A program made the position numbers and the translations under genes. Source: Spirochaetota bacterium (GTDB lineage Bacteria; Spirochaetota; UBA12135; COTS27; CBDBHE01). From it: DNA of 64,000 nt. The DNA lies in NCBI GenBank assembly GCA_965205605.1, contig CBDBHE010000002.1, positions 64,001 to 128,000 on the forward strand, given 5' to 3'. The notes under the pieces are model-generated. The model had not been told where the DNA came from and ran no database searches. It saw only the letters and a program-made list of their open reading frames with translations. Positions 1-64,000 of the stretch are shown here, piece by piece. Numbering within the stretch: the stretch's first letter is position 1; every line of letters starts with the position of its first letter.

Positions 1-205
1 ATAATAAGAAATAAATAATAGATTCCATATTTATATAGGTTTTAAAAACCTATTTTGTTTTTAAATTATTTTTTAAAATAAAAGAAAAACAGGGTATTAC
101 ACAAGCTTATTTAAACTTTAAGAAGTAAATAAAAATTGTACTCTTCAAAAATTCAAAAGTCAATTTTTATGAAATGGAAGAATTTCTTTTTCAAAAAAGA
201 AAAAA

Positions 206-289
206 TGCCCAAGACTGGAGTTGAACCAGCACAGGATTTCTCCCACTACTCCCTCAAAGTAGCGTGTCTACCAATTCCACCACTTGGGC
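206..289 (-). tRNA. tRNA-Leu(GAG)
   Basis: Reverse complement GCCCAAGTGGTGGAATTGGTAGACACG-CTACT-TT-GAG-GG-AGTAG...GGTTCAACTCCAGTCTTGGGCA; cloverleaf with long variable arm. Confidence 0.95.
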
Positions 290-345
290 TAAGGGGTTTA
301 TAGAGATTTAATAAAATCAAGCATATAAAACAAAACACAAAAAAG

Positions 346-417
<72 letters not shown>

Positions 418-420
418 ACA

Positions 421-502
421 TGGAGGGAGAAGGATTCGAACCTTCGAAGGCGAAGCCAACGGATTTACAGTCCGCTCCATTTGACCACTCTGGTACCCCT
501 CC
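421..502 (-). tRNA. tRNA-Tyr(GTA)
   Basis: Reverse complement GGAGGGGTACCAGAGTGGTCAAATGGA-GCGGA-CT-GTA-AA-TCCGT...GGTTCGAATCCTTCTCCCTCCA. Confidence 0.95.
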
Positions 503-522
503 TTATTTTTTTAAAGATTTCC

Positions 523-551
523 ATTGTACAATTTTGAATTTACTTTGTCAA
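523..551 (-). promoter_or_regulatory. sigma70 promoter of the Tyr-Gly-Leu tRNA operon
   Basis: Minus strand TTGACA-17 nt-TACAAT, ending about 20 nt upstream of tRNA-Tyr. Confidence 0.8.
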
Positions 552-603
552 ATGCTCTTTTATTTTCTTTTATAAAAAAGTATAATGATAGACAGAAAAT
601 TTT

Positions 604-1263
604 ATGGATTATAGAGAATTTAAAAATATTATCAATCAAACTCAAATTATTAAAATGCCCACTAAAAATATTGTTACCTTTGATCAAACACTTTATAAGT
701 ATTATTTTTTAAGTGCTGCTAGTAAAACTAGTACTTATGTAAGAGAAGGTAGTTTAAAAGTAAAAAAACCTTTGATTTTTCTTCCAGAAGATTTTCATCA
801 TTCATTAAAAGGCTTTAAACAAGATGTCAATCGTTTTGCAAATAGAATATTAGCTGAAAATGGTTCTAGTCTTAAATCTTTAGGGTATCGTTTTGAGCAT
901 ATTCCTCATCAAAAGTCTCTTCAAAAACATTCTATTGAACAAGTGATTATGGATATTTCAAAAGTTTCCAACAAAAATCCAGAAGGTGTCATTGTTGTTG
1001 GTCGTGATTCCCTTTGGCAAATTTCATTACTTAGATTTATCTTTAAAATTATAGAGCGTTCTTTTTTAATTAATTTTGAAGAAATAGAAGAAAGGGGTTT
1101 TTTTGATAAAAAAGGAATCCCTCCTTCTATTTATAAGGAAATTGATGGGCTTTTTGCTTTAGCTAAAAAAGACAAAAAAAGGTTAAAGCAACTAGGTGCT
1201 TTACTTTTAGAAAATGATCTTTTTGAAGACTATGAAGAACAATTTTTTAATTTAATAAAATAA
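604..1263 (+). CDS. conserved hypothetical protein
   Basis: 219 aa ORF directly upstream of gpmA (2-nt gap); no catalytic motif recognised. Confidence 0.7.
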
Positions 1264-1265
1264 CA

Positions 1266-1988
1266 ATGAATCAAAATAACCAACTCCTCAAACTTGTCCT
1301 TTTAAGACACGGGGAAAGTGAATGGAATCAGGAAAATCGTTTTACCGGATGGGTTGATGTTGACTTAAGTGAAAAAGGACTCGATGAGGCCAAACAAGCA
1401 GCTGATCAACTAAAAAAACACCAGTTTCATTTTGATATTGCTTACACTTCTCTTTTAAAAAGAGCTAATAAAACTCTTTTTTTTGTTTTAAGTGGCTTGA
1501 ATGAACATTGGATTCCTGTCATTAAAGACTGGAGACTTAATGAACGCCATTATGGAGGGCTTCAAGGACTTAACAAAAAAGAAACCGCTTCTAAATATGG
1601 AAAAGAGCAAGTCCTTCTTTGGAGAAGAAGTTATAAAACTAAACCACCTCTTTTGGTTCAAGATAGTCCTTATGACCCTAGAAACGATAGGCGCTACCAA
1701 CATCTAAGAGATGATGAAATCCCTTTTTCAGAATGCCTTTATGATACGGTAAAGCGTTTTTTGCCTTTTTGGGATCAAACGATCAAGCCTTCTCTTAAAA
1801 AAGGTAAACAAGTTTTAATTGTAGCTCATGGAAATAGTCTTAGAGCCCTCATCAAGCATTTAGATCAAGTTTCAGATGAAGACATTATTAAATTAAATAT
1901 CCCAACAGGGATTCCTTTAGTCTATGAATTAAATAAAGAGACTTTATTCCCTACTAATCACTATTATTTAGAATCAAAAAAAACATAG
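1266..1988 (+). CDS. gpmA: 2,3-bisphosphoglycerate-dependent phosphoglycerate mutase
   Basis: [47 protein letters not shown] motifs. Confidence 0.97.
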
Positions 1989-2009
1989 CTAAAATTTCAA
2001 AACTAGTTT

Positions 2010-4097
2010 TTATAAATATTTATTAAGAAGATTTTTCATATTTTCTTTTAAAATAGGTTTGCTCACATAATCATCCATTCCGCTTAGAAAGCATTTGTCT
2101 TGATCTCCTATAATCGAATTAGCTGTAATTGCAGCAATAATCACTTTTTTTCGTTTTTTTTTTTTTTCAATAGAACGTATTTTTGAAGTTGCATCATAGC
2201 CATTCATACTTGGCATATGACAATCCATTAAAATTAATTGGTACTCTTTTTTTTGATAGTATTCAATCGCCTCAAGTCCATCAAAAGCAATGTCCACTTC
2301 ATCTTTTCCTAAACTAGATAAAACGCTTTTAATGATTTTTTGATTCACTAGATTATCTTCAACAATTAAAATGTTATCTTTAATTTTTTTTGATTTTTTT
2401 TTTTTTTGGTTTCTTTCAAGAAGCTTTTGAATTGAAAAAAAGAAATTTTTTTTTTGAAAAGGTCTTTTTAAATAGACAAGTGATTCATTAATATTTTTTT
2501 CTTGATTAAAGGCTTTGTTGATGATTACAAGAGTAGGGAGTAAATGGCATAATTTGATGATTTCTTTTGTATGAGTGATTTCTTCCTGATTAATCACAAC
2601 GATGCTATAGTTGTGATTAGAGAAATCATTTTGTTTTATTTTTAAAATAGCTTTTTCTATATTTTGAGTGGTGTCTAATAAGATATCTTCTTTGTAAAGA
2701 ATTTCACTAACTAACTTAGTTAAAATCTCATTGTTATTAACAAATAATATTTCTTTTATCGTTAGAGTTTTTTTTATTTTTTCCTTAAAATTATCTTGTT
2801 TTGACTTCTCTAAAGTTAAAGAATAAGTAATAGATAAATTTTTATGTTTACTCATTTTTATTTTTGGTTTTTGAGTTTGGTGAATAGTTTTTAAGATATC
2901 AAATGAGCTGTTGTTAGTAAAAATTTTAAAAATTCTTTTTTTACCTTTCGTTTGAATATTAAGATTATTTAAAATCATAAATTGAATGTTAGTATAAAAA
3001 TTAGTTTCTTTTTTTGTTTTGATTTTTAAAATGAGGTCTTTCTTTTTTGTAAGATTAAGAGCTTGATTAAATATTTTAAAAAGCAAGATTCGAAATTTTA
3101 TAGGAGAGGCATAAACTTTTTGATAAACTTTATGGTCTATAATCATGGCAAAATTAATTCCATTTTTCATGGCTTTTTTATAAAACTCTTCCTCAATACT
3201 TGAAAGGGTTGCAAGAAGATCAAATTCTTCTTTATGGTTATTGTCATTTTCTTTGTCTTCTTCAATTGATTGTGGATCTATCTGGGCTAGATTAAGGGAT
3301 TTATTAATTATTTTTAAAAGTGAAAGCGTGCTATTAAAGCTAGAATCAAATTTTTCTTTATCTTCTTTTCTAAGTTTCACCTTTGAAAGAGTGTTGAAAT
3401 GATAGACAATATTATTTAAAGGAGTTTTGAGCTGATGAGAAATTTTTCTTAAAAATTCTGTTTTTACTTTTACGGCTTTTTCTTTTTTATCAATTTCGTT
3501 AATAAATTTATCTTGGGCCTCTTGTCTATAATATTCAAATATTCTAGATAAAACTGTAATCAGTAAAAATCCAGAAAAATACTTAACAACTTCTCTTAAG
3601 TTAAACCCAATTAAAAACTCTTTTTTTAAAATAAAAGTAGTTGAAATAGAAAAAAAAAATAAGAAAAAAGTTAAAAACAACCCGATATTTTTTCCAGCTA
3701 AAAAAAAAGCAAGTAAAGGATACACATAAAACCAAAGAGCATTTGTTTTTTCTGCAGAAGAATAATAAACATAAAAGAAAGTAAACCCAATCGTAATTAA
3801 AGCAACATAAATAGTAATTTGAAGATTAGCCGTGATTCTTAAAAAAATTATATTGATACTTGTAATAATAAGCACACTAATATTAATAATAAACCTTTTA
3901 CTATTAATAAAACTTTTTATATCTTTTTGAGAAAAATCTAAAAACAACAAAAAAGATAGCACGAGTATAGCAAAAAAATGAGAGCCATATAACAGTGTTT
4001 TTTTTCTTTGATATTCTATTTGTTCTATTTTGCTGATTTTATTATTTTTGAATCGAAATATTATTTTTAAAAAAAGGTTAAGCTTTTCTTTAAGCAT
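2010..4097 (-). CDS. membrane hybrid sensor kinase/response regulator with degenerate ATPase domain
   Basis: About 6 N-terminal TM helices, H-box-like ISHQLKTPLN, a degenerate receiver, and an intact C-terminal receiver (IVEDN, LMDCHMP, ITAN, SKP). Confidence 0.8.
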   Translation of the reverse strand: MLKEKLNLFLKIIFRFKNNKISKIEQIEYQRKKTLLYGSHFFAILVLSFLLFLDFSQKDIKSFINSKRFIINISVLIITSINIIFLRITANLQITIYVALITIGFTFFYVYYSSAEKTNALWFYVYPLLAFFLAGKNIGLFLTFFLFFFSISTTFILKKEFLIGFNLREVVKYFSGFLLITVLSRIFEYYRQEAQDKFINEIDKKEKAVKVKTEFLRKISHQLKTPLNNIVYHFNTLSKVKLRKEDKEKFDSSFNSTLSLLKIINKSLNLAQIDPQSIEEDKENDNNHKEEFDLLATLSSIEEEFYKKAMKNGINFAMIIDHKVYQKVYASPIKFRILLFKIFNQALNLTKKKDLILKIKTKKETNFYTNIQFMILNNLNIQTKGKKRIFKIFTNNSSFDILKTIHQTQKPKIKMSKHKNLSITYSLTLEKSKQDNFKEKIKKTLTIKEILFVNNNEILTKLVSEILYKEDILLDTTQNIEKAILKIKQNDFSNHNYSIVVINQEEITHTKEIIKLCHLLPTLVIINKAFNQEKNINESLVYLKRPFQKKNFFFSIQKLLERNQKKKKSKKIKDNILIVEDNLVNQKIIKSVLSSLGKDEVDIAFDGLEAIEYYQKKEYQLILMDCHMPSMNGYDATSKIRSIEKKKKRKKVIIAAITANSIIGDQDKCFLSGMDDYVSKPILKENMKNLLNKYL

Positions 4098-4358
4098 TAT
4101 GATTGATTTTTTGTTAATCTCTATTATAGATAATTTTTTGAATTATTATTTAATAAGTTTTTTTAAATGCATCAATGGTTTTCACTTATTCTTTTACTTT
4201 TTGGATATTAGTCTTGTTGAAAAACAAGAAAGAGGATAGTAGTAAAATGAATTTTTTATTAGAATAATACTAGATTAATACTTAACAATTTAAATCATTT
4301 AGTTTTTTCATCACAATCTCAACTTGCTTTTATTTTTTATAAATACAATAATTTTTTT

Positions 4359-5282
4359 ATGTTAAGAGTTTTGTTGTTTTGTTTTTCACTGTTATTTCTT
4401 TTTTTCAACGTTCTTTATTCAAAATCTATTAATTTACCAAAAACAAAAAATTTCAAATCTTATTGGTATGGCTATGGAGCTGAAATTAGTCGTTATCAAT
4501 TAACTTTTTCTCGCTATGGAGTTCCTAGAGAAGGGAACGCTATTTTGATTTTTGTTACAGAAGACTTTTTACCTAATCAACAAGTTAAAGCAGAAATATT
4601 TAATTCTAGAAAAAAAAGTATACCTATTTTAAAGTTAAACTCCATCCATCGGTTTGAAACGGGAGTTTATGATTATTCTATAATGCAGTCGATTTTTACG
4701 CCTATTCTTTTTTCTCAAACCAAAGCAAGTACTTATAAAGTCACAACCACGGTTCAAGATTGGTGTGGTCATGTTTTTAGCCAGCTTAATCTTCAAAAAG
4801 AATTTTATAAAGGAACTGTGTTTTCTTATTTTGAAAAAGAAGGTGATAAGCAGTTTTATTTGAAAAAAGCTTTGCTTGAAGAAGAGCTTTGGATGAAAAT
4901 AAGAATCAACCCTAAAGCATTACCAGAAGGAGAATTTGAATGTATCCCCAGTAGCCTTACTAGTACAATACGCCACATGACCCCCAAAGTTTTAAAAGCC
5001 AAAGCTACTTTATCTATTGAAAAAGTCGATAAACAATCTTTGTATCGCTATACTATTGAATATTTATTTATTCCAAGGAAATTGAGCATTTATTTTACCC
5101 AAGGCTTTCCTTATCATATTATTTCTTGGGAAGAGATTCAAGAACTTTCTTTTCGAAAAAAGAAAATTCTTGCCAAAACAAAAGCGGTTAGAACCCATGC
5201 TCTAATGCTTGATTATTGGAATCATAATTCACTTAAAGATGAGAAAATTCGTTCTAAGCTTGGTTTGAAAAGCCCTTTCTAA
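4359..5282 (+). CDS. exported conserved hypothetical protein
   Basis: Signal peptide; YWY..GAEISRYQL..SRYG, IFVTEDF, GVYDYSIM, QDWCGH motifs typical of a widespread uncharacterised family. Confidence 0.7.
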   Translation: MLRVLLFCFSLLFLFFNVLYSKSINLPKTKNFKSYWYGYGAEISRYQLTFSRYGVPREGNAILIFVTEDFLPNQQVKAEIFNSRKKSIPILKLNSIHRFETGVYDYSIMQSIFTPILFSQTKASTYKVTTTVQDWCGHVFSQLNLQKEFYKGTVFSYFEKEGDKQFYLKKALLEEELWMKIRINPKALPEGEFECIPSSLTSTIRHMTPKVLKAKATLSIEKVDKQSLYRYTIEYLFIPRKLSIYFTQGFPYHIISWEEIQELSFRKKKILAKTKAVRTHALMLDYWNHNSLKDEKIRSKLGLKSPF

Positions 5283-5333
5283 TTTTTTTTATTTAACTTA
5301 CTTTATTTTTTTTGATTCGTCTAAAATAGTTAA

Positions 5334-6265
5334 TTGAGCTTTAAAATTAAAGTGAAATTAAATTATTTTTTTTTGATCATTTTTTTTTCATATTTTAGTA
5401 TTTATTTTTTAGATACTTTGGTTTTTTCTTTAACAAAAGATTTTTTTTTTATTATTTTATCTGTAAGTATTGTATTTTTTTTAAAAAAAAGAAGTGTTGT
5501 TAATCAAAAACTTAAAGTTCTTTATTTAAAATTAAAAAATCAAGAAATAACTTGGGAAAAATATTCAAACCAACTCGCTTATGCCAGCTTGACTAAAAGC
5601 ATCGCTCATGAAATCAAAAATCCATTAAAAATGATTTTAATCGGTAGTGAACTTATTTTAAAAAATATGACTCAAAAAAATCTTGTGAAAGAATTGACTC
5701 AAAAAAATATTGAAATAATGCTTAGGCTTAATAAAATTTTAGAAAACATGTTAGCCTACGCATCTAATAATTCTAAAATTAAAAATATTTTTCTGTTTCT
5801 GATACTTTAGATTTAGTGCTTTTACTTGTAAAATCTTATTGTGTCAAAAAATTAGTTCGAGTCAATCAACAAATTAAAGAAGTCCCTTTGATTTTAGGGC
5901 TTACTATTCATTTTCAGCAAATTTTTACGAATATCATTTTAAATGCTATTGAAGCCATGCAAGAGAGTAAAAAACGTATTTTAAGTGTTAATATAAATTT
6001 GAAAAAAAGCAAAAATGAATCTCTCCCTTTATTCATTGAAGTCAACATTAAAGATACTGGAAAAGGACTTGAAAAAAAAGATATTAAAGAAGTCTTTAAA
6101 CCTTTTGTAACCAAAAAGCCAGACAATTTAGGTCTTGGGCTTTCGATTGTTGTTAGAATTTTAAATTTATATAAAGGACATATCGATTTTATTTCTAAAA
6201 AAAATAAAGGGACTCATGTTAAAATTCAAATTCCTATTGAAAAACAAAAGCCAAATTTGTCTTGA
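5334..6265 (+). pseudogene. sensor histidine kinase split by a one-base frameshift (or sequencing error)
   Basis: ORF 5334-5810 has TMs and H-box IAHEIKNPL; ORF 5816-6265 has N-box NIILNAIEA, DTGKG and GLGLGLS. One extra T in the T5 run at 5788-5792 joins them (..KNIFSVSDTLDLVLLLV..). Confidence 0.8.
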
Positions 6266-6323
6266 ATTAGCTTTCTTTAATTAAGTTTTTTCTTCCCCTA
6301 AAGTTTGAAGAAGCAAGCCATAA

Positions 6324-6420
6324 CAATCTTCAATCTTCAATCTTCAATCTTCAATCTTCAATCTTCAATCTTCAATCTTCAATCTTCAATCTTCAATCTT
6401 CAATCTTCAATCTTCAATCT
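6324..6420. repeat. heptanucleotide tandem repeat (CAATCTT) x ~13.9
   Basis: Perfect 7-mer array read directly, 97 bp. Confidence 0.97.
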
Positions 6421-6430
6421 ATAATTTATT

Positions 6431-6458
6431 ATTATCTTAAAAGATTTTTTAAGATAAT
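6431..6458. repeat. 12-bp inverted repeat (hairpin/operator-like)
   Basis: ATTATCTTAAAA-GATT-TTTTAAGATAAT. Confidence 0.6.
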
Positions 6459-6808
6459 CAACCACTTCTGACTGAATTAATTTCAAAACTTCTAGGCTTT
6501 TTTTTATATGTTATAATCATAAAAACAGTCAAAGAGGGGACACTTTTTTGACTTTTAAGAAAAAAAATTTATCTTCTAATTTCTCAAGTAAATAAATTAG
6601 GAGTTTTTTCATTTTGTTGTAAATAACATATTTGACTGATGAGTTCTTTTGGATTTAAAATTTTTACTAACATAGATTAGAAGTGATTTTTTTAAAAAAA
6701 TCAAATATAATCTAATATAGAATATCGAAAAAAATGACGATAAATTTTTTTAATGTTATTCTTTTTATGACTTTTTTTACTACTTTTAATTTAAACTCAT
6801 TTTTTTTT

Positions 6809-7271
6809 ATGCTTCGTTTTTTACGTACTTTTTTACTAAAAGCAAAATCCTTTTATATTAATTTATGAGCATTAAATACTTCTCCGGATTCTATTGCCTT
6901 TGGCTTTGCGGTAGGGACTTTTTTTTGTATTTTACCAACAGCAGGTTCTTAGCATTTTCGCTACTTTTGTAAATATTTACTTTGCTAAGAAGGTCAATAA
7001 AATAGCAGTTGTTGGATCTTTTCTAATTTGGAACCCTGTTTTCTTAGCTCCTATTTATGCTTTTAGCTATTACTTAGGGAGTTTAATTAATACGAGTAGT
7101 AAGGGAGAATATGAGGTCACGATTTGGAAAAAAATTTTTCATTTCTCTATTAATTTTATATTAGGTAGTTTTTTTATTGCGATTTTTATAGCTATTTTGA
7201 GCTATTTTATTACTAAGTACTTTGTTTCGTATTATCAAAGTAAAAAGAATATAAAAAATATTGGAGAATAA
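6809..7271 (+). pseudogene. DUF2062-like membrane protein, disrupted
   Basis: Manual translation MLRFLRTFLLKAKSFYINL*ALNTSPDSIAFGFAVGTFFCILPTAG, frameshift, then ..NKIAVVGSFLIWNPVFLAPIYAFSYYLG..; one in-frame TGA plus one frameshift. Confidence 0.7.
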
Positions 7272-7272
7272 T

Positions 7273-7795
7273 ATGAGGAAAAAAAGAACTAAATTTATCA
7301 TTGATAAAAATTTTCAATATGATTTTCTTTATAAAAGTATTTTATAGTTTGTTTTTTGTTTTGGCATTATTTTTTTAATTATTACTTTCTGGAATTATTA
7401 TGAGATAAAACAAGGCTTTCTTATTCGTTCACCTGAAAATGAAACTGTAGCCAAATGGGCTAAAGAAAATAACATTCAACCTAATAGCGTAGAGTATATG
7501 AGTCAATTTTTAATTCAAGCAGCACCCTATACAATTTATGACACTACTTGCAAACCACTTTTGTTGGCTTTTTTAATACAAGTAATTTTTCTTTTTATTA
7601 CAAATATTTATGTGACTCATAAAATAGTAGGGCCTATTTATCATTTAAAGCAATATTTAAAAAAAAATTAAAGGTAATGAAAACGAAATTTTTAACTTTA
7701 GAAAAAACGATACATTTTAAGAACTGGTAGTTTTAATTAATAAGTTTTTGAAAAAACTCAAAAAAAATTTTCAAAAAAAGATGATTGAATTATAT
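7273..7795 (+). pseudogene. 2-TM/HAMP-like membrane protein, disrupted
   Basis: MRKKRTKFIIDKNFQYDFLYKSIL*FVF..THKIVGPIYHLKQYL, frameshift, then ..FRKNDTF*ELVVLINKF; two in-frame stops plus a frameshift in an A run; 3' end approximate. Confidence 0.65.
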
Positions 7796-8240
7796 TAGTT
7801 TAAAGAAAAGCCATAAAGCATAAAGTTTACCAAGCTTTATTATTTCTCCATTGGCTTCAAACAATTAAATCTTTCTAAAAGCATATTTAAGGTTTTTTTT
7901 CTTTTCTGCAAAAAAACCCAAACCAAGTATATTTTTGAACATAAAAAAGAAACTTTATTTTTTAAGCATCTCTTTTATTGCCATATTAGATAGGTTGTTT
8001 TTTTTACCAAGTTCATTAAAAAACAATAAATATCCCCACTCTTGGTATTTCTTTTTTTGTTTTAAATTTTTTAAGATCTTTGGGTTATCTGTTGTTGTTT
8101 TTCTTTTTAAAAAATTAAGTTTCTTTTCCCAATTTTTGATTTCATTGACACTAATGCAAAGCCTTTTTTTTCAGAAACTCTCATAAGAACGCTACTCATT
8201 ATCATTAAAAAAAGAATCAACCCTTTATACTTTATAATCA

Positions 8241-9467
8241 TTGTATATTTTAATGACATTAGACTTAGCATTGACAATGTTTAATTTATTTTTTCAAGAA
8301 ATTAGAACAATTTTTTTAAGATATTTTGTTGATTATCCTGATTTAGAAAAAGAAATAATTTTTTTTAAAAAAAAAATGGAATTTGTTGAAAATCAAAATG
8401 AAACTTTAAAAAAATTATTATCGGTCATCAATCAAATTGAAAAAGCTTTGCCAAAAGAATATCTTATTTATTTTGTTCTCCAGCTTTTTGCTTCTCCCTA
8501 TCTTTCTTTTTTAAGTCATCATAAAAAAAAGAGCAAGCCTTTCACTACTTTAAAAGAAGAATATTTTTTTTGGATTTGTTTTTTTGTTTGGAATCATAAA
8601 AATCTTAAAAAATCTCAAGATCTAATTGTTGAAGACCTTCATTTTTTAAGTCAAATCCTTTTAGGAGGGAAAAAACTTATTTCTTCAAGTTTTTCTAAAG
8701 ATTCAACTTGTTTTAAAGAAAAAACTTCTTTTACTTTTAATACATTGCCTAACATTCTTAAGTTTAACCCTCATGCTTCACTATCCAATTTAGGAATTGA
8801 TTATCGTTCTAATTTGATTTCTTTTCTAAATCGAAATAAAAATACTTGGGATTGTAGTTCAAAATTTAATGTCAATTGGTATAAAAGTAGATTTTTTGTC
8901 TTGGGTAATATTTATGCCCTTGATCAAAACCAAACTCCGCTTGCTTCTATTTATCTTCTTCTTTCCCCTAACCAAGGTGCTTATTCTAAAGAAATTTTTT
9001 ATTACCAAAAACAAGTCGTTAATTTTGTGTTTATTGATAAAATTCAAATAAATTGCAAAGGATTAGATGCTAATTTTTTCACTTCTTTTTTTGCTAGTCC
9101 TCCATTTGATTCGTTTGATTTTGTTTTAATCAACCCTTTTAAAGCGATTTCAAACTATAAAAAGACGAATATTGCTTTTAATCGTTATTTATTGGGTTTG
9201 TTAAAAACGAACCCAATACAAGTTTATTTTGATTTAAAAGAAATTAAAAAGAATTCATATTTTTATTATTTAAATTATTTTAATGCTTATGATAGTTTAA
9301 ATAAAAAAAATATTTACCTCTCTGTTACAAATCGCCTTGATATTAAAGAAGGTTGTTTTATCAATCACCAAGTTAAAGGCTTTTTTAATTTTTTAAGGCT
9401 CCCTTTAAAACATCATTTGAAAGAAATGCTAGCAACAAAAAAATCTTTCTTAAAGCAAATTTTTTAA
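8241..9467 (+). CDS. hypothetical protein
   Basis: 408 aa ORF; start uncertain (ATG about 8277); no firm family. Confidence 0.55.
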   Translation: MYILMTLDLALTMFNLFFQEIRTIFLRYFVDYPDLEKEIIFFKKKMEFVENQNETLKKLLSVINQIEKALPKEYLIYFVLQLFASPYLSFLSHHKKKSKPFTTLKEEYFFWICFFVWNHKNLKKSQDLIVEDLHFLSQILLGGKKLISSSFSKDSTCFKEKTSFTFNTLPNILKFNPHASLSNLGIDYRSNLISFLNRNKNTWDCSSKFNVNWYKSRFFVLGNIYALDQNQTPLASIYLLLSPNQGAYSKEIFYYQKQVVNFVFIDKIQINCKGLDANFFTSFFASPPFDSFDFVLINPFKAISNYKKTNIAFNRYLLGLLKTNPIQVYFDLKEIKKNSYFYYLNYFNAYDSLNKKNIYLSVTNRLDIKEGCFINHQVKGFFNFLRLPLKHHLKEMLATKKSFLKQIF

Positions 9468-9540
9468 AATAAATAAGTTGTTTTAGGTTGTCAATATTAT
9501 TAAACTATCACTATTTTTATTTGTTTTTTGATCAACAATT

Positions 9541-10452
9541 ATGAAAAAACCACTTCTTATTTTCGCTCATAAAAAAGAAGCTGCTGCTTTTTTAAAAGCT
9601 TTTAACTACCAAAAACATATTTTAAAGAACTCTTTTTTTGTCTATGAAACAAATAATCATTATCTTTTTATTGGGGGCAGTGGACTTTATACGGTCTTGG
9701 CAAGCTTTTCTTATCTTTTAGGTAAATTAGAAGGTTGTTTTTGTAAAGCCATTAATTTAGGGATAGTAGGTGCTCTTAGAGCAGGAAAAGAAGTAAATAC
9801 TATTTATGAAATAAGGACAGCATATGTTTTTCCTCTTCATAAATTTTTTTTTCAAAGTTTTTCTCTTATAAGAAAAAATAGGTATCCATATGCAGACTGT
9901 ATTTCTTCACTTCAATCAATTTTAGATGAAAAGTCTTCAGAGCAATATAGCTGTTTTGCTCATTTAGTTGATCAAGAGCTTTGGGGTATTGCGTATGTTT
10001 GTTCTAAACAATCTTTAAAGCTACATTCTTTAAAAATTGTTTCTGATATTCCTAAAGATAATCCTTCTTCTCAAAAAGTGATTGAAAATGCTTCTTTTTT
10101 GAGTGAGAAACTTTTAGTAGCTTATCAAGATACTTTTCCACAGAGTTCTTCTATTAAAAGTCAAAGATTCATAAAACCAAAACCTTTAAAAGAAAATTTA
10201 GATTTTTTAAATAATTTTCATATTACCTTTTCTCAAAATAATCAAATTAAAACCCTGCTTCAAAAATGGTCTAGTAAGTATGCAACCTCTCAACAATCAA
10301 TTTTAGAAAATAAAACTTTTTTGTCTCTGCTAAAAAAATGTCAAAACAAAAAAAATAAAACAAAAACATTGATTCAGTTTTTAATAGAAGATCTTGACCC
10401 TTTTACAGTTGATAAAATACAGCATTTTTTGAAAAGAGAAAAAAATGATTGA
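9541..10452 (+). CDS. nucleoside phosphorylase/MTA-SAH nucleosidase-like protein with C-terminal extension
   Basis: IFAHKKEA, INLGIVGAL, VDQELWGIA, LKIVSD motifs of the PNP/UDP fold; overlaps the next gene. Confidence 0.65.
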   Translation: MKKPLLIFAHKKEAAAFLKAFNYQKHILKNSFFVYETNNHYLFIGGSGLYTVLASFSYLLGKLEGCFCKAINLGIVGALRAGKEVNTIYEIRTAYVFPLHKFFFQSFSLIRKNRYPYADCISSLQSILDEKSSEQYSCFAHLVDQELWGIAYVCSKQSLKLHSLKIVSDIPKDNPSSQKVIENASFLSEKLLVAYQDTFPQSSSIKSQRFIKPKPLKENLDFLNNFHITFSQNNQIKTLLQKWSSKYATSQQSILENKTFLSLLKKCQNKKNKTKTLIQFLIEDLDPFTVDKIQHFLKREKND

Positions 10453-11452
10453 AATGATTTTTCTTGAACAAGCCGTTGAAAAAAATCCTTTTGCTATTAA
10501 AATTTTAAATTATTTTTCAAAAATTCCTGTCAAAAAAATAGATAAACTAGAAAACATTTTTGAAGCTGTTAAACGTCCTTATTTGAACAAAAGAGAAGGG
10601 TTGCAACTTTTTATAGGAGAAAAAAAAGGTCAGTTAATTAAAGAAACTCCAGAAGCATATGGGCATTTAGAAGGCAAACATTTTTACTTTATTCATGCTT
10701 ATAACTGCATTTATGAGTGTGAATATTGTTATTTACAAGGTTATTTTAATTCTCCAGATCTTGTGTTATTTGTTAATCATAACGACATTATAGGGGAAAT
10801 GGAAAAGCTTGTTGAGCTTAACCCTAAAGACAAGTTTGTTTTTCATGCAGGTGAGTTTAGTGATTCTTTGGCACTTTCTCATATCACTAAAGAATGGGAA
10901 TTGTATTGGGATTTTTTTTCTAAATATCAAGATAGAGCTTTTCTTGAGCTTAGAACCAAAAGTAACAACATTAAAGCCATTGAAAATTTACCTTCGTTTT
11001 CAAATGTAACCATTGGCTTTTCGATTTCTTCTCAAAAAAGCATTTCTTTGTTTGATCGAAAAACACCCTCTTTGAAGGCTCGATTGCAAGCAATTGAGAT
11101 TTTAAATTCAAAAGGATTTAAAATTGGCTTTCATTTTGATCCAATTATTTTAAGTCCAGATTTTTTAACAGAATACCAGCAGTTAATACAGGCGATTTTA
11201 GAAATTGTTAAAGCAAAAAAAATAGCTTATTTTTCTTTAGGAGTCGTCCGTTTTACAAAAAAAGTTTATCGAGAGGTTATTAACAATTACCCCAAGAGTG
11301 AGTTTATGAAGCAAAATATGGTAAAAAATGATGGGATGATTCGTTACCCATATGATGTTAGAATGTTTACTTTAAATCAAATAAAAAAGAAACTTTTGCA
11401 AAAAGGAATCAGCGAAAAACAAATTTATTTTTGTATGGAAAAAAGTCATTAA
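10445..11452 (+). CDS. spore photoproduct lyase family radical SAM protein
   Basis: NCIYECEYCYLQG (CxxxCxxC), GEFSDSLAL, ELRTKS, GFHFDPII, YFCME motifs of the SplB family. Confidence 0.9.
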   Translation: MIEMIFLEQAVEKNPFAIKILNYFSKIPVKKIDKLENIFEAVKRPYLNKREGLQLFIGEKKGQLIKETPEAYGHLEGKHFYFIHAYNCIYECEYCYLQGYFNSPDLVLFVNHNDIIGEMEKLVELNPKDKFVFHAGEFSDSLALSHITKEWELYWDFFSKYQDRAFLELRTKSNNIKAIENLPSFSNVTIGFSISSQKSISLFDRKTPSLKARLQAIEILNSKGFKIGFHFDPIILSPDFLTEYQQLIQAILEIVKAKKIAYFSLGVVRFTKKVYREVINNYPKSEFMKQNMVKNDGMIRYPYDVRMFTLNQIKKKLLQKGISEKQIYFCMEKSH

Positions 11453-12735
11453 TCCATTTGCCCTGTTGCTTCTAAAACATTAAACCATAAAGTCCCTTTA
11501 GGATTCATTCGTTTGATGATATCTGTTAGAGCTCGCATTGGAATGTGTGTCATAACCCCATGCCAATAACCGATCAGCATAGAAGTTTTTCCTGCCATTC
11601 CAGCATGAACAGCATTTTGAGCGAGCCTGAAACAAAAATTCCTATCACTCGTGTTAGCGGCTGCCGATCGAATAATGTAACTAGGATCAATATACTTTAA
11701 AGCTAAAAGAGTTTTAGTTTTTTTAAAATGTTCTCCTATTTTTTTTTTAAGATACAGCCCAATATCACCTAGTTTTTTATTTCCAGAATCATCTTTGCCT
11801 CTAGACTTTATATTCAAATGCCTTTGACCTGCTCCTTCAGCAACCACAATCAGTGCATTTCCTTTTTTCTTAAGAAGGTTTTTTAAATGAAGATACAGGC
11901 CTTCAGATCCTTCTAAATTAAAAAGCACTTCTGGTACAAGGCAAATATCCACATCCCCTGTAGAAACAGTTGTATTTGCTGCAATAAAACCAGTGTGCCT
12001 TCCCATCAGTCTCACAAGGCCAACTCCATTTTTGTGACCTTTGGCTTCTTCGTAAGCTGAAGAAACAACATTTTCTGCTTTTTCAACAGCGGTATCAAAT
12101 CCAAATGATCTCCTTACATAAGGAATATCATTATCAATTGTTTTAGGAATTCCAATAATAGAAATATTTAATTTCCTTCTTTCAATTTCTTTTGAAATTT
12201 TCAAGGCTCCTCTCATCGTTCCGTCTCCTCCAATAGTGAAGAGAATACTGATTTTATGTTTTTTTAAACTATCGACGATTTCTTCAATAGAAGGCGTTCC
12301 TCTTGAAGTCCCTAAAATGGTACCTCCTTGCCTATGAATTCCTTCAATACTTTTACGATTGATTACAATAATTTCTCCATTTTTACCTAACCCTTGGTAT
12401 CCATATCTCACACCTAAAACATTTTTAACTTGATATCGTTCCCAAAGTTGGTGACAAATCCCTCGAATGACAGCATTGAGTCCAGGACACAAGCCCCCAC
12501 AAGTTACAATGGCTGCTTTTATTTTTTTAGGATTAAAGTAAATCTTTTTTCGAGGACCGGCTTGTTCAAAACTACTTGGGATTTCACTTTCTTTAAAATA
12601 TTTCTGATTAAATTTAAGAGATATTGTCTCTAAAATTCGATCATTTTCATTAATATAGTTGATATCCGAATGCATCTTAATCGGATTTATAATTTTCGCC
12701 TCTCCAAGTTTTTTGACAAAAAAATCATGATTCAT
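11449..12735 (-). CDS. pfkA: 6-phosphofructokinase (PfkA family)
   Basis: TCGGLCPGLN, GGTILGTSRG, IGGDGT, PKTIDND, LMGR, YIDPSYIIRS. Confidence 0.93.
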   Translation of the reverse strand: MNHDFFVKKLGEAKIINPIKMHSDINYINENDRILETISLKFNQKYFKESEIPSSFEQAGPRKKIYFNPKKIKAAIVTCGGLCPGLNAVIRGICHQLWERYQVKNVLGVRYGYQGLGKNGEIIVINRKSIEGIHRQGGTILGTSRGTPSIEEIVDSLKKHKISILFTIGGDGTMRGALKISKEIERRKLNISIIGIPKTIDNDIPYVRRSFGFDTAVEKAENVVSSAYEEAKGHKNGVGLVRLMGRHTGFIAANTTVSTGDVDICLVPEVLFNLEGSEGLYLHLKNLLKKKGNALIVVAEGAGQRHLNIKSRGKDDSGNKKLGDIGLYLKKKIGEHFKKTKTLLALKYIDPSYIIRSAAANTSDRNFCFRLAQNAVHAGMAGKTSMLIGYWHGVMTHIPMRALTDIIKRMNPKGTLWFNVLEATGQMD

Positions 12736-12747
12736 CTTAATTAATTC

Positions 12748-13572
12748 TTAAGGCTTCCTTTTAAATTTTGAAAAATTAGGCTTCCTTTTTTCTAGAAAAG
12801 CATTTTTTCCTTCTTGTCCTTCTTCAGTCATATAGTAAAGCATGGTGGCATTGCCGGCTAGTTCTTGAAGACCATATTGTCCATCACAGTCAGCGTTAAG
12901 CGCTGACTTTAAACATCGAATCGCTATAGGAGAGCGCTCTAAAATTTCCTTGCACCATTTAATTGTTTCTTCTTCTAGCTTTTCATAAGTAACTACAGTA
13001 TTGATCATTCCCATTTCCAAAGCTTCCCTAGCACTGTATTGTCTACATAAAAACCAAATTTCTCTTGCTTTTTTTTGACCCACCATCCTTGCTAAATAAC
13101 TAGCTCCAAATCCTCCATCAAAAGAACCTACCTTAGGACCCGTTTGTCCAAAAATAGCATTTTCAGATGCAATGGTCAAATCACAAACCACTTGTAAAAC
13201 ATGTCCCCCTCCAATGGAGTACCCGTTTACCATAGCAATCACAGGCTTTGGACAACTTCTAATTTGTTTTTGAAACTCTAAAATATTTAAATGCATTACG
13301 CCTTTACTATCTTTATATCCTGCCTCACCTCTTATCTTTTGGTCCCCTCCAGAGCAAAAAGCTTTTTTTCCACTTCCTGTTAAAATAACCACTCCTATCC
13401 TTTCATCAAGTCGTGCTTCTCTTAAGGCTTCTATCATTTCTTCTACAGTTAAAGGACGAAAGGCATTCCTAACTTCTTCTCGATTAATCGTTATTTTGGC
13501 AATCCCTTCTGAGCATTTTTCATATTTTATATCGGTATAAATTTTTGCAGACTTCCAATTTACAGCACTCAT
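12748..13572 (-). CDS. menB: 1,4-dihydroxy-2-naphthoyl-CoA synthase
   Basis: [43 protein letters not shown]. Confidence 0.97.
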
Positions 13573-13687
13573 TTCAATTTCCTTTCTAGAGTTTCTTCTC
13601 CTCTAATTAGCTTATGATTATCTATTGAATTATCATTATTTTCAATCTCTTTTGTTTTACAAATAAAAAACAAAATTACTCTAAACA

Positions 13688-15379
13688 CTAAAGTTCTTTA
13701 TTAATTTCTCTTTTGATTTGAGCACTTTTTTTGGCATTAATTTCTATTTCAACAACACATAATTTTTTTTGTTTTAAAATTAATATTAATACTTCATCAA
13801 GTTTTTCTAAAGATTTAATATGAAAATAAGAAATTTGTAAAAAATTTTCTACAAAATTAAATTGATAATTATGTTTACAAAAAAGCCAGTCTTCTTTTTC
13901 TTTAAAAAATTCAAAAATAGGTAAGTTTCTAAAAATATAACCTCCTTGATTGTTGATAATAAATAAAGCACTTTTAGGGAGTGTGTTTTTAAAAAGAGTG
14001 ATCGAATTTAAATCATGTAAAAAAGATAAATCTCCCAAAACAGCCCAAATAGGCTTTTTTAAACCATCACTCACGCCACTTGCTGTTGCAAGTAATCCAT
14101 CGATCCCACTTGCTCCTCGATTGGCATAAACCTTCGTTTTTAATAAATTACTTTTAGTAAAATAATCCATATCTCGAATAGGAGAACTATTACCTACAAA
14201 AAGAGAAATTTCAGATGGGCAGTTTTTTATCAGTGAGTTTGCAAGACTTATTTCATTAAGTGTTGTTTCTGTTTTTTTTTTGATCATTGCTTCAATTTTT
14301 TTTTCTTCTTTTTTGATACCAGTAATTAAGTCTTCATTTTTTTTTTCAGAGCTCATTGATGAGATAAAATTTTTTAAAAACAAATCTTCACAAAGATTAA
14401 TTTTATCTGTTACTAGACTTGCGGGGTCTTGTTGGATTTGTGTGAAATCATTGATTTGTAAGTAGGTTTTGGGTTGATTTTCTTTTAAAAAAACCAGTAG
14501 TTGTTTAGAAACAAAACTTCCTCCCAAGTGAATAATAGTATCTATTTTTATTTTTTTATTTTTTAATAATAATTCGTGATAATTTAGACAAAGATTTTTT
14601 TCAACAAGATGTCTTGAAAAACTTGCTATATCTGAAATAATTGGCCAATTTAATTTTTGACAAAAGGTTTTTAATATTTTTTCATTTTGGTAAGGAAATT
14701 CTTTTTTCCCTAAAATCAAAACTCCTTTTTTAGTTTTTTGAATTTTGTTTTTTACAAAATTTTCAATTTCATTTGTTTGACAATTAGTTTGATAATAAAC
14801 AGTTTTTGGGGATTTATTTGATTTAATCAAATCAGTTGTTGTATTTTTTTTTGAGTCAAAAAGAGGTTCTCTTAAAGGGACATTAAGGTGAATGGGACCT
14901 TTTTTTAAGCATTCTTGATGAAGCCAGCTTAATTTAGATCGCAGTTGTTTTTTTGAAACTTCTTCACTAGGAATGGGTAATTGGATAAAATGATGGACAT
15001 AATTTCCAAAAATTTTTATTTGATCGATCGTTTGATTAGCCCCACTTTTAACCAACTCCAAAGGTCTGTCAGCTGTCATTATAAAAAGAGGTAACTTAGA
15101 TTGAAAAGCTTCAATAACAGTAGGAAAAAAATTAGCAACAGCAGTCCCAGAAGTGCTAATAATGCAACTGACTTTTTGACTCCCTTTAAGATACCCTAAG
15201 GCATAAAAACCAAGTCCTCTTTCATCAAAATGAATGTTTGCTTTTGCTAAAGAATCTTCTAAAATAGCATGAATAATCGGACTGTTTCTTGAGCCAGGAG
15301 CAAAAAAAAAATCGGTTGTACCACATGTTACAAGTTCGTCTACAATTGTTTGACACCAATTATAATTGTTTGTTAGCAC
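13688..15379 (-). CDS. menD: SEPHCHC synthase
   Basis: PGSRNSP, HFDERGLGF, TSGTAVAN, TADRP, GANQTIDQ, NRGASGIDG, GDLSFLHDLN. Confidence 0.96.
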   Translation of the reverse strand: MLTNNYNWCQTIVDELVTCGTTDFFFAPGSRNSPIIHAILEDSLAKANIHFDERGLGFYALGYLKGSQKVSCIISTSGTAVANFFPTVIEAFQSKLPLFIMTADRPLELVKSGANQTIDQIKIFGNYVHHFIQLPIPSEEVSKKQLRSKLSWLHQECLKKGPIHLNVPLREPLFDSKKNTTTDLIKSNKSPKTVYYQTNCQTNEIENFVKNKIQKTKKGVLILGKKEFPYQNEKILKTFCQKLNWPIISDIASFSRHLVEKNLCLNYHELLLKNKKIKIDTIIHLGGSFVSKQLLVFLKENQPKTYLQINDFTQIQQDPASLVTDKINLCEDLFLKNFISSMSSEKKNEDLITGIKKEEKKIEAMIKKKTETTLNEISLANSLIKNCPSEISLFVGNSSPIRDMDYFTKSNLLKTKVYANRGASGIDGLLATASGVSDGLKKPIWAVLGDLSFLHDLNSITLFKNTLPKSALFIINNQGGYIFRNLPIFEFFKEKEDWLFCKHNYQFNFVENFLQISYFHIKSLEKLDEVLILILKQKKLCVVEIEINAKKSAQIKREINKEL

Positions 15380-16095
15380 TTGTTATTTTTTTCTCCTAGA
15401 TAAATACTAGCAATCCCAAAGGTTAGGGGTATTTGTCGACACTTGGTAAACCCTGCTTTTTCCATAAGGTTAACAAACTTCCACCCATAACTAAAACTCT
15501 CTACACTTTCATTTAAGTATAAATACGCTTCTGAATTTCCTGAAAAAAAAGCTCCTATTTTAGGTAATATTTTTCTAAAATAAAAAAGGTAAAAAAAACG
15601 TACTGTTTTTTTAAAAGGGATTGAAAATTCTAAAACAATTGTCCTACCTTCAAATTTCAAAACTCGATACTGTTCCTTGAGTGCTTTTAGAGGCTCGGGG
15701 GTATTTCTAATGCCAAAAGCAATAGTTGTTAAATCATACGTGTTGTTTTTAAAAGGTAAGTTAACAGCATCGGCTACTTTTGTTGATGCAATATGATTTA
15801 ATTTTGCTCTTTTTATTTTTTTTTCTCCCTCAAAAAGCATATTTTCAGCAAGATCAACGCCAAGTGCTTTCTTGATTTTTTTTGAATTTTTAATTAAAGC
15901 AATCATCAAATCACAAGTCCCTGTTGCGATATCTAAGTAAATCAAATCCTTTTTTTTAGATAAATATTGTTTGACCTGCTGTCTCCAAAAAATATCTTGC
16001 CCAAAAGATAAAAAGTGATTTAAAAAATCATATCTTTTTGAAATTAAATTAAAAAGTTTCCAAGATTCTTTTTTTTTAATGATATTTTTTTTCAT
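15373..16095 (-). CDS. menG: demethylmenaquinone methyltransferase
   Basis: YDFLNHFLSFG, LDIATGT, IAFGIRN, LEFS, AYLYLNES, LTFGIA (UbiE/MenG family); first gene of the men cluster. Confidence 0.9.
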   Translation of the reverse strand: MKKNIIKKKESWKLFNLISKRYDFLNHFLSFGQDIFWRQQVKQYLSKKKDLIYLDIATGTCDLMIALIKNSKKIKKALGVDLAENMLFEGEKKIKRAKLNHIASTKVADAVNLPFKNNTYDLTTIAFGIRNTPEPLKALKEQYRVLKFEGRTIVLEFSIPFKKTVRFFYLFYFRKILPKIGAFFSGNSEAYLYLNESVESFSYGWKFVNLMEKAGFTKCRQIPLTFGIASIYLGEKNNKC

Positions 16096-16210
16096 AAGAG
16101 ATAGGTTTTTATTTTATCATTATGATTCTAAAATCTTTTTTGAATTTTTCTTGATAATAAAAATCATGATAATCTTTTAAAATAAAAATTTTTAGGAGTT
16201 AGTAGTATTA

Positions 16211-17062
16211 ATGGCAATTTTAATTGGAATGTTTCCAGGTCAAGGTTCTCAAAAAAAAGGCATGGGAGAAGACCTTTTCGATCTTTTTTCAAAAGAAGTT
16301 AAAGCAATTGATGACTTCTTAGGTTACTCTATTAAAGAGCTTTGTACTCAAGACCCAAACAATGTTTTAAATCAAACTTGTTATACTCAAGTAGCTCTTT
16401 ATGTTATTAGTGCTTTAGAGTTTTTAAAAAAACAAAAAAAAAATCATAGAAATTTTGATTATTTTATTGGTCATAGCTTAGGAGAATACAATGCTCTTTT
16501 TGCTTCTGGAGCTTTTGATTTAATGACCGGTCTTGCTTTGGTCCAAAAAAGAGGGGAGTTAATGTTTAAAATCAAAGAAGGGGGTATGGCAGCTGTTATT
16601 GGTTTGGAAGAAAAAACGATTCAGTCTGTTTTACAAGAATATTCTAGCAAAGGAACTATTGAGATCGCTAACCACAATTCTCTCAACCAAATTGTTATTT
16701 CAGGGGACAAAACTTTAATTGAGGAATTAGCCCTTGTTTTTACTGAAAAAGGAGCAAAGCGTTATATTCCTTTAAACGTCAGCGGGGCATTTCATTCAAG
16801 CTATATGAAACAATCTGCAAAAGAATACGCTATTTTTTTAGATACGATTTCAATTGATTTCCCTAAAGTCCCTGTAATTGCTAATGTGGATGCTAAGCCT
16901 TATGAAAATAATTTAGCGGCTATTAAAAAAAAACTTGTGGAGCAAATAAATCACCCTGTCTTATGGGTACAAACTATTTTAGATTTAAAAAACAAAGGGG
17001 AATGCTTTTTTGAAGAAATCGGTCATGGTAAAGTTTTAACCGGGCTTGTTAGAAGAATCTAA
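16211..17062 (+). CDS. malonyl-CoA:ACP transacylase (FabD/PksC-type)
   Basis: FPGQGSQ, GHSLGEYNALFA, VSGAFHS motifs. Confidence 0.92.
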   Translation: MAILIGMFPGQGSQKKGMGEDLFDLFSKEVKAIDDFLGYSIKELCTQDPNNVLNQTCYTQVALYVISALEFLKKQKKNHRNFDYFIGHSLGEYNALFASGAFDLMTGLALVQKRGELMFKIKEGGMAAVIGLEEKTIQSVLQEYSSKGTIEIANHNSLNQIVISGDKTLIEELALVFTEKGAKRYIPLNVSGAFHSSYMKQSAKEYAIFLDTISIDFPKVPVIANVDAKPYENNLAAIKKKLVEQINHPVLWVQTILDLKNKGECFFEEIGHGKVLTGLVRRI

Positions 17063-17796
17063 GTAAAAAATAACTCTAAATTTTTATTAATAAGATTTGT
17101 TTTCTTAGGCAAGCAAATTGACAACACATTCTCATCAAAATTAAAACTATACGCTTTTAATTGAAAAAAATTGGTAAAAAAGCTTTCATATTTGTTTTCT
17201 TTTTTTTTCATCTTACTTACTTCCCATATTTTGTAGGGTGTTGTAAACCCACACCTTAATGTTTTAGAGACAGCTTCTTTAATAGACCAAAGGATATTTG
17301 CCATAACCACCTCTGTTTCTTCTTTTTGTTGTTTAATCAAATCAAGCTCGTTTTTAGTCAGAATTCGTTTGTATATTTTTTCTTTTTGTTTTTTTTCCTC
17401 TAAATCAATTCCCATAGGATGACCAGATTGAAACACTAAAGCACAAATGTGAGACTTGGTGTGTGTAATAGAAACTTCATAAGGATTATTTAAGCAAGTA
17501 TGAATGATTGGATAAGTGAAAATTCCATTTTTGATAGCAGTCTTTTTCATTTTAATTTTAGGTTCCATGTTTTGTAAGGCAATTTTACAAATAAACCGAC
17601 TCGCCATAAATTTCTTTTTTCCTTCAAATAAAGAAATGTTTTTTATTTTTTTCTTTTCATAAGGGTGTAGGTGTTTTTCAATTTCTTTAAAAGGGATTTT
17701 GTCTATTGTACTTGATATTAAAATAGCTTTGGGGGTTTGGTCTTTTCTTGAAAGAGATAGCGAGGTTATTTTTAAACTATTTTTCCAAGATTCCAT
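17059..17796 (-). CDS. Sfp-type 4'-phosphopantetheinyl transferase
   Basis: VSITHT, HPMGIDLE, LWSIKEAVSK motifs. Confidence 0.88.
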   Translation of the reverse strand: MESWKNSLKITSLSLSRKDQTPKAILISSTIDKIPFKEIEKHLHPYEKKKIKNISLFEGKKKFMASRFICKIALQNMEPKIKMKKTAIKNGIFTYPIIHTCLNNPYEVSITHTKSHICALVFQSGHPMGIDLEEKKQKEKIYKRILTKNELDLIKQQKEETEVVMANILWSIKEAVSKTLRCGFTTPYKIWEVSKMKKKENKYESFFTNFFQLKAYSFNFDENVLSICLPKKTNLINKNLELFFT

Positions 17797-17834
17797 TTAA
17801 GTAGTTTTGTCTTTTTTTTAACTTTATCATTATT

Positions 17835-19061
17835 TTAGCTCCAAGAATAAAATAAAGTCTCTTTTCCTTTTTTAAGGACTTCTTTTTTTTTAAGCTCTAT
17901 AAATCCACTGGCTTCACTAAGGATAGCCCAGTTTCCAGAGTTTATTATTTTTAAAGGGGTTCCAAAAAAGTGGCCTTTTATTTCTTTAGTAGAAATCAAA
18001 ATAAATTGATTAAAGGTATCTTGGCCTTTGAGTGTTTTGTCAATTTTGATGCTTTGTTGTTTATGATGGTAGCAAATTATTTTCATTAACGCTGGTTTGA
18101 TGTAGCGATAAAATAAAATAAGAGATGAAATAGGGTTTCCAGGTAGAGCAAAAAAAAGTTGATTTTTTTCCCCTATTCCAAACCAAAAAGGCTTCCCTGG
18201 TTTTTGTTTGACTCCATGAAACACTTCTTTAACTTTTGCTTCTTTTAAAGCTTGCACTGTATAATCATAGCAACCTTTTGAAACTCCTCCACTTAAAATA
18301 AAAATTTCAAATTGATCCAAAGTTTTGATAATCATTTTTTTCAATTTAATTAAATCGTCTTTTAAATGAAATACACTCGGTTTTAAAGAAGCAAAATCAT
18401 TTTTTAAAGCACTTTCAATTGCATAACTATTAGATCGATATGTTTTATATAGACAATTTTTTTGACCTGGATCGATGAGTTCATTTCCGATAGAAAAAAT
18501 AGCAACTTTTGGTGTTGATGAAACAAGGAGAGCCTCTTTTCCAATTGAGGCAGCAGTGGCTAAGTGAGGGGTTTGAATTTTTTTAGGATTTTTAAGTAAA
18601 AGTTTTTTTGGATGGTAGCTACCTTGAGTTTGAATATATTGCCCTTTGATAGGAATGTAATTTTTGTTTGTGATTGTAGCAGAGAAATTTTTAAAATTAA
18701 TATTTTCAACTGGAATAACAGTATCAGTTTTTTTTGGAAGTGGGCAACCTGTTGTGACTTCAATAAAGCTTTTTTTGTTTTTTTTTGTTAGAGGTTTTTT
18801 TCCTATTTTTTGGATACTTTCTTGAGAGAAAATGGTTGTACCTTGTTTCCAATCGTTAAAGTCAATAGCAATGCCATCCATTAAAACTTTATCATAAGGA
18901 GGCATTAAAGGAGTAAAGAGATTTTCTCTTAAAATATGACCTATGGATTTTCTTAGAGAAACAGGGAGGGGAGAGGATTTTTTTAAATTGGAAAATATTT
19001 TTTTTTCAGCAACGTTTACGGAAATAATTTTTTTTTTAAGTAAAAAAGAGCTATTTTTCAT
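17835..19061 (-). CDS. moeA: molybdopterin molybdotransferase
   Basis: PPYDKVLMDGIA, IGNEL, SGGVSKG, KPGKP, ALPGNP. Confidence 0.9.
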   Translation of the reverse strand: MKNSSFLLKKKIISVNVAEKKIFSNLKKSSPLPVSLRKSIGHILRENLFTPLMPPYDKVLMDGIAIDFNDWKQGTTIFSQESIQKIGKKPLTKKNKKSFIEVTTGCPLPKKTDTVIPVENINFKNFSATITNKNYIPIKGQYIQTQGSYHPKKLLLKNPKKIQTPHLATAASIGKEALLVSSTPKVAIFSIGNELIDPGQKNCLYKTYRSNSYAIESALKNDFASLKPSVFHLKDDLIKLKKMIIKTLDQFEIFILSGGVSKGCYDYTVQALKEAKVKEVFHGVKQKPGKPFWFGIGEKNQLFFALPGNPISSLILFYRYIKPALMKIICYHHKQQSIKIDKTLKGQDTFNQFILISTKEIKGHFFGTPLKIINSGNWAILSEASGFIELKKKEVLKKGKETLFYSWS

Positions 19062-19193
19062 TTTAAGTAAAAAAATTATAGCTTTTTAAGAAAAGAAATA
19101 GTGATTTTTAGTGATTTTTTTTAGAATAAGCAATTTTTTTCCTTATTTTTTGATTAATTTTTTTTAAAGTGTTATAATTTACGCTCTAAGTAT

Positions 19194-19266
19194 GCCCGCA
19201 TAGCTCAGTTGGTAGAGCATTTCCATGGTAAGGAAAAGGTCAGCAGTTCGACTCTGCTTGTGGGCT
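19194..19266 (+). tRNA. tRNA-Thr(GGT)
   Basis: GCCCGCATAGCTCAGTTGGTAGAGCA-TTTCC-AT-GGT-AA-GGAAA-AGGTCAGCAGTTCGACTCTGCTTGTGGGCT. Confidence 0.95.
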
Positions 19267-19322
19267 TATGGATGTTTCTGAAGGAACAAGAGATTTTTTA
19301 TAAGGATTTTTTTAATAAAAGG

Positions 19323-19396
19323 GGGCCAGTAACTCCAATTGGTAGAGTAACGGATTCCAAATCCGGCTGTTAGAGGTTCGAGTCCTCTCTGGCCCG
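19323..19396 (+). tRNA. tRNA-Trp(CCA)
   Basis: GGGCCAGTAACTCCAATTGGTAGAGTA-ACGGA-TT-CCA-AA-TCCGG..GGTTCGAGTCCTCTCTGGCCCG; canonical position before secE. Confidence 0.95.
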
Positions 19397-19413
19397 TTTT
19401 AGGTTTTAAAAAT

Positions 19414-19713
19414 ATGTTTAAAAAAATTAGAATTTTTTTAAGAGAAATAAAAACAGAACTTTTAGATAAGACAACTTGGCCTACTAAAGATGTTGTACTT
19501 AGTTCTACTATTGTGGTGATTGTTTCTATTGTGGTGGTTTCAGTGTTTCTTTTTTTAGTTGATTTTGGCGTTAGTCGCTTGGTACGTATGTTTCTTATTG
19601 AAAAAGTAAGTGAATTTAGGCCATTTTTTAATACGGCTACTTTTTTTGCTTTTATTGTGATTTCGTTTTTTTTAACAGTTTTGTTTTATAGATTTAAAAA
19701 AAGAATTGGATAA
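19414..19713 (+). CDS. secE: preprotein translocase subunit SecE
   Basis: FLREIKTEL..KTTWPTK followed by a TM; lies between tRNA-Trp and nusG. Confidence 0.9.
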   Translation: MFKKIRIFLREIKTELLDKTTWPTKDVVLSSTIVVIVSIVVVSVFLFLVDFGVSRLVRMFLIEKVSEFRPFFNTATFFAFIVISFFLTVLFYRFKKRIG

Positions 19714-19748
19714 TTTTATTTTCAAAATTTTTTTGGTTTTATTTAGTA

Positions 19749-20285
19749 ATGGAACATAAATGGTATATTATAAGGACGCATTCTGGGAAAGAATTTGCTG
19801 CAAAAAAAGCATTAGATAAAAAAATATTAGATGATAATTTTGAGGAAATTAAGGAAGTTGTTGTTCCTATTTATAAAGAGATTGTTTATAAAGATGGTAA
19901 AAAGAGAGAAGTTGAGAGAAAGTCTTTTCCGGGATATATCTATATTCATATGATTTTAGAAAAACAAGCGATTGCTTTTGTTAAGAATAGCCCTTATATT
20001 TCTGCCTTTATTCATCAAGGGGATTCTGTGCCTAGAGCTTTAAGCGACGCTGAAGCTAGAGGAATGTTTTCTAAAGAAGCGGATGAAACCTCAGATTTAA
20101 TATCTTCAGTACAAATTGATTTTGATGTGGGGCAAAAGGTTTTAATTATAGATGGGCCTTTCAATAATTTTTCAGGGACGATTAAAGAGATTTATCCAGA
20201 GAAAAGAAAAGTATGTGTGAATATTGCTATTTTTGGTCGGACGACTCCTGTTGAGATCGATTATTTTAAGGTTAAAAAGAATTAG
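19749..20285 (+). CDS. nusG: transcription factor NusG
   Basis: [34 protein letters not shown]. Confidence 0.97.
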
Positions 20286-20299
20286 ATTTAGGAAAGACA

Positions 20300-20722
20300 A
20301 TGGCTAAAAAAATTTTTCGTCAAGTAAAGTTGCAAATAGAGGCAGGTAAGGCAACACCAGCACCTCCTGTAGGAACGGCACTTGGTCCTTTAGGGATTAG
20401 AATTATGGATTTTTGTAAGCAGTTTAATGAAAGAACGGTTAATAACAAAGGGATGATCGTTCCGGTTTTAATGAATGTGTATGAAGACAAAAGTTTTGAT
20501 TTTGTTTTAAAGACGTCTCCAGCTGCTATTTTAATTAAGAAGGCACTTGGTTTGGAAAAAGGATCGGCAGAACCTAATCGAAATAAAATAGGTAAAATTT
20601 CATCCTCAGAGCTTGAGAAAATAGCTAAAGTAAAGTTACCGGATTTGAATGCTTATGATATAGAAATGGCTAAAAAAATTATTGCAGGGACAGCCAGAAG
20701 TATGGGGATCTTAATTGAGTAG
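20300..20722 (+). CDS. rplK: 50S ribosomal protein L11
   Basis: [30 protein letters not shown]. Confidence 0.98.
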
Positions 20723-20741
20723 TTAAGAGGGGTTGAGAAGG

Positions 20742-21416
20742 ATGATTAAAAGAAGTAAGCGTTATCGAGCCATTGAGTCTAAAGAAGATTTTTTAGGGTT
20801 TAAAGAAGCTTTAGAAGTAATTAAAAAAAACATTACTTCTAAATTTGATGAAACGATAGAGATCGCTTTTAATTTAAATTTTTTAAAAAAGCATTCTATT
20901 AGAGACATTGTTGTGTACCCTCATTCATTTGGAAAAGCAGTCAAAGTGGCCGTATTTGCTAAAGATAAAAAAGCTAAACAAGCTAAAGAAGCTGGGGCTG
21001 ATTATGTGGGGGATGATGATTTGATTAAAAAAATAGAGGGGGGGTGGTTGGATTTTAAAGTGGCTATTGCAACTCCTGATATGATGAAATCTATTGCTAA
21101 AGTTTCGCGTATCCTTGGGCAAAAAGGTTTGATGCCTAGTCCTAAAGCTAAAACAGTCACTGGAGATGTTGTGCAGGCAGTGAAGTCTGTCAAAGCAGGT
21201 AGGAGAGAATTTAAGGTGGATGCAAGTGGAGTACTTAATTTTCCAGTAGGGAAGGCTTCAATGAGTGAAAAGCAAATCCTTGAAAATATTAATGAAATTT
21301 GTAATGCTGTTAAGAAAAAAAAACCAATAGATATTAAAGGAGAGTACATTAAAAGTGCTTATCTTTCTTCGACAATGGGAAAATCAATTTCTATTTTGAA
21401 GAAAGCTTTTTTATAA
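20742..21416 (+). CDS. rplA: 50S ribosomal protein L1
   Basis: KFDETIE, AGADYVG, IATPDMM, LGQKGLMPSPK, SSTMG; ATG at 20742 chosen as start. Confidence 0.97.
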   Translation: MIKRSKRYRAIESKEDFLGFKEALEVIKKNITSKFDETIEIAFNLNFLKKHSIRDIVVYPHSFGKAVKVAVFAKDKKAKQAKEAGADYVGDDDLIKKIEGGWLDFKVAIATPDMMKSIAKVSRILGQKGLMPSPKAKTVTGDVVQAVKSVKAGRREFKVDASGVLNFPVGKASMSEKQILENINEICNAVKKKKPIDIKGEYIKSAYLSSTMGKSISILKKAFL

Positions 21417-21451
21417 AGAGAAATAATACTTTTTGATTTTATAAAGTAACG

Positions 21452-21946
21452 ATGATTAAAAAAGAGAAAGTCCAAGTTGTTAAAGATTTTGCTGAGAGCA
21501 TTAAAGGAAAAGCTTTAATTTATGTTGACTATAAAGGCTTAGATGTTTTTTCTGCTAATAAAATCCGCCTTAAGCTAAGAGACAATGGAGGGAGATTTAA
21601 AGTTTTTAAAAATACTTTAATTAAAAGAGCTTTTGAATTGAATCAAACTGATTTTGATGGAAAAGTTTTAAAAGGAATGACAGGAGTTACGATTACTTCG
21701 GATGATTCATTTACAGTTAATGGGAAAGTGCTCTATGATGCTCAAAAAGAAGGGAAGCTTTCAATTAAAGGTGGTTTTTATCAAGGAGAAAAAGTCGATG
21801 GAAGGTATGTTGTAAAAATAGTCAGTATCCCATCGGAAAAAATTCTTCATGAGATGTTGGTGGCTTCTTTAAAAGGGGTTATTTCTCAGATAGTTTTTAC
21901 TTTAGAAGAAGTTAAAAAAGAAAAAGAAAAAGAAAAAAAATTATAA
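21452..21946 (+). CDS. rplJ: 50S ribosomal protein L10
   Basis: VDYKGL, KVFKNTL; lies between rplA and rplL. Confidence 0.93.
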   Translation: MIKKEKVQVVKDFAESIKGKALIYVDYKGLDVFSANKIRLKLRDNGGRFKVFKNTLIKRAFELNQTDFDGKVLKGMTGVTITSDDSFTVNGKVLYDAQKEGKLSIKGGFYQGEKVDGRYVVKIVSIPSEKILHEMLVASLKGVISQIVFTLEEVKKEKEKEKKL

Positions 21947-21980
21947 ATTTTTTTTTAAAAAATAAGAGGTATTGATTAAA

Positions 21981-22352
21981 ATGGCGCTTACAAAGAATGA
22001 TTTCATTAAAGAAATAGAAAAGATGACAGTGCTTGAACTAAATGATTTAGTTGAAGCTTTAAAAGAAAAGTTTGGAGTTACAGGTATGCCAGTGATGGCA
22101 CAAGGAGTAGCTAGTGGAGGAGCAGATGTGGAAGTTGCCAAAAGTGCTTTTGATATTGTTTTAAAAAATCCTGGTGGTAATAAAATTGCTGTTATTAAAG
22201 AAGTAAAAGTTATTACTGGCTTAGGGTTAAAAGAAGCAAAAGAGTTTGTAGATAATCCACAAAAAGCTCTTAAACAAAATGTTGATAAAGCAGAAGCAGA
22301 AGAGATTAAAAAGAAATTAGAAGCTGCTGGTGCTGAAGTTGAGCTTAAATAA
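21981..22352 (+). CDS. rplL: 50S ribosomal protein L7/L12
   Basis: MTVLELNDLV, KIAVIKEV, GLGLKEAK, LEAAGAEVELK; GAGGT RBS before ATG 21981. Confidence 0.98.
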   Translation: MALTKNDFIKEIEKMTVLELNDLVEALKEKFGVTGMPVMAQGVASGGADVEVAKSAFDIVLKNPGGNKIAVIKEVKVITGLGLKEAKEFVDNPQKALKQNVDKAEAEEIKKKLEAAGAEVELK

Positions 22353-22398
22353 TAATTTTTATAAAAAATTATTATTTATTTGGAGGAATTTTACATAA

Positions 22399-25300
22399 AT
22401 GCCATTAAGTGAACCTATAGAGGAATCAATTAAAAAAGTAAGGGAAGATATTTTAAAAAAGCATTATCTTTCTCAATATAATCGAGTGATGCTTTGGAAA
22501 AAAAAAGAAGGGTTTAAGCTTTCTAATCTTAATGATTTGCAACTTTCTTCTTTTAAAGATTTTTTTCAGGAAGAAATTGATCCACATAAAAGAAAAGATA
22601 TTGGTTTACAGTTTCTTTTTAATTCTGTTTTTCCTTTTAAGTCTACGGATGGGAAAGTACGTTTAGAGTTTAGTCATTATACAATTGGTGAAAAAAAATA
22701 TTCTAGAGAGGAATGTGTTTTAAAAGATTTGAGCTGTACGGTCCCGATTAAAGCAAGTATTAGCCTTATTTTAGAAGAGACAGGGGAAATTAAAGAGCAA
22801 GAGATTTATATTTGTGATGTTCCTTACATGACTCCAGATGGGACTTTTATTATTAATGGAGCAGAACGAGTTGTTGTTTCACAGATTCATAGGAGTCCTG
22901 GGGTTATTTTTGATTATAATCTTAGAGCCAATATGTTTCATTCTAGATTGATTCCTAATAGAGGTCCGTGGCTAGAATTTGAAATTGTTAAGGATATCTT
23001 GTATGTCAGGATTGACCGGAAAGCTCGTATTTTAGTTTCTACTTTTTTTAAAATATTAGATTTGAATAGTAAGGAAGAGGTTATTAGGACTTTTTCGAAA
23101 ACTGAAAAAATATCACTTGATGGTGGTTTGGAAGAAGTGAAGAAAAAACTATCTAATCGTTATATTGTTGAAAGCATTAAGAGTAAAGAGGAAGGCTTGC
23201 TTATAGAGTCTGGCGACTCGATTCTTCCTGAAGTAGTTAATTCTATTATGGATTTGGGTTTAAAAGAGATAGAGGTTGTTAGTTTAGAAGATGCTGATTT
23301 GTATGAGATTATTTTTAATACGTTAAACAAAGATACGAAGGAGCTTTCTAGAAAAGAAGCTTGTAGTTATATTTATTATATTCTTCGTGGTTCGGAGCCT
23401 ACTTTCTCGCAACTTGCGTATAATGAAATTATTTGTAGGTGGAAATGTAAAGAATGTGAAGAGATTTATGATGTTTTTGATCGACCTGATTTTTGCAAAA
23501 AATGTGGAGCTGATGAAACAACTTTTTTTCAGTGTGATAAGTCAATTTTTTTCAATTCTAATAATTATTCACTTGGTGAAGTAGGCCGTTATCGAATTAA
23601 TAAGAAGTTTAATTATGAAAAACCTGTCCAGTCAACTGTTTTAACGCCAAAAGATATTTATAGTACGGTTAAGCATTTGATTAAAGTTCATCGAAGAGAA
23701 GTTTCTGTTGATGATATTGATCATTTAGGTAATCGTCGCGTTAGGCGAGTAGGGGAACAGTTAGTCAATCATCTAAAAATCTGCTTTATGAGAATGGAGC
23801 GATTAGCTAAGGAGCGAATTACCATTCAAGATCATGATACCTTAACTCCTCAAAATTTAATTTCAATTAAGCCAATTACAGCGGGGATAAAAGAATTTTT
23901 TGGGACTGCTCAGCTATCTCAGTTTATGGATCAAACCAATCCGCTAGCAGCGATTACTCATAAAAGACGCCTTAATGCTTTAGGTCCAGGTGGGCTGACA
24001 AGAGAAAGGGCTGGTTTTGAGGTAAGGGATATTCATTACACTCATTACGGTAGGATGTGTCCTATTGAAACACCTGAAGGGCCTAATATTGGTTTGATTG
24101 TTTCTTTGGCTTCTTTTTCAAGGATTAATGATTATGGTTTTATAGAAACTCCTTATTATAAAGTAAAAAATGGAAAGATTTTAAATGAAATAGAGTATCT
24201 TTCTGCTATTGAAGAAGATCGTTATATTATCACTCCTTTTAGTGTTAATTTAGAAGAGGGGGGTAAAATTAAAGATGAATTGGTTCCTACTAGAAAAAGA
24301 GGAGACTATCCCATTAGTTATGCTAAAGATGTTAATTATATGGATGTTTCTCCTAAGCAAATTGTATCGATTTCTAGCTCTATTATTCCTTTTTTAGAGC
24401 ATGATGATGCAAATCGAGCTTTGATGGGCTCTAATATGCAAAGACAGGCAGTTCCTCTTTTGTTTCAAGAGGAGCCTATTGTAGGGACTGGAGTTGAAGA
24501 AGATATTGCAAAATATTCTGGGTTTTGTCAAGTAGCAAAAGAAGATGGGGAAGTTGTTGGAGTTGATAATGCTAAAATTGAAATTAAAGAAAACAAGAAA
24601 GGGGTTATTAAGCATTATAAGCTTGTAAAGTCGATTCGAACCAATCAAGACACTTATTATAATCAAAGACCTTCTGTTGCTTTGGGTGAAAAAGTTAAAA
24701 AAGGAGACATCATTAGTGATGGGCCTTCCATTAAAAATGGAGAACTTGCTTTAGGTAAAAATGTTTTAGTTGCTTTTATGACGTGGGAAGGCTACAACTT
24801 TGAAGATGCTATTTTAATGTCTAGAAGATTGATTAAAAATGATACGTATACATCGATTCATGTTGAAGAATTTGAAATTGAAGCTCGTGAAACGAAATTA
24901 GGTAAAGAGCAAATCACTAAAGACATTCCCAATGTTTCTGAAGATCAACTAAAAGATTTAGATAATGATGGGATTATCCATGTGGGTTCTTTTGTGAAAC
25001 CAGGGGGGATTTTAGTTGGCAAAATCACACCTAAGGGACATACAGAAGTGACACCAGAATATAAGCTATTGCATTCAATTTTTGGAGAAAAAGCAAGGGA
25101 TGTAAAAGATACTTCTCTTAGGGTTCCTCATGGGACTGAAGGAACAGTGGTTGATATTAAAAGATACGATCGAGAGACAAGAGGAGATTTGAAACCTGGA
25201 GTTATTGAACGTATTAAAGTGTATGTGATTAAAAAAAGAAGACTTAAAGAAGGTGATAAATTTGCAGGACGCCATGGGAATAAAGGGGTTGTTGCAAGAG

Positions 25301-25989
25301 TAATACCAGAAGAAGACATGCCTTTTTTAGAAGATGGTACTCCAATTGATATTGTTTTAAATCCTTTAGGAGTGCCTTCTAGGATGAATATAGGGCAAGT
25401 GTTTGAAACTGTTTTGGGGTGGGCAGGAAAATCATTAGGCCTTAAGTTTGGGACCCCCATTTTTAATGCTATTAGTTATGATAATATTTGCAATCTTTTA
25501 GAAAGATGTGATCTTCCAGCTAATGGTAAAGCAATTCTTTATGATGGGAGAAATGGAGAAGCTTTTAAAAAACCAGTTACAGTTGGGTATATGTATTATT
25601 TGAAATTGGCGCATTTAGCTGATGATAAGATTCATGCCAGGTCAACTGGGCCGTATTCTCTTGTCACGCAGCAACCTTTGGGTGGAAAAGCTCAATTTGG
25701 AGGGCAAAGAGTTGGAGAGATGGAGGTTTGGGCTATTGAAGCTTATGGGGCTTCTAATATTTTACAAGAATTTTTAACTGTTAAAGCAGATGCAATGGAA
25801 GGAAGGACTCGTATTTATGAAGCGATAGTTAAAGGGGAGTATATCTCTACTCCTGGTATACCAGAATCATTTAATGTATTAGTACAAGAGCTTAGAGGGC
25901 TTGCGCTTAATATTGAAATTTATGATGTGAATGGTAAAGAAATTAGTATTACACCTAAAAAAAAAAGAGATAAGAAAAAATTTATTTAG
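22399..25989 (+). CDS. rpoB: RNA polymerase beta subunit
   Basis: [51 protein letters not shown]. Confidence 0.99.
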
Positions 25990-25999
25990 GATTAATTAA

Positions 26000-28900
26000 A
26001 TGCTTAATGATATCAATCAATATAATTATGATCGAATTAGAATAGGAGTTGCTTCTCCAGAACAAATTATAGCTTGGTCTTATGGTGAAGTACTTAGACC
26101 AGAAACAATTAATTATAGAACTTTAAGACCGGAAAAAGATGGTCTTTTTTGTGAAAGAATTTTTGGAACAACTAAAGAGTGGGAATGTTTTTGTGGTAAA
26201 TTCAAGAGCATTCGCTATAAAGGAGTGGTGTGTGATCGCTGTGGGGTTGAAGTGACTCATTTTAAAGTGCGTCGTGAAAGAATGGGGCATGTGGAGCTTT
26301 CAAGTCCTGTGGCCCATATTTGGTTTTATAAAGCAGTCCCTTCGAGAGTGGGGCTTTTATTAGATCTTTCTATTATTGGTCTTAAGTCAGTGATTTATTA
26401 TGAAAAATATATTGTAACGGATCCTGGGGAAGTAGGTGAAATTAAAAAAAATGATTTACTTTCAGAAGAAGAATATTATGAGCTAAGAAAAAAATATGGA
26501 GACGCTTTTCAAGCAGGAATTGGAGCTGAAGTAATCCGAGAAATGCTAATGGATCTTAACTTGGAAGAAGAAGCTATGGAGTTAAGAGAAAAAATGAATA
26601 CGGCTAAAAGTATTGATAAAAGAAAATTAGTACGTCTTAGCTTACTTGAAGATTTTATTAATTCTAATAATCGTCCAGAGTGGATGATATTGACGATTAT
26701 TCCCGTTATTCCCCCCGAGCTTCGTCCGATGGTTCAGCTAGAAGGGGGTCGTTTTGCAACTTCTGATATTAATGATCTATATAGAAGACTGATTAATCGA
26801 AATAATCGTTTAAAAAAATTGATTGCCTTAAAAGCTCCTGATATTATTATCAAAAATGAAAAAAGAATGCTTCAAGAAGCAGTGGATGCTCTATTAGATA
26901 ACTCGAGAAGAAGAACAACCGTTAAAGGAGTTGGAAATAGACCTTTGAAGTCACTTTCAGATGTGCTTAAAGGGAAGCAAGGGCGTTTTCGGCAGAATTT
27001 ACTTGGAAAAAGGGTGGATTATTCAGGTCGTTCGGTAATTGTTGTGGGTCCTGATTTAAAACTGCATCAGTGTGGCATCCCTAAAAAAATGGCCATTGAA
27101 CTTTTTAAGCCTTTTATTATGAGAAAATTAGTTGAAGAGAAAAGAGTTTTTAATATTAAAAGTGCTAAAAAACTTATTGACAGAGAACACCCAGAAGTTT
27201 GGAGTATTTTAGAAAGTGTTGTGAAAGAACATCCTGTTTTACTTAATAGAGCACCGACTCTTCATCGTTTGGGGATTCAGGCTTTTGAGCCCTTACTAAC
27301 AGATGAAAAAGCAATTAGGCTGCACCCCATGGTTTGTACAGCTTATAATGCTGATTTTGATGGGGATCAGATGGCCGTTCATGTGCCTCTAAGTTCGGAA
27401 GCTCAAATTGAAGCTTGGACATTGATGCTTTCTTCTAAGAATTTATTAGATCCAGCTAATGGAGAACCTATTGTTAACCCTTCTCAAGATATGGTTTTAG
27501 GGGCTTATAATTTAACGATGTTGAAAAAAAATATTTTAGGAGAAGGGAAAATGTTTGGTTCTAAAGAAGAGGTTATTAAAGCTTATGAAAATAACAGCAT
27601 TGAGCTTCAGGCAAAAATAAGGCTTTATAATCAATCTAAAAAAAAATTTATTGCAACTTCTCCAGGAAGGCTTATCTTTAGTGAGATTTTGCCTAAAAAA
27701 CACCCATTAATTGATGAAGTTTTAGATGAGAAGGCTTTAAAAAGATTAGTATCAACCATTTGTAAGCAATATGGAGATTATCAAACCGTCATTGTGCTCG
27801 ATGCGCTTAAGGATCTTTGCTTTCATTATTCAACTATTTTTAGTAATACTATATCGGTTTCAGATATTTTGATTCCAAAAGCTAAAAAGAAACTCGTTGG
27901 AAAAAGTGAAAAAGAAGTTTTGCAAATAAATGAACAATATCGTAATGGGATTTTAACAGACGAAGAGCGTTATCAAAAAACAATTTCTGTTTGGACTTTT
28001 ACCAATGATCAAATTACTAAAGAAATGATTAATGAGCTTGAAAAAGATAAAGATGGGACCAATGACCTTTATATTATGTCTATTTCTGGAGCGAGGGGAA
28101 GCAAACAACAAATTAGACAGCTTGCTGGTATGAGAGGACTGATGGCAAGACCGTCAGGGGATATTATTGACTTGCCTATTGTTTCTAATTTTAAAGAAGG
28201 ACTTACTGTTTTAGAATATTTTATCTCTACTCATGGAGCTAGAAAAGGACTTTCAGATACAGCTCTTAAAACAGCAGATGCAGGTTATCTAACTAGAAAG
28301 CTTGTTGATATTGCCCAAGATGTTACTGTCGAAATGGAAGACTGCGGTACGATTAGTGGAATTGATATCTATCCTATAAAGGTAGGAGATGAGGTCATAG
28401 AAAAACTTTCGGAGAGAATTATAGGTCGCTACACAGCTTTGCCTATAGTTAATCCGTATACAGAGGAAGTTATTTTAAAAGCTGATGAAATGATTATAGA
28501 GGAAATTGGAAAAAAAATTGATGAACTTGAAATTGATCATGTAAAAATTAGAACTGTAGTGACTTGTGAATCTCCAAAAGGAATTTGTCAAAAATGTTAT
28601 GGACTTAATCTTGCAAATAATTTACTTGTTGATATTGGAGAACCAGTTGGGATTTTAGCTTCTCAGTCTATAGGTCAACCAGGAACTCAGTTAACAATGC
28701 GTACTTTTCATATTGGAGGGACGGCTTCTTCTGAAGTTAAAAATCCAGAGTTTAAACTTCCAAATGATTCTGTTGTTGTAGAATTACCTGCAAATATGAT
28801 TCGAAATAAAATCAATAAATTAGTAATTCCTAGAAGAGGGAAAATGTCTGTTGCCACAGTTTTTCAATTTTTTAAAGAAAGTGAATTTAAAAAAATTAAA

Positions 28901-30229
28901 GTTAAAGATGGGCAAAGAGTTAAAAAAGGTGATTTGATTGGTGAAAAAAAAGATGGGAATCAAGTTGAGGCTAAAAAAATTGGATTTATCAAGGTAGATA
29001 AAACTAAAGATCAAATTCTTTTAATAGGGATTAAATATAAACTTCCTTTAGAAGTAGGGGGAGTTTTTCAAAAAGAAATAGGTTCATTAGTTTTAAAAAA
29101 TGAAGTTATTTATCGTTTTGACCCTATTACAGAACCTATTATTTCTGAAAATTCGGGAGTTGTTTGCTATCAAGACATTATTTTAAATAAAACACTTAAA
29201 GAAGAAATTGATGATTATACAGGGGTTGTTATTAAAAAAATTATTGAATCTAAAGAAGAACACTTACAACCCAAACTTATTATTGTTCCTAGTGAAGGAG
29301 AATCAATTGAAGCTGATCTTCCTGCAGGGGCGATTCTTCAAAAAGCAGATGGTAGTACTGTTGAAGCAGGTGAAATCATTGCTGGAAAAACAAGAACCGC
29401 TCAAAAAACAACAGATATTACAGGAGGCTTGCCAAGAGTACAAGAGCTTTTTGAAGCAAGAAATCCCGTTGATGTTGCTGTTATTGCAGAGCTTTCAGGG
29501 ATTGTTGAAATAGGTGCTACTTTTAAAGGAAAGCGTCAAATTCTTATTAAAAATGAATTTGATGATTCTATTAAACATGTTGTTTCTTCGGGAAAAGTAT
29601 TGGCTGTTCGTAATGGAGACTATGTTAATGTAGGAGAACCTATTTGTGATGGAAGCTTAAACCCTCATGACATACTAAGGGTGAGTGGAGAAATTGCAGT
29701 TTATCGTTTTATTTTAGAAAATGTTCAAGAAGTCTATAAAAGGCAAGGAGTTAGTATTAATGACAAGCATGTTGGTTTAATTATAAGGCAAATGCTTAGA
29801 AAAGTTGAAATTATTGATCCAGGGGACACTCCTTATATCAAAGGAGAGTTGATTGATAAATATCGACTTCGAATTGAAAATAAAGCTGTTATCGAAGAAG
29901 GTGGTCAGCCAGCAGTTGCTCAGACAATTCTTTTAGGTCTCACAAAGGCTTCTCTTAATACAGAAAGCTTTATATCCTCTGCTTCGTTTCAAGAAACAAC
30001 TAAAGTTTTAACAAATGCAGCGATTAAAAATTCTTTTGATGAACTTAGAGGCTTAAAGGAAAATGTTATCATCGGTCAAAAAATCCCAGCAGGAACAGGA
30101 AAAATTTATTACGAAAAAGTCAATGTTTACAAAAGCGTTTATGGAGACTTGGATTTTATTGGCGCTGAGGATGATGATGTCGATTCAACGACTCTAAAAG
30201 AACAGCAGAAAATTTTTGAAAAAACTTAA
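26000..30229 (+). CDS. rpoC: RNA polymerase beta-prime subunit
   Basis: N-terminal Zn finger, [37 protein letters not shown]. Confidence 0.99.
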
Positions 30230-30272
30230 TTTATAAAACCTCTTTAAAATATTTTTTGTAAATTAATATTGG

Positions 30273-31082
30273 TTGAAATTTTACTTGTTAAATTTTTTTA
30301 AAAAAAAAGATAATAATGATTTAAGTATTAATCAAATTAGGCAACAAATAGAAGAAGAATATAAAAAAAATGCTACTCTTTATGGTTCTTTTGCTTTTAA
30401 CATACAACCTTTTTATGTTCGATATCAAAAGATCTTAAGTCAAGATGAAAAAACTTTAAAAAATTTCCTTATTTCAGAATTAGAAGCTCTTCAAGCTTAT
30501 GTTGAAAAAATCAAAGAAAAACCCCCTTCTTCCTCTCTAGACAAAATAGAAAAAAAATCTGTAATTCAAAAAATATATGATGGCTATGATGAAAGATTAA
30601 AAAAATACCCTCAAATATTTTTGCATTCAAGTGCTTTTAAAGAAATAGAACATCTTTATGGTTGCTTGATTCAGTTTCATGAAAGTCATACTCATAATTT
30701 TTTTAAAATAAGATCTCTTTTAACACGTCCTTATGAACAGCAATTTTATTTAGATTTAGAAGTTTTTATTAATGAACTCTTTCCATTATTATCAAGTAAA
30801 AAAGCCATTGCTTTTGAAAATTATATTTTTGAAATAACAAAATATCAAAATGATCAGGAAAAAATTGAAGCATTAGGACAAATCGTGTTAAAAAAAACAT
30901 TTCATATGATGAAAGCAATAAAAAAATTACTTGATTTTTTAAAAATAGAATTAGAAAGAAGAATTTCTACAATTAATTTTGTTTATAAAAAAAAAGCTTT
31001 GAAATTTTCAGAATATGAAGACGCTCTTAGAACAGAATGTGATCAAATTCTTAAAGACTTTAGACTTACAGGTTTTTTTTAA
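30273..31082 (+). CDS. hypothetical protein
   Basis: 269 aa helical ORF; no motif recognised. Confidence 0.65.
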   Translation: MKFYLLNFFKKKDNNDLSINQIRQQIEEEYKKNATLYGSFAFNIQPFYVRYQKILSQDEKTLKNFLISELEALQAYVEKIKEKPPSSSLDKIEKKSVIQKIYDGYDERLKKYPQIFLHSSAFKEIEHLYGCLIQFHESHTHNFFKIRSLLTRPYEQQFYLDLEVFINELFPLLSSKKAIAFENYIFEITKYQNDQEKIEALGQIVLKKTFHMMKAIKKLLDFLKIELERRISTINFVYKKKALKFSEYEDALRTECDQILKDFRLTGFF

Positions 31083-31108
31083 AAAAAATAATTTTTTAGA
31101 TTCTGATT

Positions 31109-32338
31109 TTGAAACATCTTTCTTTTCTTTTGTTTTTTTGTTTGTTTTTTTCTTGTTTTAAAAATGCTCAAGACTTAGCTCTTTATAAAAACATTATTCC
31201 TCAGGAAGAAACCGTTAATGCTTCTTTAATGCATTATGAAATTTTATGCAAGAAGATTCAATTGTTGTATGAAAAAAAAGCCTATTACGAAGTTTTTTCT
31301 AATATTGATTTTTATTATAAAATTTTTAATCAAGATGATGATAATGATTTTATAGATTATTATTTAGGTAAAACAATTAACCATGTCATTAATGAAAAAG
31401 AATTTTTTTATCATATGGAAAAAATGGATTCTAATTTAAGATTTGTTTATGCTGTTAGAAAAAACAAAGTAAATAAAAAAAACCTTTTAGTTTACACAAA
31501 CACTCATTTTTTAAAAATTATTCAGGAAAAAAATAATTATGAAATTGAAAAAAAAGCAATGAGGGAAATTTTAAAAAATGATTTTAAAAAATTAGAATAT
31601 TTATCAGGTCTTAAGATTAAATCAGGGCAAATTGACTGGGTATTGAAGCGTTATCCTGATTTGATAAAGGATTTAAAAGAGTTGGTTGTAAATGAAAACT
31701 TCAATTTACTTTCTTTGCAATCAAAAGAAATTGCAGATTTTTTAAAACTTTATGAAAGCAATCACCAAGGTTTTGCCCTTATTGCTTTCTCAAAAAATTA
31801 TTTTAATATTCTTCGAAATAGAATGCACTCAATTCGTTCTAGAAACTTATTAAAATTAGAACTTTGGGAACCTATTACTGTTATTGGAAAAAATTTGATA
31901 GGGGAAGATGGTGAAAAATGGTGTTATGTTAAGGGGCATTTAGGTATTAAAGGGTATGTTTTGCAAAAAAGTTTGTTGTTTTTAACAGATGAGAAAGAGT
32001 TAAAAAAAGCTAAAAAATATTTAAAAATTTGTCATTATTTTTATAATAAACGTTTTATTAAAGTAGTAAAAGAAGTATCTGCTTTATTAAATAATGCTTC
32101 CATAAAAAAAAACATCTGGGAGGAGAGGTGTTTAGTGCTTTTATATCGTTCTTTAGGAGAAATTGCAAAAAGAGCAACATCAAAAAATAATCCGTATACC
32201 CATTTTGTTTATCGTTATAAAGGTTATTTTTATTTGGATCACACAAAGAAAAGTATCATTTCAAGTGACCTTGTATTAAAGCAATTGATATCATTGAATA
32301 GAAATAGTGTTTTTTTACCTTATTTCCTTAGTTTTTAA
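31109..32338 (+). CDS. putative lipoprotein with SH3-like segment
   Basis: Lipobox-like FFSC; ..EPITVIG..GEKWCYV..GIKGYV resembles a bacterial SH3 domain. Confidence 0.6.
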   Translation: MKHLSFLLFFCLFFSCFKNAQDLALYKNIIPQEETVNASLMHYEILCKKIQLLYEKKAYYEVFSNIDFYYKIFNQDDDNDFIDYYLGKTINHVINEKEFFYHMEKMDSNLRFVYAVRKNKVNKKNLLVYTNTHFLKIIQEKNNYEIEKKAMREILKNDFKKLEYLSGLKIKSGQIDWVLKRYPDLIKDLKELVVNENFNLLSLQSKEIADFLKLYESNHQGFALIAFSKNYFNILRNRMHSIRSRNLLKLELWEPITVIGKNLIGEDGEKWCYVKGHLGIKGYVLQKSLLFLTDEKELKKAKKYLKICHYFYNKRFIKVVKEVSALLNNASIKKNIWEERCLVLLYRSLGEIAKRATSKNNPYTHFVYRYKGYFYLDHTKKSIISSDLVLKQLISLNRNSVFLPYFLSF

Positions 32339-32436
32339 CTGAGGTTATAATAATTTGTTTTACATCTAGTGATGAATTATGAAGTTTGAATTTAGTTGCC
32401 AAGAATAGTTAAAAAAAAATACTTATTATAAATAAA

Positions 32437-32682
32437 ATGAAGAAAAAGGAAGAAACTGAATTAAAAATTGAAGATTCACTTGAAGAACTTTCTAAAATTT
32501 TAGATTTATTAGAAACAGAGAAACTGGATTTAGATAAAGCTTTTGTGTTGTATGAAAAAGCAGTGCATTTATCTAGAAATTTAAAAACAAAGCTGGATTT
32601 TTATGAAAAAAAAATTAAAATTTTTTCAGAAGAATCATTAAAAGAATATTCTATTAAAATGGAAGATAAAAAAGATAGTTAA
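32437..32682 (+). CDS. xseB: exodeoxyribonuclease VII small subunit
   Basis: IEDSLEELSKILDLLE..LDLDKAFVLYEKAVHL pattern, 81 aa. Confidence 0.85.
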   Translation: MKKKEETELKIEDSLEELSKILDLLETEKLDLDKAFVLYEKAVHLSRNLKTKLDFYEKKIKIFSEESLKEYSIKMEDKKDS

Positions 32683-32698
32683 TTTTAGTAAAAGAAAT

Positions 32699-32726
32699 TA
32701 ATATAATGCTATGGGAATTCCGATAT
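32699..32726 (+). promoter_or_regulatory. possible sigma28 promoter for fliS
   Basis: TCCGATAT resembles the GCCGATAA -10 element about 45 nt before fliS; the -35 match is poor. Confidence 0.3.
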
Positions 32727-32770
32727 TGATTATACAAGTCATTAAGGTAATAGTATTTTTATTTTAAAGG

Positions 32771-33217
32771 GTGAAAAGTATGATTTATGGAAATAACGAA
32801 GATTATAAAAAATATCTTTCTAATCAAATTCAAACAGCAAATTCTGGACAACTAATTGTTTTGCTTTATGAAGGAGCTATAAAATCAATTAATATTGCTA
32901 TTGATAACATGAATTATAAAACTTATGACAAAGTTAATGAACATGCTATAAAAGCTATTAATATTCTTGATGAACTTCAAAAATCTTTAGATATGAAAGC
33001 AGGGGAAATCGCAGAGAGATTGGACTCAATTTATGAATATTTATTAAGAGAGTTGAAAAAAGCAAATATAGAAAAAGATTCCAAACTTTTAGAACAAGTA
33101 AAAAAAATTTTATTAGATTTATTAGCATCTTGGAAAGCTGTTTCTAAACAATCTGATCAAAAACAAATAAAAAAAGATAGAAAAAACTATAGTAGTGGTT
33201 TTGAAATTTTAGGGTGA
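32771..33217 (+). CDS. fliS: flagellin chaperone FliS
   Basis: Y..NQIQTA..QLIVLLYEGAI, LDMKAGEIAERLDSIYEY, LLASWK. Confidence 0.95.
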   Translation: MKSMIYGNNEDYKKYLSNQIQTANSGQLIVLLYEGAIKSINIAIDNMNYKTYDKVNEHAIKAINILDELQKSLDMKAGEIAERLDSIYEYLLRELKKANIEKDSKLLEQVKKILLDLLASWKAVSKQSDQKQIKKDRKNYSSGFEILG

Positions 33218-33471
33218 TATCAAAAGCTTTAAGAGAAGCTTTCTTTTTAGTTTCTTATCAAAAAAAACTAATAGAAGAAAATAAATTTTCTCTTTACCCG
33301 AGGTCAATCTTTTTTTTAAAAGATTGTTTATTAAAGCTTTTTTCTGATAAATCTTTTTTTAAGACAAATGCTTACTTGAAATTAAAAGAAGAAATTTTTT
33401 TTAATAAAAAGCTTCTTAGTAAAAAACATTTTCAAATGAAAGATTATTTGAGTTCTCTTAAACCTTTATAA
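33214..33471 (+). CDS. hypothetical protein downstream of fliS
   Basis: 85 aa ORF with GTGA overlap on the fliS stop. Confidence 0.5.
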   Translation: MISKALREAFFLVSYQKKLIEENKFSLYPRSIFFLKDCLLKLFSDKSFFKTNAYLKLKEEIFFNKKLLSKKHFQMKDYLSSLKPL

Positions 33472-33475
33472 TTAT

Positions 33476-34102
33476 TTATAAAAAATAAATATATTTTAAA
33501 ATAGCTTTTTTATTAAAAAGAGTATAGAAAAGAAGAAGGCTTAAAAAGTAATAGCAGTTTATTATCATTAATAATGATAATGTTGTTTTTTCTTTTTCAA
33601 TGTCACTGCTTTCTAAAAATAATAGTTTCACATTATAGTGTGTCGTTAAATAATATAAAAAGCTGAAAGAAAAATAAAAACAATAATGATGATACATATT
33701 AATTTCAACTTTGTGATAATAAGAATAAATAAGGATACTATAGTACAGTACTAAGGTTAAGAAAGGACTCATTGGAAATAAATAAGGTGCTAATCTAATA
33801 ATGGTATTTGTTTTACTGGTTTTAATGTAACCAAAATCTCTTGTTACTTTAAATTCTTTTACTTTTCCTGAATAAAGTAACACAAAAAAAGCATGGGAGC
33901 ACTCATGAAAAAAAATATAAATTAATTTTGGTATTTTTGTACATTTAACCATCATTAAACTAAATGCAATACCAAATAGAAAAATAATTATTTCAATTAA
34001 GTGAAAGTAATTACTTTTAAAAAAAACAAGCGTTAAATGTAAATTAAAAGGGAATATAAAAATAAGAAAAAAAGAATAGAACCAATAAAAAAATGAATTC
34101 AA
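33476..34102 (-). CDS. M50B-like membrane metalloprotease
   Basis: FFHECSHA (HExxH) next to a TM, IRLAPY, SSD motifs. Confidence 0.75.
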   Translation of the reverse strand: MNSFFYWFYSFFLIFIFPFNLHLTLVFFKSNYFHLIEIIIFLFGIAFSLMMVKCTKIPKLIYIFFHECSHAFFVLLYSGKVKEFKVTRDFGYIKTSKTNTIIRLAPYLFPMSPFLTLVLYYSILIYSYYHKVEINMYHHYCFYFSFSFLYYLTTHYNVKLLFLESSDIEKEKTTLSLLMIINCYYFLSLLLFYTLFNKKAILKYIYFL

Positions 34103-34105
34103 TTT

Positions 34106-34513
34106 TTAATTAATTTTTTTTTCTATTTCATTTAGTCGTTGTTTAGAAAGAGTTTTAGCAGGTAAAATATCAGCATAATCTCTGATGACTTTATTAAAAA
34201 ACTGACTTGCTAATTTATAACGTTTTTGTATTAGATAACAAAAGCCAATTTCATAATGAGCCCATGCCAAATTTTTTTTATAAAGATCTTTTTTATGGGA
34301 AAATTTTTCTATAATTTTTTTATTTTCTTTGATAGTTTTAGAATACGCTTTGTGATTATAGTAATATTTTGCTTTTTCTTCATACAAACTTGGTGTTTTT
34401 TCATTAATGTAGCTACTTTTCTCTATTTTTGGAGACTTGATAGTTGTACAGTTTTGGTGAAAAAAAGCAAAAACTAATATAAAAAAAAAATTAGTTTGAA
34501 GAAGAGCTTTCAT
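34106..34513 (-). CDS. TPR lipoprotein
   Basis: Hydrophobic leader ending HQNC; AWAHYEIGFCY TPR; start uncertain. Confidence 0.7.
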   Translation of the reverse strand: MKALLQTNFFFILVFAFFHQNCTTIKSPKIEKSSYINEKTPSLYEEKAKYYYNHKAYSKTIKENKKIIEKFSHKKDLYKKNLAWAHYEIGFCYLIQKRYKLASQFFNKVIRDYADILPAKTLSKQRLNEIEKKIN

Positions 34514-34790
34514 CCCCATAAGAATAAACTTCATCTTTTATTGGCAAGCTTTTTCTAAGCTCTCTAATATATTCTTTTTCATCATCTCCCATGGGCTCAT
34601 AAGAATTACAAAAATCAATACTTCGTCTAGCTGCTGTAAAATATTTATAATATTTAATTTCACCTATTTTTTTTTTCCATTTATCTTTTTGGCAATGAAT
34701 TCGAAGTAAATACTGATTGCTAATAATAGCTGATTTTCTAACGACTAAACAATTTTTGCAATTAGAACAAAATATTTTATCTGCAGGCAT
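34491..34790 (-). CDS. small cysteine-rich conserved protein
   Basis: CSNCKNC..C..C; own consensus promoter and GGA RBS. Confidence 0.8.
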   Translation of the reverse strand: MPADKIFCSNCKNCLVVRKSAIISNQYLLRIHCQKDKWKKKIGEIKYYKYFTAARRSIDFCNSYEPMGDDEKEYIRELRKSLPIKDEVYSYGDESSSSN

Positions 34791-34822
34791 TTTAATTCCT
34801 ATTTAATTAATTTTAATAAAGT

Positions 34823-34851
34823 ATTATACAAGTAAAAAAAATAATTGTCAA
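34823..34851 (-). promoter_or_regulatory. consensus sigma70 promoter
   Basis: Minus strand TTGACA-17 nt-TATAAT, about 33 nt upstream of ORF 34790. Confidence 0.85.
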
Positions 34852-34863
34852 AATATATCTTTT

Positions 34864-36537
34864 TTAAGAGTCAAGAAAATCTTGTGCCATTTGTTTGCTT
34901 TTTTCATCAAATTCTTTTCCGGTAAGCATTCTTGCTATTTCTATTATTTTTTGATTTTCATCTAAGATATTAATATTAGTATTAGTTTTATTATTTTCTG
35001 TTTTTTTACTAATTTTAAAATGAGTGTTAGCAAACTTAGCAATTTGAGCTAAATGAGTAATGACTAATACTTGTCTATAATGACTAATATTAGAAAGCTT
35101 GTTTCCTATATGAAGAGCGGTTGCTCCTCCAATTCCAGCATCAATTTCATCAAAAATCATCACAGGAATGTCTTCTTTTTCGTTTAAAAGTGATTTTAAA
35201 GAAAGCATAATACGAGAGATTTCTCCCCCTGAGGCTATTTCTTTAAGTCTTCTAAAGGGAGCTTCTGGGGCTGCTTGATATAAAAACTCAATATAATCGA
35301 TTCCATTTTCATTTAAGATTGGTTTAGGTTCATTGGCTTCATGAGAGTTTAGATCGATAGCTAATTTAGAGGTTGTCATTCCTAAAAAACTAATTTCTTC
35401 TTGAATTTTTTTTTCAAAAGTATCTTTTCCATTTTTTCTTCTTTTGTGAAGTTCTTGAGCTAAAGAAAAGACTTCATTTTCTAGTTTTATTTTTTCCTTT
35501 TCAAATTTTTCTTTTTCGATATGACTATCTTCTAAAAATAAAAGTTTTTTTTTAGATTCTTCAAGTTTTTTTTGAAGCTCCAAGAGGCTTAAAGCATACT
35601 TGCGTCTTAAGCTTTCAGCTTTAGCTAACTTGTTGTTAAGTTGGTCGATAGATAGGCTTTGATTGTCAAGGGTATGTGAGAATTTTTTTTCTTCTTGATT
35701 TTCTATTTCTTCAAGTAAATCGATAGCTTGTAAATATTGTGTTTTCAGATTTTTCAATTTTTCGTTAGAGGTGTTAAGAGCTTCGATTGAATTTTTTTGT
35801 TTGTAAAGTTTGGGTAAAATTTCATTTTTTAAAACAAAATAGTTTTCTTGTAAAATTTGATCAAAATTTTCTTTTTGTTCTAATTTTTTAAGCTGATCTT
35901 TAAAAGAATTGTATTCTTCTTCACTAATTAGATTGCCTTCTAGTTCTTTAATATTAAAAAGAAGGAGCTCTTTTTCTTCTTGAATTTTTTTTTCTTTTTT
36001 TTGTATGGCTTCGATTTGATAATTGATCAACTTATAATCTTGGTAATTTTTTTGGAAAATTTTGTTTAAATTATCTAGATTGAGGAATTTATCATAGAGT
36101 TCAATATGAGCATTAATATTAAAAAGACGTTGGTTTTGATGTTGGGCATGAATATCAATAAGATTATAAGCGATCTGTTTTAAAGTTTTAATATTGGTTA
36201 AATGATCATTAATAAAACATTTTGATTTACCTTCTCGGTTCATTTCTCTTCTAAGAGAAAGTTGATGATTCTTAATTTTTATTTTTAATAATTTTTCAAC
36301 TTTTTGTTTAATATTAGAAAGTGGTTTTAGATCAAAAGTTGAAATAACTTTTAAAAAATTTTTTCCTGGTTGAATAAAATCAATGGAAATTCTTTCTCCT
36401 AAAGTTGTATTTAAAGCTCCTAAAAATATAGACTTTCCTGCCCCTGTTTCTCCTGAAATAACATTGAGTCCTTTTGATAGTTGAATCACTTCTTCTTCAA
36501 TAAAGATAAAATTGTAAATAGCAATTTGGTTTAGCAT
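34864..36537 (-). CDS. recN: DNA repair protein RecN
   Basis: SGETGAGKS, ASGGEISR, IFDEIDAGIGG, VITHLAQIA, EIARML. Confidence 0.96.
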   Translation of the reverse strand: MLNQIAIYNFIFIEEEVIQLSKGLNVISGETGAGKSIFLGALNTTLGERISIDFIQPGKNFLKVISTFDLKPLSNIKQKVEKLLKIKIKNHQLSLRREMNREGKSKCFINDHLTNIKTLKQIAYNLIDIHAQHQNQRLFNINAHIELYDKFLNLDNLNKIFQKNYQDYKLINYQIEAIQKKEKKIQEEKELLLFNIKELEGNLISEEEYNSFKDQLKKLEQKENFDQILQENYFVLKNEILPKLYKQKNSIEALNTSNEKLKNLKTQYLQAIDLLEEIENQEEKKFSHTLDNQSLSIDQLNNKLAKAESLRRKYALSLLELQKKLEESKKKLLFLEDSHIEKEKFEKEKIKLENEVFSLAQELHKRRKNGKDTFEKKIQEEISFLGMTTSKLAIDLNSHEANEPKPILNENGIDYIEFLYQAAPEAPFRRLKEIASGGEISRIMLSLKSLLNEKEDIPVMIFDEIDAGIGGATALHIGNKLSNISHYRQVLVITHLAQIAKFANTHFKISKKTENNKTNTNINILDENQKIIEIARMLTGKEFDEKSKQMAQDFLDS

Positions 36538-36543
36538 CGCTAA

Positions 36544-37800
36544 TTATATTTTTAAAAAAAATTTTCTTAATAATTCGATATTGTGTTTGTGCCCTGTTTT
36601 ATTAGCGGTAACCTTACAACGAAAAGGGTGCTTACTTAGAGAAAAATCACCTATAATGTCTAAAATCTTATGTCTTGCAAATTCCTTTTCAAACCTCAAA
36701 TTAGTATTAACTACTTTAGCTTTATCAATTAAAAGAGAATTATCAAGACTAGCTCCTTGTGCTAGTCCAATAGCTTGAAGAGTTTTGGTTTCTTCTAAAA
36801 ATCCAAAAGTTCTTGCAGGAGCAATTTCTTTTTTAAATACTTTAGGTGCTTCTTTACTAAGGTCAACTTTATAAATTTGATCTTTTTGAATTTTGTTAGG
36901 GTAAGAAAAAGTATATTCGATTTTAAAACCATCATAAGGTTCAATACGAATCCATTTTGTGTTATCTTTAGGATCTTTGTATTCGTAAGTTTTTTTTATT
37001 TCAATGGTTTTTAAGGTGTCTTCTTGTTCAACGATGCCTGTTTTTTCTAAAAGATCACACCACTGGATTGAAGAACCATCTAAAATAGGAATTTCTTCAT
37101 TGACTTTAATACAAATGTTACAAACCCCATAAACTTGAAGTGTGGCTAAAAGGTGTTCGACACAAGAAATAGAAAAATTTTTATTTTTGAGAGTGGTTGC
37201 TTGATTTGTTGAGATGACATTTTCAAAAGAAGCTTTTAATGATTTACCAGATGAGATTTCTTCAAAAATAATGCCACTATTGATAGGAAGTGGGATTAAA
37301 ATCACCCCTGTATTATTTCCTTTGTGAATTCCTTTTCCAGTAATAACAGCATTTTTAGCGATTGTTTTTTGCTTAATGGGAGTTTTTTTTATAGGGATGG
37401 TTTGATAATTGATTGATTTTGATGAGTGGGTGTTTTGATTAGTTTGTAAGTGTTCTGAAATTTTAAATAAAAGAGATTCTCTACTGAATGGTTTTTCTAA
37501 AAAATCGTTGGCTCCATTTTTGGTAACTTCAATTGTTGAGTTTGTGTTAATGTGACCTGAGATAATAATAATAGGGATATGGGCCCATTTTTTTTTAATT
37601 TCTTTTAATACTTGAAGTCCATCTTTTTCTGGCATCCAAATATCTAAGAAAATCAAATCTATTTGATGAGGATTAATTATCGAATCAATTTTTAAAGGAT
37701 TAGTACAATGAATGCTTTCATATTCAGAGCCTTTTAAAATATTAGCGATTGATTTTTGAATTAATTGTTCATCATCTATAATTAAAATTTTTTTTTTCAT
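36544..37800 (-). CDS. lpxC: response-regulator receiver domain fused to UDP-3-O-acyl-GlcNAc deacetylase
   Basis: N-terminal receiver (IIDDE, FLDIWMP, SGH, EKPF); C-terminal LpxC (KQKTI, GKGIH, VEHLL, PILDGS, IAPARTFGF, RHKILDIIGD, GH). Confidence 0.92.
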   Translation of the reverse strand: MKKKILIIDDEQLIQKSIANILKGSEYESIHCTNPLKIDSIINPHQIDLIFLDIWMPEKDGLQVLKEIKKKWAHIPIIIISGHINTNSTIEVTKNGANDFLEKPFSRESLLFKISEHLQTNQNTHSSKSINYQTIPIKKTPIKQKTIAKNAVITGKGIHKGNNTGVILIPLPINSGIIFEEISSGKSLKASFENVISTNQATTLKNKNFSISCVEHLLATLQVYGVCNICIKVNEEIPILDGSSIQWCDLLEKTGIVEQEDTLKTIEIKKTYEYKDPKDNTKWIRIEPYDGFKIEYTFSYPNKIQKDQIYKVDLSKEAPKVFKKEIAPARTFGFLEETKTLQAIGLAQGASLDNSLLIDKAKVVNTNLRFEKEFARHKILDIIGDFSLSKHPFRCKVTANKTGHKHNIELLRKFFLKI

Positions 37801-37912
37801 TTTGTTTATCTAATTCACTAAAAAAACTTTACTTGATTTATAAGGGTAAACTTGTGCTTTTAGTTTGCTCTTTCATTGTTTCCAAACTAATAATATAATG
37901 AGAAGTATTTTT

Positions 37913-38548
37913 ATGGTAAGCTTACAAATATCTTTTTTGAAAATTCCTATTAAATTAATTTCAGAAAATGATTTAATGAATATCATTAAAAAATCTATTA
38001 AAAATAAAAAAAAAATTTCATTATACCCTCTTTATTTTAAAAATATCATCCCCTTTTTGTTTTTTAAAAATTATAGAAACTATCTTAGTTCTTTAGATAT
38101 TATTTATTCGGCGAGTTCTTTTTTATCTTTTTTGATTTTAATTTTTTTTAAAAAAAAATTTTCTTCAATTAATCCAACTCAATTAATGCTTAATACTATT
38201 GAAACTTTAATTCCTAAAAAAGCTTCTTTTTTTTTTGTTGGCATTAGTTCTAGTCAATATAAAAGTTTACAACATTATTTAAAAATATTTTTTCCTGAAA
38301 TATTTTTAAAAGGTTCTATTGATTATCGACTTTTAAAAAGTCGTTTATCAGATTCAATTGAACTCATTAAAAAAATGCAACCAACTGTTCTTTTTGTAAG
38401 TGGACAATTCCCTTCCAAGTGTGCTAAGGATGTTCAAAAAGAATTGATTTTAGATAAAAAAAAAGAACCTACAGTTATTTCTTTTTGTTCAAAAGGTTTA
38501 GAAAGATATAGTAAAATTAAAACGAAAAATAAGAAAAAATTTTTTTAA
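37913..38548 (+). CDS. WecB/TagA/CpsF-like glycosyltransferase (divergent)
   Basis: ISFLKIPI start, FFFVG, IELIKKMQPTVLFV resemble the WecB/TagA layout; catalytic residues unclear. Confidence 0.5.
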   Translation: MVSLQISFLKIPIKLISENDLMNIIKKSIKNKKKISLYPLYFKNIIPFLFFKNYRNYLSSLDIIYSASSFLSFLILIFFKKKFSSINPTQLMLNTIETLIPKKASFFFVGISSSQYKSLQHYLKIFFPEIFLKGSIDYRLLKSRLSDSIELIKKMQPTVLFVSGQFPSKCAKDVQKELILDKKKEPTVISFCSKGLERYSKIKTKNKKKFF

Positions 38549-38591
38549 AAAAAGCTCACTCAATTTTTAATAGAAAAATACTTAAAAAACA

Positions 38592-39497
38592 ATGTTAACT
38601 AATTTTTTGGATTTTTATCAAAATCTTCCCAATCGGGTTAACCCTTCTATTATTAGCTTTTATGGCTTTGAGCTTCGTTGGTATAGCCTAGGCTATATTT
38701 TCTCATTTCTTTTGTTTTGGGCTCTTATTTCTTATCGAATAAAGAAAAATGAAGCTGCTTTTAAAATTACGCTTAAAGATATTGAAGATTCTATGTTTTA
38801 TCTTTTTTTAGGGGTTATTTTAGGGGGGAGATTGGGGTATGTTATCTTTTATGATTTTTCTTATTATATTAAAAATCCTATTTCTGTTATTTTTCCTTTT
38901 AGTTTTGAAAATGGGTTTAAATTTACGGGGATTTCGGGAATGTCTTATCATGGGGGTGTTTTAGGGGTTATCGTTTCGATATTACTTTTTTGTAAAAAGA
39001 AACAAAAGTTTTTTTTCGATGTGATGGATTTTTACTTGCCTTGTATTCCAATAGGTTATTTTTTTGGTAGACTTGGTAATTTTATGAATGGTGAACTTTA
39101 TGGAAGAATTACTGAAAGTCCTTGGGGAATGTATTTTTATACACAATATATTATTGATGATCAAAAAATCAAAAAAGTTTTTACAGAATTAAGACACCCA
39201 AGTCAATTATATGAAGCTTTTTTTGAAGGATTAGTTTTGTTTTTCTTTCTCTGGTTAATTAGAAATAATAAGAAATTAAGGAAAAGTTTTATTTCTGCTT
39301 TTTATCTAATCGGTTATGGGTCCTTTCGTTTTTTCATTGAATTTTATAGAGAGCCTGATAAACAATTTGTAAATCATGGACAAGAAATTGGGACTGCTTT
39401 TTGGTTTTTAACAATGGGACAAATTTTATGTTTTTTTATGGTTTTTATTGGTCTTTTCTTAATTTTTTTTAGGTTAAAAAAAGCTAAAACAATATGA
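38592..39497 (+). CDS. lgt: prolipoprotein diacylglyceryl transferase
   Basis: LRWYSL, GGRLGYV, GMSYHGG, GRLGNFMNGELYGR, HPSQLYE, RFFIEFYREPD. Confidence 0.97.
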   Translation: MLTNFLDFYQNLPNRVNPSIISFYGFELRWYSLGYIFSFLLFWALISYRIKKNEAAFKITLKDIEDSMFYLFLGVILGGRLGYVIFYDFSYYIKNPISVIFPFSFENGFKFTGISGMSYHGGVLGVIVSILLFCKKKQKFFFDVMDFYLPCIPIGYFFGRLGNFMNGELYGRITESPWGMYFYTQYIIDDQKIKKVFTELRHPSQLYEAFFEGLVLFFFLWLIRNNKKLRKSFISAFYLIGYGSFRFFIEFYREPDKQFVNHGQEIGTAFWFLTMGQILCFFMVFIGLFLIFFRLKKAKTI

Positions 39498-41239
39498 GAA
39501 AAATTATTTTTTTTACCTGCTTTTTTATGTTTTTTTATGCTCAAGGGTGGTCGTTAGTTGAGTTTATCGAAGCTAGGAAATTAAAAAAAAATATGATTCT
39601 TGTTGGCAAAACAAGAATCGCTGGTAATAAAATGATAGAATTTAAGTTAAAAATTTTATCAGTTTTATTAGGCTCTTCTCCTGGAGAAGATTCCATTTTA
39701 GCTGAAATAGACAATGATTTTTTTAAAGAAACAGGGGTTTTAGCAGGAATGAGTGGTTCTCCTGTTTATTATGATAATAGATTAGTTGGTGCTATTGCTA
39801 CCTCGGTTACATTTTCGAAAAAGCCGATTGTGGGGATTACTCCTATTAAAAATATGTTAAGAATCATTGATTATAGTTTTAAAGAAAAAAAAACTGATTA
39901 TTTATCATCAAAAAATTTTCATGGAATGAAGCCGATTAATATTCCCATAGAAATTTCAGGAGGATTTTATTTAAATAATCAATTTTTTAAAGAAATTTTA
40001 GGGTATTCTTCTGATGTTTTAATCACACCTCAAGGGACAAGGGGACAATTAAAAAGTAAAACAAAATTACAAAATAATGAAGATTCAATTGATTCTAAAA
40101 TAAAATTACAAGCAGGTGATGCTTGTGGTATTAATTTAGTTAGAGGAGATCTAAATATATCCGCTTCAGGAACAGTTACCTATGTTAGTAATAATTTTAT
40201 TTTAGCTATGGGCCATCCTATTAATCTTGCTGGAAAAATTAAGTGGCCACTTCATAAACATTATGTTGATGCTGTTGTACCAAGATTAAATGTTTCTTAT
40301 AAAATAGGTTCTTTAGGGGAAGAGGTTGGAGCTTTTTTAGAAGATAGATCAACGGGTATATTGGGAAAAATAGGAGAAAAAGCTCCACGAATTCCTTTAA
40401 AAGTTACTTTAAAAAGTCCTCTTCAAAAAAAACATTTTTCTTATGAAATAGTAGATGATAAAAATTATTTTGTTAATCTGGCAACAGTAGTTCTTTTAAA
40501 TAGCTTTACTTATTATGAAAATCTTCATGAAGATAGCAGTTTGTTGTACACCATTAAATTATATACAGATTATCAAGATAAAGTCATTACTTTAAAAGAC
40601 ATGGCTTCTGGTTTTTCAAGTCAAAAAACGTTGCGATCTTTTTCTTATTTTTTTCAATCAGTCCTTAATGATCTTTTTAAAAATAGATTTTTAGAGATTA
40701 ATATAAAAAAAATAGAAGTCTTATTAGAATCAAAACAAAGTATTCACCATTCTTTAATCAATAATTTTCAGTCAGATAAGCAAGTCTATCATCCAGGTGA
40801 AACCATTTATTTAAAAGCACAACTTGATCCTTACAAAAGAAAAAAATATTGGAAAGATTTTTCAATAAAAATTCCAAAAAATACTAAGGAAGGTTATTAT
40901 AAAGTTAATATTTCTAGTGGCCGTCATTTTCTTTTTCGTGATTCTTCATCTTTTCCTAAAAAATATAAAGCACAATCTATTGAACATTTATTCAAGATAC
41001 TTAATTTACATATTTCTTCTCAAACATTAATGGTTTGGATCCATATGAATTCTCTTGGGATTTTTGTTAAAGATAAAGAATATAAACGTCTTCCATATTT
41101 TCAAAGAAAATTAATTCAATCTTCACGTCAATCAAAAAAATCTTCTTCAGGTGAATTTTTAGTAGAGTATGAAGAAATCGATGAAGTTGTTCTTGGATCT
41201 AGTTTTATCGAAATTGAGGTAATTAAAAATAAATTTTAA
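39494..41239 (+). CDS. SpoIVB peptidase S55 domain protein, exported
   Basis: Signal peptide, GVLAGMSGSPVY..LVGAI, GITPI, GTVTYV..LAMGHP. Confidence 0.85.
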   Translation: MRKIIFFTCFFMFFYAQGWSLVEFIEARKLKKNMILVGKTRIAGNKMIEFKLKILSVLLGSSPGEDSILAEIDNDFFKETGVLAGMSGSPVYYDNRLVGAIATSVTFSKKPIVGITPIKNMLRIIDYSFKEKKTDYLSSKNFHGMKPINIPIEISGGFYLNNQFFKEILGYSSDVLITPQGTRGQLKSKTKLQNNEDSIDSKIKLQAGDACGINLVRGDLNISASGTVTYVSNNFILAMGHPINLAGKIKWPLHKHYVDAVVPRLNVSYKIGSLGEEVGAFLEDRSTGILGKIGEKAPRIPLKVTLKSPLQKKHFSYEIVDDKNYFVNLATVVLLNSFTYYENLHEDSSLLYTIKLYTDYQDKVITLKDMASGFSSQKTLRSFSYFFQSVLNDLFKNRFLEINIKKIEVLLESKQSIHHSLINNFQSDKQVYHPGETIYLKAQLDPYKRKKYWKDFSIKIPKNTKEGYYKVNISSGRHFLFRDSSSFPKKYKAQSIEHLFKILNLHISSQTLMVWIHMNSLGIFVKDKEYKRLPYFQRKLIQSSRQSKKSSSGEFLVEYEEIDEVVLGSSFIEIEVIKNKF

Positions 41240-41243
41240 ACCA

Positions 41244-43304
41244 ATGTCTTTTAAAAAAAAACTTTCTTTTTTATTGTTGCTTTTTCAGTTTATTTCTTTG
41301 TTAGTTGCTCAAAAAACAAAATTTTTTGAAATTTCAAATGAAAATACTTTTAATAAAGGGCAATTTAGTAATGCTTATTTAATTAATGATCATTTCCTAT
41401 CGTTAGCTCCAAAGTGTGAGTTGTTTACAACTGTTAATGAAGTTATTCTTTGGAATATTTTAAAAACTAAAACCCATCTTTTAGTTGCAACAGGTCATGA
41501 TGGGCTTGTTTATTTGGTTGATCAAAAAGGCAAATTAAATAAAAAACTTAAAATAGGTTCTCAATCAGAAATTACTGGTTTTTTACAAGGGCCTAAAAAT
41601 ACAATTTTTGTTTCTTCTGCTCCTGAAGGTCGTATTTATAAAATTTCTTCTGATTATAAAAAAGTGACTCTTTTTGTGACTTTACCAGAGCAATTCATTT
41701 GGTCGATGGCTCATAATGGAAAAAATTTATATGTAGCTTGTGGGGGCAATGGAGGGATCTATAAAGTTGATCTTGCATCTGGAAAATGGGAAAAATTTTT
41801 TCAATCTACTGAGAATAATATTTTAAAAATTAAAATTAATAAAGAAACTCTTTACGCTTCTACCTCTGGACAGGGGTACCTCTATCAAATCTCAAAAAAA
41901 GGAAAAGCTAAAGTACTCTATGATGCTGGTGGAAGAGATATTAATGATTTCATTTTTTATAAAAATAATATTCTTTTGGGAACAACAGGGAAATCGATTC
42001 AATCTTTTGTTAACTTGGGTACCAATAAAAAACAAATGAATATTAATAAAAGAAAAATGAATACCAATAAAAAACAAATGAAACAAAACTATATTGTTAA
42101 AATTGGAAATAATGGTCACTTATCAATACTTGCAACATTTGAAAACGAATTGATTTCTTCTTTAGTCCTGGATGAAAAAAAAGAACATTTATATGTAGCT
42201 GCTTCTAAAGATAATGGGAAAAAACAAAAAGGTTTTATTTATTTAATTGATTTAAAAAAACATTCTCTTAAAAAAATATTTTTTGCGTCAGATTTTTCTA
42301 TTTCTTCTTTTTCAAAATATGAAGATGATATTTTTTTTGCTTGTGGTAATAAAGGTTTTGTTTATAAATTAAATCTTTATTACCCTGAGAAAGGTTCTTA
42401 TTTTTCAGATGTTTTAGATGCTTTTGAAACAGTAAAATGGGGAAAATTATATTATATATTATATAGTCCTGAAAGTTTTAAAAAAAATCTTGACTCTTAT
42501 ATCAATGTACTTGTTCGTTCTGGTAATACATTTTCTCCTGCAGTTGAAGATGGGTGGTCTCAGTGGCAGCCCTTAAAAAATAAGTTAATTCAAAATAAAG
42601 CTTCTCGTTTTTTGCAATTTAAGCTTATTTTAAATTCTTTTTCTAAAAAAGTCTCACCTCTTTTATCTGATATTCGCATTTATTATGCCAGAGCTAATAA
42701 GCCTCATTTTATTCATAATGTTCATTTACAAAATACTATCTCTGCTAAAAAATATAAAAAATTAAAGCTCAAGCCTTATGAATTAATTTTACTTTGGGAA
42801 ACTTATAATCATGATAAAGATTTGCTTTCTTACTCAATTTACTTTAAACATGAAGGAGCACAAAATGATTGGACGCTTTTAAAAAAAAACGTTAAAAAAG
42901 ACTATATTATTTTGAATAAAAAAAATTTTGTTGAAGGCAGGTATCAATTTAAAATCATTGCTGATGATTTTTTAAGTAATGGTTTTGATAATAGATGTAT
43001 TGATGAAAGAGTTACTAGAAATTACTTAATTGATAATACAAATCCAAAAATTAATTTTGAAGTAAAAGGCAAAGAGAAAATTTTAGTGAAAGCTAAAGAT
43101 GATTTTTCTAGAATAAAAAATTTCAAATATTCTTTTAATGAACAAGAATACGTTGAGATATCTCCGGAAGATGGAATTTTTGATAGTTTAGAAGAGTCTT
43201 TTTTAATTAAAAGTATTAAAGAAAATCATGCCAAGATTTATATTAAAGTTGAAGATGAAAACAAAAATTTTGCTTTTAAAACTATCGAACTAAAAAATAA
43301 TTAA
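41244..43304 (+). CDS. exported beta-propeller protein with C-terminal FN3/Ig-like domains
   Basis: Signal peptide; repeats such as LLVATG..G.VY, IFVSSAPEGRIYKI, LYVACG..GGIYKV; RSGNT..P..GWSQW; D.DLLSYSIYFK. Confidence 0.7.
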   Translation: MSFKKKLSFLLLLFQFISLLVAQKTKFFEISNENTFNKGQFSNAYLINDHFLSLAPKCELFTTVNEVILWNILKTKTHLLVATGHDGLVYLVDQKGKLNKKLKIGSQSEITGFLQGPKNTIFVSSAPEGRIYKISSDYKKVTLFVTLPEQFIWSMAHNGKNLYVACGGNGGIYKVDLASGKWEKFFQSTENNILKIKINKETLYASTSGQGYLYQISKKGKAKVLYDAGGRDINDFIFYKNNILLGTTGKSIQSFVNLGTNKKQMNINKRKMNTNKKQMKQNYIVKIGNNGHLSILATFENELISSLVLDEKKEHLYVAASKDNGKKQKGFIYLIDLKKHSLKKIFFASDFSISSFSKYEDDIFFACGNKGFVYKLNLYYPEKGSYFSDVLDAFETVKWGKLYYILYSPESFKKNLDSYINVLVRSGNTFSPAVEDGWSQWQPLKNKLIQNKASRFLQFKLILNSFSKKVSPLLSDIRIYYARANKPHFIHNVHLQNTISAKKYKKLKLKPYELILLWETYNHDKDLLSYSIYFKHEGAQNDWTLLKKNVKKDYIILNKKNFVEGRYQFKIIADDFLSNGFDNRCIDERVTRNYLIDNTNPKINFEVKGKEKILVKAKDDFSRIKNFKYSFNEQEYVEISPEDGIFDSLEESFLIKSIKENHAKIYIKVEDENKNFAFKTIELKNN
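42021..42082 (+). repeat. 21-bp imperfect tandem repeat x3 inside the propeller gene
   Basis: Encodes TNKKQMN-INKRKMN-TNKKQMK. Confidence 0.8.
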
Positions 43305-43327
43305 TACAAAAAAATTAACATCTTAAA

Positions 43328-43879
43328 TTAATTTTTTTTCCTAATTTTGTTCTTAAATAAAAAAGTGACAAAAATATCGATCACTTGAAATAATAGAAAT
43401 ACAAATGGAGCTAAAAGACCATTGATAATAATTTGACCAACTACATATTGTTTGAAATAACTTGATGCTGAAAAAAAATCTATTAAAATAATGATTAGAA
43501 TTATCTCTATTGTTTCTTTGATAATAGAAATTGTTAAAACAATCAGGACAAATAAAGGAATAGGAATGGTACTAAAATTCTTTTTGAAAAAAGTAGAAAA
43601 AATTAAACTAACGTAAAAAGAAAGACTATAAAATCCAAAATATCCATTTGAAATTAAATCAATACAAATAATAGCAAAGATGCTGATAATAGAAGCTGTT
43701 TTAATGGAAGTAAAGCAATAAAGGCCAATTAAAAAAACATAAATGTAATTAGGCTTAATGTCAGAAAATATAGGCCAATTATTGTTACTTGGGAAAGTTT
43801 GAATGAATAAAAGAATAAAAGCGGAAATAAAATAAATTAAAAATTTAATTATTCTTAGTCTTTTTGATGATAAAAACAT
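43328..43879 (-). CDS. mreD: rod shape-determining protein MreD
   Basis: Multi-TM protein with IKPN..; directly follows mreC. Confidence 0.8.
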   Translation of the reverse strand: MFLSSKRLRIIKFLIYFISAFILLFIQTFPSNNNWPIFSDIKPNYIYVFLIGLYCFTSIKTASIISIFAIICIDLISNGYFGFYSLSFYVSLIFSTFFKKNFSTIPIPLFVLIVLTISIIKETIEIILIIILIDFFSASSYFKQYVVGQIIINGLLAPFVFLLFQVIDIFVTFLFKNKIRKKN

Positions 43880-44687
43880 GTTCTATTTTAAAAAAATTAA
43901 TATTTGGTTTTACAATGAGTTTTTGAAAAAGACCGTATCTGTTTTTATTAACACCAATAATGGTTCCAATAAAAATACCTTTTGGGTATTTATCACTATA
44001 ACCAGATGTTACAATCGACTTTTTTTCTAAATTTTCTAACTTGATATCAATATAGTCAATAATTGTTTTATCTTTTATAGGCGATTGTCCTTTCATAAGC
44101 CCAATATCTCTAGTTTCGTCAATAATAACACTAACATGACAACGATGATCTAAAATCGTTAAAATTTTACTTGAATGAGGCCCTATGTTATAAATATAAC
44201 CCACTAAACCACTCATTTCTTTATTAAAACCAATAACAGGCATGTTGACTTTTATTCCATCATTGCTTCCTTTATTGATAATAATGGTATTGAAGAGATT
44301 TTGAGGGTCTTTGGAAATAATGTTAGCTGGAATAATTTCTTTTTTTTTGGTGTAACTTAAATTGTTTAAAATATTCTTAATATTTTGATTTTCTTTTTTT
44401 AAAACTAATTTTAATTGTTCATTCATATTTTTGTAATGTAAGAGTTGTTTTTGTGTTTCAATAAGTTCAAATTGAAACTTTTCGGCTTTTTCAAATTTTT
44501 GATTTAAATATAAAGTTTTTTCTAAAATTTTTATTGAATAGGTTTGAAATGGAAGAATTGTAATATGGTATATTTTTTTGATATAATGATCACCGCTTAA
44601 ATAAGTGATATTTAAAACTAAAATAATAACAGTAATAGTAATGGAAGTAAAAACTAACTTCCTATATCTCTTATAAGTTGAACTCAT
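43845..44687 (-). CDS. mreC: rod shape-determining protein MreC
   Basis: TM plus coiled coil, IIINKGSNDGI..MPV, GLVG, VTSG..YPKGIFIG. Confidence 0.93.
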   Translation of the reverse strand: MSSTYKRYRKLVFTSITITVIILVLNITYLSGDHYIKKIYHITILPFQTYSIKILEKTLYLNQKFEKAEKFQFELIETQKQLLHYKNMNEQLKLVLKKENQNIKNILNNLSYTKKKEIIPANIISKDPQNLFNTIIINKGSNDGIKVNMPVIGFNKEMSGLVGYIYNIGPHSSKILTILDHRCHVSVIIDETRDIGLMKGQSPIKDKTIIDYIDIKLENLEKKSIVTSGYSDKYPKGIFIGTIIGVNKNRYGLFQKLIVKPNINFFKIEHVFIIKKTKNN

Positions 44688-45699
44688 TTAGCTTATTTTT
44701 TGATTTGTAGTTTTTTAAATAAATGCTGGCACCTTTAACTACACAACTTAAGGGGTCTTCTGCTGTAATGACAGGAGTGCCGACTTGATGACTTAGCAAA
44801 TGTTTAAACCCTTTCATTAAAGCCCCTCCTCCAGAAAGAACGATTCCTCTTTCCATAATATCAGCTGCAAGTTCAGGAGGAGTTTTATCTAAAACCATTT
44901 TTATTTCTGAAATAATAACTTCAATGGCCTCATCTACAAATTCTTTTGTTTCTGACTTAGAAACCTTTTGGACTCTTGGAAGCCCTGTAATGCTGTCTCT
45001 ACCTCTAATATCATAGCTTTCTCTAGATTTCACATTCCAAACATCTAAAAAATTAATTTTAATGTCTTCAGCAGTTCTTTCTCCAATAATTAAGTTGTAG
45101 TTTCGTTTCATAAAGTTAACAATTGATCGATCAACCCCATCTCCCCCAATACGAATACTGCTTTCAATAACGATATCCCCTAGTGAAATAATAGCAATTT
45201 CAGTTGTTCCCCCACCAATATCAATAATCATATTTCCAGCTGGATCATCTATTGGCATGTTAGCTCCAATGGCGGCAGCTAGGGGTTCTTCAATGATAAA
45301 CACCTCCCTAGCTCCTGCTTGTTCGCAAGATTCTTGCACAGCCCTTCTTTCAACTGGGGTGATACTAGAAGGGACTCCAATGGCGATTCGAGGTTTAAAA
45401 AGGCTTTTTTTTTTTGAAACTTTAGAAATAAAATGACGAATCATTTTCTCTACCATTTCAAAATCTGCAATGACTCCATCTTTCATGGGTCTAATTGCTG
45501 TTATTTTTCCAGGTGTTTTTCCTAGCATCTTTTTAGCTTCTTTTCCGACAGCTAAAATTTTATTCGTTGCTTTTTGTATAGCAACCACACTGGGTTCTCT
45601 TAAAATGACCCCTTCACCTTCTATATAAATTAGAGTGTTAGCGGTGCCTAAATCAATGGCAAAATCTTTTGTAAAGACACTAAATAATTTCCCAAACAT
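44671..45699 (-). CDS. mreB: rod shape-determining protein MreB
   Basis: AIDLGTANT, IRPMKDGVIAD, DIGGGTTE, TPPELAADI. Confidence 0.98.
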   Translation of the reverse strand: MFGKLFSVFTKDFAIDLGTANTLIYIEGEGVILREPSVVAIQKATNKILAVGKEAKKMLGKTPGKITAIRPMKDGVIADFEMVEKMIRHFISKVSKKKSLFKPRIAIGVPSSITPVERRAVQESCEQAGAREVFIIEEPLAAAIGANMPIDDPAGNMIIDIGGGTTEIAIISLGDIVIESSIRIGGDGVDRSIVNFMKRNYNLIIGERTAEDIKINFLDVWNVKSRESYDIRGRDSITGLPRVQKVSKSETKEFVDEAIEVIISEIKMVLDKTPPELAADIMERGIVLSGGGALMKGFKHLLSHQVGTPVITAEDPLSCVVKGASIYLKNYKSKNKLNEFNL

Positions 45700-45743
45700 A
45701 TATTAATTTCAATATTTGATATCTTTATGATTTTAAAGAGTCA

Positions 45744-46562
45744 TTATTGTAAAGAAGAAAAATCTTCATTATTTCCCATAGTGATTTGTTTTTCTCTTTG
45801 CTCGTTCTTAATAGAAAGATAACTCTTAACAAATTTACTTTTTTCTTTAAGCCCTAATTTTTTATAGAGTAAATTTACAAGTACGTCTCCAGCTTCTTGT
45901 ATTTCTTTAGAATAATCTTTATTATAAACAATTGTTTCTAATATTTTTTTAGCTTCTAAAATCTCCCCATTATGAATCATGCATTTGGCTATGCGGATAC
46001 TCCATTTATCGTTATTTGGATAATGCTTTGATATTTTTAAAGCAATTTCTTGTGCTTTTTTAATATCATTATTATGGAGATTAATTTGATAAATAATTTC
46101 ATAAACATTAAGATCGATTTTATTAACTTTATTAAGATATTTTCTTAAGTATTGATTAGCTAAGTAATAATAATTTTCATTTAAATTAAAATAACTTTTT
46201 CCTATTTCTTTGTAAATTTTTTTTTTCACAAAAAAAGAATGATTAATTAAATAATTACAAATTCTTATAATTTCAACTTTATTATTTAAGCTTTTTTTTC
46301 TTTCTTCTTTTTTTAATAATAAGGATAAATAAGAATATAAGATTTTTTTTTTATTTCCATATATTGAAAATTGTCTTTTAAGATTTTTTTGTGTTCCTTC
46401 TAATTTTCCTGATTCTAGTAAAATTTGATTATAATCTAAGTCATTTGAATACTTAGAAAAGGAAATAATTTTGTAAATAATAAAAGGAAAGAAAATAAAA
46501 AATAAAATTATGTAAATAATAACCTGTAAACTAATTTTCTTTCTAACGGTAATGCGTTCCAT
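45744..46562 (-). CDS. membrane-anchored TPR-like protein
   Basis: One N-terminal TM followed by helical repeats. Confidence 0.6.
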   Translation of the reverse strand: MERITVRKKISLQVIIYIILFFIFFPFIIYKIISFSKYSNDLDYNQILLESGKLEGTQKNLKRQFSIYGNKKKILYSYLSLLLKKEERKKSLNNKVEIIRICNYLINHSFFVKKKIYKEIGKSYFNLNENYYYLANQYLRKYLNKVNKIDLNVYEIIYQINLHNNDIKKAQEIALKISKHYPNNDKWSIRIAKCMIHNGEILEAKKILETIVYNKDYSKEIQEAGDVLVNLLYKKLGLKEKSKFVKSYLSIKNEQREKQITMGNNEDFSSLQ

Positions 46563-46605
46563 TTACTTAAAACTCAATATGGCAATTCCAAGATAAATTA
46601 TAGCA

Positions 46606-47781
46606 TTATATATAATAAGATTTCAATGGAGGAAGCCCATTGAAATTAATCGAACTATACGAATCAGTATAAGCCCCAGAAGATAAAATGTAAATAAAAT
46701 CACCTATTTTTAAATTTTTAGGGAGTTTATATAGATGCTTTTCATATAAAATGTCCATACTATCACAAGTGGGTCCTGCTAGAGTATATTTTTGATAAGA
46801 GTTACTTGTTTTAGAGGTCCAAATTGGATATTTAATGGATTCATTTAATGTTTCTATGAGTCCATTAAAAAGGCCAACATCTAAATAAAGCCAATTTTTT
46901 TTTTTGTTTTTTTGAGTTTTTAGAATAATTTCACTAATAATAATACCAGTATTGCCCACAATTGCTCTACCAGGTTCAATAAAAATTTCAGGCAGATCAT
47001 TTCCAAAATTCTTATGTAAATAAAATTTGATGTTTTTTAAGTATTTTTCTATAGGTTTGTTTACTTCGAGGTATTCACTTGGAAAGCCTCCTCCCAAATT
47101 AATTGCTTTAAGGTTTATATTTTTTTTTCTTAAAGCATTAAATAAACGGTAACAACTAAGTATCGATTTTTTCCATTGATTAATTTTGTTTTGTTGACTC
47201 CCTACATGAAAAGAAAGGCCATAAGCAATAAGATTTTTTTGTTTACACCCAAGGATTAATTGGTAAATTCTTTTTGGTGAAGTCCCAAATTTTTTAGAAA
47301 GAGGCCAGTCAGAGCCTTTACATTTTGTATAAAGTCTAAAAAAAATTTTAGAACCAGGGGCTCCATTTGAGATTTTGTTTAATTCTTCTATCGAATCACA
47401 AGTGAAAAATCGAATGCCTTTAGAAAAGGCTTTTTTAATATCGATTTCTTTTTTGATGGTATTGCCATAACTGATCTTATTAGGCTTTACTCCTAATTTT
47501 AAAACTTTTTCAAGCTCATAAATAGAAGCAACATCAAAATTTGAATCTAAATCTTTTAATACTTTTAACACTTCATTTGCTGGATTGGCCTTCACTGAAT
47601 AAAAAACAGTGCTATTTTCAAAAATAGTATTTTTAATTTTTTTATATTGAGTTTTTATTTCTTCTAAATTAATCACTAAAAAAGGCGTTTTCTTTCCTTT
47701 AATAAAAGATTCAAAACGCTCCCAATACCCATTTTGAACATACTGCTCAATGATTGTTGCTGTTTTTTTAAGGCTGTTCAC
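46606..47781 (-). CDS. ornithine/lysine decarboxylase (fold-type III PLP enzyme)
   Basis: FYSVKANP, FDVASIYE, KFG, SFHVGSQ, NLGGGF, EPGR, AGPTCDSMD, GAYT. Confidence 0.93.
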   Translation of the reverse strand: MNSLKKTATIIEQYVQNGYWERFESFIKGKKTPFLVINLEEIKTQYKKIKNTIFENSTVFYSVKANPANEVLKVLKDLDSNFDVASIYELEKVLKLGVKPNKISYGNTIKKEIDIKKAFSKGIRFFTCDSIEELNKISNGAPGSKIFFRLYTKCKGSDWPLSKKFGTSPKRIYQLILGCKQKNLIAYGLSFHVGSQQNKINQWKKSILSCYRLFNALRKKNINLKAINLGGGFPSEYLEVNKPIEKYLKNIKFYLHKNFGNDLPEIFIEPGRAIVGNTGIIISEIILKTQKNKKKNWLYLDVGLFNGLIETLNESIKYPIWTSKTSNSYQKYTLAGPTCDSMDILYEKHLYKLPKNLKIGDFIYILSSGAYTDSYSSINFNGLPPLKSYYI

Positions 47782-47847
47782 ACAAATTTAATGGAAGAGG
47801 TTAAATAATATTAATTTTATTTCTTATTTATGAAGGTTTGTTAAATT

Positions 47848-49213
47848 TTAGTTTGTTTTTTCAGGTGTATAGTTATCAAATCTAGGGTAATTAGAATGGA
47901 AAAAGAGGTCAATATCTCCTGTTTGCCCGTGTCTATTTTTTGAAACAATAATTTGTCCAATATTAGTAAGAGTTTCATTGTCTGGTTCATAATAAGCTGG
48001 ACGGTGAACAAAAAAAAACTAAATCGGCATCTTGTTCGATAGCTCCTGATTCACGAATATCGGATAAAAGAGGACGCTTATTATGACGTGCTTCGGTAGC
48101 TCTGTTAAGCTGAGTTAAAGCTACCATTGGGATGCATAGCTCTCTTGCCATTGCTTTTAATCTTCTAGAAATATTGGCGATGTGTTGTTCTCTATTAATT
48201 TTAAGGTCTGTTTGACCCATCAGTTGTAAATAGTCAATGAAAATAATTTTCGCACCCTCTTGGACCATTTTTCTTGCTTTTGCTGATAATTCATTAATTG
48301 TAATCGATGGTGTATCGTCAATAAAAATAGGGGCTTTTGTTAATTTTTCTCCTGCTTTGATTATTTTTTCCCAGTCAGATTCGATAAGTGTATTTTTTCG
48401 AAATTTATCCCCATTAAGTTTGGCTTCTGCACATAAAAGTCGAACACAAATCTCTGATTTAGACATTTCTAAAGAAAAAAATCCGATAGGGATTGAATTG
48501 ATCTTAGAAGAAATAGATATATTTTGAATGATACTAAGAGCAAACGCAGTTTTTCCCATAGCAGGCCTTCCTCCAATAATGATTAAATTTTCATTATGAA
48601 ATCCACCTATAATGTTATCAAGGTGACGATATCCACTTTGAATACCAATAACACTTCCTTTGTTTTTATAATTTTCTTCAATGACTTCTAAAGTTGAAAT
48701 AAAAACATCTCTTAGTTTTTCATATTCTCTATAGTTTGATTTGGAGATGTCAAAGAGCTCTTGTTGTGATTTTTCTATAATTTCAGAAGAATTCATCTCT
48801 CCAGAAAAAATATTAATAAAGTTATTATTAAAAATATCAATAACTTGTCTTAAAATTGATTTTTCTTTAATAATATTTGAGTAATAACTTGTATTGGTAG
48901 AAGAGGGGACAGAATCAATTAATTTAGTGATATATTCCACACCACCTGCTTTTTGGAGAAGGTCTTTTTCTTCTAAAATATTTTTTAGAGTTAAAATATC
49001 AATAGGAGCATAGCCATTTTTTTCGCGATATTCTAAGATAGCTTTAACAATAATTTGATTTCGCTCATCATAAAAATCATCTGTTTTTAAAGAAGAAAAA
49101 ATTTGATCAATGAGCTTGTTTTTAATTAAAATGGCTCCGATACAAGCTGTTTCAGCGTCTAGATTATTAGGAAATTTTTCTTTAGAAGAGCTTTTAAGGT
49201 TGGGAATACCCAT
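47848..49213 (-). CDS. dnaB: replicative DNA helicase (apparent frameshift near the 3' end)
   Basis: GRPAMGKT, FSLEM, IDYLQL, QLNR, RESGAIEQDAD; removing one base from the A9 run at 48010-48018 restores VFFVHRPAYY..IVSKNRHGQTG..RFDN, ending at 47848. Confidence 0.93.
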
Positions 49214-49221
49214 TTAATTTT

Positions 49222-49677
49222 TTATGTTTCGAGTTTTGAAAGTTTGATCTTTAATTGAGTTTTGAAATCTTTGTTTAATTGAATTAGCACTGAATAGTCC
49301 CCTAAGGCTTTTAAGGGAGTTGAGATAATAATATTTTTTTTTTCTAAATTAATCTTATGTTTTTCTTTTAATTCTTTTGAAATCATTTGAGTAGTGACGG
49401 TGCCATAGATTTTACCTTCACCCCTTACTTTTACTTGAATGTCTAAGCAATCAATTTTTTTAAACCCATCAATAATTTGAGTATGTTTTTCTTTTTGCTT
49501 TATGATTTGCTTTTGAAATTCTTTTTTTTGCTTTTTTAGTATTTCCAAGCTAACTTTGCTTTTTAAAACAGCTTTTTTTTGAGGAAATAAGTAATTACGT
49601 GCATAACCATTTTTAACTTGGACAATATCCCCCGGGTTGCCAAGATTAGGCATTTCTTTAATTAAGATAACCTCCAT
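49222..49677 (-). CDS. rplI: 50S ribosomal protein L9
   Basis: MEVIL..LG..GDIVQVKNGYARNYLFP, KIYGTVT. Confidence 0.97.
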   Translation of the reverse strand: MEVILIKEMPNLGNPGDIVQVKNGYARNYLFPQKKAVLKSKVSLEILKKQKKEFQKQIIKQKEKHTQIIDGFKKIDCLDIQVKVRGEGKIYGTVTTQMISKELKEKHKINLEKKNIIISTPLKALGDYSVLIQLNKDFKTQLKIKLSKLET

Positions 49678-49692
49678 TCTATACTTTAAAAA

Positions 49693-50133
49693 TTAAAAAG
49701 GGACTCCATCATCATCGTTTATATTGGTGTCTGGATATTGCTCAAACTGGATATCATCTTTGTTTGAAGTACTTGTACTTGTACTTGTACTTGTGTTTGT
49801 TTTGCCTTCAGAGCGAGAACCCAAAAATTGTATATTATTAGCTACAATTTCTACTTGACTTTTATTTTGACCTGATTTATCTTGATAACGATTTTGTTTA
49901 AGACGACCTTCAATAATTGTTTGACTTCCTTTTTTAAGGTAATTAGAGCAATTTGTTGCTAATTTATTCCAAGTAACAATATTAAAAAAACTTACGTCTT
50001 CTTGCCCATTATTTGAAGAGCGATTATTTGCAATTGAAAATTTACAAATAGGTGTTTGATTACTAGTGTATGAAAGCTCAGGATCTCTTGTTAAGCGACC
50101 TACTAAAATTATTTGATTAATATCCCAGGCCAT
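49693..50133 (-). CDS. ssb: single-stranded DNA-binding protein
   Basis: LVGRLTRDPEL, IEGRL, acidic tail DDDGVPF. Confidence 0.97.
   Translation of the reverse strand: MAWDINQIILVGRLTRDPELSYTSNQTPICKFSIANNRSSNNGQEDVSFFNIVTWNKLATNCSNYLKKGSQTIIEGRLKQNRYQDKSGQNKSQVEIVANNIQFLGSRSEGKTNTSTSTSTSTSNKDDIQFEQYPDTNINDDDGVPF
49768..49794. repeat. 6-bp tandem repeat (ACTTGT) x ~4 in the SSB linker
   Basis: Encodes the TSTSTSTSTS linker. Confidence 0.8.
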
Positions 50134-50459
50134 TAACTTTTAATTTTCTCTTTTTTCTTTAAAACTTCAAGAGCATTTTTATCTAAATAAGTAAAAAGAA
50201 ACCTTAAAATAGTTTCTTGCATTTTAATTTCTTTATTGAGCTTATTAATATGTAATCCATTGGCTTCAATATGATAATTATAATAATGCCCTTGTTTGTT
50301 TTTTTTTATTTCGTGACCAAATTCTTTTATACCCATATCGGTTTCTTTTTTGATCACAACGTTGTGTTCTTTAAATAATTCTTCTATTTTTTTTTTACTT
50401 TCTTTATAGAGAGATTCATCTTGATTATAGATAAAAAGTCCTTCGTAATCTTTATTCAT
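50133..50459 (-). CDS. rpsF: 30S ribosomal protein S6
   Basis: YEGLFI, G.KEFGHEIKK..GHY, ILRFL; directly upstream of ssb. Confidence 0.88.
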   Translation of the reverse strand: MNKDYEGLFIYNQDESLYKESKKKIEELFKEHNVVIKKETDMGIKEFGHEIKKNKQGHYYNYHIEANGLHINKLNKEIKMQETILRFLFTYLDKNALEVLKKKEKIKS

Positions 50460-50733
50460 AGTTTATTTTTAATTTTTACTCAATAAGTTTGTGTGCATTA
50501 TAGCATTTTTCTTTAGTGTAAGCTTTTATTTTTTTAATTTATTCATTTTTTTTTTAAAAATAAAAAATTTATGATTGTTGCTAATGGTATTTATTTAAAT
50601 CATATTTTTATTGATTTTTTTAAAGTAGAAATAACTTATTATGTTGCCCGATTAGTTGTTATGAAGTGTTTTTTTTATACTATTTTATATAGTATAATGG
50701 CATTTATAAATTTTTTAATTAAAAGGGAAATAA

Positions 50734-52065
50734 ATGAAAATAGCAGTTATTGGGACAGGTTATGTAGGCTTAGTAGCTGGGACTTGTTTTTCGGAGATAG
50801 GAAACGAAGTTATTTGCATTGATATTAACAAAGAAAAAATAGATGCTTTAAATCGAATTGAAATCCCTATTTATGAGCCAGGTTTAGAAGATTTAATTAG
50901 ACAAAACAAAGAAAAAAAACGGCTTTTTTTTTCAACAAAAATTGAAGAAGCTATTAAAAAATCACTCATTATTTTTATTGCTGTAGGGACACCACCGGGA
51001 GAAGATGGATCGGCTGATTTAAAACATGTGTTAAGTGTTGCAAGAACTATTGGGGAAAATCTAAATAATTATAAAGTTATTGTCAATAAGTCAACAGTCC
51101 CTATTGGGACAGGAGAGAAAGTTGAAAATTTAATTAAATCGGTTAATTCAACCCCTTTTGAAATTGTTAGTAACCCTGAGTTTTTAAAAGAAGGGACAGC
51201 TGTTAATAATTTTTTAAAACCCGATCGAGTGATTATTGGTACCAAGAGTGAGAAAGCTTGGAAATTAATGAAGCAACTATATTCTCCGTTTGTTCGTAAT
51301 TTAAATCCGATTATTCGTATGGAAGTCAAAAGTGCTGAAATGACAAAATATGCTTGTAATGCGATGCTAGCAACTCGTATTTCTTTTATGAATGAAATGG
51401 CTAATTTATGTGAATTCGTTGGAGCTAATATCTCCGATGTGCGTTTAGGTATGCAAAGTGATCCAAGAATTGGAAAAGAATTTCTTTATCCAGGCATTGG
51501 TTATGGAGGTTCTTGTTTTCCAAAGGATGTCAAAGCTATTATTTCAACAGCAAAACAGTTTGATTTAGAGTTTGGTCTTCTTAAACAAGTTGAAAACGTT
51601 AATGAAAATCAAAAAACTCTTTTAGTCAATAAAATTAAAAAACACTTTGGCGATAGATTAGAAGGCTTTTCTTTTGGCATATGGGGGCTTTCTTTTAAAC
51701 CTAAAACAGATGATATAAGAGAAGCGCCTGCAATTGCGCTCATTGATTCTCTGCTTTCACTTGGGGCTTCTTTAAGAGTGCATGATCCTAAGGCGACTGA
51801 GGAAGCTAAGAAAATTTTTGGTCAAAATAAAAATGTCGAATTTTTTACGGATCATTACCAGCTTTTAAAAGAAGTTGATGCTCTTATTTTATGTACCGAA
51901 TGGAATGAATACAAACTAGTCGATTTCGAAAAAATGAAAACTTTAATGAAAAATCCTGTTTTGTTTGATGGAAGAAATATTTGGGTTAATGCTCCTATTG
52001 AAAATCAATTTGAGTGGTATGGGATTGGTTATGCAAAAAAACATTCAATTAATTTTAATTATTGA
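50734..52065 (+). CDS. ugd: UDP-glucose 6-dehydrogenase
   Basis: GTGYVGL, KSTVP, NPEFLKEG, GYGGSCFPKD, FKPKTDDIRE, DGRN. Confidence 0.96.
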   Translation: MKIAVIGTGYVGLVAGTCFSEIGNEVICIDINKEKIDALNRIEIPIYEPGLEDLIRQNKEKKRLFFSTKIEEAIKKSLIIFIAVGTPPGEDGSADLKHVLSVARTIGENLNNYKVIVNKSTVPIGTGEKVENLIKSVNSTPFEIVSNPEFLKEGTAVNNFLKPDRVIIGTKSEKAWKLMKQLYSPFVRNLNPIIRMEVKSAEMTKYACNAMLATRISFMNEMANLCEFVGANISDVRLGMQSDPRIGKEFLYPGIGYGGSCFPKDVKAIISTAKQFDLEFGLLKQVENVNENQKTLLVNKIKKHFGDRLEGFSFGIWGLSFKPKTDDIREAPAIALIDSLLSLGASLRVHDPKATEEAKKIFGQNKNVEFFTDHYQLLKEVDALILCTEWNEYKLVDFEKMKTLMKNPVLFDGRNIWVNAPIENQFEWYGIGYAKKHSINFNY

Positions 52066-52072
52066 AATTTTT

Positions 52073-53224
52073 TTGAAACTCAAAAATACTTTATTAGATT
52101 GGATTTCTCAACAATTAATTAATTGGTTTCAAATTAATAAAAGAGATCTTCCCTGGCGAAAAAAAAGAAATCCTTACTCTGTTTGGATTTCTGAAATTAT
52201 GTTACAACAAACTCAAGTGGTAACGGTAATCCCTTATTATCTTAAGTGGATAAAATCTCTGCCTTCAATAGAATCGGTTTCAAAAGCCGATGAAGATTTC
52301 CTTCTCAAGCTTTGGCAAGGGCTTGGTTATTATTCTAGAGTGCGTAATATTCATAAAGCAGCAAAATGGATGGTTTTAAATCATCAAGGACAATTTCCAA
52401 AAGATTATCAACAGATAATCAATCTGCCAGGAATAGGAAATTATACAGCAGGTGCGATTAGTAGTATTGCTTTTGGAAAAAGAGTAGTGTTTGTGGATGG
52501 AAATGTTGAGCGAGTTCTTGCTCGGTTTTTTGCTTTAGAAGAACCTATTGAACAACTAAGAAGTCAAAAAATTATTTGGAATCTCGCTGAAAAATTGCTT
52601 CCTAAAAAAAATATCGATGATTTTAATGAATCTCTTATGGAGCTTGGAGCAACTTTGTGTACTCCCACTAAAGGATTTTGCACAGAGTGTCCTCTCGGTC
52701 AAAAATGCCTTGCTTTTAAGAAAAATAAAGTTAACAAGATTCCTTTTCGTCAAAAAAAAATTAAAACAATTAAAAGAACAGCTGTGAGTTTTGTGCTTTA
52801 TCAAAATAACTTTGATCCACTAAAAAAAGAAACAAAGTACTTGCTTTACCGTAGAAGAAAAAATGAAATCATGGGAGGACTTTTTGAATTCCCAACAATT
52901 GATCAAGATGAATTTAAAAAAATAAATAAATTACTCTTTAAAAAAAAAGAAATTCTAGAAGATCTTTTTAAAAAAAAATATGGCTTTATGATTAAAATTA
53001 AAGACTCTTTTTTTTCTTTAAAGCATTCCTATACTAAGTATCGCGTTGATTTAGAAGTTTTTTTTGCTTTTTTTAAAGCAGATGAAAAAAATAATTATCT
53101 TTTTAATGAAATGAATTCTAATTTATGTTGGGTTAATAGGGTTGAGTTTGAGCGTTGCCCCATGAATTCTTCAGGTGCTAAAATTGCCAAAAAACTTTTT
53201 TCATTACAAAAAAAATTTAACTAA
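52073..53224 (+). CDS. mutY: A/G-specific adenine glycosylase
   Basis: RDLPWR, SEIMLQQTQV, WQGLGYYSR, LPGIGNYTA, VDGNVERV, C-x6-C-x2-C-x5-C; start uncertain (ORF is open from 51965). Confidence 0.95.
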   Translation: MKLKNTLLDWISQQLINWFQINKRDLPWRKKRNPYSVWISEIMLQQTQVVTVIPYYLKWIKSLPSIESVSKADEDFLLKLWQGLGYYSRVRNIHKAAKWMVLNHQGQFPKDYQQIINLPGIGNYTAGAISSIAFGKRVVFVDGNVERVLARFFALEEPIEQLRSQKIIWNLAEKLLPKKNIDDFNESLMELGATLCTPTKGFCTECPLGQKCLAFKKNKVNKIPFRQKKIKTIKRTAVSFVLYQNNFDPLKKETKYLLYRRRKNEIMGGLFEFPTIDQDEFKKINKLLFKKKEILEDLFKKKYGFMIKIKDSFFSLKHSYTKYRVDLEVFFAFFKADEKNNYLFNEMNSNLCWVNRVEFERCPMNSSGAKIAKKLFSLQKKFN

Positions 53225-53307
53225 TCTTTTATCAATAAAACCCTCTTTTGAACCTTCTTTTTTTAATGTAATGTTATGATATTTTCATCTTTTCAAAATT
53301 AAAACCA

Positions 53308-54977
53308 TTGAAAAAATACTCTCCTTCTTTTTTTCCCAAAGTGAGTTTAGCTTTAATTGCCTTTGCAATGGGAGCAAGTGGACTTGCTTATGAATACACA
53401 TTTAGTAAGTTAAGCTCGGATTTACTTGGATTTTCAGCAAAGCAGTGGGCGTTTGTCATTGCTTTAATGATGCTTTTTATGGGGATTGGTTCGGACTTAC
53501 AAAAACATTTAAAAGATAAATTTCTTTTTGAAAAATTTATTTTAATGGAAATTATTCTTAGTCTTGTAGGAGGATTCGCTCCTATAATATTGCTTTATCT
53601 TTTTGGAGCACAAAGAGATTTTTTTGTTTTGTTTCAATTTCTTTTTATTGCTTTAGTAGGTTTATTAGTGGGAACGGAAATTCCTATTATGATTCGTTTG
53701 AATGCTCAGTATGAAAAAAAATTGAAAGTTAATTTAAGTGGGATTCTTCGTATGGATTATATTGGGGGATTTTTTGGAGCTCTTTTTTGGTTATATCTTT
53801 TGATTCGTTTTAGAAATATTTCTCAAATAGGGCTTGTTTTTGGTATTTTTAATTTAATGGCGACTTTTTGGGCTTTTTATTATTTTAGGACTCTTACAAG
53901 ATATACGTTTGTTTTTTTGTTGACGATTGTTTTAGTTTTAAGTATTTGTTTTTGTTCTCTTTTTTTTATTCCTAAATGGACTCTTTTTTTTGAACAGCAG
54001 CTTTTTAGAAATCAAGTCGTTTTTTCAAAAACAACTCCCTATCAGCATATTGTGCTTACAAAGTCGTCTTCAGGAATTTTTTATTGTTATATTAATGGAA
54101 ATACACAATTTTCTAGTTTTGATGAACACATCTATCATGAAATGTTGGTACACCCAGCGATGTTAGCTGCTAAAAGCCATGCGAATATTTTGATTTTAGG
54201 GGGAGGAGATGGGCTGGCTTTAAGAGAAATTTTAAAGTATAAAACTGTTGAAAAAGTTACTTTAGTTGATATTGATCCTCAAATGACGGAGTTTGCTAGA
54301 ACAAACCCTTATTTTCTTAAACTCAATCAAGGAAGTTTGAATCATGAAAAAGTCACAATTATCTCTAATAAAGAAATTACTAATAAAGAAAAAACAGCTT
54401 TTTATCTCCCCGATAGACGCTCGAGACCGATTGGTTTAGAAAAAAAAATGGGGGAAGTTTTTTTAATTCATATGGATGCGGCGGCTTACATTGATCAAGT
54501 AAAAGATTTTTATGATGTTATTATTTTGGATTTTCCTGACCCTAATCAATTGGGACTTGTGAAATTGTATTCACTTAGTTTTTATAAAAAATTACAAGAA
54601 AAATTAAGGCCTTATGGGATTATTGCTCAACAAGCCACTTCATCTGTTTATTCTAAAGAAACTTTTTTGTGTATAGGCAGGACTCTTAAAAAAGCAGGGT
54701 TTAGTGCTAAAGGGTATCATGAAGTAGTGCCTACTTTTGGAGACTGGGGGATTTTGGCTTGCCACTGCTAAACAAGATGCATCTGAAGAAATGATTGAGA
54801 AAAAACTTTTATCAATAAAAAAGATCCCTGTTGAGACAAAATATTTTTTCTGCACCTGTTTTAGGGCGTTCTTTAATTTTTGGGAAAGATTTTTTTAAAA
54901 CTGAAAAAGAGGGTTACAATACACTTTTAAATCATTTGATTTTTTATCTGTATCAAGAAGAAATTAAAAAATTTTAA
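53308..54977 (+). CDS. membrane-anchored polyamine aminopropyltransferase (spermidine synthase-like); two apparent homopolymer frameshifts near the 3' end
   Basis: About 7 TMs (SGLAYE, GTEIP, DYIGG), then TPYQHI, NGNTQFSSFDEHIYHEMLVHP, ILGGGDG, LDFPDP, VPTFGDWG; removing one base at G5 54746-54750 and at T6 54844-54849 extends the frame to TAA 54977. Confidence 0.88.
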
Positions 54978-55068
54978 GATTCAATTTTTAGCTAATTCGT
55001 TTAAATTTCTTTATATTTTAAATTAATTTTAATTTGCAATAGCTTATTTATGTTATAATGAGCTCATA

Positions 55069-55941
55069 ATGCATTTGCACCCTAGCTTTCTTTTTTTATT
55101 AACAGGTTTTTTATTTATATGGACTTGTGGGACTTGCTCAAAGGCTATTAGTAATCAGCAAAAAGTAAGTCAAGGGGGGCGTCATTTTAAAACATCCCTT
55201 TCAGAAGAAGCCTCAAAAGGTCTTGATTTAGAATCTCTTGTGGGAATTGTAAAAGAAGTCAAAACAGCAGAAGAGTTTGAGTCAACTCTTAATCAACCAA
55301 ATGGGATTAATAATCTTGATCTTAATGGAGATGGGAAAGTTGATTATATTAATGTAACAGAGTATGGCAGTAAAGCCAAAGCCAGTAAAGCGTATGGATT
55401 TTCGTTAACAACAGAAGTCGAAAAAGGTGAAGTCCAAGAATTAGCTACTGTTGAAATGACGAGTTCTGGAAATCAAGTGGATGTTCAAGTGGGAGGAAAT
55501 GAACAGATTTATGGGAGAGGTTCTTATTATAATTCGTATTTTCCTGTTAGTTCTTTTTTACTGTGGTCTTATTTGTTAACACCACATCCTTTTTATGCCT
55601 CTCCTTGGGGATATGGTTATTATCCGGGTTCTTATTATCCGTATTCGCGTGTGCCTTACGGGGCTTATTCTTCAAGAACAGAGCAGTATAAAAGAAATAC
55701 AGGGGTGCAAAAAACATCTTCGTTAAAAAATACAGGTCTTAATAATCCCAATAGAGGTAAAAGAGCCGATTCTGGGATTAGAAGAAGTCTTAAAAATCCA
55801 ACGACTTCTCAAAAAAGTTTTCAAAGTAGGAATGTTAATCGACGTGCCTCTAGTGGAGGTTTTGGGAGACGCTCTAGTTCGTTTAGAAGTGCTAGGGGTA
55901 TTAATTCTTCATCGAGAAGTTTCGGTGGATTTGGGAAGTAA
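55069..55941 (+). CDS. exported/lipoprotein-like protein with DLNGDG motif and Y/G/S/R-rich tail
   Basis: Hydrophobic leader ending IWTC; NNLDLNGDGKVDYI; YASPWGYGYYP; ends SSSRSFGGFGK. Confidence 0.75.
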   Translation: MHLHPSFLFLLTGFLFIWTCGTCSKAISNQQKVSQGGRHFKTSLSEEASKGLDLESLVGIVKEVKTAEEFESTLNQPNGINNLDLNGDGKVDYINVTEYGSKAKASKAYGFSLTTEVEKGEVQELATVEMTSSGNQVDVQVGGNEQIYGRGSYYNSYFPVSSFLLWSYLLTPHPFYASPWGYGYYPGSYYPYSRVPYGAYSSRTEQYKRNTGVQKTSSLKNTGLNNPNRGKRADSGIRRSLKNPTTSQKSFQSRNVNRRASSGGFGRRSSSFRSARGINSSSRSFGGFGK

Positions 55942-55946
55942 TTTTA

Positions 55947-56846
55947 TTGATGTTTGAATTATTAAAAAACACCATTATTCAAGATTATTTGGTTTTTGAT
56001 GTTGCGTTTGAGTATATTCACTGGGAATCTTTAATTTTTGTTTTAGAGGCTTTTGTTTTACTTTATTTAGGCAAGTTGCTCCATGGTTTTTTTTCTCCTT
56101 ATAAAGCAAATGAACAACTTGTTAAGTTAGATAATAAAGCGTTTTCGGTTTCTTTTTCAGGTTACATAATGGGAATTGGTTTAATTATTTTTAGTGTGAT
56201 TAAAGAAGGGGAGACTTTTTCATTATATTTTGATTTATTTGAAGTTGCTTTTTGGAGTTTTGTTGGGATTTTACTTCTTAATTTATCAAGATTTATTAAT
56301 GATCGATTGATTCTTTACAAATTTGATAATGTTAAAGAGATTTTAAAAGATAAAAATATTGGTACAGGAGCTGTTCAATTTGGAAGCTATTTTGGTTCGG
56401 CGATTGTTTTAAGTGCCTTGATTTCTCAACCAGCAAGTGATCCTTTTTTAATAGATGTTTTTAATACGATTATTTATTTTTTTATCACGCAACTCTTTTT
56501 TGTTTTATTTGGTTTTATTTATCAAAAAATAACAGTTTATGATTTTCATGAAGAAATTGAAAGAGATAACGCAGCAGCAGGAGTTAGTTTTGGCTTAACC
56601 CTTGTGGCTATAGGCATTGTCATAGCGCATCCTTTAAAGAGTAGTTATGGTATTGTTTCTTTTTTCATTTGGTTTGTTAATGGAGTAGTTCTTTTAGCTT
56701 TATCACGTTTTTTAATTGATAAAGTAATGATTAGAGGGGTATCCTTAGAGGATGAAATTAAAAATGACCAAAATTGGGGTGTTGCTCTTTTAGAAGGTGG
56801 GATTGCGATTACGGTTGCTTTTATACTGCAGGCTTCTTTTACGTAA
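55947..56846 (+). CDS. tandem DUF350 membrane protein
   Basis: Repeated units EQLVKLDNKAFSV / EILKDKNIGTG / EEIERDNAAAGV / DEIKNDQNWGVA between TMs. Confidence 0.85.
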   Translation: MMFELLKNTIIQDYLVFDVAFEYIHWESLIFVLEAFVLLYLGKLLHGFFSPYKANEQLVKLDNKAFSVSFSGYIMGIGLIIFSVIKEGETFSLYFDLFEVAFWSFVGILLLNLSRFINDRLILYKFDNVKEILKDKNIGTGAVQFGSYFGSAIVLSALISQPASDPFLIDVFNTIIYFFITQLFFVLFGFIYQKITVYDFHEEIERDNAAAGVSFGLTLVAIGIVIAHPLKSSYGIVSFFIWFVNGVVLLALSRFLIDKVMIRGVSLEDEIKNDQNWGVALLEGGIAITVAFILQASFT

Positions 56847-56909
56847 TAAATAGTATTATCAAAAATTGATATATAAATAAGAGTGTAATTAAAAATTAAT
56901 TTTAATTTT

Positions 56910-57701
56910 ATGGCTTTTTTTCTTGATACTAATCAAAAAAAGCAATTCGCTGGAATTTTTTTATTAGAAAAAATTATTAATGAAAAAAAAGCTTTTGATA
57001 TTTTTTTAGAGAACAATGATAAAGATTTAGAGCCCGTTTTTGAGTACCTCATGATGCATTCGTATATAAAAATTAAAAATGAGAAATTTTACATAGAAAC
57101 AGAAAAAGGAAACGATTTACTTAAAAAATTTGCACTTCGTTATAGAGATTTTCTAAGATTTTTTGATATTTATAATGCAGTGGATTTAGCAGAAGGTGCT
57201 TTTGCTTTTGAGTCTTACTTTGACTTTGAAGTAGATCAACAGTGGCAGATTTTTTTACAAGATCAAAGATGGGAGGATCTTAGAATTGCTGTTGCTGTTT
57301 TTAAAAAAATTAATCCAATTGAAATTGTTTTTATGAGTTTTATTCGAGAAAAGCGTTTTGGATTTACAGAGAAGTCTGGATGGCAATTTGATCTTCTTTT
57401 AGGTTCGGTTTGGGAAGAAATTTTAGATATTTGTAATACCGCTTTAAAAATGGAAGAGTTAGCTTATTTTGATGAAGAAATAAAGACGAATGTTAGTGGA
57501 GAAGAGGTTATTAAAGATATTATTATCCAAGGAGCTCAGTTGAATAAAAAACTGTTTCAAAAAGAAGGAGAGAGAGACAATCAATTAAATGGTTTTTGTG
57601 GTTCTTTAGAAGAGATTAGAGAAAATATTTTAAAAACATATGATAATTACTTAAATCCGTATTATCTTCCTGATTATTGGAAGGGAGGAATTTTAAATTA
57701 G
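56910..57701 (+). CDS. conserved hypothetical cytoplasmic protein
   Basis: 263 aa, acidic; WEDLRIAV and WQFDLLLG blocks; possible winged-helix N-terminus. Confidence 0.7.
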   Translation: MAFFLDTNQKKQFAGIFLLEKIINEKKAFDIFLENNDKDLEPVFEYLMMHSYIKIKNEKFYIETEKGNDLLKKFALRYRDFLRFFDIYNAVDLAEGAFAFESYFDFEVDQQWQIFLQDQRWEDLRIAVAVFKKINPIEIVFMSFIREKRFGFTEKSGWQFDLLLGSVWEEILDICNTALKMEELAYFDEEIKTNVSGEEVIKDIIIQGAQLNKKLFQKEGERDNQLNGFCGSLEEIRENILKTYDNYLNPYYLPDYWKGGILN

Positions 57702-57707
57702 AGGTAA

Positions 57708-58133
57708 ATGATGACAGAAAATTTTGATCAAGTGTGTGTAAGATCTAAAAAAGAAGATGGACTTGTTGATTTTTTAAGAGAAAGAGATTTTCAAGTAGAA
57801 ATATTACAAGAAGATTTATTAAAGGTTTCTAGTCCAGAAATTATTGATGTGTATATTCACATTAAAAACCAATCACTTTTTTTTGAAATAGAAATAGGGA
57901 TCATAGAAAATTTTGCTAGTGAAGAACTGTATAAAAAATTACTTGATTTAAATACAGAGATTCTTCCTGTCAGTTTGGGCTTGGATACAACTTCATCAGA
58001 GAAGCCAAGACTTGTGATTGTTGAAAGCAGAGAAATCAAAAATTTAGATGAAAATGAGATTCTTTGTGTTTTTGAAGCTTTTGAAATTGCTTCTGCTAAA
58101 GTAGAAGTTATTTTAAGCCAGTATATTAAATAA
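57708..58133 (+). CDS. YbjN/CesT (T3SS-chaperone-fold, YjfI-like) protein
   Basis: 141 aa acidic protein with LYKKLLDLN..PVSLG and NLDENEI patterns; immediately upstream of pspA. Confidence 0.65.
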   Translation: MMTENFDQVCVRSKKEDGLVDFLRERDFQVEILQEDLLKVSSPEIIDVYIHIKNQSLFFEIEIGIIENFASEELYKKLLDLNTEILPVSLGLDTTSSEKPRLVIVESREIKNLDENEILCVFEAFEIASAKVEVILSQYIK

Positions 58134-58147
58134 AAAAGGAGATTTTT

Positions 58148-58828
58148 ATGGGTGTTTTTTCTCGTTTGTTGAAAGTAGGTCAAGCAAAAGCAAATCAAAT
58201 TGTTGATAATTTAGAAAAACCTGAAATTATGTTAGAACAAGCAATTTTAGATCAGGAAAAACAAATTAGGCAAGCTAAGGCTAATGTACAACAAGTCATT
58301 GCTACAGAAAGGCAAACAAAAGCTCTTTTAGATAAAGAAGGTAATGAAAAAACTAATTGGGAAGAAAGAGCTAAAGCTGCTCTTAAGGCAAATGAAGAAA
58401 CTCTTGCTACTAAAGCCCTTCAGCGTTCAGAAGAACATGAAAAAAAAATGATCGCTTTACAACCCACTTGGGAAGTACAAAGAAAAGATGTGGAAAGCTT
58501 AAAGCAAGATATCCAAAAAATGGAAAATGAACTTGCAGAATTAAAGCGAGATAAAGATATTATTGTCGCTCAATCAAAAGCAGCTGAAGTTAAAAAAACA
58601 ATTTATGAAGCAAAAGCTAAAATCGGTAAAAATTCTACAGCCGATTTAATCGCTAGAATGAAAGCGAAATCTGAAAGACAAAATTTTGAAGCTCAAGCAG
58701 CTAAAGAACTTTTAGACGTTGGAGGAGACTCTTTAGAAAAAGACTTTGAAAAAATTGAAAGAAGTGCTACAACCAATCAATCGATTCAAAATAAATTAGA
58801 ATCTATGAAAAAAGAAATTGAGGGATAA
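58148..58828 (+). CDS. PspA/IM30 (bacterial ESCRT-III) family protein
   Basis: MGVFSRL..ANQIVDNLEKPEIMLEQAI, WEERAKAAL..LATKAL, long coiled coil; AAGGAG RBS. Confidence 0.93.
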   Translation: MGVFSRLLKVGQAKANQIVDNLEKPEIMLEQAILDQEKQIRQAKANVQQVIATERQTKALLDKEGNEKTNWEERAKAALKANEETLATKALQRSEEHEKKMIALQPTWEVQRKDVESLKQDIQKMENELAELKRDKDIIVAQSKAAEVKKTIYEAKAKIGKNSTADLIARMKAKSERQNFEAQAAKELLDVGGDSLEKDFEKIERSATTNQSIQNKLESMKKEIEG

Positions 58829-58842
58829 TGATTCTTTTCCAA

Positions 58843-59403
58843 TTATTTTTTTTCTTCTTCTTTTTCATATTTGATATAAATAGAAACTACAATACCAGAG
58901 ATAGCTCCAAACAAATGTTCTTCCCAGGAAATCCATTGATTAATAGGTAAAATACCAGATAATAAAGTCCCTCCATATAAAAAAGTAATTAGAAGACTAA
59001 TAAATATTTTTCCAAATTGTTTATGTAACCATCCTGAAATAGCAAGAAATGTAATTAACCCGTAAACAACTCCACTAATGCCAATATGAGAACCATTTCT
59101 TCCAATGATCCAAACAAAAATTCCAGTGATCAACATAATAATAAAAAAAACTTTCCAAAAAAAATCTTTATAAAAAGAAATTAAAAAAAAAGACAAAATA
59201 AACAAAGAGATCGAATTACTTAAAAGATGTGCAAAATTTCCGTGAATAAAAGGAGAAGAGAAAATACCTATTAAACCTAGTTTGGTTCGAGGAATGAGTC
59301 CATATTGTTTAAAATTAACCATTGGCAAAAGTGCGTCAATAATGAAAATGCCCCAGATAAAAATGATCAGGTAGGTTGATTTTTTTAAATTGTTGTAAAT
59401 CAT
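58843..59403 (-). CDS. rhomboid family intramembrane serine protease
   Basis: PFIHGNFAHLLSN, HIGISGVVYG (GxSG), ISWEEHLFGA. Confidence 0.9.
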   Translation of the reverse strand: MIYNNLKKSTYLIIFIWGIFIIDALLPMVNFKQYGLIPRTKLGLIGIFSSPFIHGNFAHLLSNSISLFILSFFLISFYKDFFWKVFFIIMLITGIFVWIIGRNGSHIGISGVVYGLITFLAISGWLHKQFGKIFISLLITFLYGGTLLSGILPINQWISWEEHLFGAISGIVVSIYIKYEKEEEKK

Positions 59404-59494
59404 ATTGGTTTCTCTTAAAATGAAAATAAATTTTTATTATTATATAATACGATGAATAGTTTTTATTTTTTTCAAATCAAAATAAATAAGTCTA

Positions 59495-60142
59495 ATGAAA
59501 TTTTTAATGATTAATCAATTATTATTAGTTAATTTAAAAATAAAAAAAATTACTTTACTTTTTTTTCTTACCTTTTTTTTACAATTGCTTGCTATCGAAA
59601 TTCGATTAAAATCACCAGAACGCGTTTATTTAAAAAAAAATCGGATTTGTGTTGATTTAGAAACCACTGATAATATTTTGTCGGATGAAATTATAGAGTA
59701 TTTGACTTACGGTATCCCTGTTTACTTTAATTATTTTATTTATTTTTATGAGAAAAAATCTTTTTTTGATAAAATTTTAGTAAAAGTAGTGATTAGAAAG
59801 AAAGTGGAATATGATATTTGGTCAAAAACTTATTTTATTCGATGTAAAAAAATTAAAGGATACCCTAAAAAAATAAAAAATATTCATGACTTACAACAGG
59901 AAGTCGTTGCCTTAAAAGGAGTTTCAGTTATTGATCAATCTGTTTTATCAAGAAAATCTAAATATTATTTTAAAACTAAAATGGGACTTATTATTAAGCG
60001 CTCTTTTTCTCCTTTCTATCAAATTTTTTTTAGTTTTTTTTCAGTTTTTAAATATAAAACTACTTTTTTTGATAGCATTCCTTATTCTTTTAATGAATTA
60101 AAAAATTTTTCAAAAAATAAAGTGAATTTAAACAAAAAATAA
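59495..60142 (+). CDS. exported protein, DUF4390-like
   Basis: Signal-like N-terminus; L..GIPV.F.Y.I and YDIWSKTY pattern. Confidence 0.5.
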   Translation: MKFLMINQLLLVNLKIKKITLLFFLTFFLQLLAIEIRLKSPERVYLKKNRICVDLETTDNILSDEIIEYLTYGIPVYFNYFIYFYEKKSFFDKILVKVVIRKKVEYDIWSKTYFIRCKKIKGYPKKIKNIHDLQQEVVALKGVSVIDQSVLSRKSKYYFKTKMGLIIKRSFSPFYQIFFSFFSVFKYKTTFFDSIPYSFNELKNFSKNKVNLNKK

Positions 60143-60152
60143 AATTTTATTT

Positions 60153-61184
60153 TTAAACATCTCTTACACAACGAAAACTTAAGTTACAACTAGAAGAATT
60201 AGGTGTATTTGAGGCTCTCGCACCAACACGGTAGCGATAACAATAAGATGCATGGCAAAGATACGATCCTCCTTTAATGACCTTTAAATTATTTTTTTTA
60301 ATTCCTAAAGGGTTTTTTGAAGAAGAGTTTGTGTGATAATTTCGGTCCCACCAATCATAGCACCATTCCCAAACATTTCCTGCTATATTATAAAGCCCAA
60401 AACCATTAGGTTCATAACTATCGACTGGAGCGGTTACTAAAAAGCCATCTTCTTTTTTGTTTTTTAAGGGAAACTGACCTTCCCAAATATTACACATCAG
60501 TTGGTTGTTTTTTTTAAATTGATTTCCCCAAGCATAACGTTTTTGTTCCAGGTTTCCTCTGGCAGCACACTCCCATTCGGCTTCTGTAGGCAGGCGTTTT
60601 TTAGCCCACTTACAGTATCTCAGAGCATCATTATAAGAAATATGGACTACAGGATGATTCATTCTAGTTTTTATAGTGGATTTAGGGCCTTCAGGATGGT
60701 CCCAACAAGCTCTATTAACTTTAATCCACCATTCTTGTCCAGAGACAATATTTGAATTGTTATAAGCTTCTTTCATTTGTTTTTTTGATAAAAGCATCCA
60801 GAAAACAAACGAAGACCCCAATCTTTCTGCTTCTGTTAGATAATGAGTGGCTTTAACAAATTCACTAAATTTTTCATTACTAACAACATATTTGTCAATA
60901 TAAAAGGGATTTACATATACTTTTCTAGCAGGGCCTTCCCCGTCGCTTGGGTGAGTGTATTTTTCGTTACTACCCATATAAAAAGTAGTATCTTTAATGA
61001 AGACCATTTCTTTGGTGCAACCTTTATTGATACGATGCAGTTTTTCTTTGTTGCCAATAAAATTTAATTGAGCACAGGAAGAAAAAGATAAAGCAATTGT
61101 AGAATAGCCTAAAGAAGTTAAAAATTTTCTTCTATTAATATTATTAGTGTTAAAGAGAGGATTTTTTTTAGGAGGAAAAGGCAT
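60153..61184 (-). CDS. formylglycine-generating enzyme (SUMF1/FGE) family protein with Tat lipoprotein signal
   Basis: NRRKFL..LSFSSC; HPVVHISYNDA, RLPTEAEWE, GNVWEW, KGGSYLCHASYCYRYR, FRC. Confidence 0.92.
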   Translation of the reverse strand: MPFPPKKNPLFNTNNINRRKFLTSLGYSTIALSFSSCAQLNFIGNKEKLHRINKGCTKEMVFIKDTTFYMGSNEKYTHPSDGEGPARKVYVNPFYIDKYVVSNEKFSEFVKATHYLTEAERLGSSFVFWMLLSKKQMKEAYNNSNIVSGQEWWIKVNRACWDHPEGPKSTIKTRMNHPVVHISYNDALRYCKWAKKRLPTEAEWECAARGNLEQKRYAWGNQFKKNNQLMCNIWEGQFPLKNKKEDGFLVTAPVDSYEPNGFGLYNIAGNVWEWCYDWWDRNYHTNSSSKNPLGIKKNNLKVIKGGSYLCHASYCYRYRVGARASNTPNSSSCNLSFRCVRDV

Positions 61185-61220
61185 TTTAAAGGTATTTTAG
61201 TATAAAAAAGCACTTAAAAC

Positions 61221-61244
61221 TTTAAAAGATAGCCATCTTTTAAA
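61221..61244 (-). terminator. possible intrinsic terminator hairpin after metE
   Basis: TTTAAAAGAT-AGCC-ATCTTTTAAA inverted repeat about 20 nt past the metE stop; AT-rich and weak. Confidence 0.35.
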
Positions 61245-61264
61245 AAATAATAAAAATGATAACT

Positions 61265-63568
61265 TCAATTATTCCTTAATTCTTTAGCAGCACTAACCAT
61301 ATTATTTAAAGCTTCTTTTACCTCAAGCCACTGCCTTGTTTTAAGACCACAATCAGGGTTGACCCAAATGTTTTCGGCAGGAAGTACGTCAGTTGCCTTT
61401 TTTAATAAAGTGGTCATTTCTTTTAAAGAAGGGACTCGAGAAGAATGCACATCATAAACTCCAGGGCCGATTTCATTTGGGTATTTAAAATTTGCAAAAA
61501 CTTTTAAAAGCTCCATTTGAGATCTAGAAGTTTCAATAGAAATCACATCAGCATCTAAATCAGCAATCGCTTGAATAATGTCATTAAACTCTGCATAGCA
61601 CATATGGGTGTGAATTTGTGTGGTGTCTTTTACATTGGTATAGCTTAATTTGAAAGCTTTCACAGACCATTTTAAGTAACTTTCCCAGTCTTCTTTCCTA
61701 AGAGGTAGGCCTTCTCTTAAAGCAGGTTCGTCAATTTGAATAATCGTAATCCCTTCTTTTTCTAAATCAAGGACTTCATCTTTTAAAGCCAGAGCAATTT
61801 GTTTAGCTGTTTTTTCTCTTGCTTGATCATCTCGTACAAAGCTCCATTGAAGCATTGTAATGGGTCCCGTTAACATGCCTTTAATAGGGCTTTTAGTTAA
61901 AGATTGTGCAAAAGTAGACCACTTTACGGTCATTGATTTGGTTCTTGAAACATCTCCGTATAAAACAGGGGGTTTGACACATCGACTACCATAGCTTTGC
62001 ACCCATCCATTTTCTGTAAAAGTATATCCTTTGAGTTGTTCTCCAAAGTATTCAACCATATCGTTTCTCTCTGCTTCTCCATGAACAAGTACATCAAGCC
62101 CAATATTCTCTTGTTCTTTGATAACATTTTTGATTTCTTGTTGCATAAATGATTCATATGCTTCTTTAGAAACTTCATTTTTTTTAAATTGTCTTCTTAT
62201 TTTTCTAATTTCTTTTGTTTGAGGAAAAGACCCAATGGTGGTGGTTGGGAAAAGGGGAAGGTTGTATTTTTCTTTTTGACTTTTTTGTCTTTTAATAAAA
62301 TTAGAAATTCTACCTGTTTGGTTTGCTTCATCAGAATGGAGTCTTTTTTGAACCTCTTTATTATGAATAAGATAGCTTTTTTTTCTAGATAAATTATTTT
62401 TTTTATTTTCTTCTAAATCTTCTTTAAAAGAGTTTTCTTCTTTCGCCAAAGAAGAAAGGCAGATGACTTCTTTTAATTTTTCTTCTGAAAAAGAAAGCCA
62501 ATTTTTAATCTCTTTATTAATTTTATTTTCGTGTCTAAGGGTCACAGGAGAGTGCAATAAAGAGCAAGAAGGAGCTATCATTAATTGTTCTTTTGGAATG
62601 ATGCTTGCTATTTTATTAATGATGTTTAAAGAGCTTACAAAGTTATTTTTCCAAATATTTCTCCCATCAACTACTCCAATTGACAGTTTTTTATCTTTTG
62701 GAAAGTGACGGCTAATGGTTTCCAATTCTCCTAATCCACGTACTAAATCAACATGAAAAGCGTTAACAGGTAAGGAAAAAAATGCTTCTTTATTATTTTT
62801 TAAAGGACCAAAATAATTGGCTATTAATAAGTTTGTTTGGTTTACAGCTTGATTAAATTTTCCGTAAGTTTTTAAAAATAAGTTTTTTATTTTTTCATTT
62901 AAATTAAGAGAAAAAATTGGTTCGTCAAATTGAATCCATTCACAGTCTAGGTTTTCTAATTTTTTAATGATTTCTAGGTACGTTTGTGTTAGTTGGTCTA
63001 AAAGCTCAAATGAATCAAAAGAAGTGTCGTTATTTTCATTTTTACCTAAAAACAAATAAGTTAAAGGACCAATTAAAACTACTTTACTAGAAATACTTTG
63101 ATTTTTAGCTTCTTTAAATTCGTCAAAAACTTTATCAGAGGCTATTTTAAATTTTCTTTTTTGATTAAATTCGGGAAGAATATAGTGATAATTTGTATCA
63201 AACCATTTACTCATTTCAGAAGCAAAGGTTGCCTTTTTTTCTTCACCTTTTTTTGAAAACCCTCTGGCAATGGTAAACGATAAATCTAAATTAGTTTGAT
63301 TTTTATCCCAAGAAAAACGAGAAGGAATATTTCCAAGAAGACAAGTCATATCAAGTACTTGATCATAAAAACTAAAATCATTAGAAGGAATAAGGCTTAT
63401 TCCAATATTTTTTTGAAATGCCCAGTTTTTATTTCTAATTTCTTTACCTACTTGTTGTACTTGATCAATCGTTGTCTCTCCTTTCCAGTAGGATTCGACT
63501 ATTTTTTTGATTTCTCTTTTTTCTCCTATTCTAGGGTAACCCAAGTTATGAGTAATAAATGACGCCAT
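61265..63568 (-). CDS. metE: cobalamin-independent methionine synthase
   Basis: LGYPRIG, KWFDTNYHY, PTTTIGSFPQT, HGEAERNDMVEYF, HTHMCY, WVNPDCGLKTR. Confidence 0.98.
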   Translation of the reverse strand: MASFITHNLGYPRIGEKREIKKIVESYWKGETTIDQVQQVGKEIRNKNWAFQKNIGISLIPSNDFSFYDQVLDMTCLLGNIPSRFSWDKNQTNLDLSFTIARGFSKKGEEKKATFASEMSKWFDTNYHYILPEFNQKRKFKIASDKVFDEFKEAKNQSISSKVVLIGPLTYLFLGKNENNDTSFDSFELLDQLTQTYLEIIKKLENLDCEWIQFDEPIFSLNLNEKIKNLFLKTYGKFNQAVNQTNLLIANYFGPLKNNKEAFFSLPVNAFHVDLVRGLGELETISRHFPKDKKLSIGVVDGRNIWKNNFVSSLNIINKIASIIPKEQLMIAPSCSLLHSPVTLRHENKINKEIKNWLSFSEEKLKEVICLSSLAKEENSFKEDLEENKKNNLSRKKSYLIHNKEVQKRLHSDEANQTGRISNFIKRQKSQKEKYNLPLFPTTTIGSFPQTKEIRKIRRQFKKNEVSKEAYESFMQQEIKNVIKEQENIGLDVLVHGEAERNDMVEYFGEQLKGYTFTENGWVQSYGSRCVKPPVLYGDVSRTKSMTVKWSTFAQSLTKSPIKGMLTGPITMLQWSFVRDDQAREKTAKQIALALKDEVLDLEKEGITIIQIDEPALREGLPLRKEDWESYLKWSVKAFKLSYTNVKDTTQIHTHMCYAEFNDIIQAIADLDADVISIETSRSQMELLKVFANFKYPNEIGPGVYDVHSSRVPSLKEMTTLLKKATDVLPAENIWVNPDCGLKTRQWLEVKEALNNMVSAAKELRNN

Positions 63569-63665
63569 TTTTTTTTCCTTAAATTAATACATTATCATAT
63601 AATGATACAATAATATGATTTTTTTGCTTAAAAAAACTATTTATTTTTAGCAAGAATTTTTTGAG

Positions 63666-63762
63666 AAACAATCGTATTGCCGATTGTTTTTTGTAAGCCG
63701 CAAGTCGTTGCTTTCCTCCAAATTTGAGGGAGGTTTCGAAACTGTCTTCCTTCAACGAATGC
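63666..63762 (-). promoter_or_regulatory. putative structured RNA element in the metE leader
   Basis: GC-enriched island with TCGTTG/CAACGA closing stem, CCTCC/GGAGG and GTTTCGAAAC hairpins, plus a 9-bp AAACAATCG/CGATTGTTT hairpin; family not identified. Confidence 0.45.
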
Positions 63763-64000
63763 TTTGAATGTAGTTTAATACTCAGAATTAGTTATAATAG
63801 TAAAGCTAGTTTTATATGACTAATAAAATAAATAAGCTTCTTAAATTTTTTGATATTATTAAGGGCTATTCACAAAAAATCTATGAAAAAGGAAAAAAAT
63901 ACAAGAAAAGCTCTTCTCTTTAGAAGTTGACTTGGTAATTAAATGATATAATACCAAGAGGCTTAAAATATTTTTTAAATGAAGCAGCGGTGAAAGTATT

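Follow-up and report, generated by a model that had tools for sequence, protein, structure and literature searches.

The window, by which we mean the whole stretch of 64,000 nucleotides that was analysed, carries six co-oriented ORFs on the + strand at 53308-58828, followed by a rhomboid gene on the opposite strand. These features are given below, together with the family, model or homologues on which each description is based.

53308..54977, + strand: 7TM-fused polyamine aminopropyltransferase with a spermidine-synthase fold (Pfam Spermine_synth, NF002956)
55069..55941, + strand: lipoprotein-like membrane-anchored protein, here ORF2 (ORF 55069; AF2 model, homologues)
55947..56846, + strand: tandem DUF350 (YjfL-family) integral membrane protein of two four-helix units (Pfam DUF350)
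56910..57701, + strand: acidic cytoplasmic 263-aa protein of an unnamed family, here ORF4 (ORF 56910; AF2 model)
57708..58133, + strand: CesT/Tir-like (YjfI-like) chaperone-fold protein, partner of PspA in a conserved dyad (Pfam CesT_Tir_1)
58148..58828, + strand: PspA/IM30 family protein (Pfam PspA_IM30)
58843-59403, - strand: rhomboid, its stop 14 nt past the pspA stop (Rhomboid, E 3.7e-15)

The uninterrupted ORF of the 7TM enzyme gene covers 53308-54771, and reading through to the stop at 54975-54977 leaves intergenic gaps of 91, 5, 63, 6 and 14 nt across the six genes. The ORF coordinates bear out the layout given in the preliminary description of this DNA, that is, six co-oriented genes with gaps of 5-91 nt once the frameshifts are corrected, and a rhomboid gene ending 14 nt past pspA on the other strand. 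Compared by tblastn with the intact L003 homologue, the enzyme gene changes frame twice (+3 -> +1 -> +2), and each change fits one surplus homopolymer base (G5 at 54746-54750, T6 at 54844-54849). Surplus single bases of this kind, in homopolymer runs, are what assembly errors usually look like. The three frames are all open, and each can be aligned to homologues by tblastn. Both changes fall in the final fifth of the gene and, if real, would cost the catalytic domain its last ~75 residues; public contigs gave no coverage of 54628-54867, which spans both sites.

Running Pfam on each ORF, as had been suggested for a check, gave families for four of the six proteins, and ORF2 and ORF4 match no family in either Pfam or NCBIfam. 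The enzyme matches Spermine_synth (E 1.1e-36) and the polyamine aminopropyltransferase family NF002956 (488.7 bits against a cut-off of 472), and the seven hydrophobic cores counted ahead of its catalytic domain agree with the 7-TM topology proposed earlier. Its GGGDG, DxDP and DFPDP motifs are invariant in 56/56 family members, the window copy among them; we take GGGDG to bind decarboxylated SAM (dcSAM) and the Asp motifs to be catalytic, as in other enzymes of the spermidine-synthase fold. Many polar or acidic positions of the 7TM domain are conserved at no less than 95%, so the domain looks functional and more than a mere anchor. By the positive-inside rule, the catalytic domain is predicted to lie on the outer side of the inner membrane; an enzyme that depends on dcSAM fits poorly there, unless its 7TM domain passes this substrate across. 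It is also worth pointing out that a soluble speE gene adjoins speD, the gene for AdoMet decarboxylase (AdoMetDC), elsewhere in the genome (contig C6), and the membrane enzyme thus appears to be a second, specialised copy.

Among the other proteins, the 299-aa DUF350 protein contains two DUF350 stretches (Pfam, E 5.9e-57). The CesT-like protein scores 36.4 bits against CesT_Tir_1 (cut-off 27), and its L003 orthologue also touches DUF2170. PspA matches PspA_IM30 (PF04012) over its full length (residues 2-222; 118.8 bits, cut-off 33.9); it is the sole PspA family match in the genome and has a mean column identity of 70% across 23 orthologues. The AF2 model of ORF4 (pLDDT 90.6) consists of an N-terminal winged-helix domain and an all-helical C-terminal domain; residues 3-87 resemble the winged helices of MarR/PadR proteins with Z of 5-6.8, and 3/30 members of the family give weak matches to HTH_45. 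The family is acidic (pI 4.1-4.8) and comprises 305 cluster representatives at E<=1e-3; the 150 representatives listed are 115-335 aa long, with no larger fused form among them.

The ORF4 homologues proved to be a useful anchor, since they lead to 80 loci, spread over more than ten phyla, in which the gene order is the same. Neighbours in these loci include the DUF350 protein in 76, ORF2 in 69, the CesT-like protein in 67, PspA in 67 and the 7TM enzyme in 62, and the CesT-like gene lies directly 5' of pspA in 67/80. The full form of the cluster has eight genes and runs from the 7TM-fused aminopropyltransferase through a basic-tailed lipoprotein-like protein with a Gly-Lys end, an 8TM DUF350 protein, an acidic winged-helix protein, an RCK-gated K+ channel and a CesT-like protein to PspA and AdoMetDC. 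The K+ channel gene is found between ORF4 and the CesT-like gene in 49/67 loci. AdoMetDC starts within 700 nt 3' of pspA in 42/62 loci, overlaps the pspA stop in 3 further loci and is more distant downstream in 2 others; the window locus has neither of these two genes in cis. That dozens of distant genomes repeat this set of genes, in this order, argues that the grouping goes beyond chance, and the survey of gene neighbourhoods proposed in the preliminary description, carried out here from ORF4, has found the six genes to co-occur. In relatives belonging to the same taxonomic order, the genes are spread over two or three places, so that operon linkage is not obligatory, and one of these relatives (G001) is without the 7TM enzyme. 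The convergent rhomboid, which had been counted as part of the system, does not belong with it, being adjacent in 3/80 loci and in 0/6 loci of the same-order relatives. A rhombosortase with GlyGly-CTERM sorting was considered and rejected: the rhomboid reaches 45.7 bits against TIGR03902, where the cut-off is 84, and the tail of ORF2, the would-be substrate, has no terminal TM helix in its AF2 model.

ORF2 deserves a closer description. An N-terminal hydrophobic helix followed by a Cys leads into a folded domain and then into a disordered, very basic tail rich in Ser, Gly and Arg; the AF2 model (pLDDT 79) places the helix at 5-22 and the domain at about 44-235. The domain carries an NNLDLNxDGKVDY motif, which is DxDxDG-like, and has no clear PDB match. 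The tail has a net charge of +9 to +20, a GGFG motif and a Gly-Lys end, and DLNGDG and a closing SSRSFGGFGK, both first noticed in this protein, are borne out by the translation of ORF 55069. The Cys after the helix occurs in 54/68 homologues. The C-terminal Lys is found in 73/75 loci and in 119/119 database homologues. Two genomes, G001 and G041, are without this Lys, the 7TM enzyme and AdoMetDC, while keeping ORF2, ORF4, the CesT-like protein and PspA; the window ORF2, in contrast, retains the Gly-Lys end. The last residues of the tail also track the chemistry of the neighbouring enzyme, being Gly-Lys with an aminopropyltransferase and Gly-Gly with a ligase. The invariance of the Lys, its joint loss with the enzyme and AdoMetDC, and the Gly-Gly ends found beside ligases make the tail end a candidate acceptor, and the terminal Lys thus suggests what the membrane enzyme of the cluster may modify.

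On balance, we think it probable that 53308-58828 of the window is a reduced six-gene copy of a conserved envelope module, in which aminopropyl transfer to a dedicated acceptor is combined with a PspA response. This reading draws on the gene content and order, the conservation, the intact catalytic motifs and the co-loss of genes that were observed, and the same general idea is found in what Ravi et al. 2024 (PMC11237479) say of this operon class. AdoMetDC, encoded elsewhere in this genome beside the soluble speE, would supply dcSAM; the membrane enzyme would use it to move an aminopropyl group at the membrane to the dedicated acceptor, rather than for bulk synthesis of spermidine; and PspA with its CesT-like partner would stabilise or remodel the inner membrane within the same envelope response. 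We infer, together with the acceptor, that PspA is physically coupled to this chemistry, that the genes are co-transcribed and that the enzyme is active in this organism. As to the acceptor itself, we tentatively put forward, as a possible answer, that it is a protein, namely the lipoprotein encoded in the same cluster, modified on the side-chain amine of its invariant last lysine. In this scheme dcSAM would come from the AdoMetDC of the operon, and the 7TM domain, with its many conserved acidic and polar residues, would present it to the outer-face catalytic domain; there the basic tail would have its Gly-Lys end converted into a polyamine-like one. YjfM and YgiB of E. coli may reach a similar product through ligation of spermidine to the terminal carboxylate by YjfC and YgiC.

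Several other explanations have to be weighed against this one. It could be that the module is decaying in this genome, with real frame changes, an enzyme reduced to a pseudogene, and only PspA and the CesT-like protein (perhaps also ORF2-ORF4) still working. The two frame changes in the last fifth of the gene would fit such decay, as would the small genome (1.69 Mb, at 91% completeness) with a GC of 22-36% in this region, the clusters of relatives that are already broken up, with the enzyme gone from G001, and the fact that the window enzyme deviates at 10/118 near-invariant positions, more than any other of the 56 members. However, the CesT-like protein is equally divergent (9/33 near-invariant positions), and the substitutions in the enzyme may simply reflect a fast-evolving lineage. 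Both changes are moreover single surplus bases of the kind typical of assembly error, the three frames are open and align with homologues, the catalytic motifs are intact, and ORF2 has kept the Gly-Lys end that the two enzyme-less genomes have lost; we therefore regard decay as rather doubtful. The terminal Lys itself calls to mind Braun's lipoprotein Lpp, whose last residue is a lysine with an essential side-chain amine that is joined to peptidoglycan by L,D-transpeptidases. ORF2 shares with Lpp the C-terminal lysine, though no relation in sequence or fold. If ORF2 were attached in the same manner, the aminopropyltransferase would be unrelated to it; the lipoprotein-like Cys of most homologues, the unvarying Lys and the presence of LpxC, which indicates a diderm organism, agree with such a role. 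Yet a search of the 91%-complete genome for YkuD-family L,D-transpeptidases found none, and there would be no explanation for why the Lys disappears jointly with the 7TM enzyme and AdoMetDC, which makes an Lpp-like attachment very improbable.

The enzyme might also be a membrane-located synthase of spermidine or another polyamine, providing free polyamine for membrane stabilisation or export, and the Gly-Lys end would then serve for docking or be unrelated. The DxxDP motif keeps both of its Asp residues without exception, and in spermidine synthases this pair holds the two amines of putrescine. Among solved structures, the nearest relatives are the broad-specificity polyamine aminopropyltransferases 1UIR/3ANX and 6BQ2, the last a thermospermine synthase, and 'monitors polyamine concentration' is among the options named in the relevant passage of Ravi et al. 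(PMC11237479). On the other hand, the soluble speE-speD pair is already in the genome, the invariance of the ORF2 Lys and its co-loss with the enzyme and AdoMetDC would have no explanation, and Li et al. 2019, as cited in PMC11237479, argued that other substrates are aminopropylated; we consider a synthase of free polyamine unlikely. Finally, the preliminary description raised the option of anti-phage defence, here built around the ESCRT-III-like protein, and the part of a recent preprint that deals with PspA in large phage genomes gives 10 cases with DUF350 neighbours (bioRxiv 10.64898/2026.10.24.761521). But the sole match of PADLOC among the six proteins is a generic methyltransferase-fold match on the enzyme, the module is chromosomal and stable with a single fixed order across phyla, and, in those loci whose flanks were examined, no genes of mobile elements were noticed. 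A defence system is, in our opinion, scarcely credible.

The operon type is of interest beyond this genome. Little is understood of the partners that PspA, the bacterial relative of ESCRT-III, has beyond the classical Psp system, and the operon type occurs in many phyla. A 2025 review states, in its passage on the E. coli peptide-spermidine ligases YjfC and YgiC, that their physiological substrate 'remains unknown'. The end of an ORF2-type tail offers one concrete candidate both for the target of the membrane aminopropyltransferase and for this substrate, because its last residue is unvarying, tracks the chemistry of the enzyme and disappears where the enzyme and AdoMetDC are missing. If true, envelope proteins of bacteria would carry a new type of modification, one that can be checked by mass spectrometry.

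Compared with known systems, the locus is rather far from the classical Psp system (pspF-pspABCDE), with which it shares a PspA/IM30 protein as the membrane-binding effector. The window PspA stays far under the cut-off of the classical equivalog TIGR02977 (63.7 bits against 242.95), and its partner is CesT-like; PspC was not found in the genome, and PspB and the sigma-54 activator PspF are absent from the locus, just as had been described. The bac operon of Pseudomonas aeruginosa likewise has a CesT-like protein, BacA (DUF2170), encoded directly upstream of the PspA-like BacB, and has been linked to biofilm and envelope phenotypes (PMC10948618). It differs from the window in being without the block of DUF350, lipoprotein and aminopropyltransferase genes, and its authors state in the passage concerned that it has no spermidine-synthase-like gene.

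The kinship with the E. coli operon yjfI-yjfJ-yjfK-yjfL-yjfM-yjfC, the 'third group' in the text of Ravi et al., is closer and had been recognized correctly: the CesT-like YjfI, the PspA paralogue YjfJ, the DUF350 protein YjfL and a DxDxDG membrane-anchored protein all have their counterparts in the window, and in both a polyamine enzyme stands at one end of the operon. In the case of yjf and ygiB-ygiC, this enzyme is an ATP-grasp peptide-spermidine ligase (by its RefSeq product name, and by Pederick 2023 as cited elsewhere), whereas the window has an aminopropyltransferase in its place, as was also proposed; none of its six proteins matches an ATP-grasp glutathionylspermidine-synthetase-like ligase in Pfam or NCBIfam. 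YjfL has 4 TM helices and the window protein 8. Neither DUF2491 (YjfK) nor DUF1190 (YjfM) has a Pfam match among the six proteins, and the idea that ORF4 stands in for YjfK finds no support, the two being unrelated (hhalign probability 0.6%). Nor is ORF2 simply a different stand-in for YjfM, as had been thought: a profile comparison detects no significant homology (hhalign probability 0.6%), but the two are laid out alike and share a GG(F/Y)GRSSS-type motif in the tail, which in YjfM is likewise made of Ser, Gly and Arg and comes with a short hydrophobic stretch. The tails of the YjfM type end in WGG in 13/15 cases and in RGG in one more, where those of ORF2 end in Gly-Lys, and YjfM and YgiB of E. 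coli, with their ORF2-like layout and Gly-Gly end, are encoded beside YjfC and YgiC. The function of the yjf operon was described earlier as unresolved, in agreement with a passage of PMC10948618 that reports no experimental data available.

The closest match is the 'second group' of CesT/Tir-PspA operons in Ravi et al. 2024 (mSystems, PMC11237479), described there with a 7TM spermine-synthase fusion, an 8TM DUF350 protein and a lipoprotein, and exemplified by AAN56744-AAN56747 of Shewanella oneidensis. The window shares the adjacent CesT/Tir and PspA genes (14-nt gap), the spermine-synthase domain with an N-terminal 7TM region and the 8TM DUF350 protein, and its ORF2 is lipoprotein-like where the published passage names a 'Ctha_1186 domain' lipoprotein. 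In the same passage, a DUF4178 protein rich in beta strands is listed, with an RHH regulator in some cases; the 91%-complete genome gave no match to DUF4178, and the place of that protein is taken by the helical, winged-helix ORF4. Most relatives of the window form also carry the K+ channel and AdoMetDC, which the text of Ravi et al. puts in other groups, and the exact variant may be among the figure or supplementary listings of that paper. With this operon class and a fixed gene order in more than ten phyla, the locus is not the novel rearranged variant it was first taken for. The cluster is a known operon type, already described, to which the window adds one more, somewhat reduced, example; new here are the invariance of the ORF2 Lys with its co-loss pattern, and ORF4 as a modelled acidic winged-helix protein outside the Pfam families.

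The cluster lies on one strand and is met from the other side by a single convergent gene, with the following family assignments.

53308-54771, + strand: reading frame of the polyamine aminopropyltransferase (7TM enzyme); Pfam Spermine_synth, NCBIfam NF002956 at 488.7 bits against a cut-off of 472
55069-55941, + strand: ORF2, lipoprotein-like; no family in Pfam or NCBIfam
55947-56846, + strand: DUF350 protein; Pfam DUF350, two units in one protein
56910-57701, + strand: ORF4; no family in Pfam or NCBIfam
57708-58133, + strand: CesT-like protein; Pfam CesT_Tir_1
58148-58828, + strand: PspA; Pfam PspA_IM30
58843-59403, - strand: rhomboid; Pfam Rhomboid, convergent, its stop 14 nt beyond pspA

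The list of open reading frames and the Pfam and NCBIfam searches agree on six co-oriented genes with the families named in the preliminary description, which had read the sequence correctly. Seven hydrophobic cores are found N-terminal to the catalytic domain of the enzyme, as had been stated, and the reported 91-nt gap behind its gene is reproduced with the read-through stop at 54975-54977. A scan of 52800-59800 returned 25 promoter-like and 2 terminator-like sites, and shuffled sequences give as many. Beyond the rhomboid, a gene for a DUF4390 protein (59495-60142, + strand, E 4.3e-09) converges with one at 60153-61184 (- strand) for a protein of the FGE-sulfatase (formylglycine-generating enzyme) family (E 3e-78), whose N-terminal RRKFLTS looks like a twin-arginine signal.

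Homologues of ORF4 number in the hundreds, at 45-59% identity, and a pattern scan with one genome per species gave 162 relatives, the best 80 loci of which were used for comparison. When the window's proteins were searched against these 80, DUF350 was found in 76, ORF2 in 69, the CesT-like protein and PspA in 67 each and the 7TM enzyme in 62; all but one of the loci keep the window's gene order on one strand, and the missing genes are mostly at contig ends. The six genes do co-occur in other genomes, in the same order, in dozens of loci among the best 80 of the 162. By their record titles, these 80 come from Verrucomicrobiota (several orders), Calditrichota, Holophagae and other Acidobacteriota, Myxococcota, Desulfobacterota, KSB1, Gemmatimonadota, Nitrospinia, Spirochaetales, Chitinivibrionales, Planctomycetales, Lentisphaeria, Cloacimonadota and Bacteroidota, together with single MAG contigs of Actinomycetota and Promethearchaeota; Pelagicoccus sp. 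and a Puniceicoccaceae isolate are among the titles.

Two further genes recur in the module. Between ORF4 and the CesT-like gene, 48-49 of the 67 loci that have both carry a gene of about 1.1 kb for a K+ channel with RCK/TrkA domains, and an AdoMet decarboxylase (AdoMetDC) gene starts less than 700 nt 3' of pspA in 42 of the 62 loci with enough downstream DNA, overlaps the pspA stop in 3 more and lies farther downstream in another 2. Both are absent in cis from the window's cluster. The common full form therefore has eight genes, and the window holds a somewhat reduced but otherwise ordinary copy. The rhomboid, which had been counted with the system, adjoins the module in only 3 of the 80 loci and is a bystander, probably a chance neighbor; its match to the rhombosortase model is weak, 45.7 bits where the cut-off is 84. 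Individual loci also carry regulators: a sigma-54 activator lies upstream of ORF2 in L013 (3975-5927), and in L014 (10042-10443) a stand-alone response-regulator receiver separates pspA from the AdoMetDC gene.

The window's genome does have an AdoMetDC gene, side by side with a soluble speE on contig C6 (about 82157-83516; L106/L107) and away from the PspA cluster, which makes the membrane 7TM enzyme a second, specialised aminopropyltransferase of this genome. A search of 40 related genomes for ORF4 was positive in 6 of 8 from the same order and in 0 of 32 others from the class or phylum. All six (G001, G003 and G005-G008; L088-L093) keep ORF2, DUF350 and ORF4 together. The 7TM enzyme is at a separate site in G003, G005, G006, G007 and G008, a genome search found none in G001, and the CesT-PspA pair has its own site in G005 and G007. 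The window preserves the ancestral single cluster, which the rest of its order is splitting. For several genomes of this order that consist of a single contig, completeness is scored at only 75-89%, a hint that the marker sets fit the order poorly.

The enzyme gene of the window is interrupted by changes of frame. With an intact homologue (locus L003), the alignment runs in one frame for 468 residues at 50% identity and then carries on in two other frames; either change is consistent with a single surplus base in a homopolymer (G5 at 54746-54750, T6 at 54844-54849). Public contigs from three runs cover 53308-55100 at a depth of about 2 and leave 54628-54867 with zero coverage, and the changes may be either assembly errors or the mark of a copy in decay. 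Their position within homopolymers, the three frames that all remain open and the intact catalytic motifs speak for assembly errors. For decay, the 56 members were compared at 118 near-invariant positions, and the window's enzyme deviates at 10 of these, more than any other (the others have a median of 1 and a maximum of 7); the CesT-like protein, however, is equally divergent (9 of 33 positions), which offers a fast-evolving lineage as the alternative. Contigs of run X2 hold a second version of the gene over 53308-54600, in pieces with 5-27 other letters, many at third-codon-like positions, a sign that the sample may also contain a related strain or species.

The motifs GGGDG, DxDP and DFPDP show no variation in the 56 7TM enzymes compared and thus point to a working enzyme of the type that uses decarboxylated SAM (dcSAM). 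The 7TM domain is probably more than an anchor, since many of its polar or acidic positions, E29, D38, E124 and D150 among them, are conserved at 95% or above. The positive-inside rule is well established, and the mean numbers of Lys plus Arg over 56 sequences are 3.3 for the N-terminal tail and 1.0, 3.0, 0.14, 2.6, 0.9 and 3.1 for loops 1-2, 2-3, 3-4, 4-5, 5-6 and 6-7, respectively. By this rule the catalytic domain, which follows TM7, would lie on the non-cytoplasmic side, an unexpected place for a dcSAM-dependent enzyme. It would then share its side of the membrane with the lipoprotein tail, and dcSAM would have to arrive by way of the 7TM domain, termed "transporter-like" in the text of Ravi et al. 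2024 (PMC11237479).

In the AlphaFold2 (AF2) model of ORF2 (pLDDT 79), residues 5-22 form an N-terminal helix, a compact domain spans about 44-235, and the tail is disordered. The motif NNLDLNxDGKVDY and a hydrophobic stretch are both inside the compact domain, for which there is no clear PDB match: Foldseek against the PDB returned nothing at E<=0.001, and VIA-align wide had no match above Z 4.4. We also considered residues of about 160-175 as a second TM helix, which would leave the tail in the cytoplasm, and rejected it because the model has only a 7-residue helix there, within the folded domain. Of 68 homologues, 54 have a Cys after the hydrophobic helix, in agreement with the "lipoprotein" in the operon text of Ravi et al. 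2024 (PMC11237479).

The final 60 residues of the tail have a net charge of +9 to +20, with acidic residues almost absent, and between 1 and 103 residues separate the GGFG motif from the C-terminus. Yet the protein terminates in Lys in 73 of 75 loci and in all 119 of the homologues from the databases (Gly-Lys in 117), two sets that overlap. The exceptions, L091 (genome G001, ending FRR) and L051 (genome G041, ending RRR), retain ORF2, ORF4, CesT and PspA, and searches of both genomes found no 7TM enzyme orthologue and no AdoMetDC match. The Lys-ending loci include 62 with the 7TM enzyme in cis, 4 from G041's own family with it likewise in cis, and 3 (G042-G044) and 5 (same-order relatives) with it elsewhere in the genome. 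Terminal Lys and 7TM enzyme are found together in 74 genomes, 2 have neither and none is mixed, in a tally that leaves out three Lys-ending loci cut by contig edges. Because this co-loss represents only two independent events, it is a lead and not a statistic. We found no proposal of a protein acceptor in the literature on aminopropylation, DUF350, YjfC, DUF1190/YgiB/YgiC, Rv2597-Rv2601 or AdoMetDC with PspA, and no mention of a terminal lysine of the lipoprotein in the literature on these operons; "lysine" has 0 occurrences in the main text of Ravi et al. 2024 (PMC11237479), whose supplementary tables may bear on the point.

ORF4 gave a confident AF2 model (pLDDT 90.6), in which residues 3-87 superpose on MarR/PadR winged helices in VIA-align wide; the Z values of 5-6.8 are middling, yet all top rows are such domains. 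The helical C-terminal domain, which this search barely covered, had no partner there. A Foldseek search of the PDB had no match at E<=0.001, and the best ESM Atlas score of 0.83 is only a lead. The family, with no Pfam counterpart and a mean column identity of 57%, is acidic (pI 4.1-4.8 overall; median 5.3 for the winged-helix part). It has 305 cluster representatives at E<=1e-3, and the 150 listed measure 115-335 residues, with no larger fused form among them. A relationship to YjfK was discarded, the profile comparison giving a probability of 0.6%. We read ORF4 as a cytoplasmic adaptor or regulator. A predicted complex of two CesT-like chains with PspA scored 0.00 against a mark of 0.32, in a run whose controls were not folded, and so speaks neither for nor against binding.

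What the loci display is a gene set of fixed order and wide spread, with intact catalytic motifs, a dedicated AdoMetDC in most copies and joint loss of enzyme, AdoMetDC and terminal Lys. The picture we lean towards, with some reserve, is that aminopropyl transfer to a dedicated acceptor at the membrane is coupled with a PspA envelope response. AdoMetDC would make dcSAM for the 7TM enzyme at the membrane, the enzyme would use it on the acceptor, PspA and its CesT-like partner would guard or remodel the inner membrane in the same response, and ORF4, DUF350 and the K+ channel may join the two halves. That the acceptor is specifically the C-terminal Lys of ORF2 is a tentative proposal, which we think less likely than not.

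The 7TM enzyme could instead be a plain polyamine synthase sited in the membrane, or the copy in this genome may be in decay. Much less probably, the Lys of ORF2 might be linked to peptidoglycan, as in Braun lipoprotein. An LpxC match (about 36559-37371, - strand, E 9e-84, within a 421-residue open frame longer than LpxC alone) points to a diderm with lipid A as the source organism and is in keeping with such a link, but no YkuD enzyme was found in the window's genome, which is 91% complete. Phage defence, which the preliminary description had entertained, finds no support, as the PADLOC defence library matched the cluster proteins with one generic mad2 methyltransferase hit alone. Coupled aminopropyl transfer and envelope response is close in spirit to the preliminary interpretation, which stands in that sense, without the rhomboid and without the novelty claimed for the system.

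The operon type is in fact widespread and already described in the text of Ravi et al. 2024 (PMC11237479), who cite Li et al. 2019 (Biochem J) for the AdoMetDC linkage. The window's copy differs from their written description in one respect, having ORF4 in place of DUF4178, though their figure and supplementary tables may list this very variant; a genome search found DUF4178 absent from the window's genome. We found no experimental work on this operon type in the literature, and the P. aeruginosa BacA paper (PMC10948618) states the like for related operons. This analysis adds three things: an eight-gene definition of the module, its winged-helix component and the Gly-Lys pattern at the end of ORF2, the last of which makes the substrate of the 7TM enzyme directly testable.

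ORF2 has a likeness in YjfM of E. coli: the N-terminus of YjfM is basic, its hydrophobic helix ends in LKGC, and it also carries the motif DNDGDG, a short hydrophobic stretch and a tail with GG(Y/F)GRSSS. The likeness is one of layout and tail motif, since the comparison of the two family profiles (probability 0.6%) is not significant. The gene yjfC, with the RefSeq product name "peptide--spermidine ligase", adjoins yjfM, and E. coli also has the paralogous pair ygiB-ygiC; the physiological substrate of YgiC "remains unknown" in the words of one paper (PMC11762307). With the catalytic domain of the 7TM enzyme placed outside, the analogy with E. coli has a topology problem, in that an ATP-grasp ligase must be cytoplasmic. 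In the YjfM family, 13 of the 15 members examined end in WGG and 1 in RGG, and the fifteenth looks frameshifted. Glutathionylspermidine synthetase attaches spermidine to glutathione at the carboxylate of its glycine. Tails that end in Gly-Gly next to such a ligase and in Gly-Lys next to an aminopropyltransferase would both fit one idea, namely that the end of the tail is the target of the neighboring enzyme.
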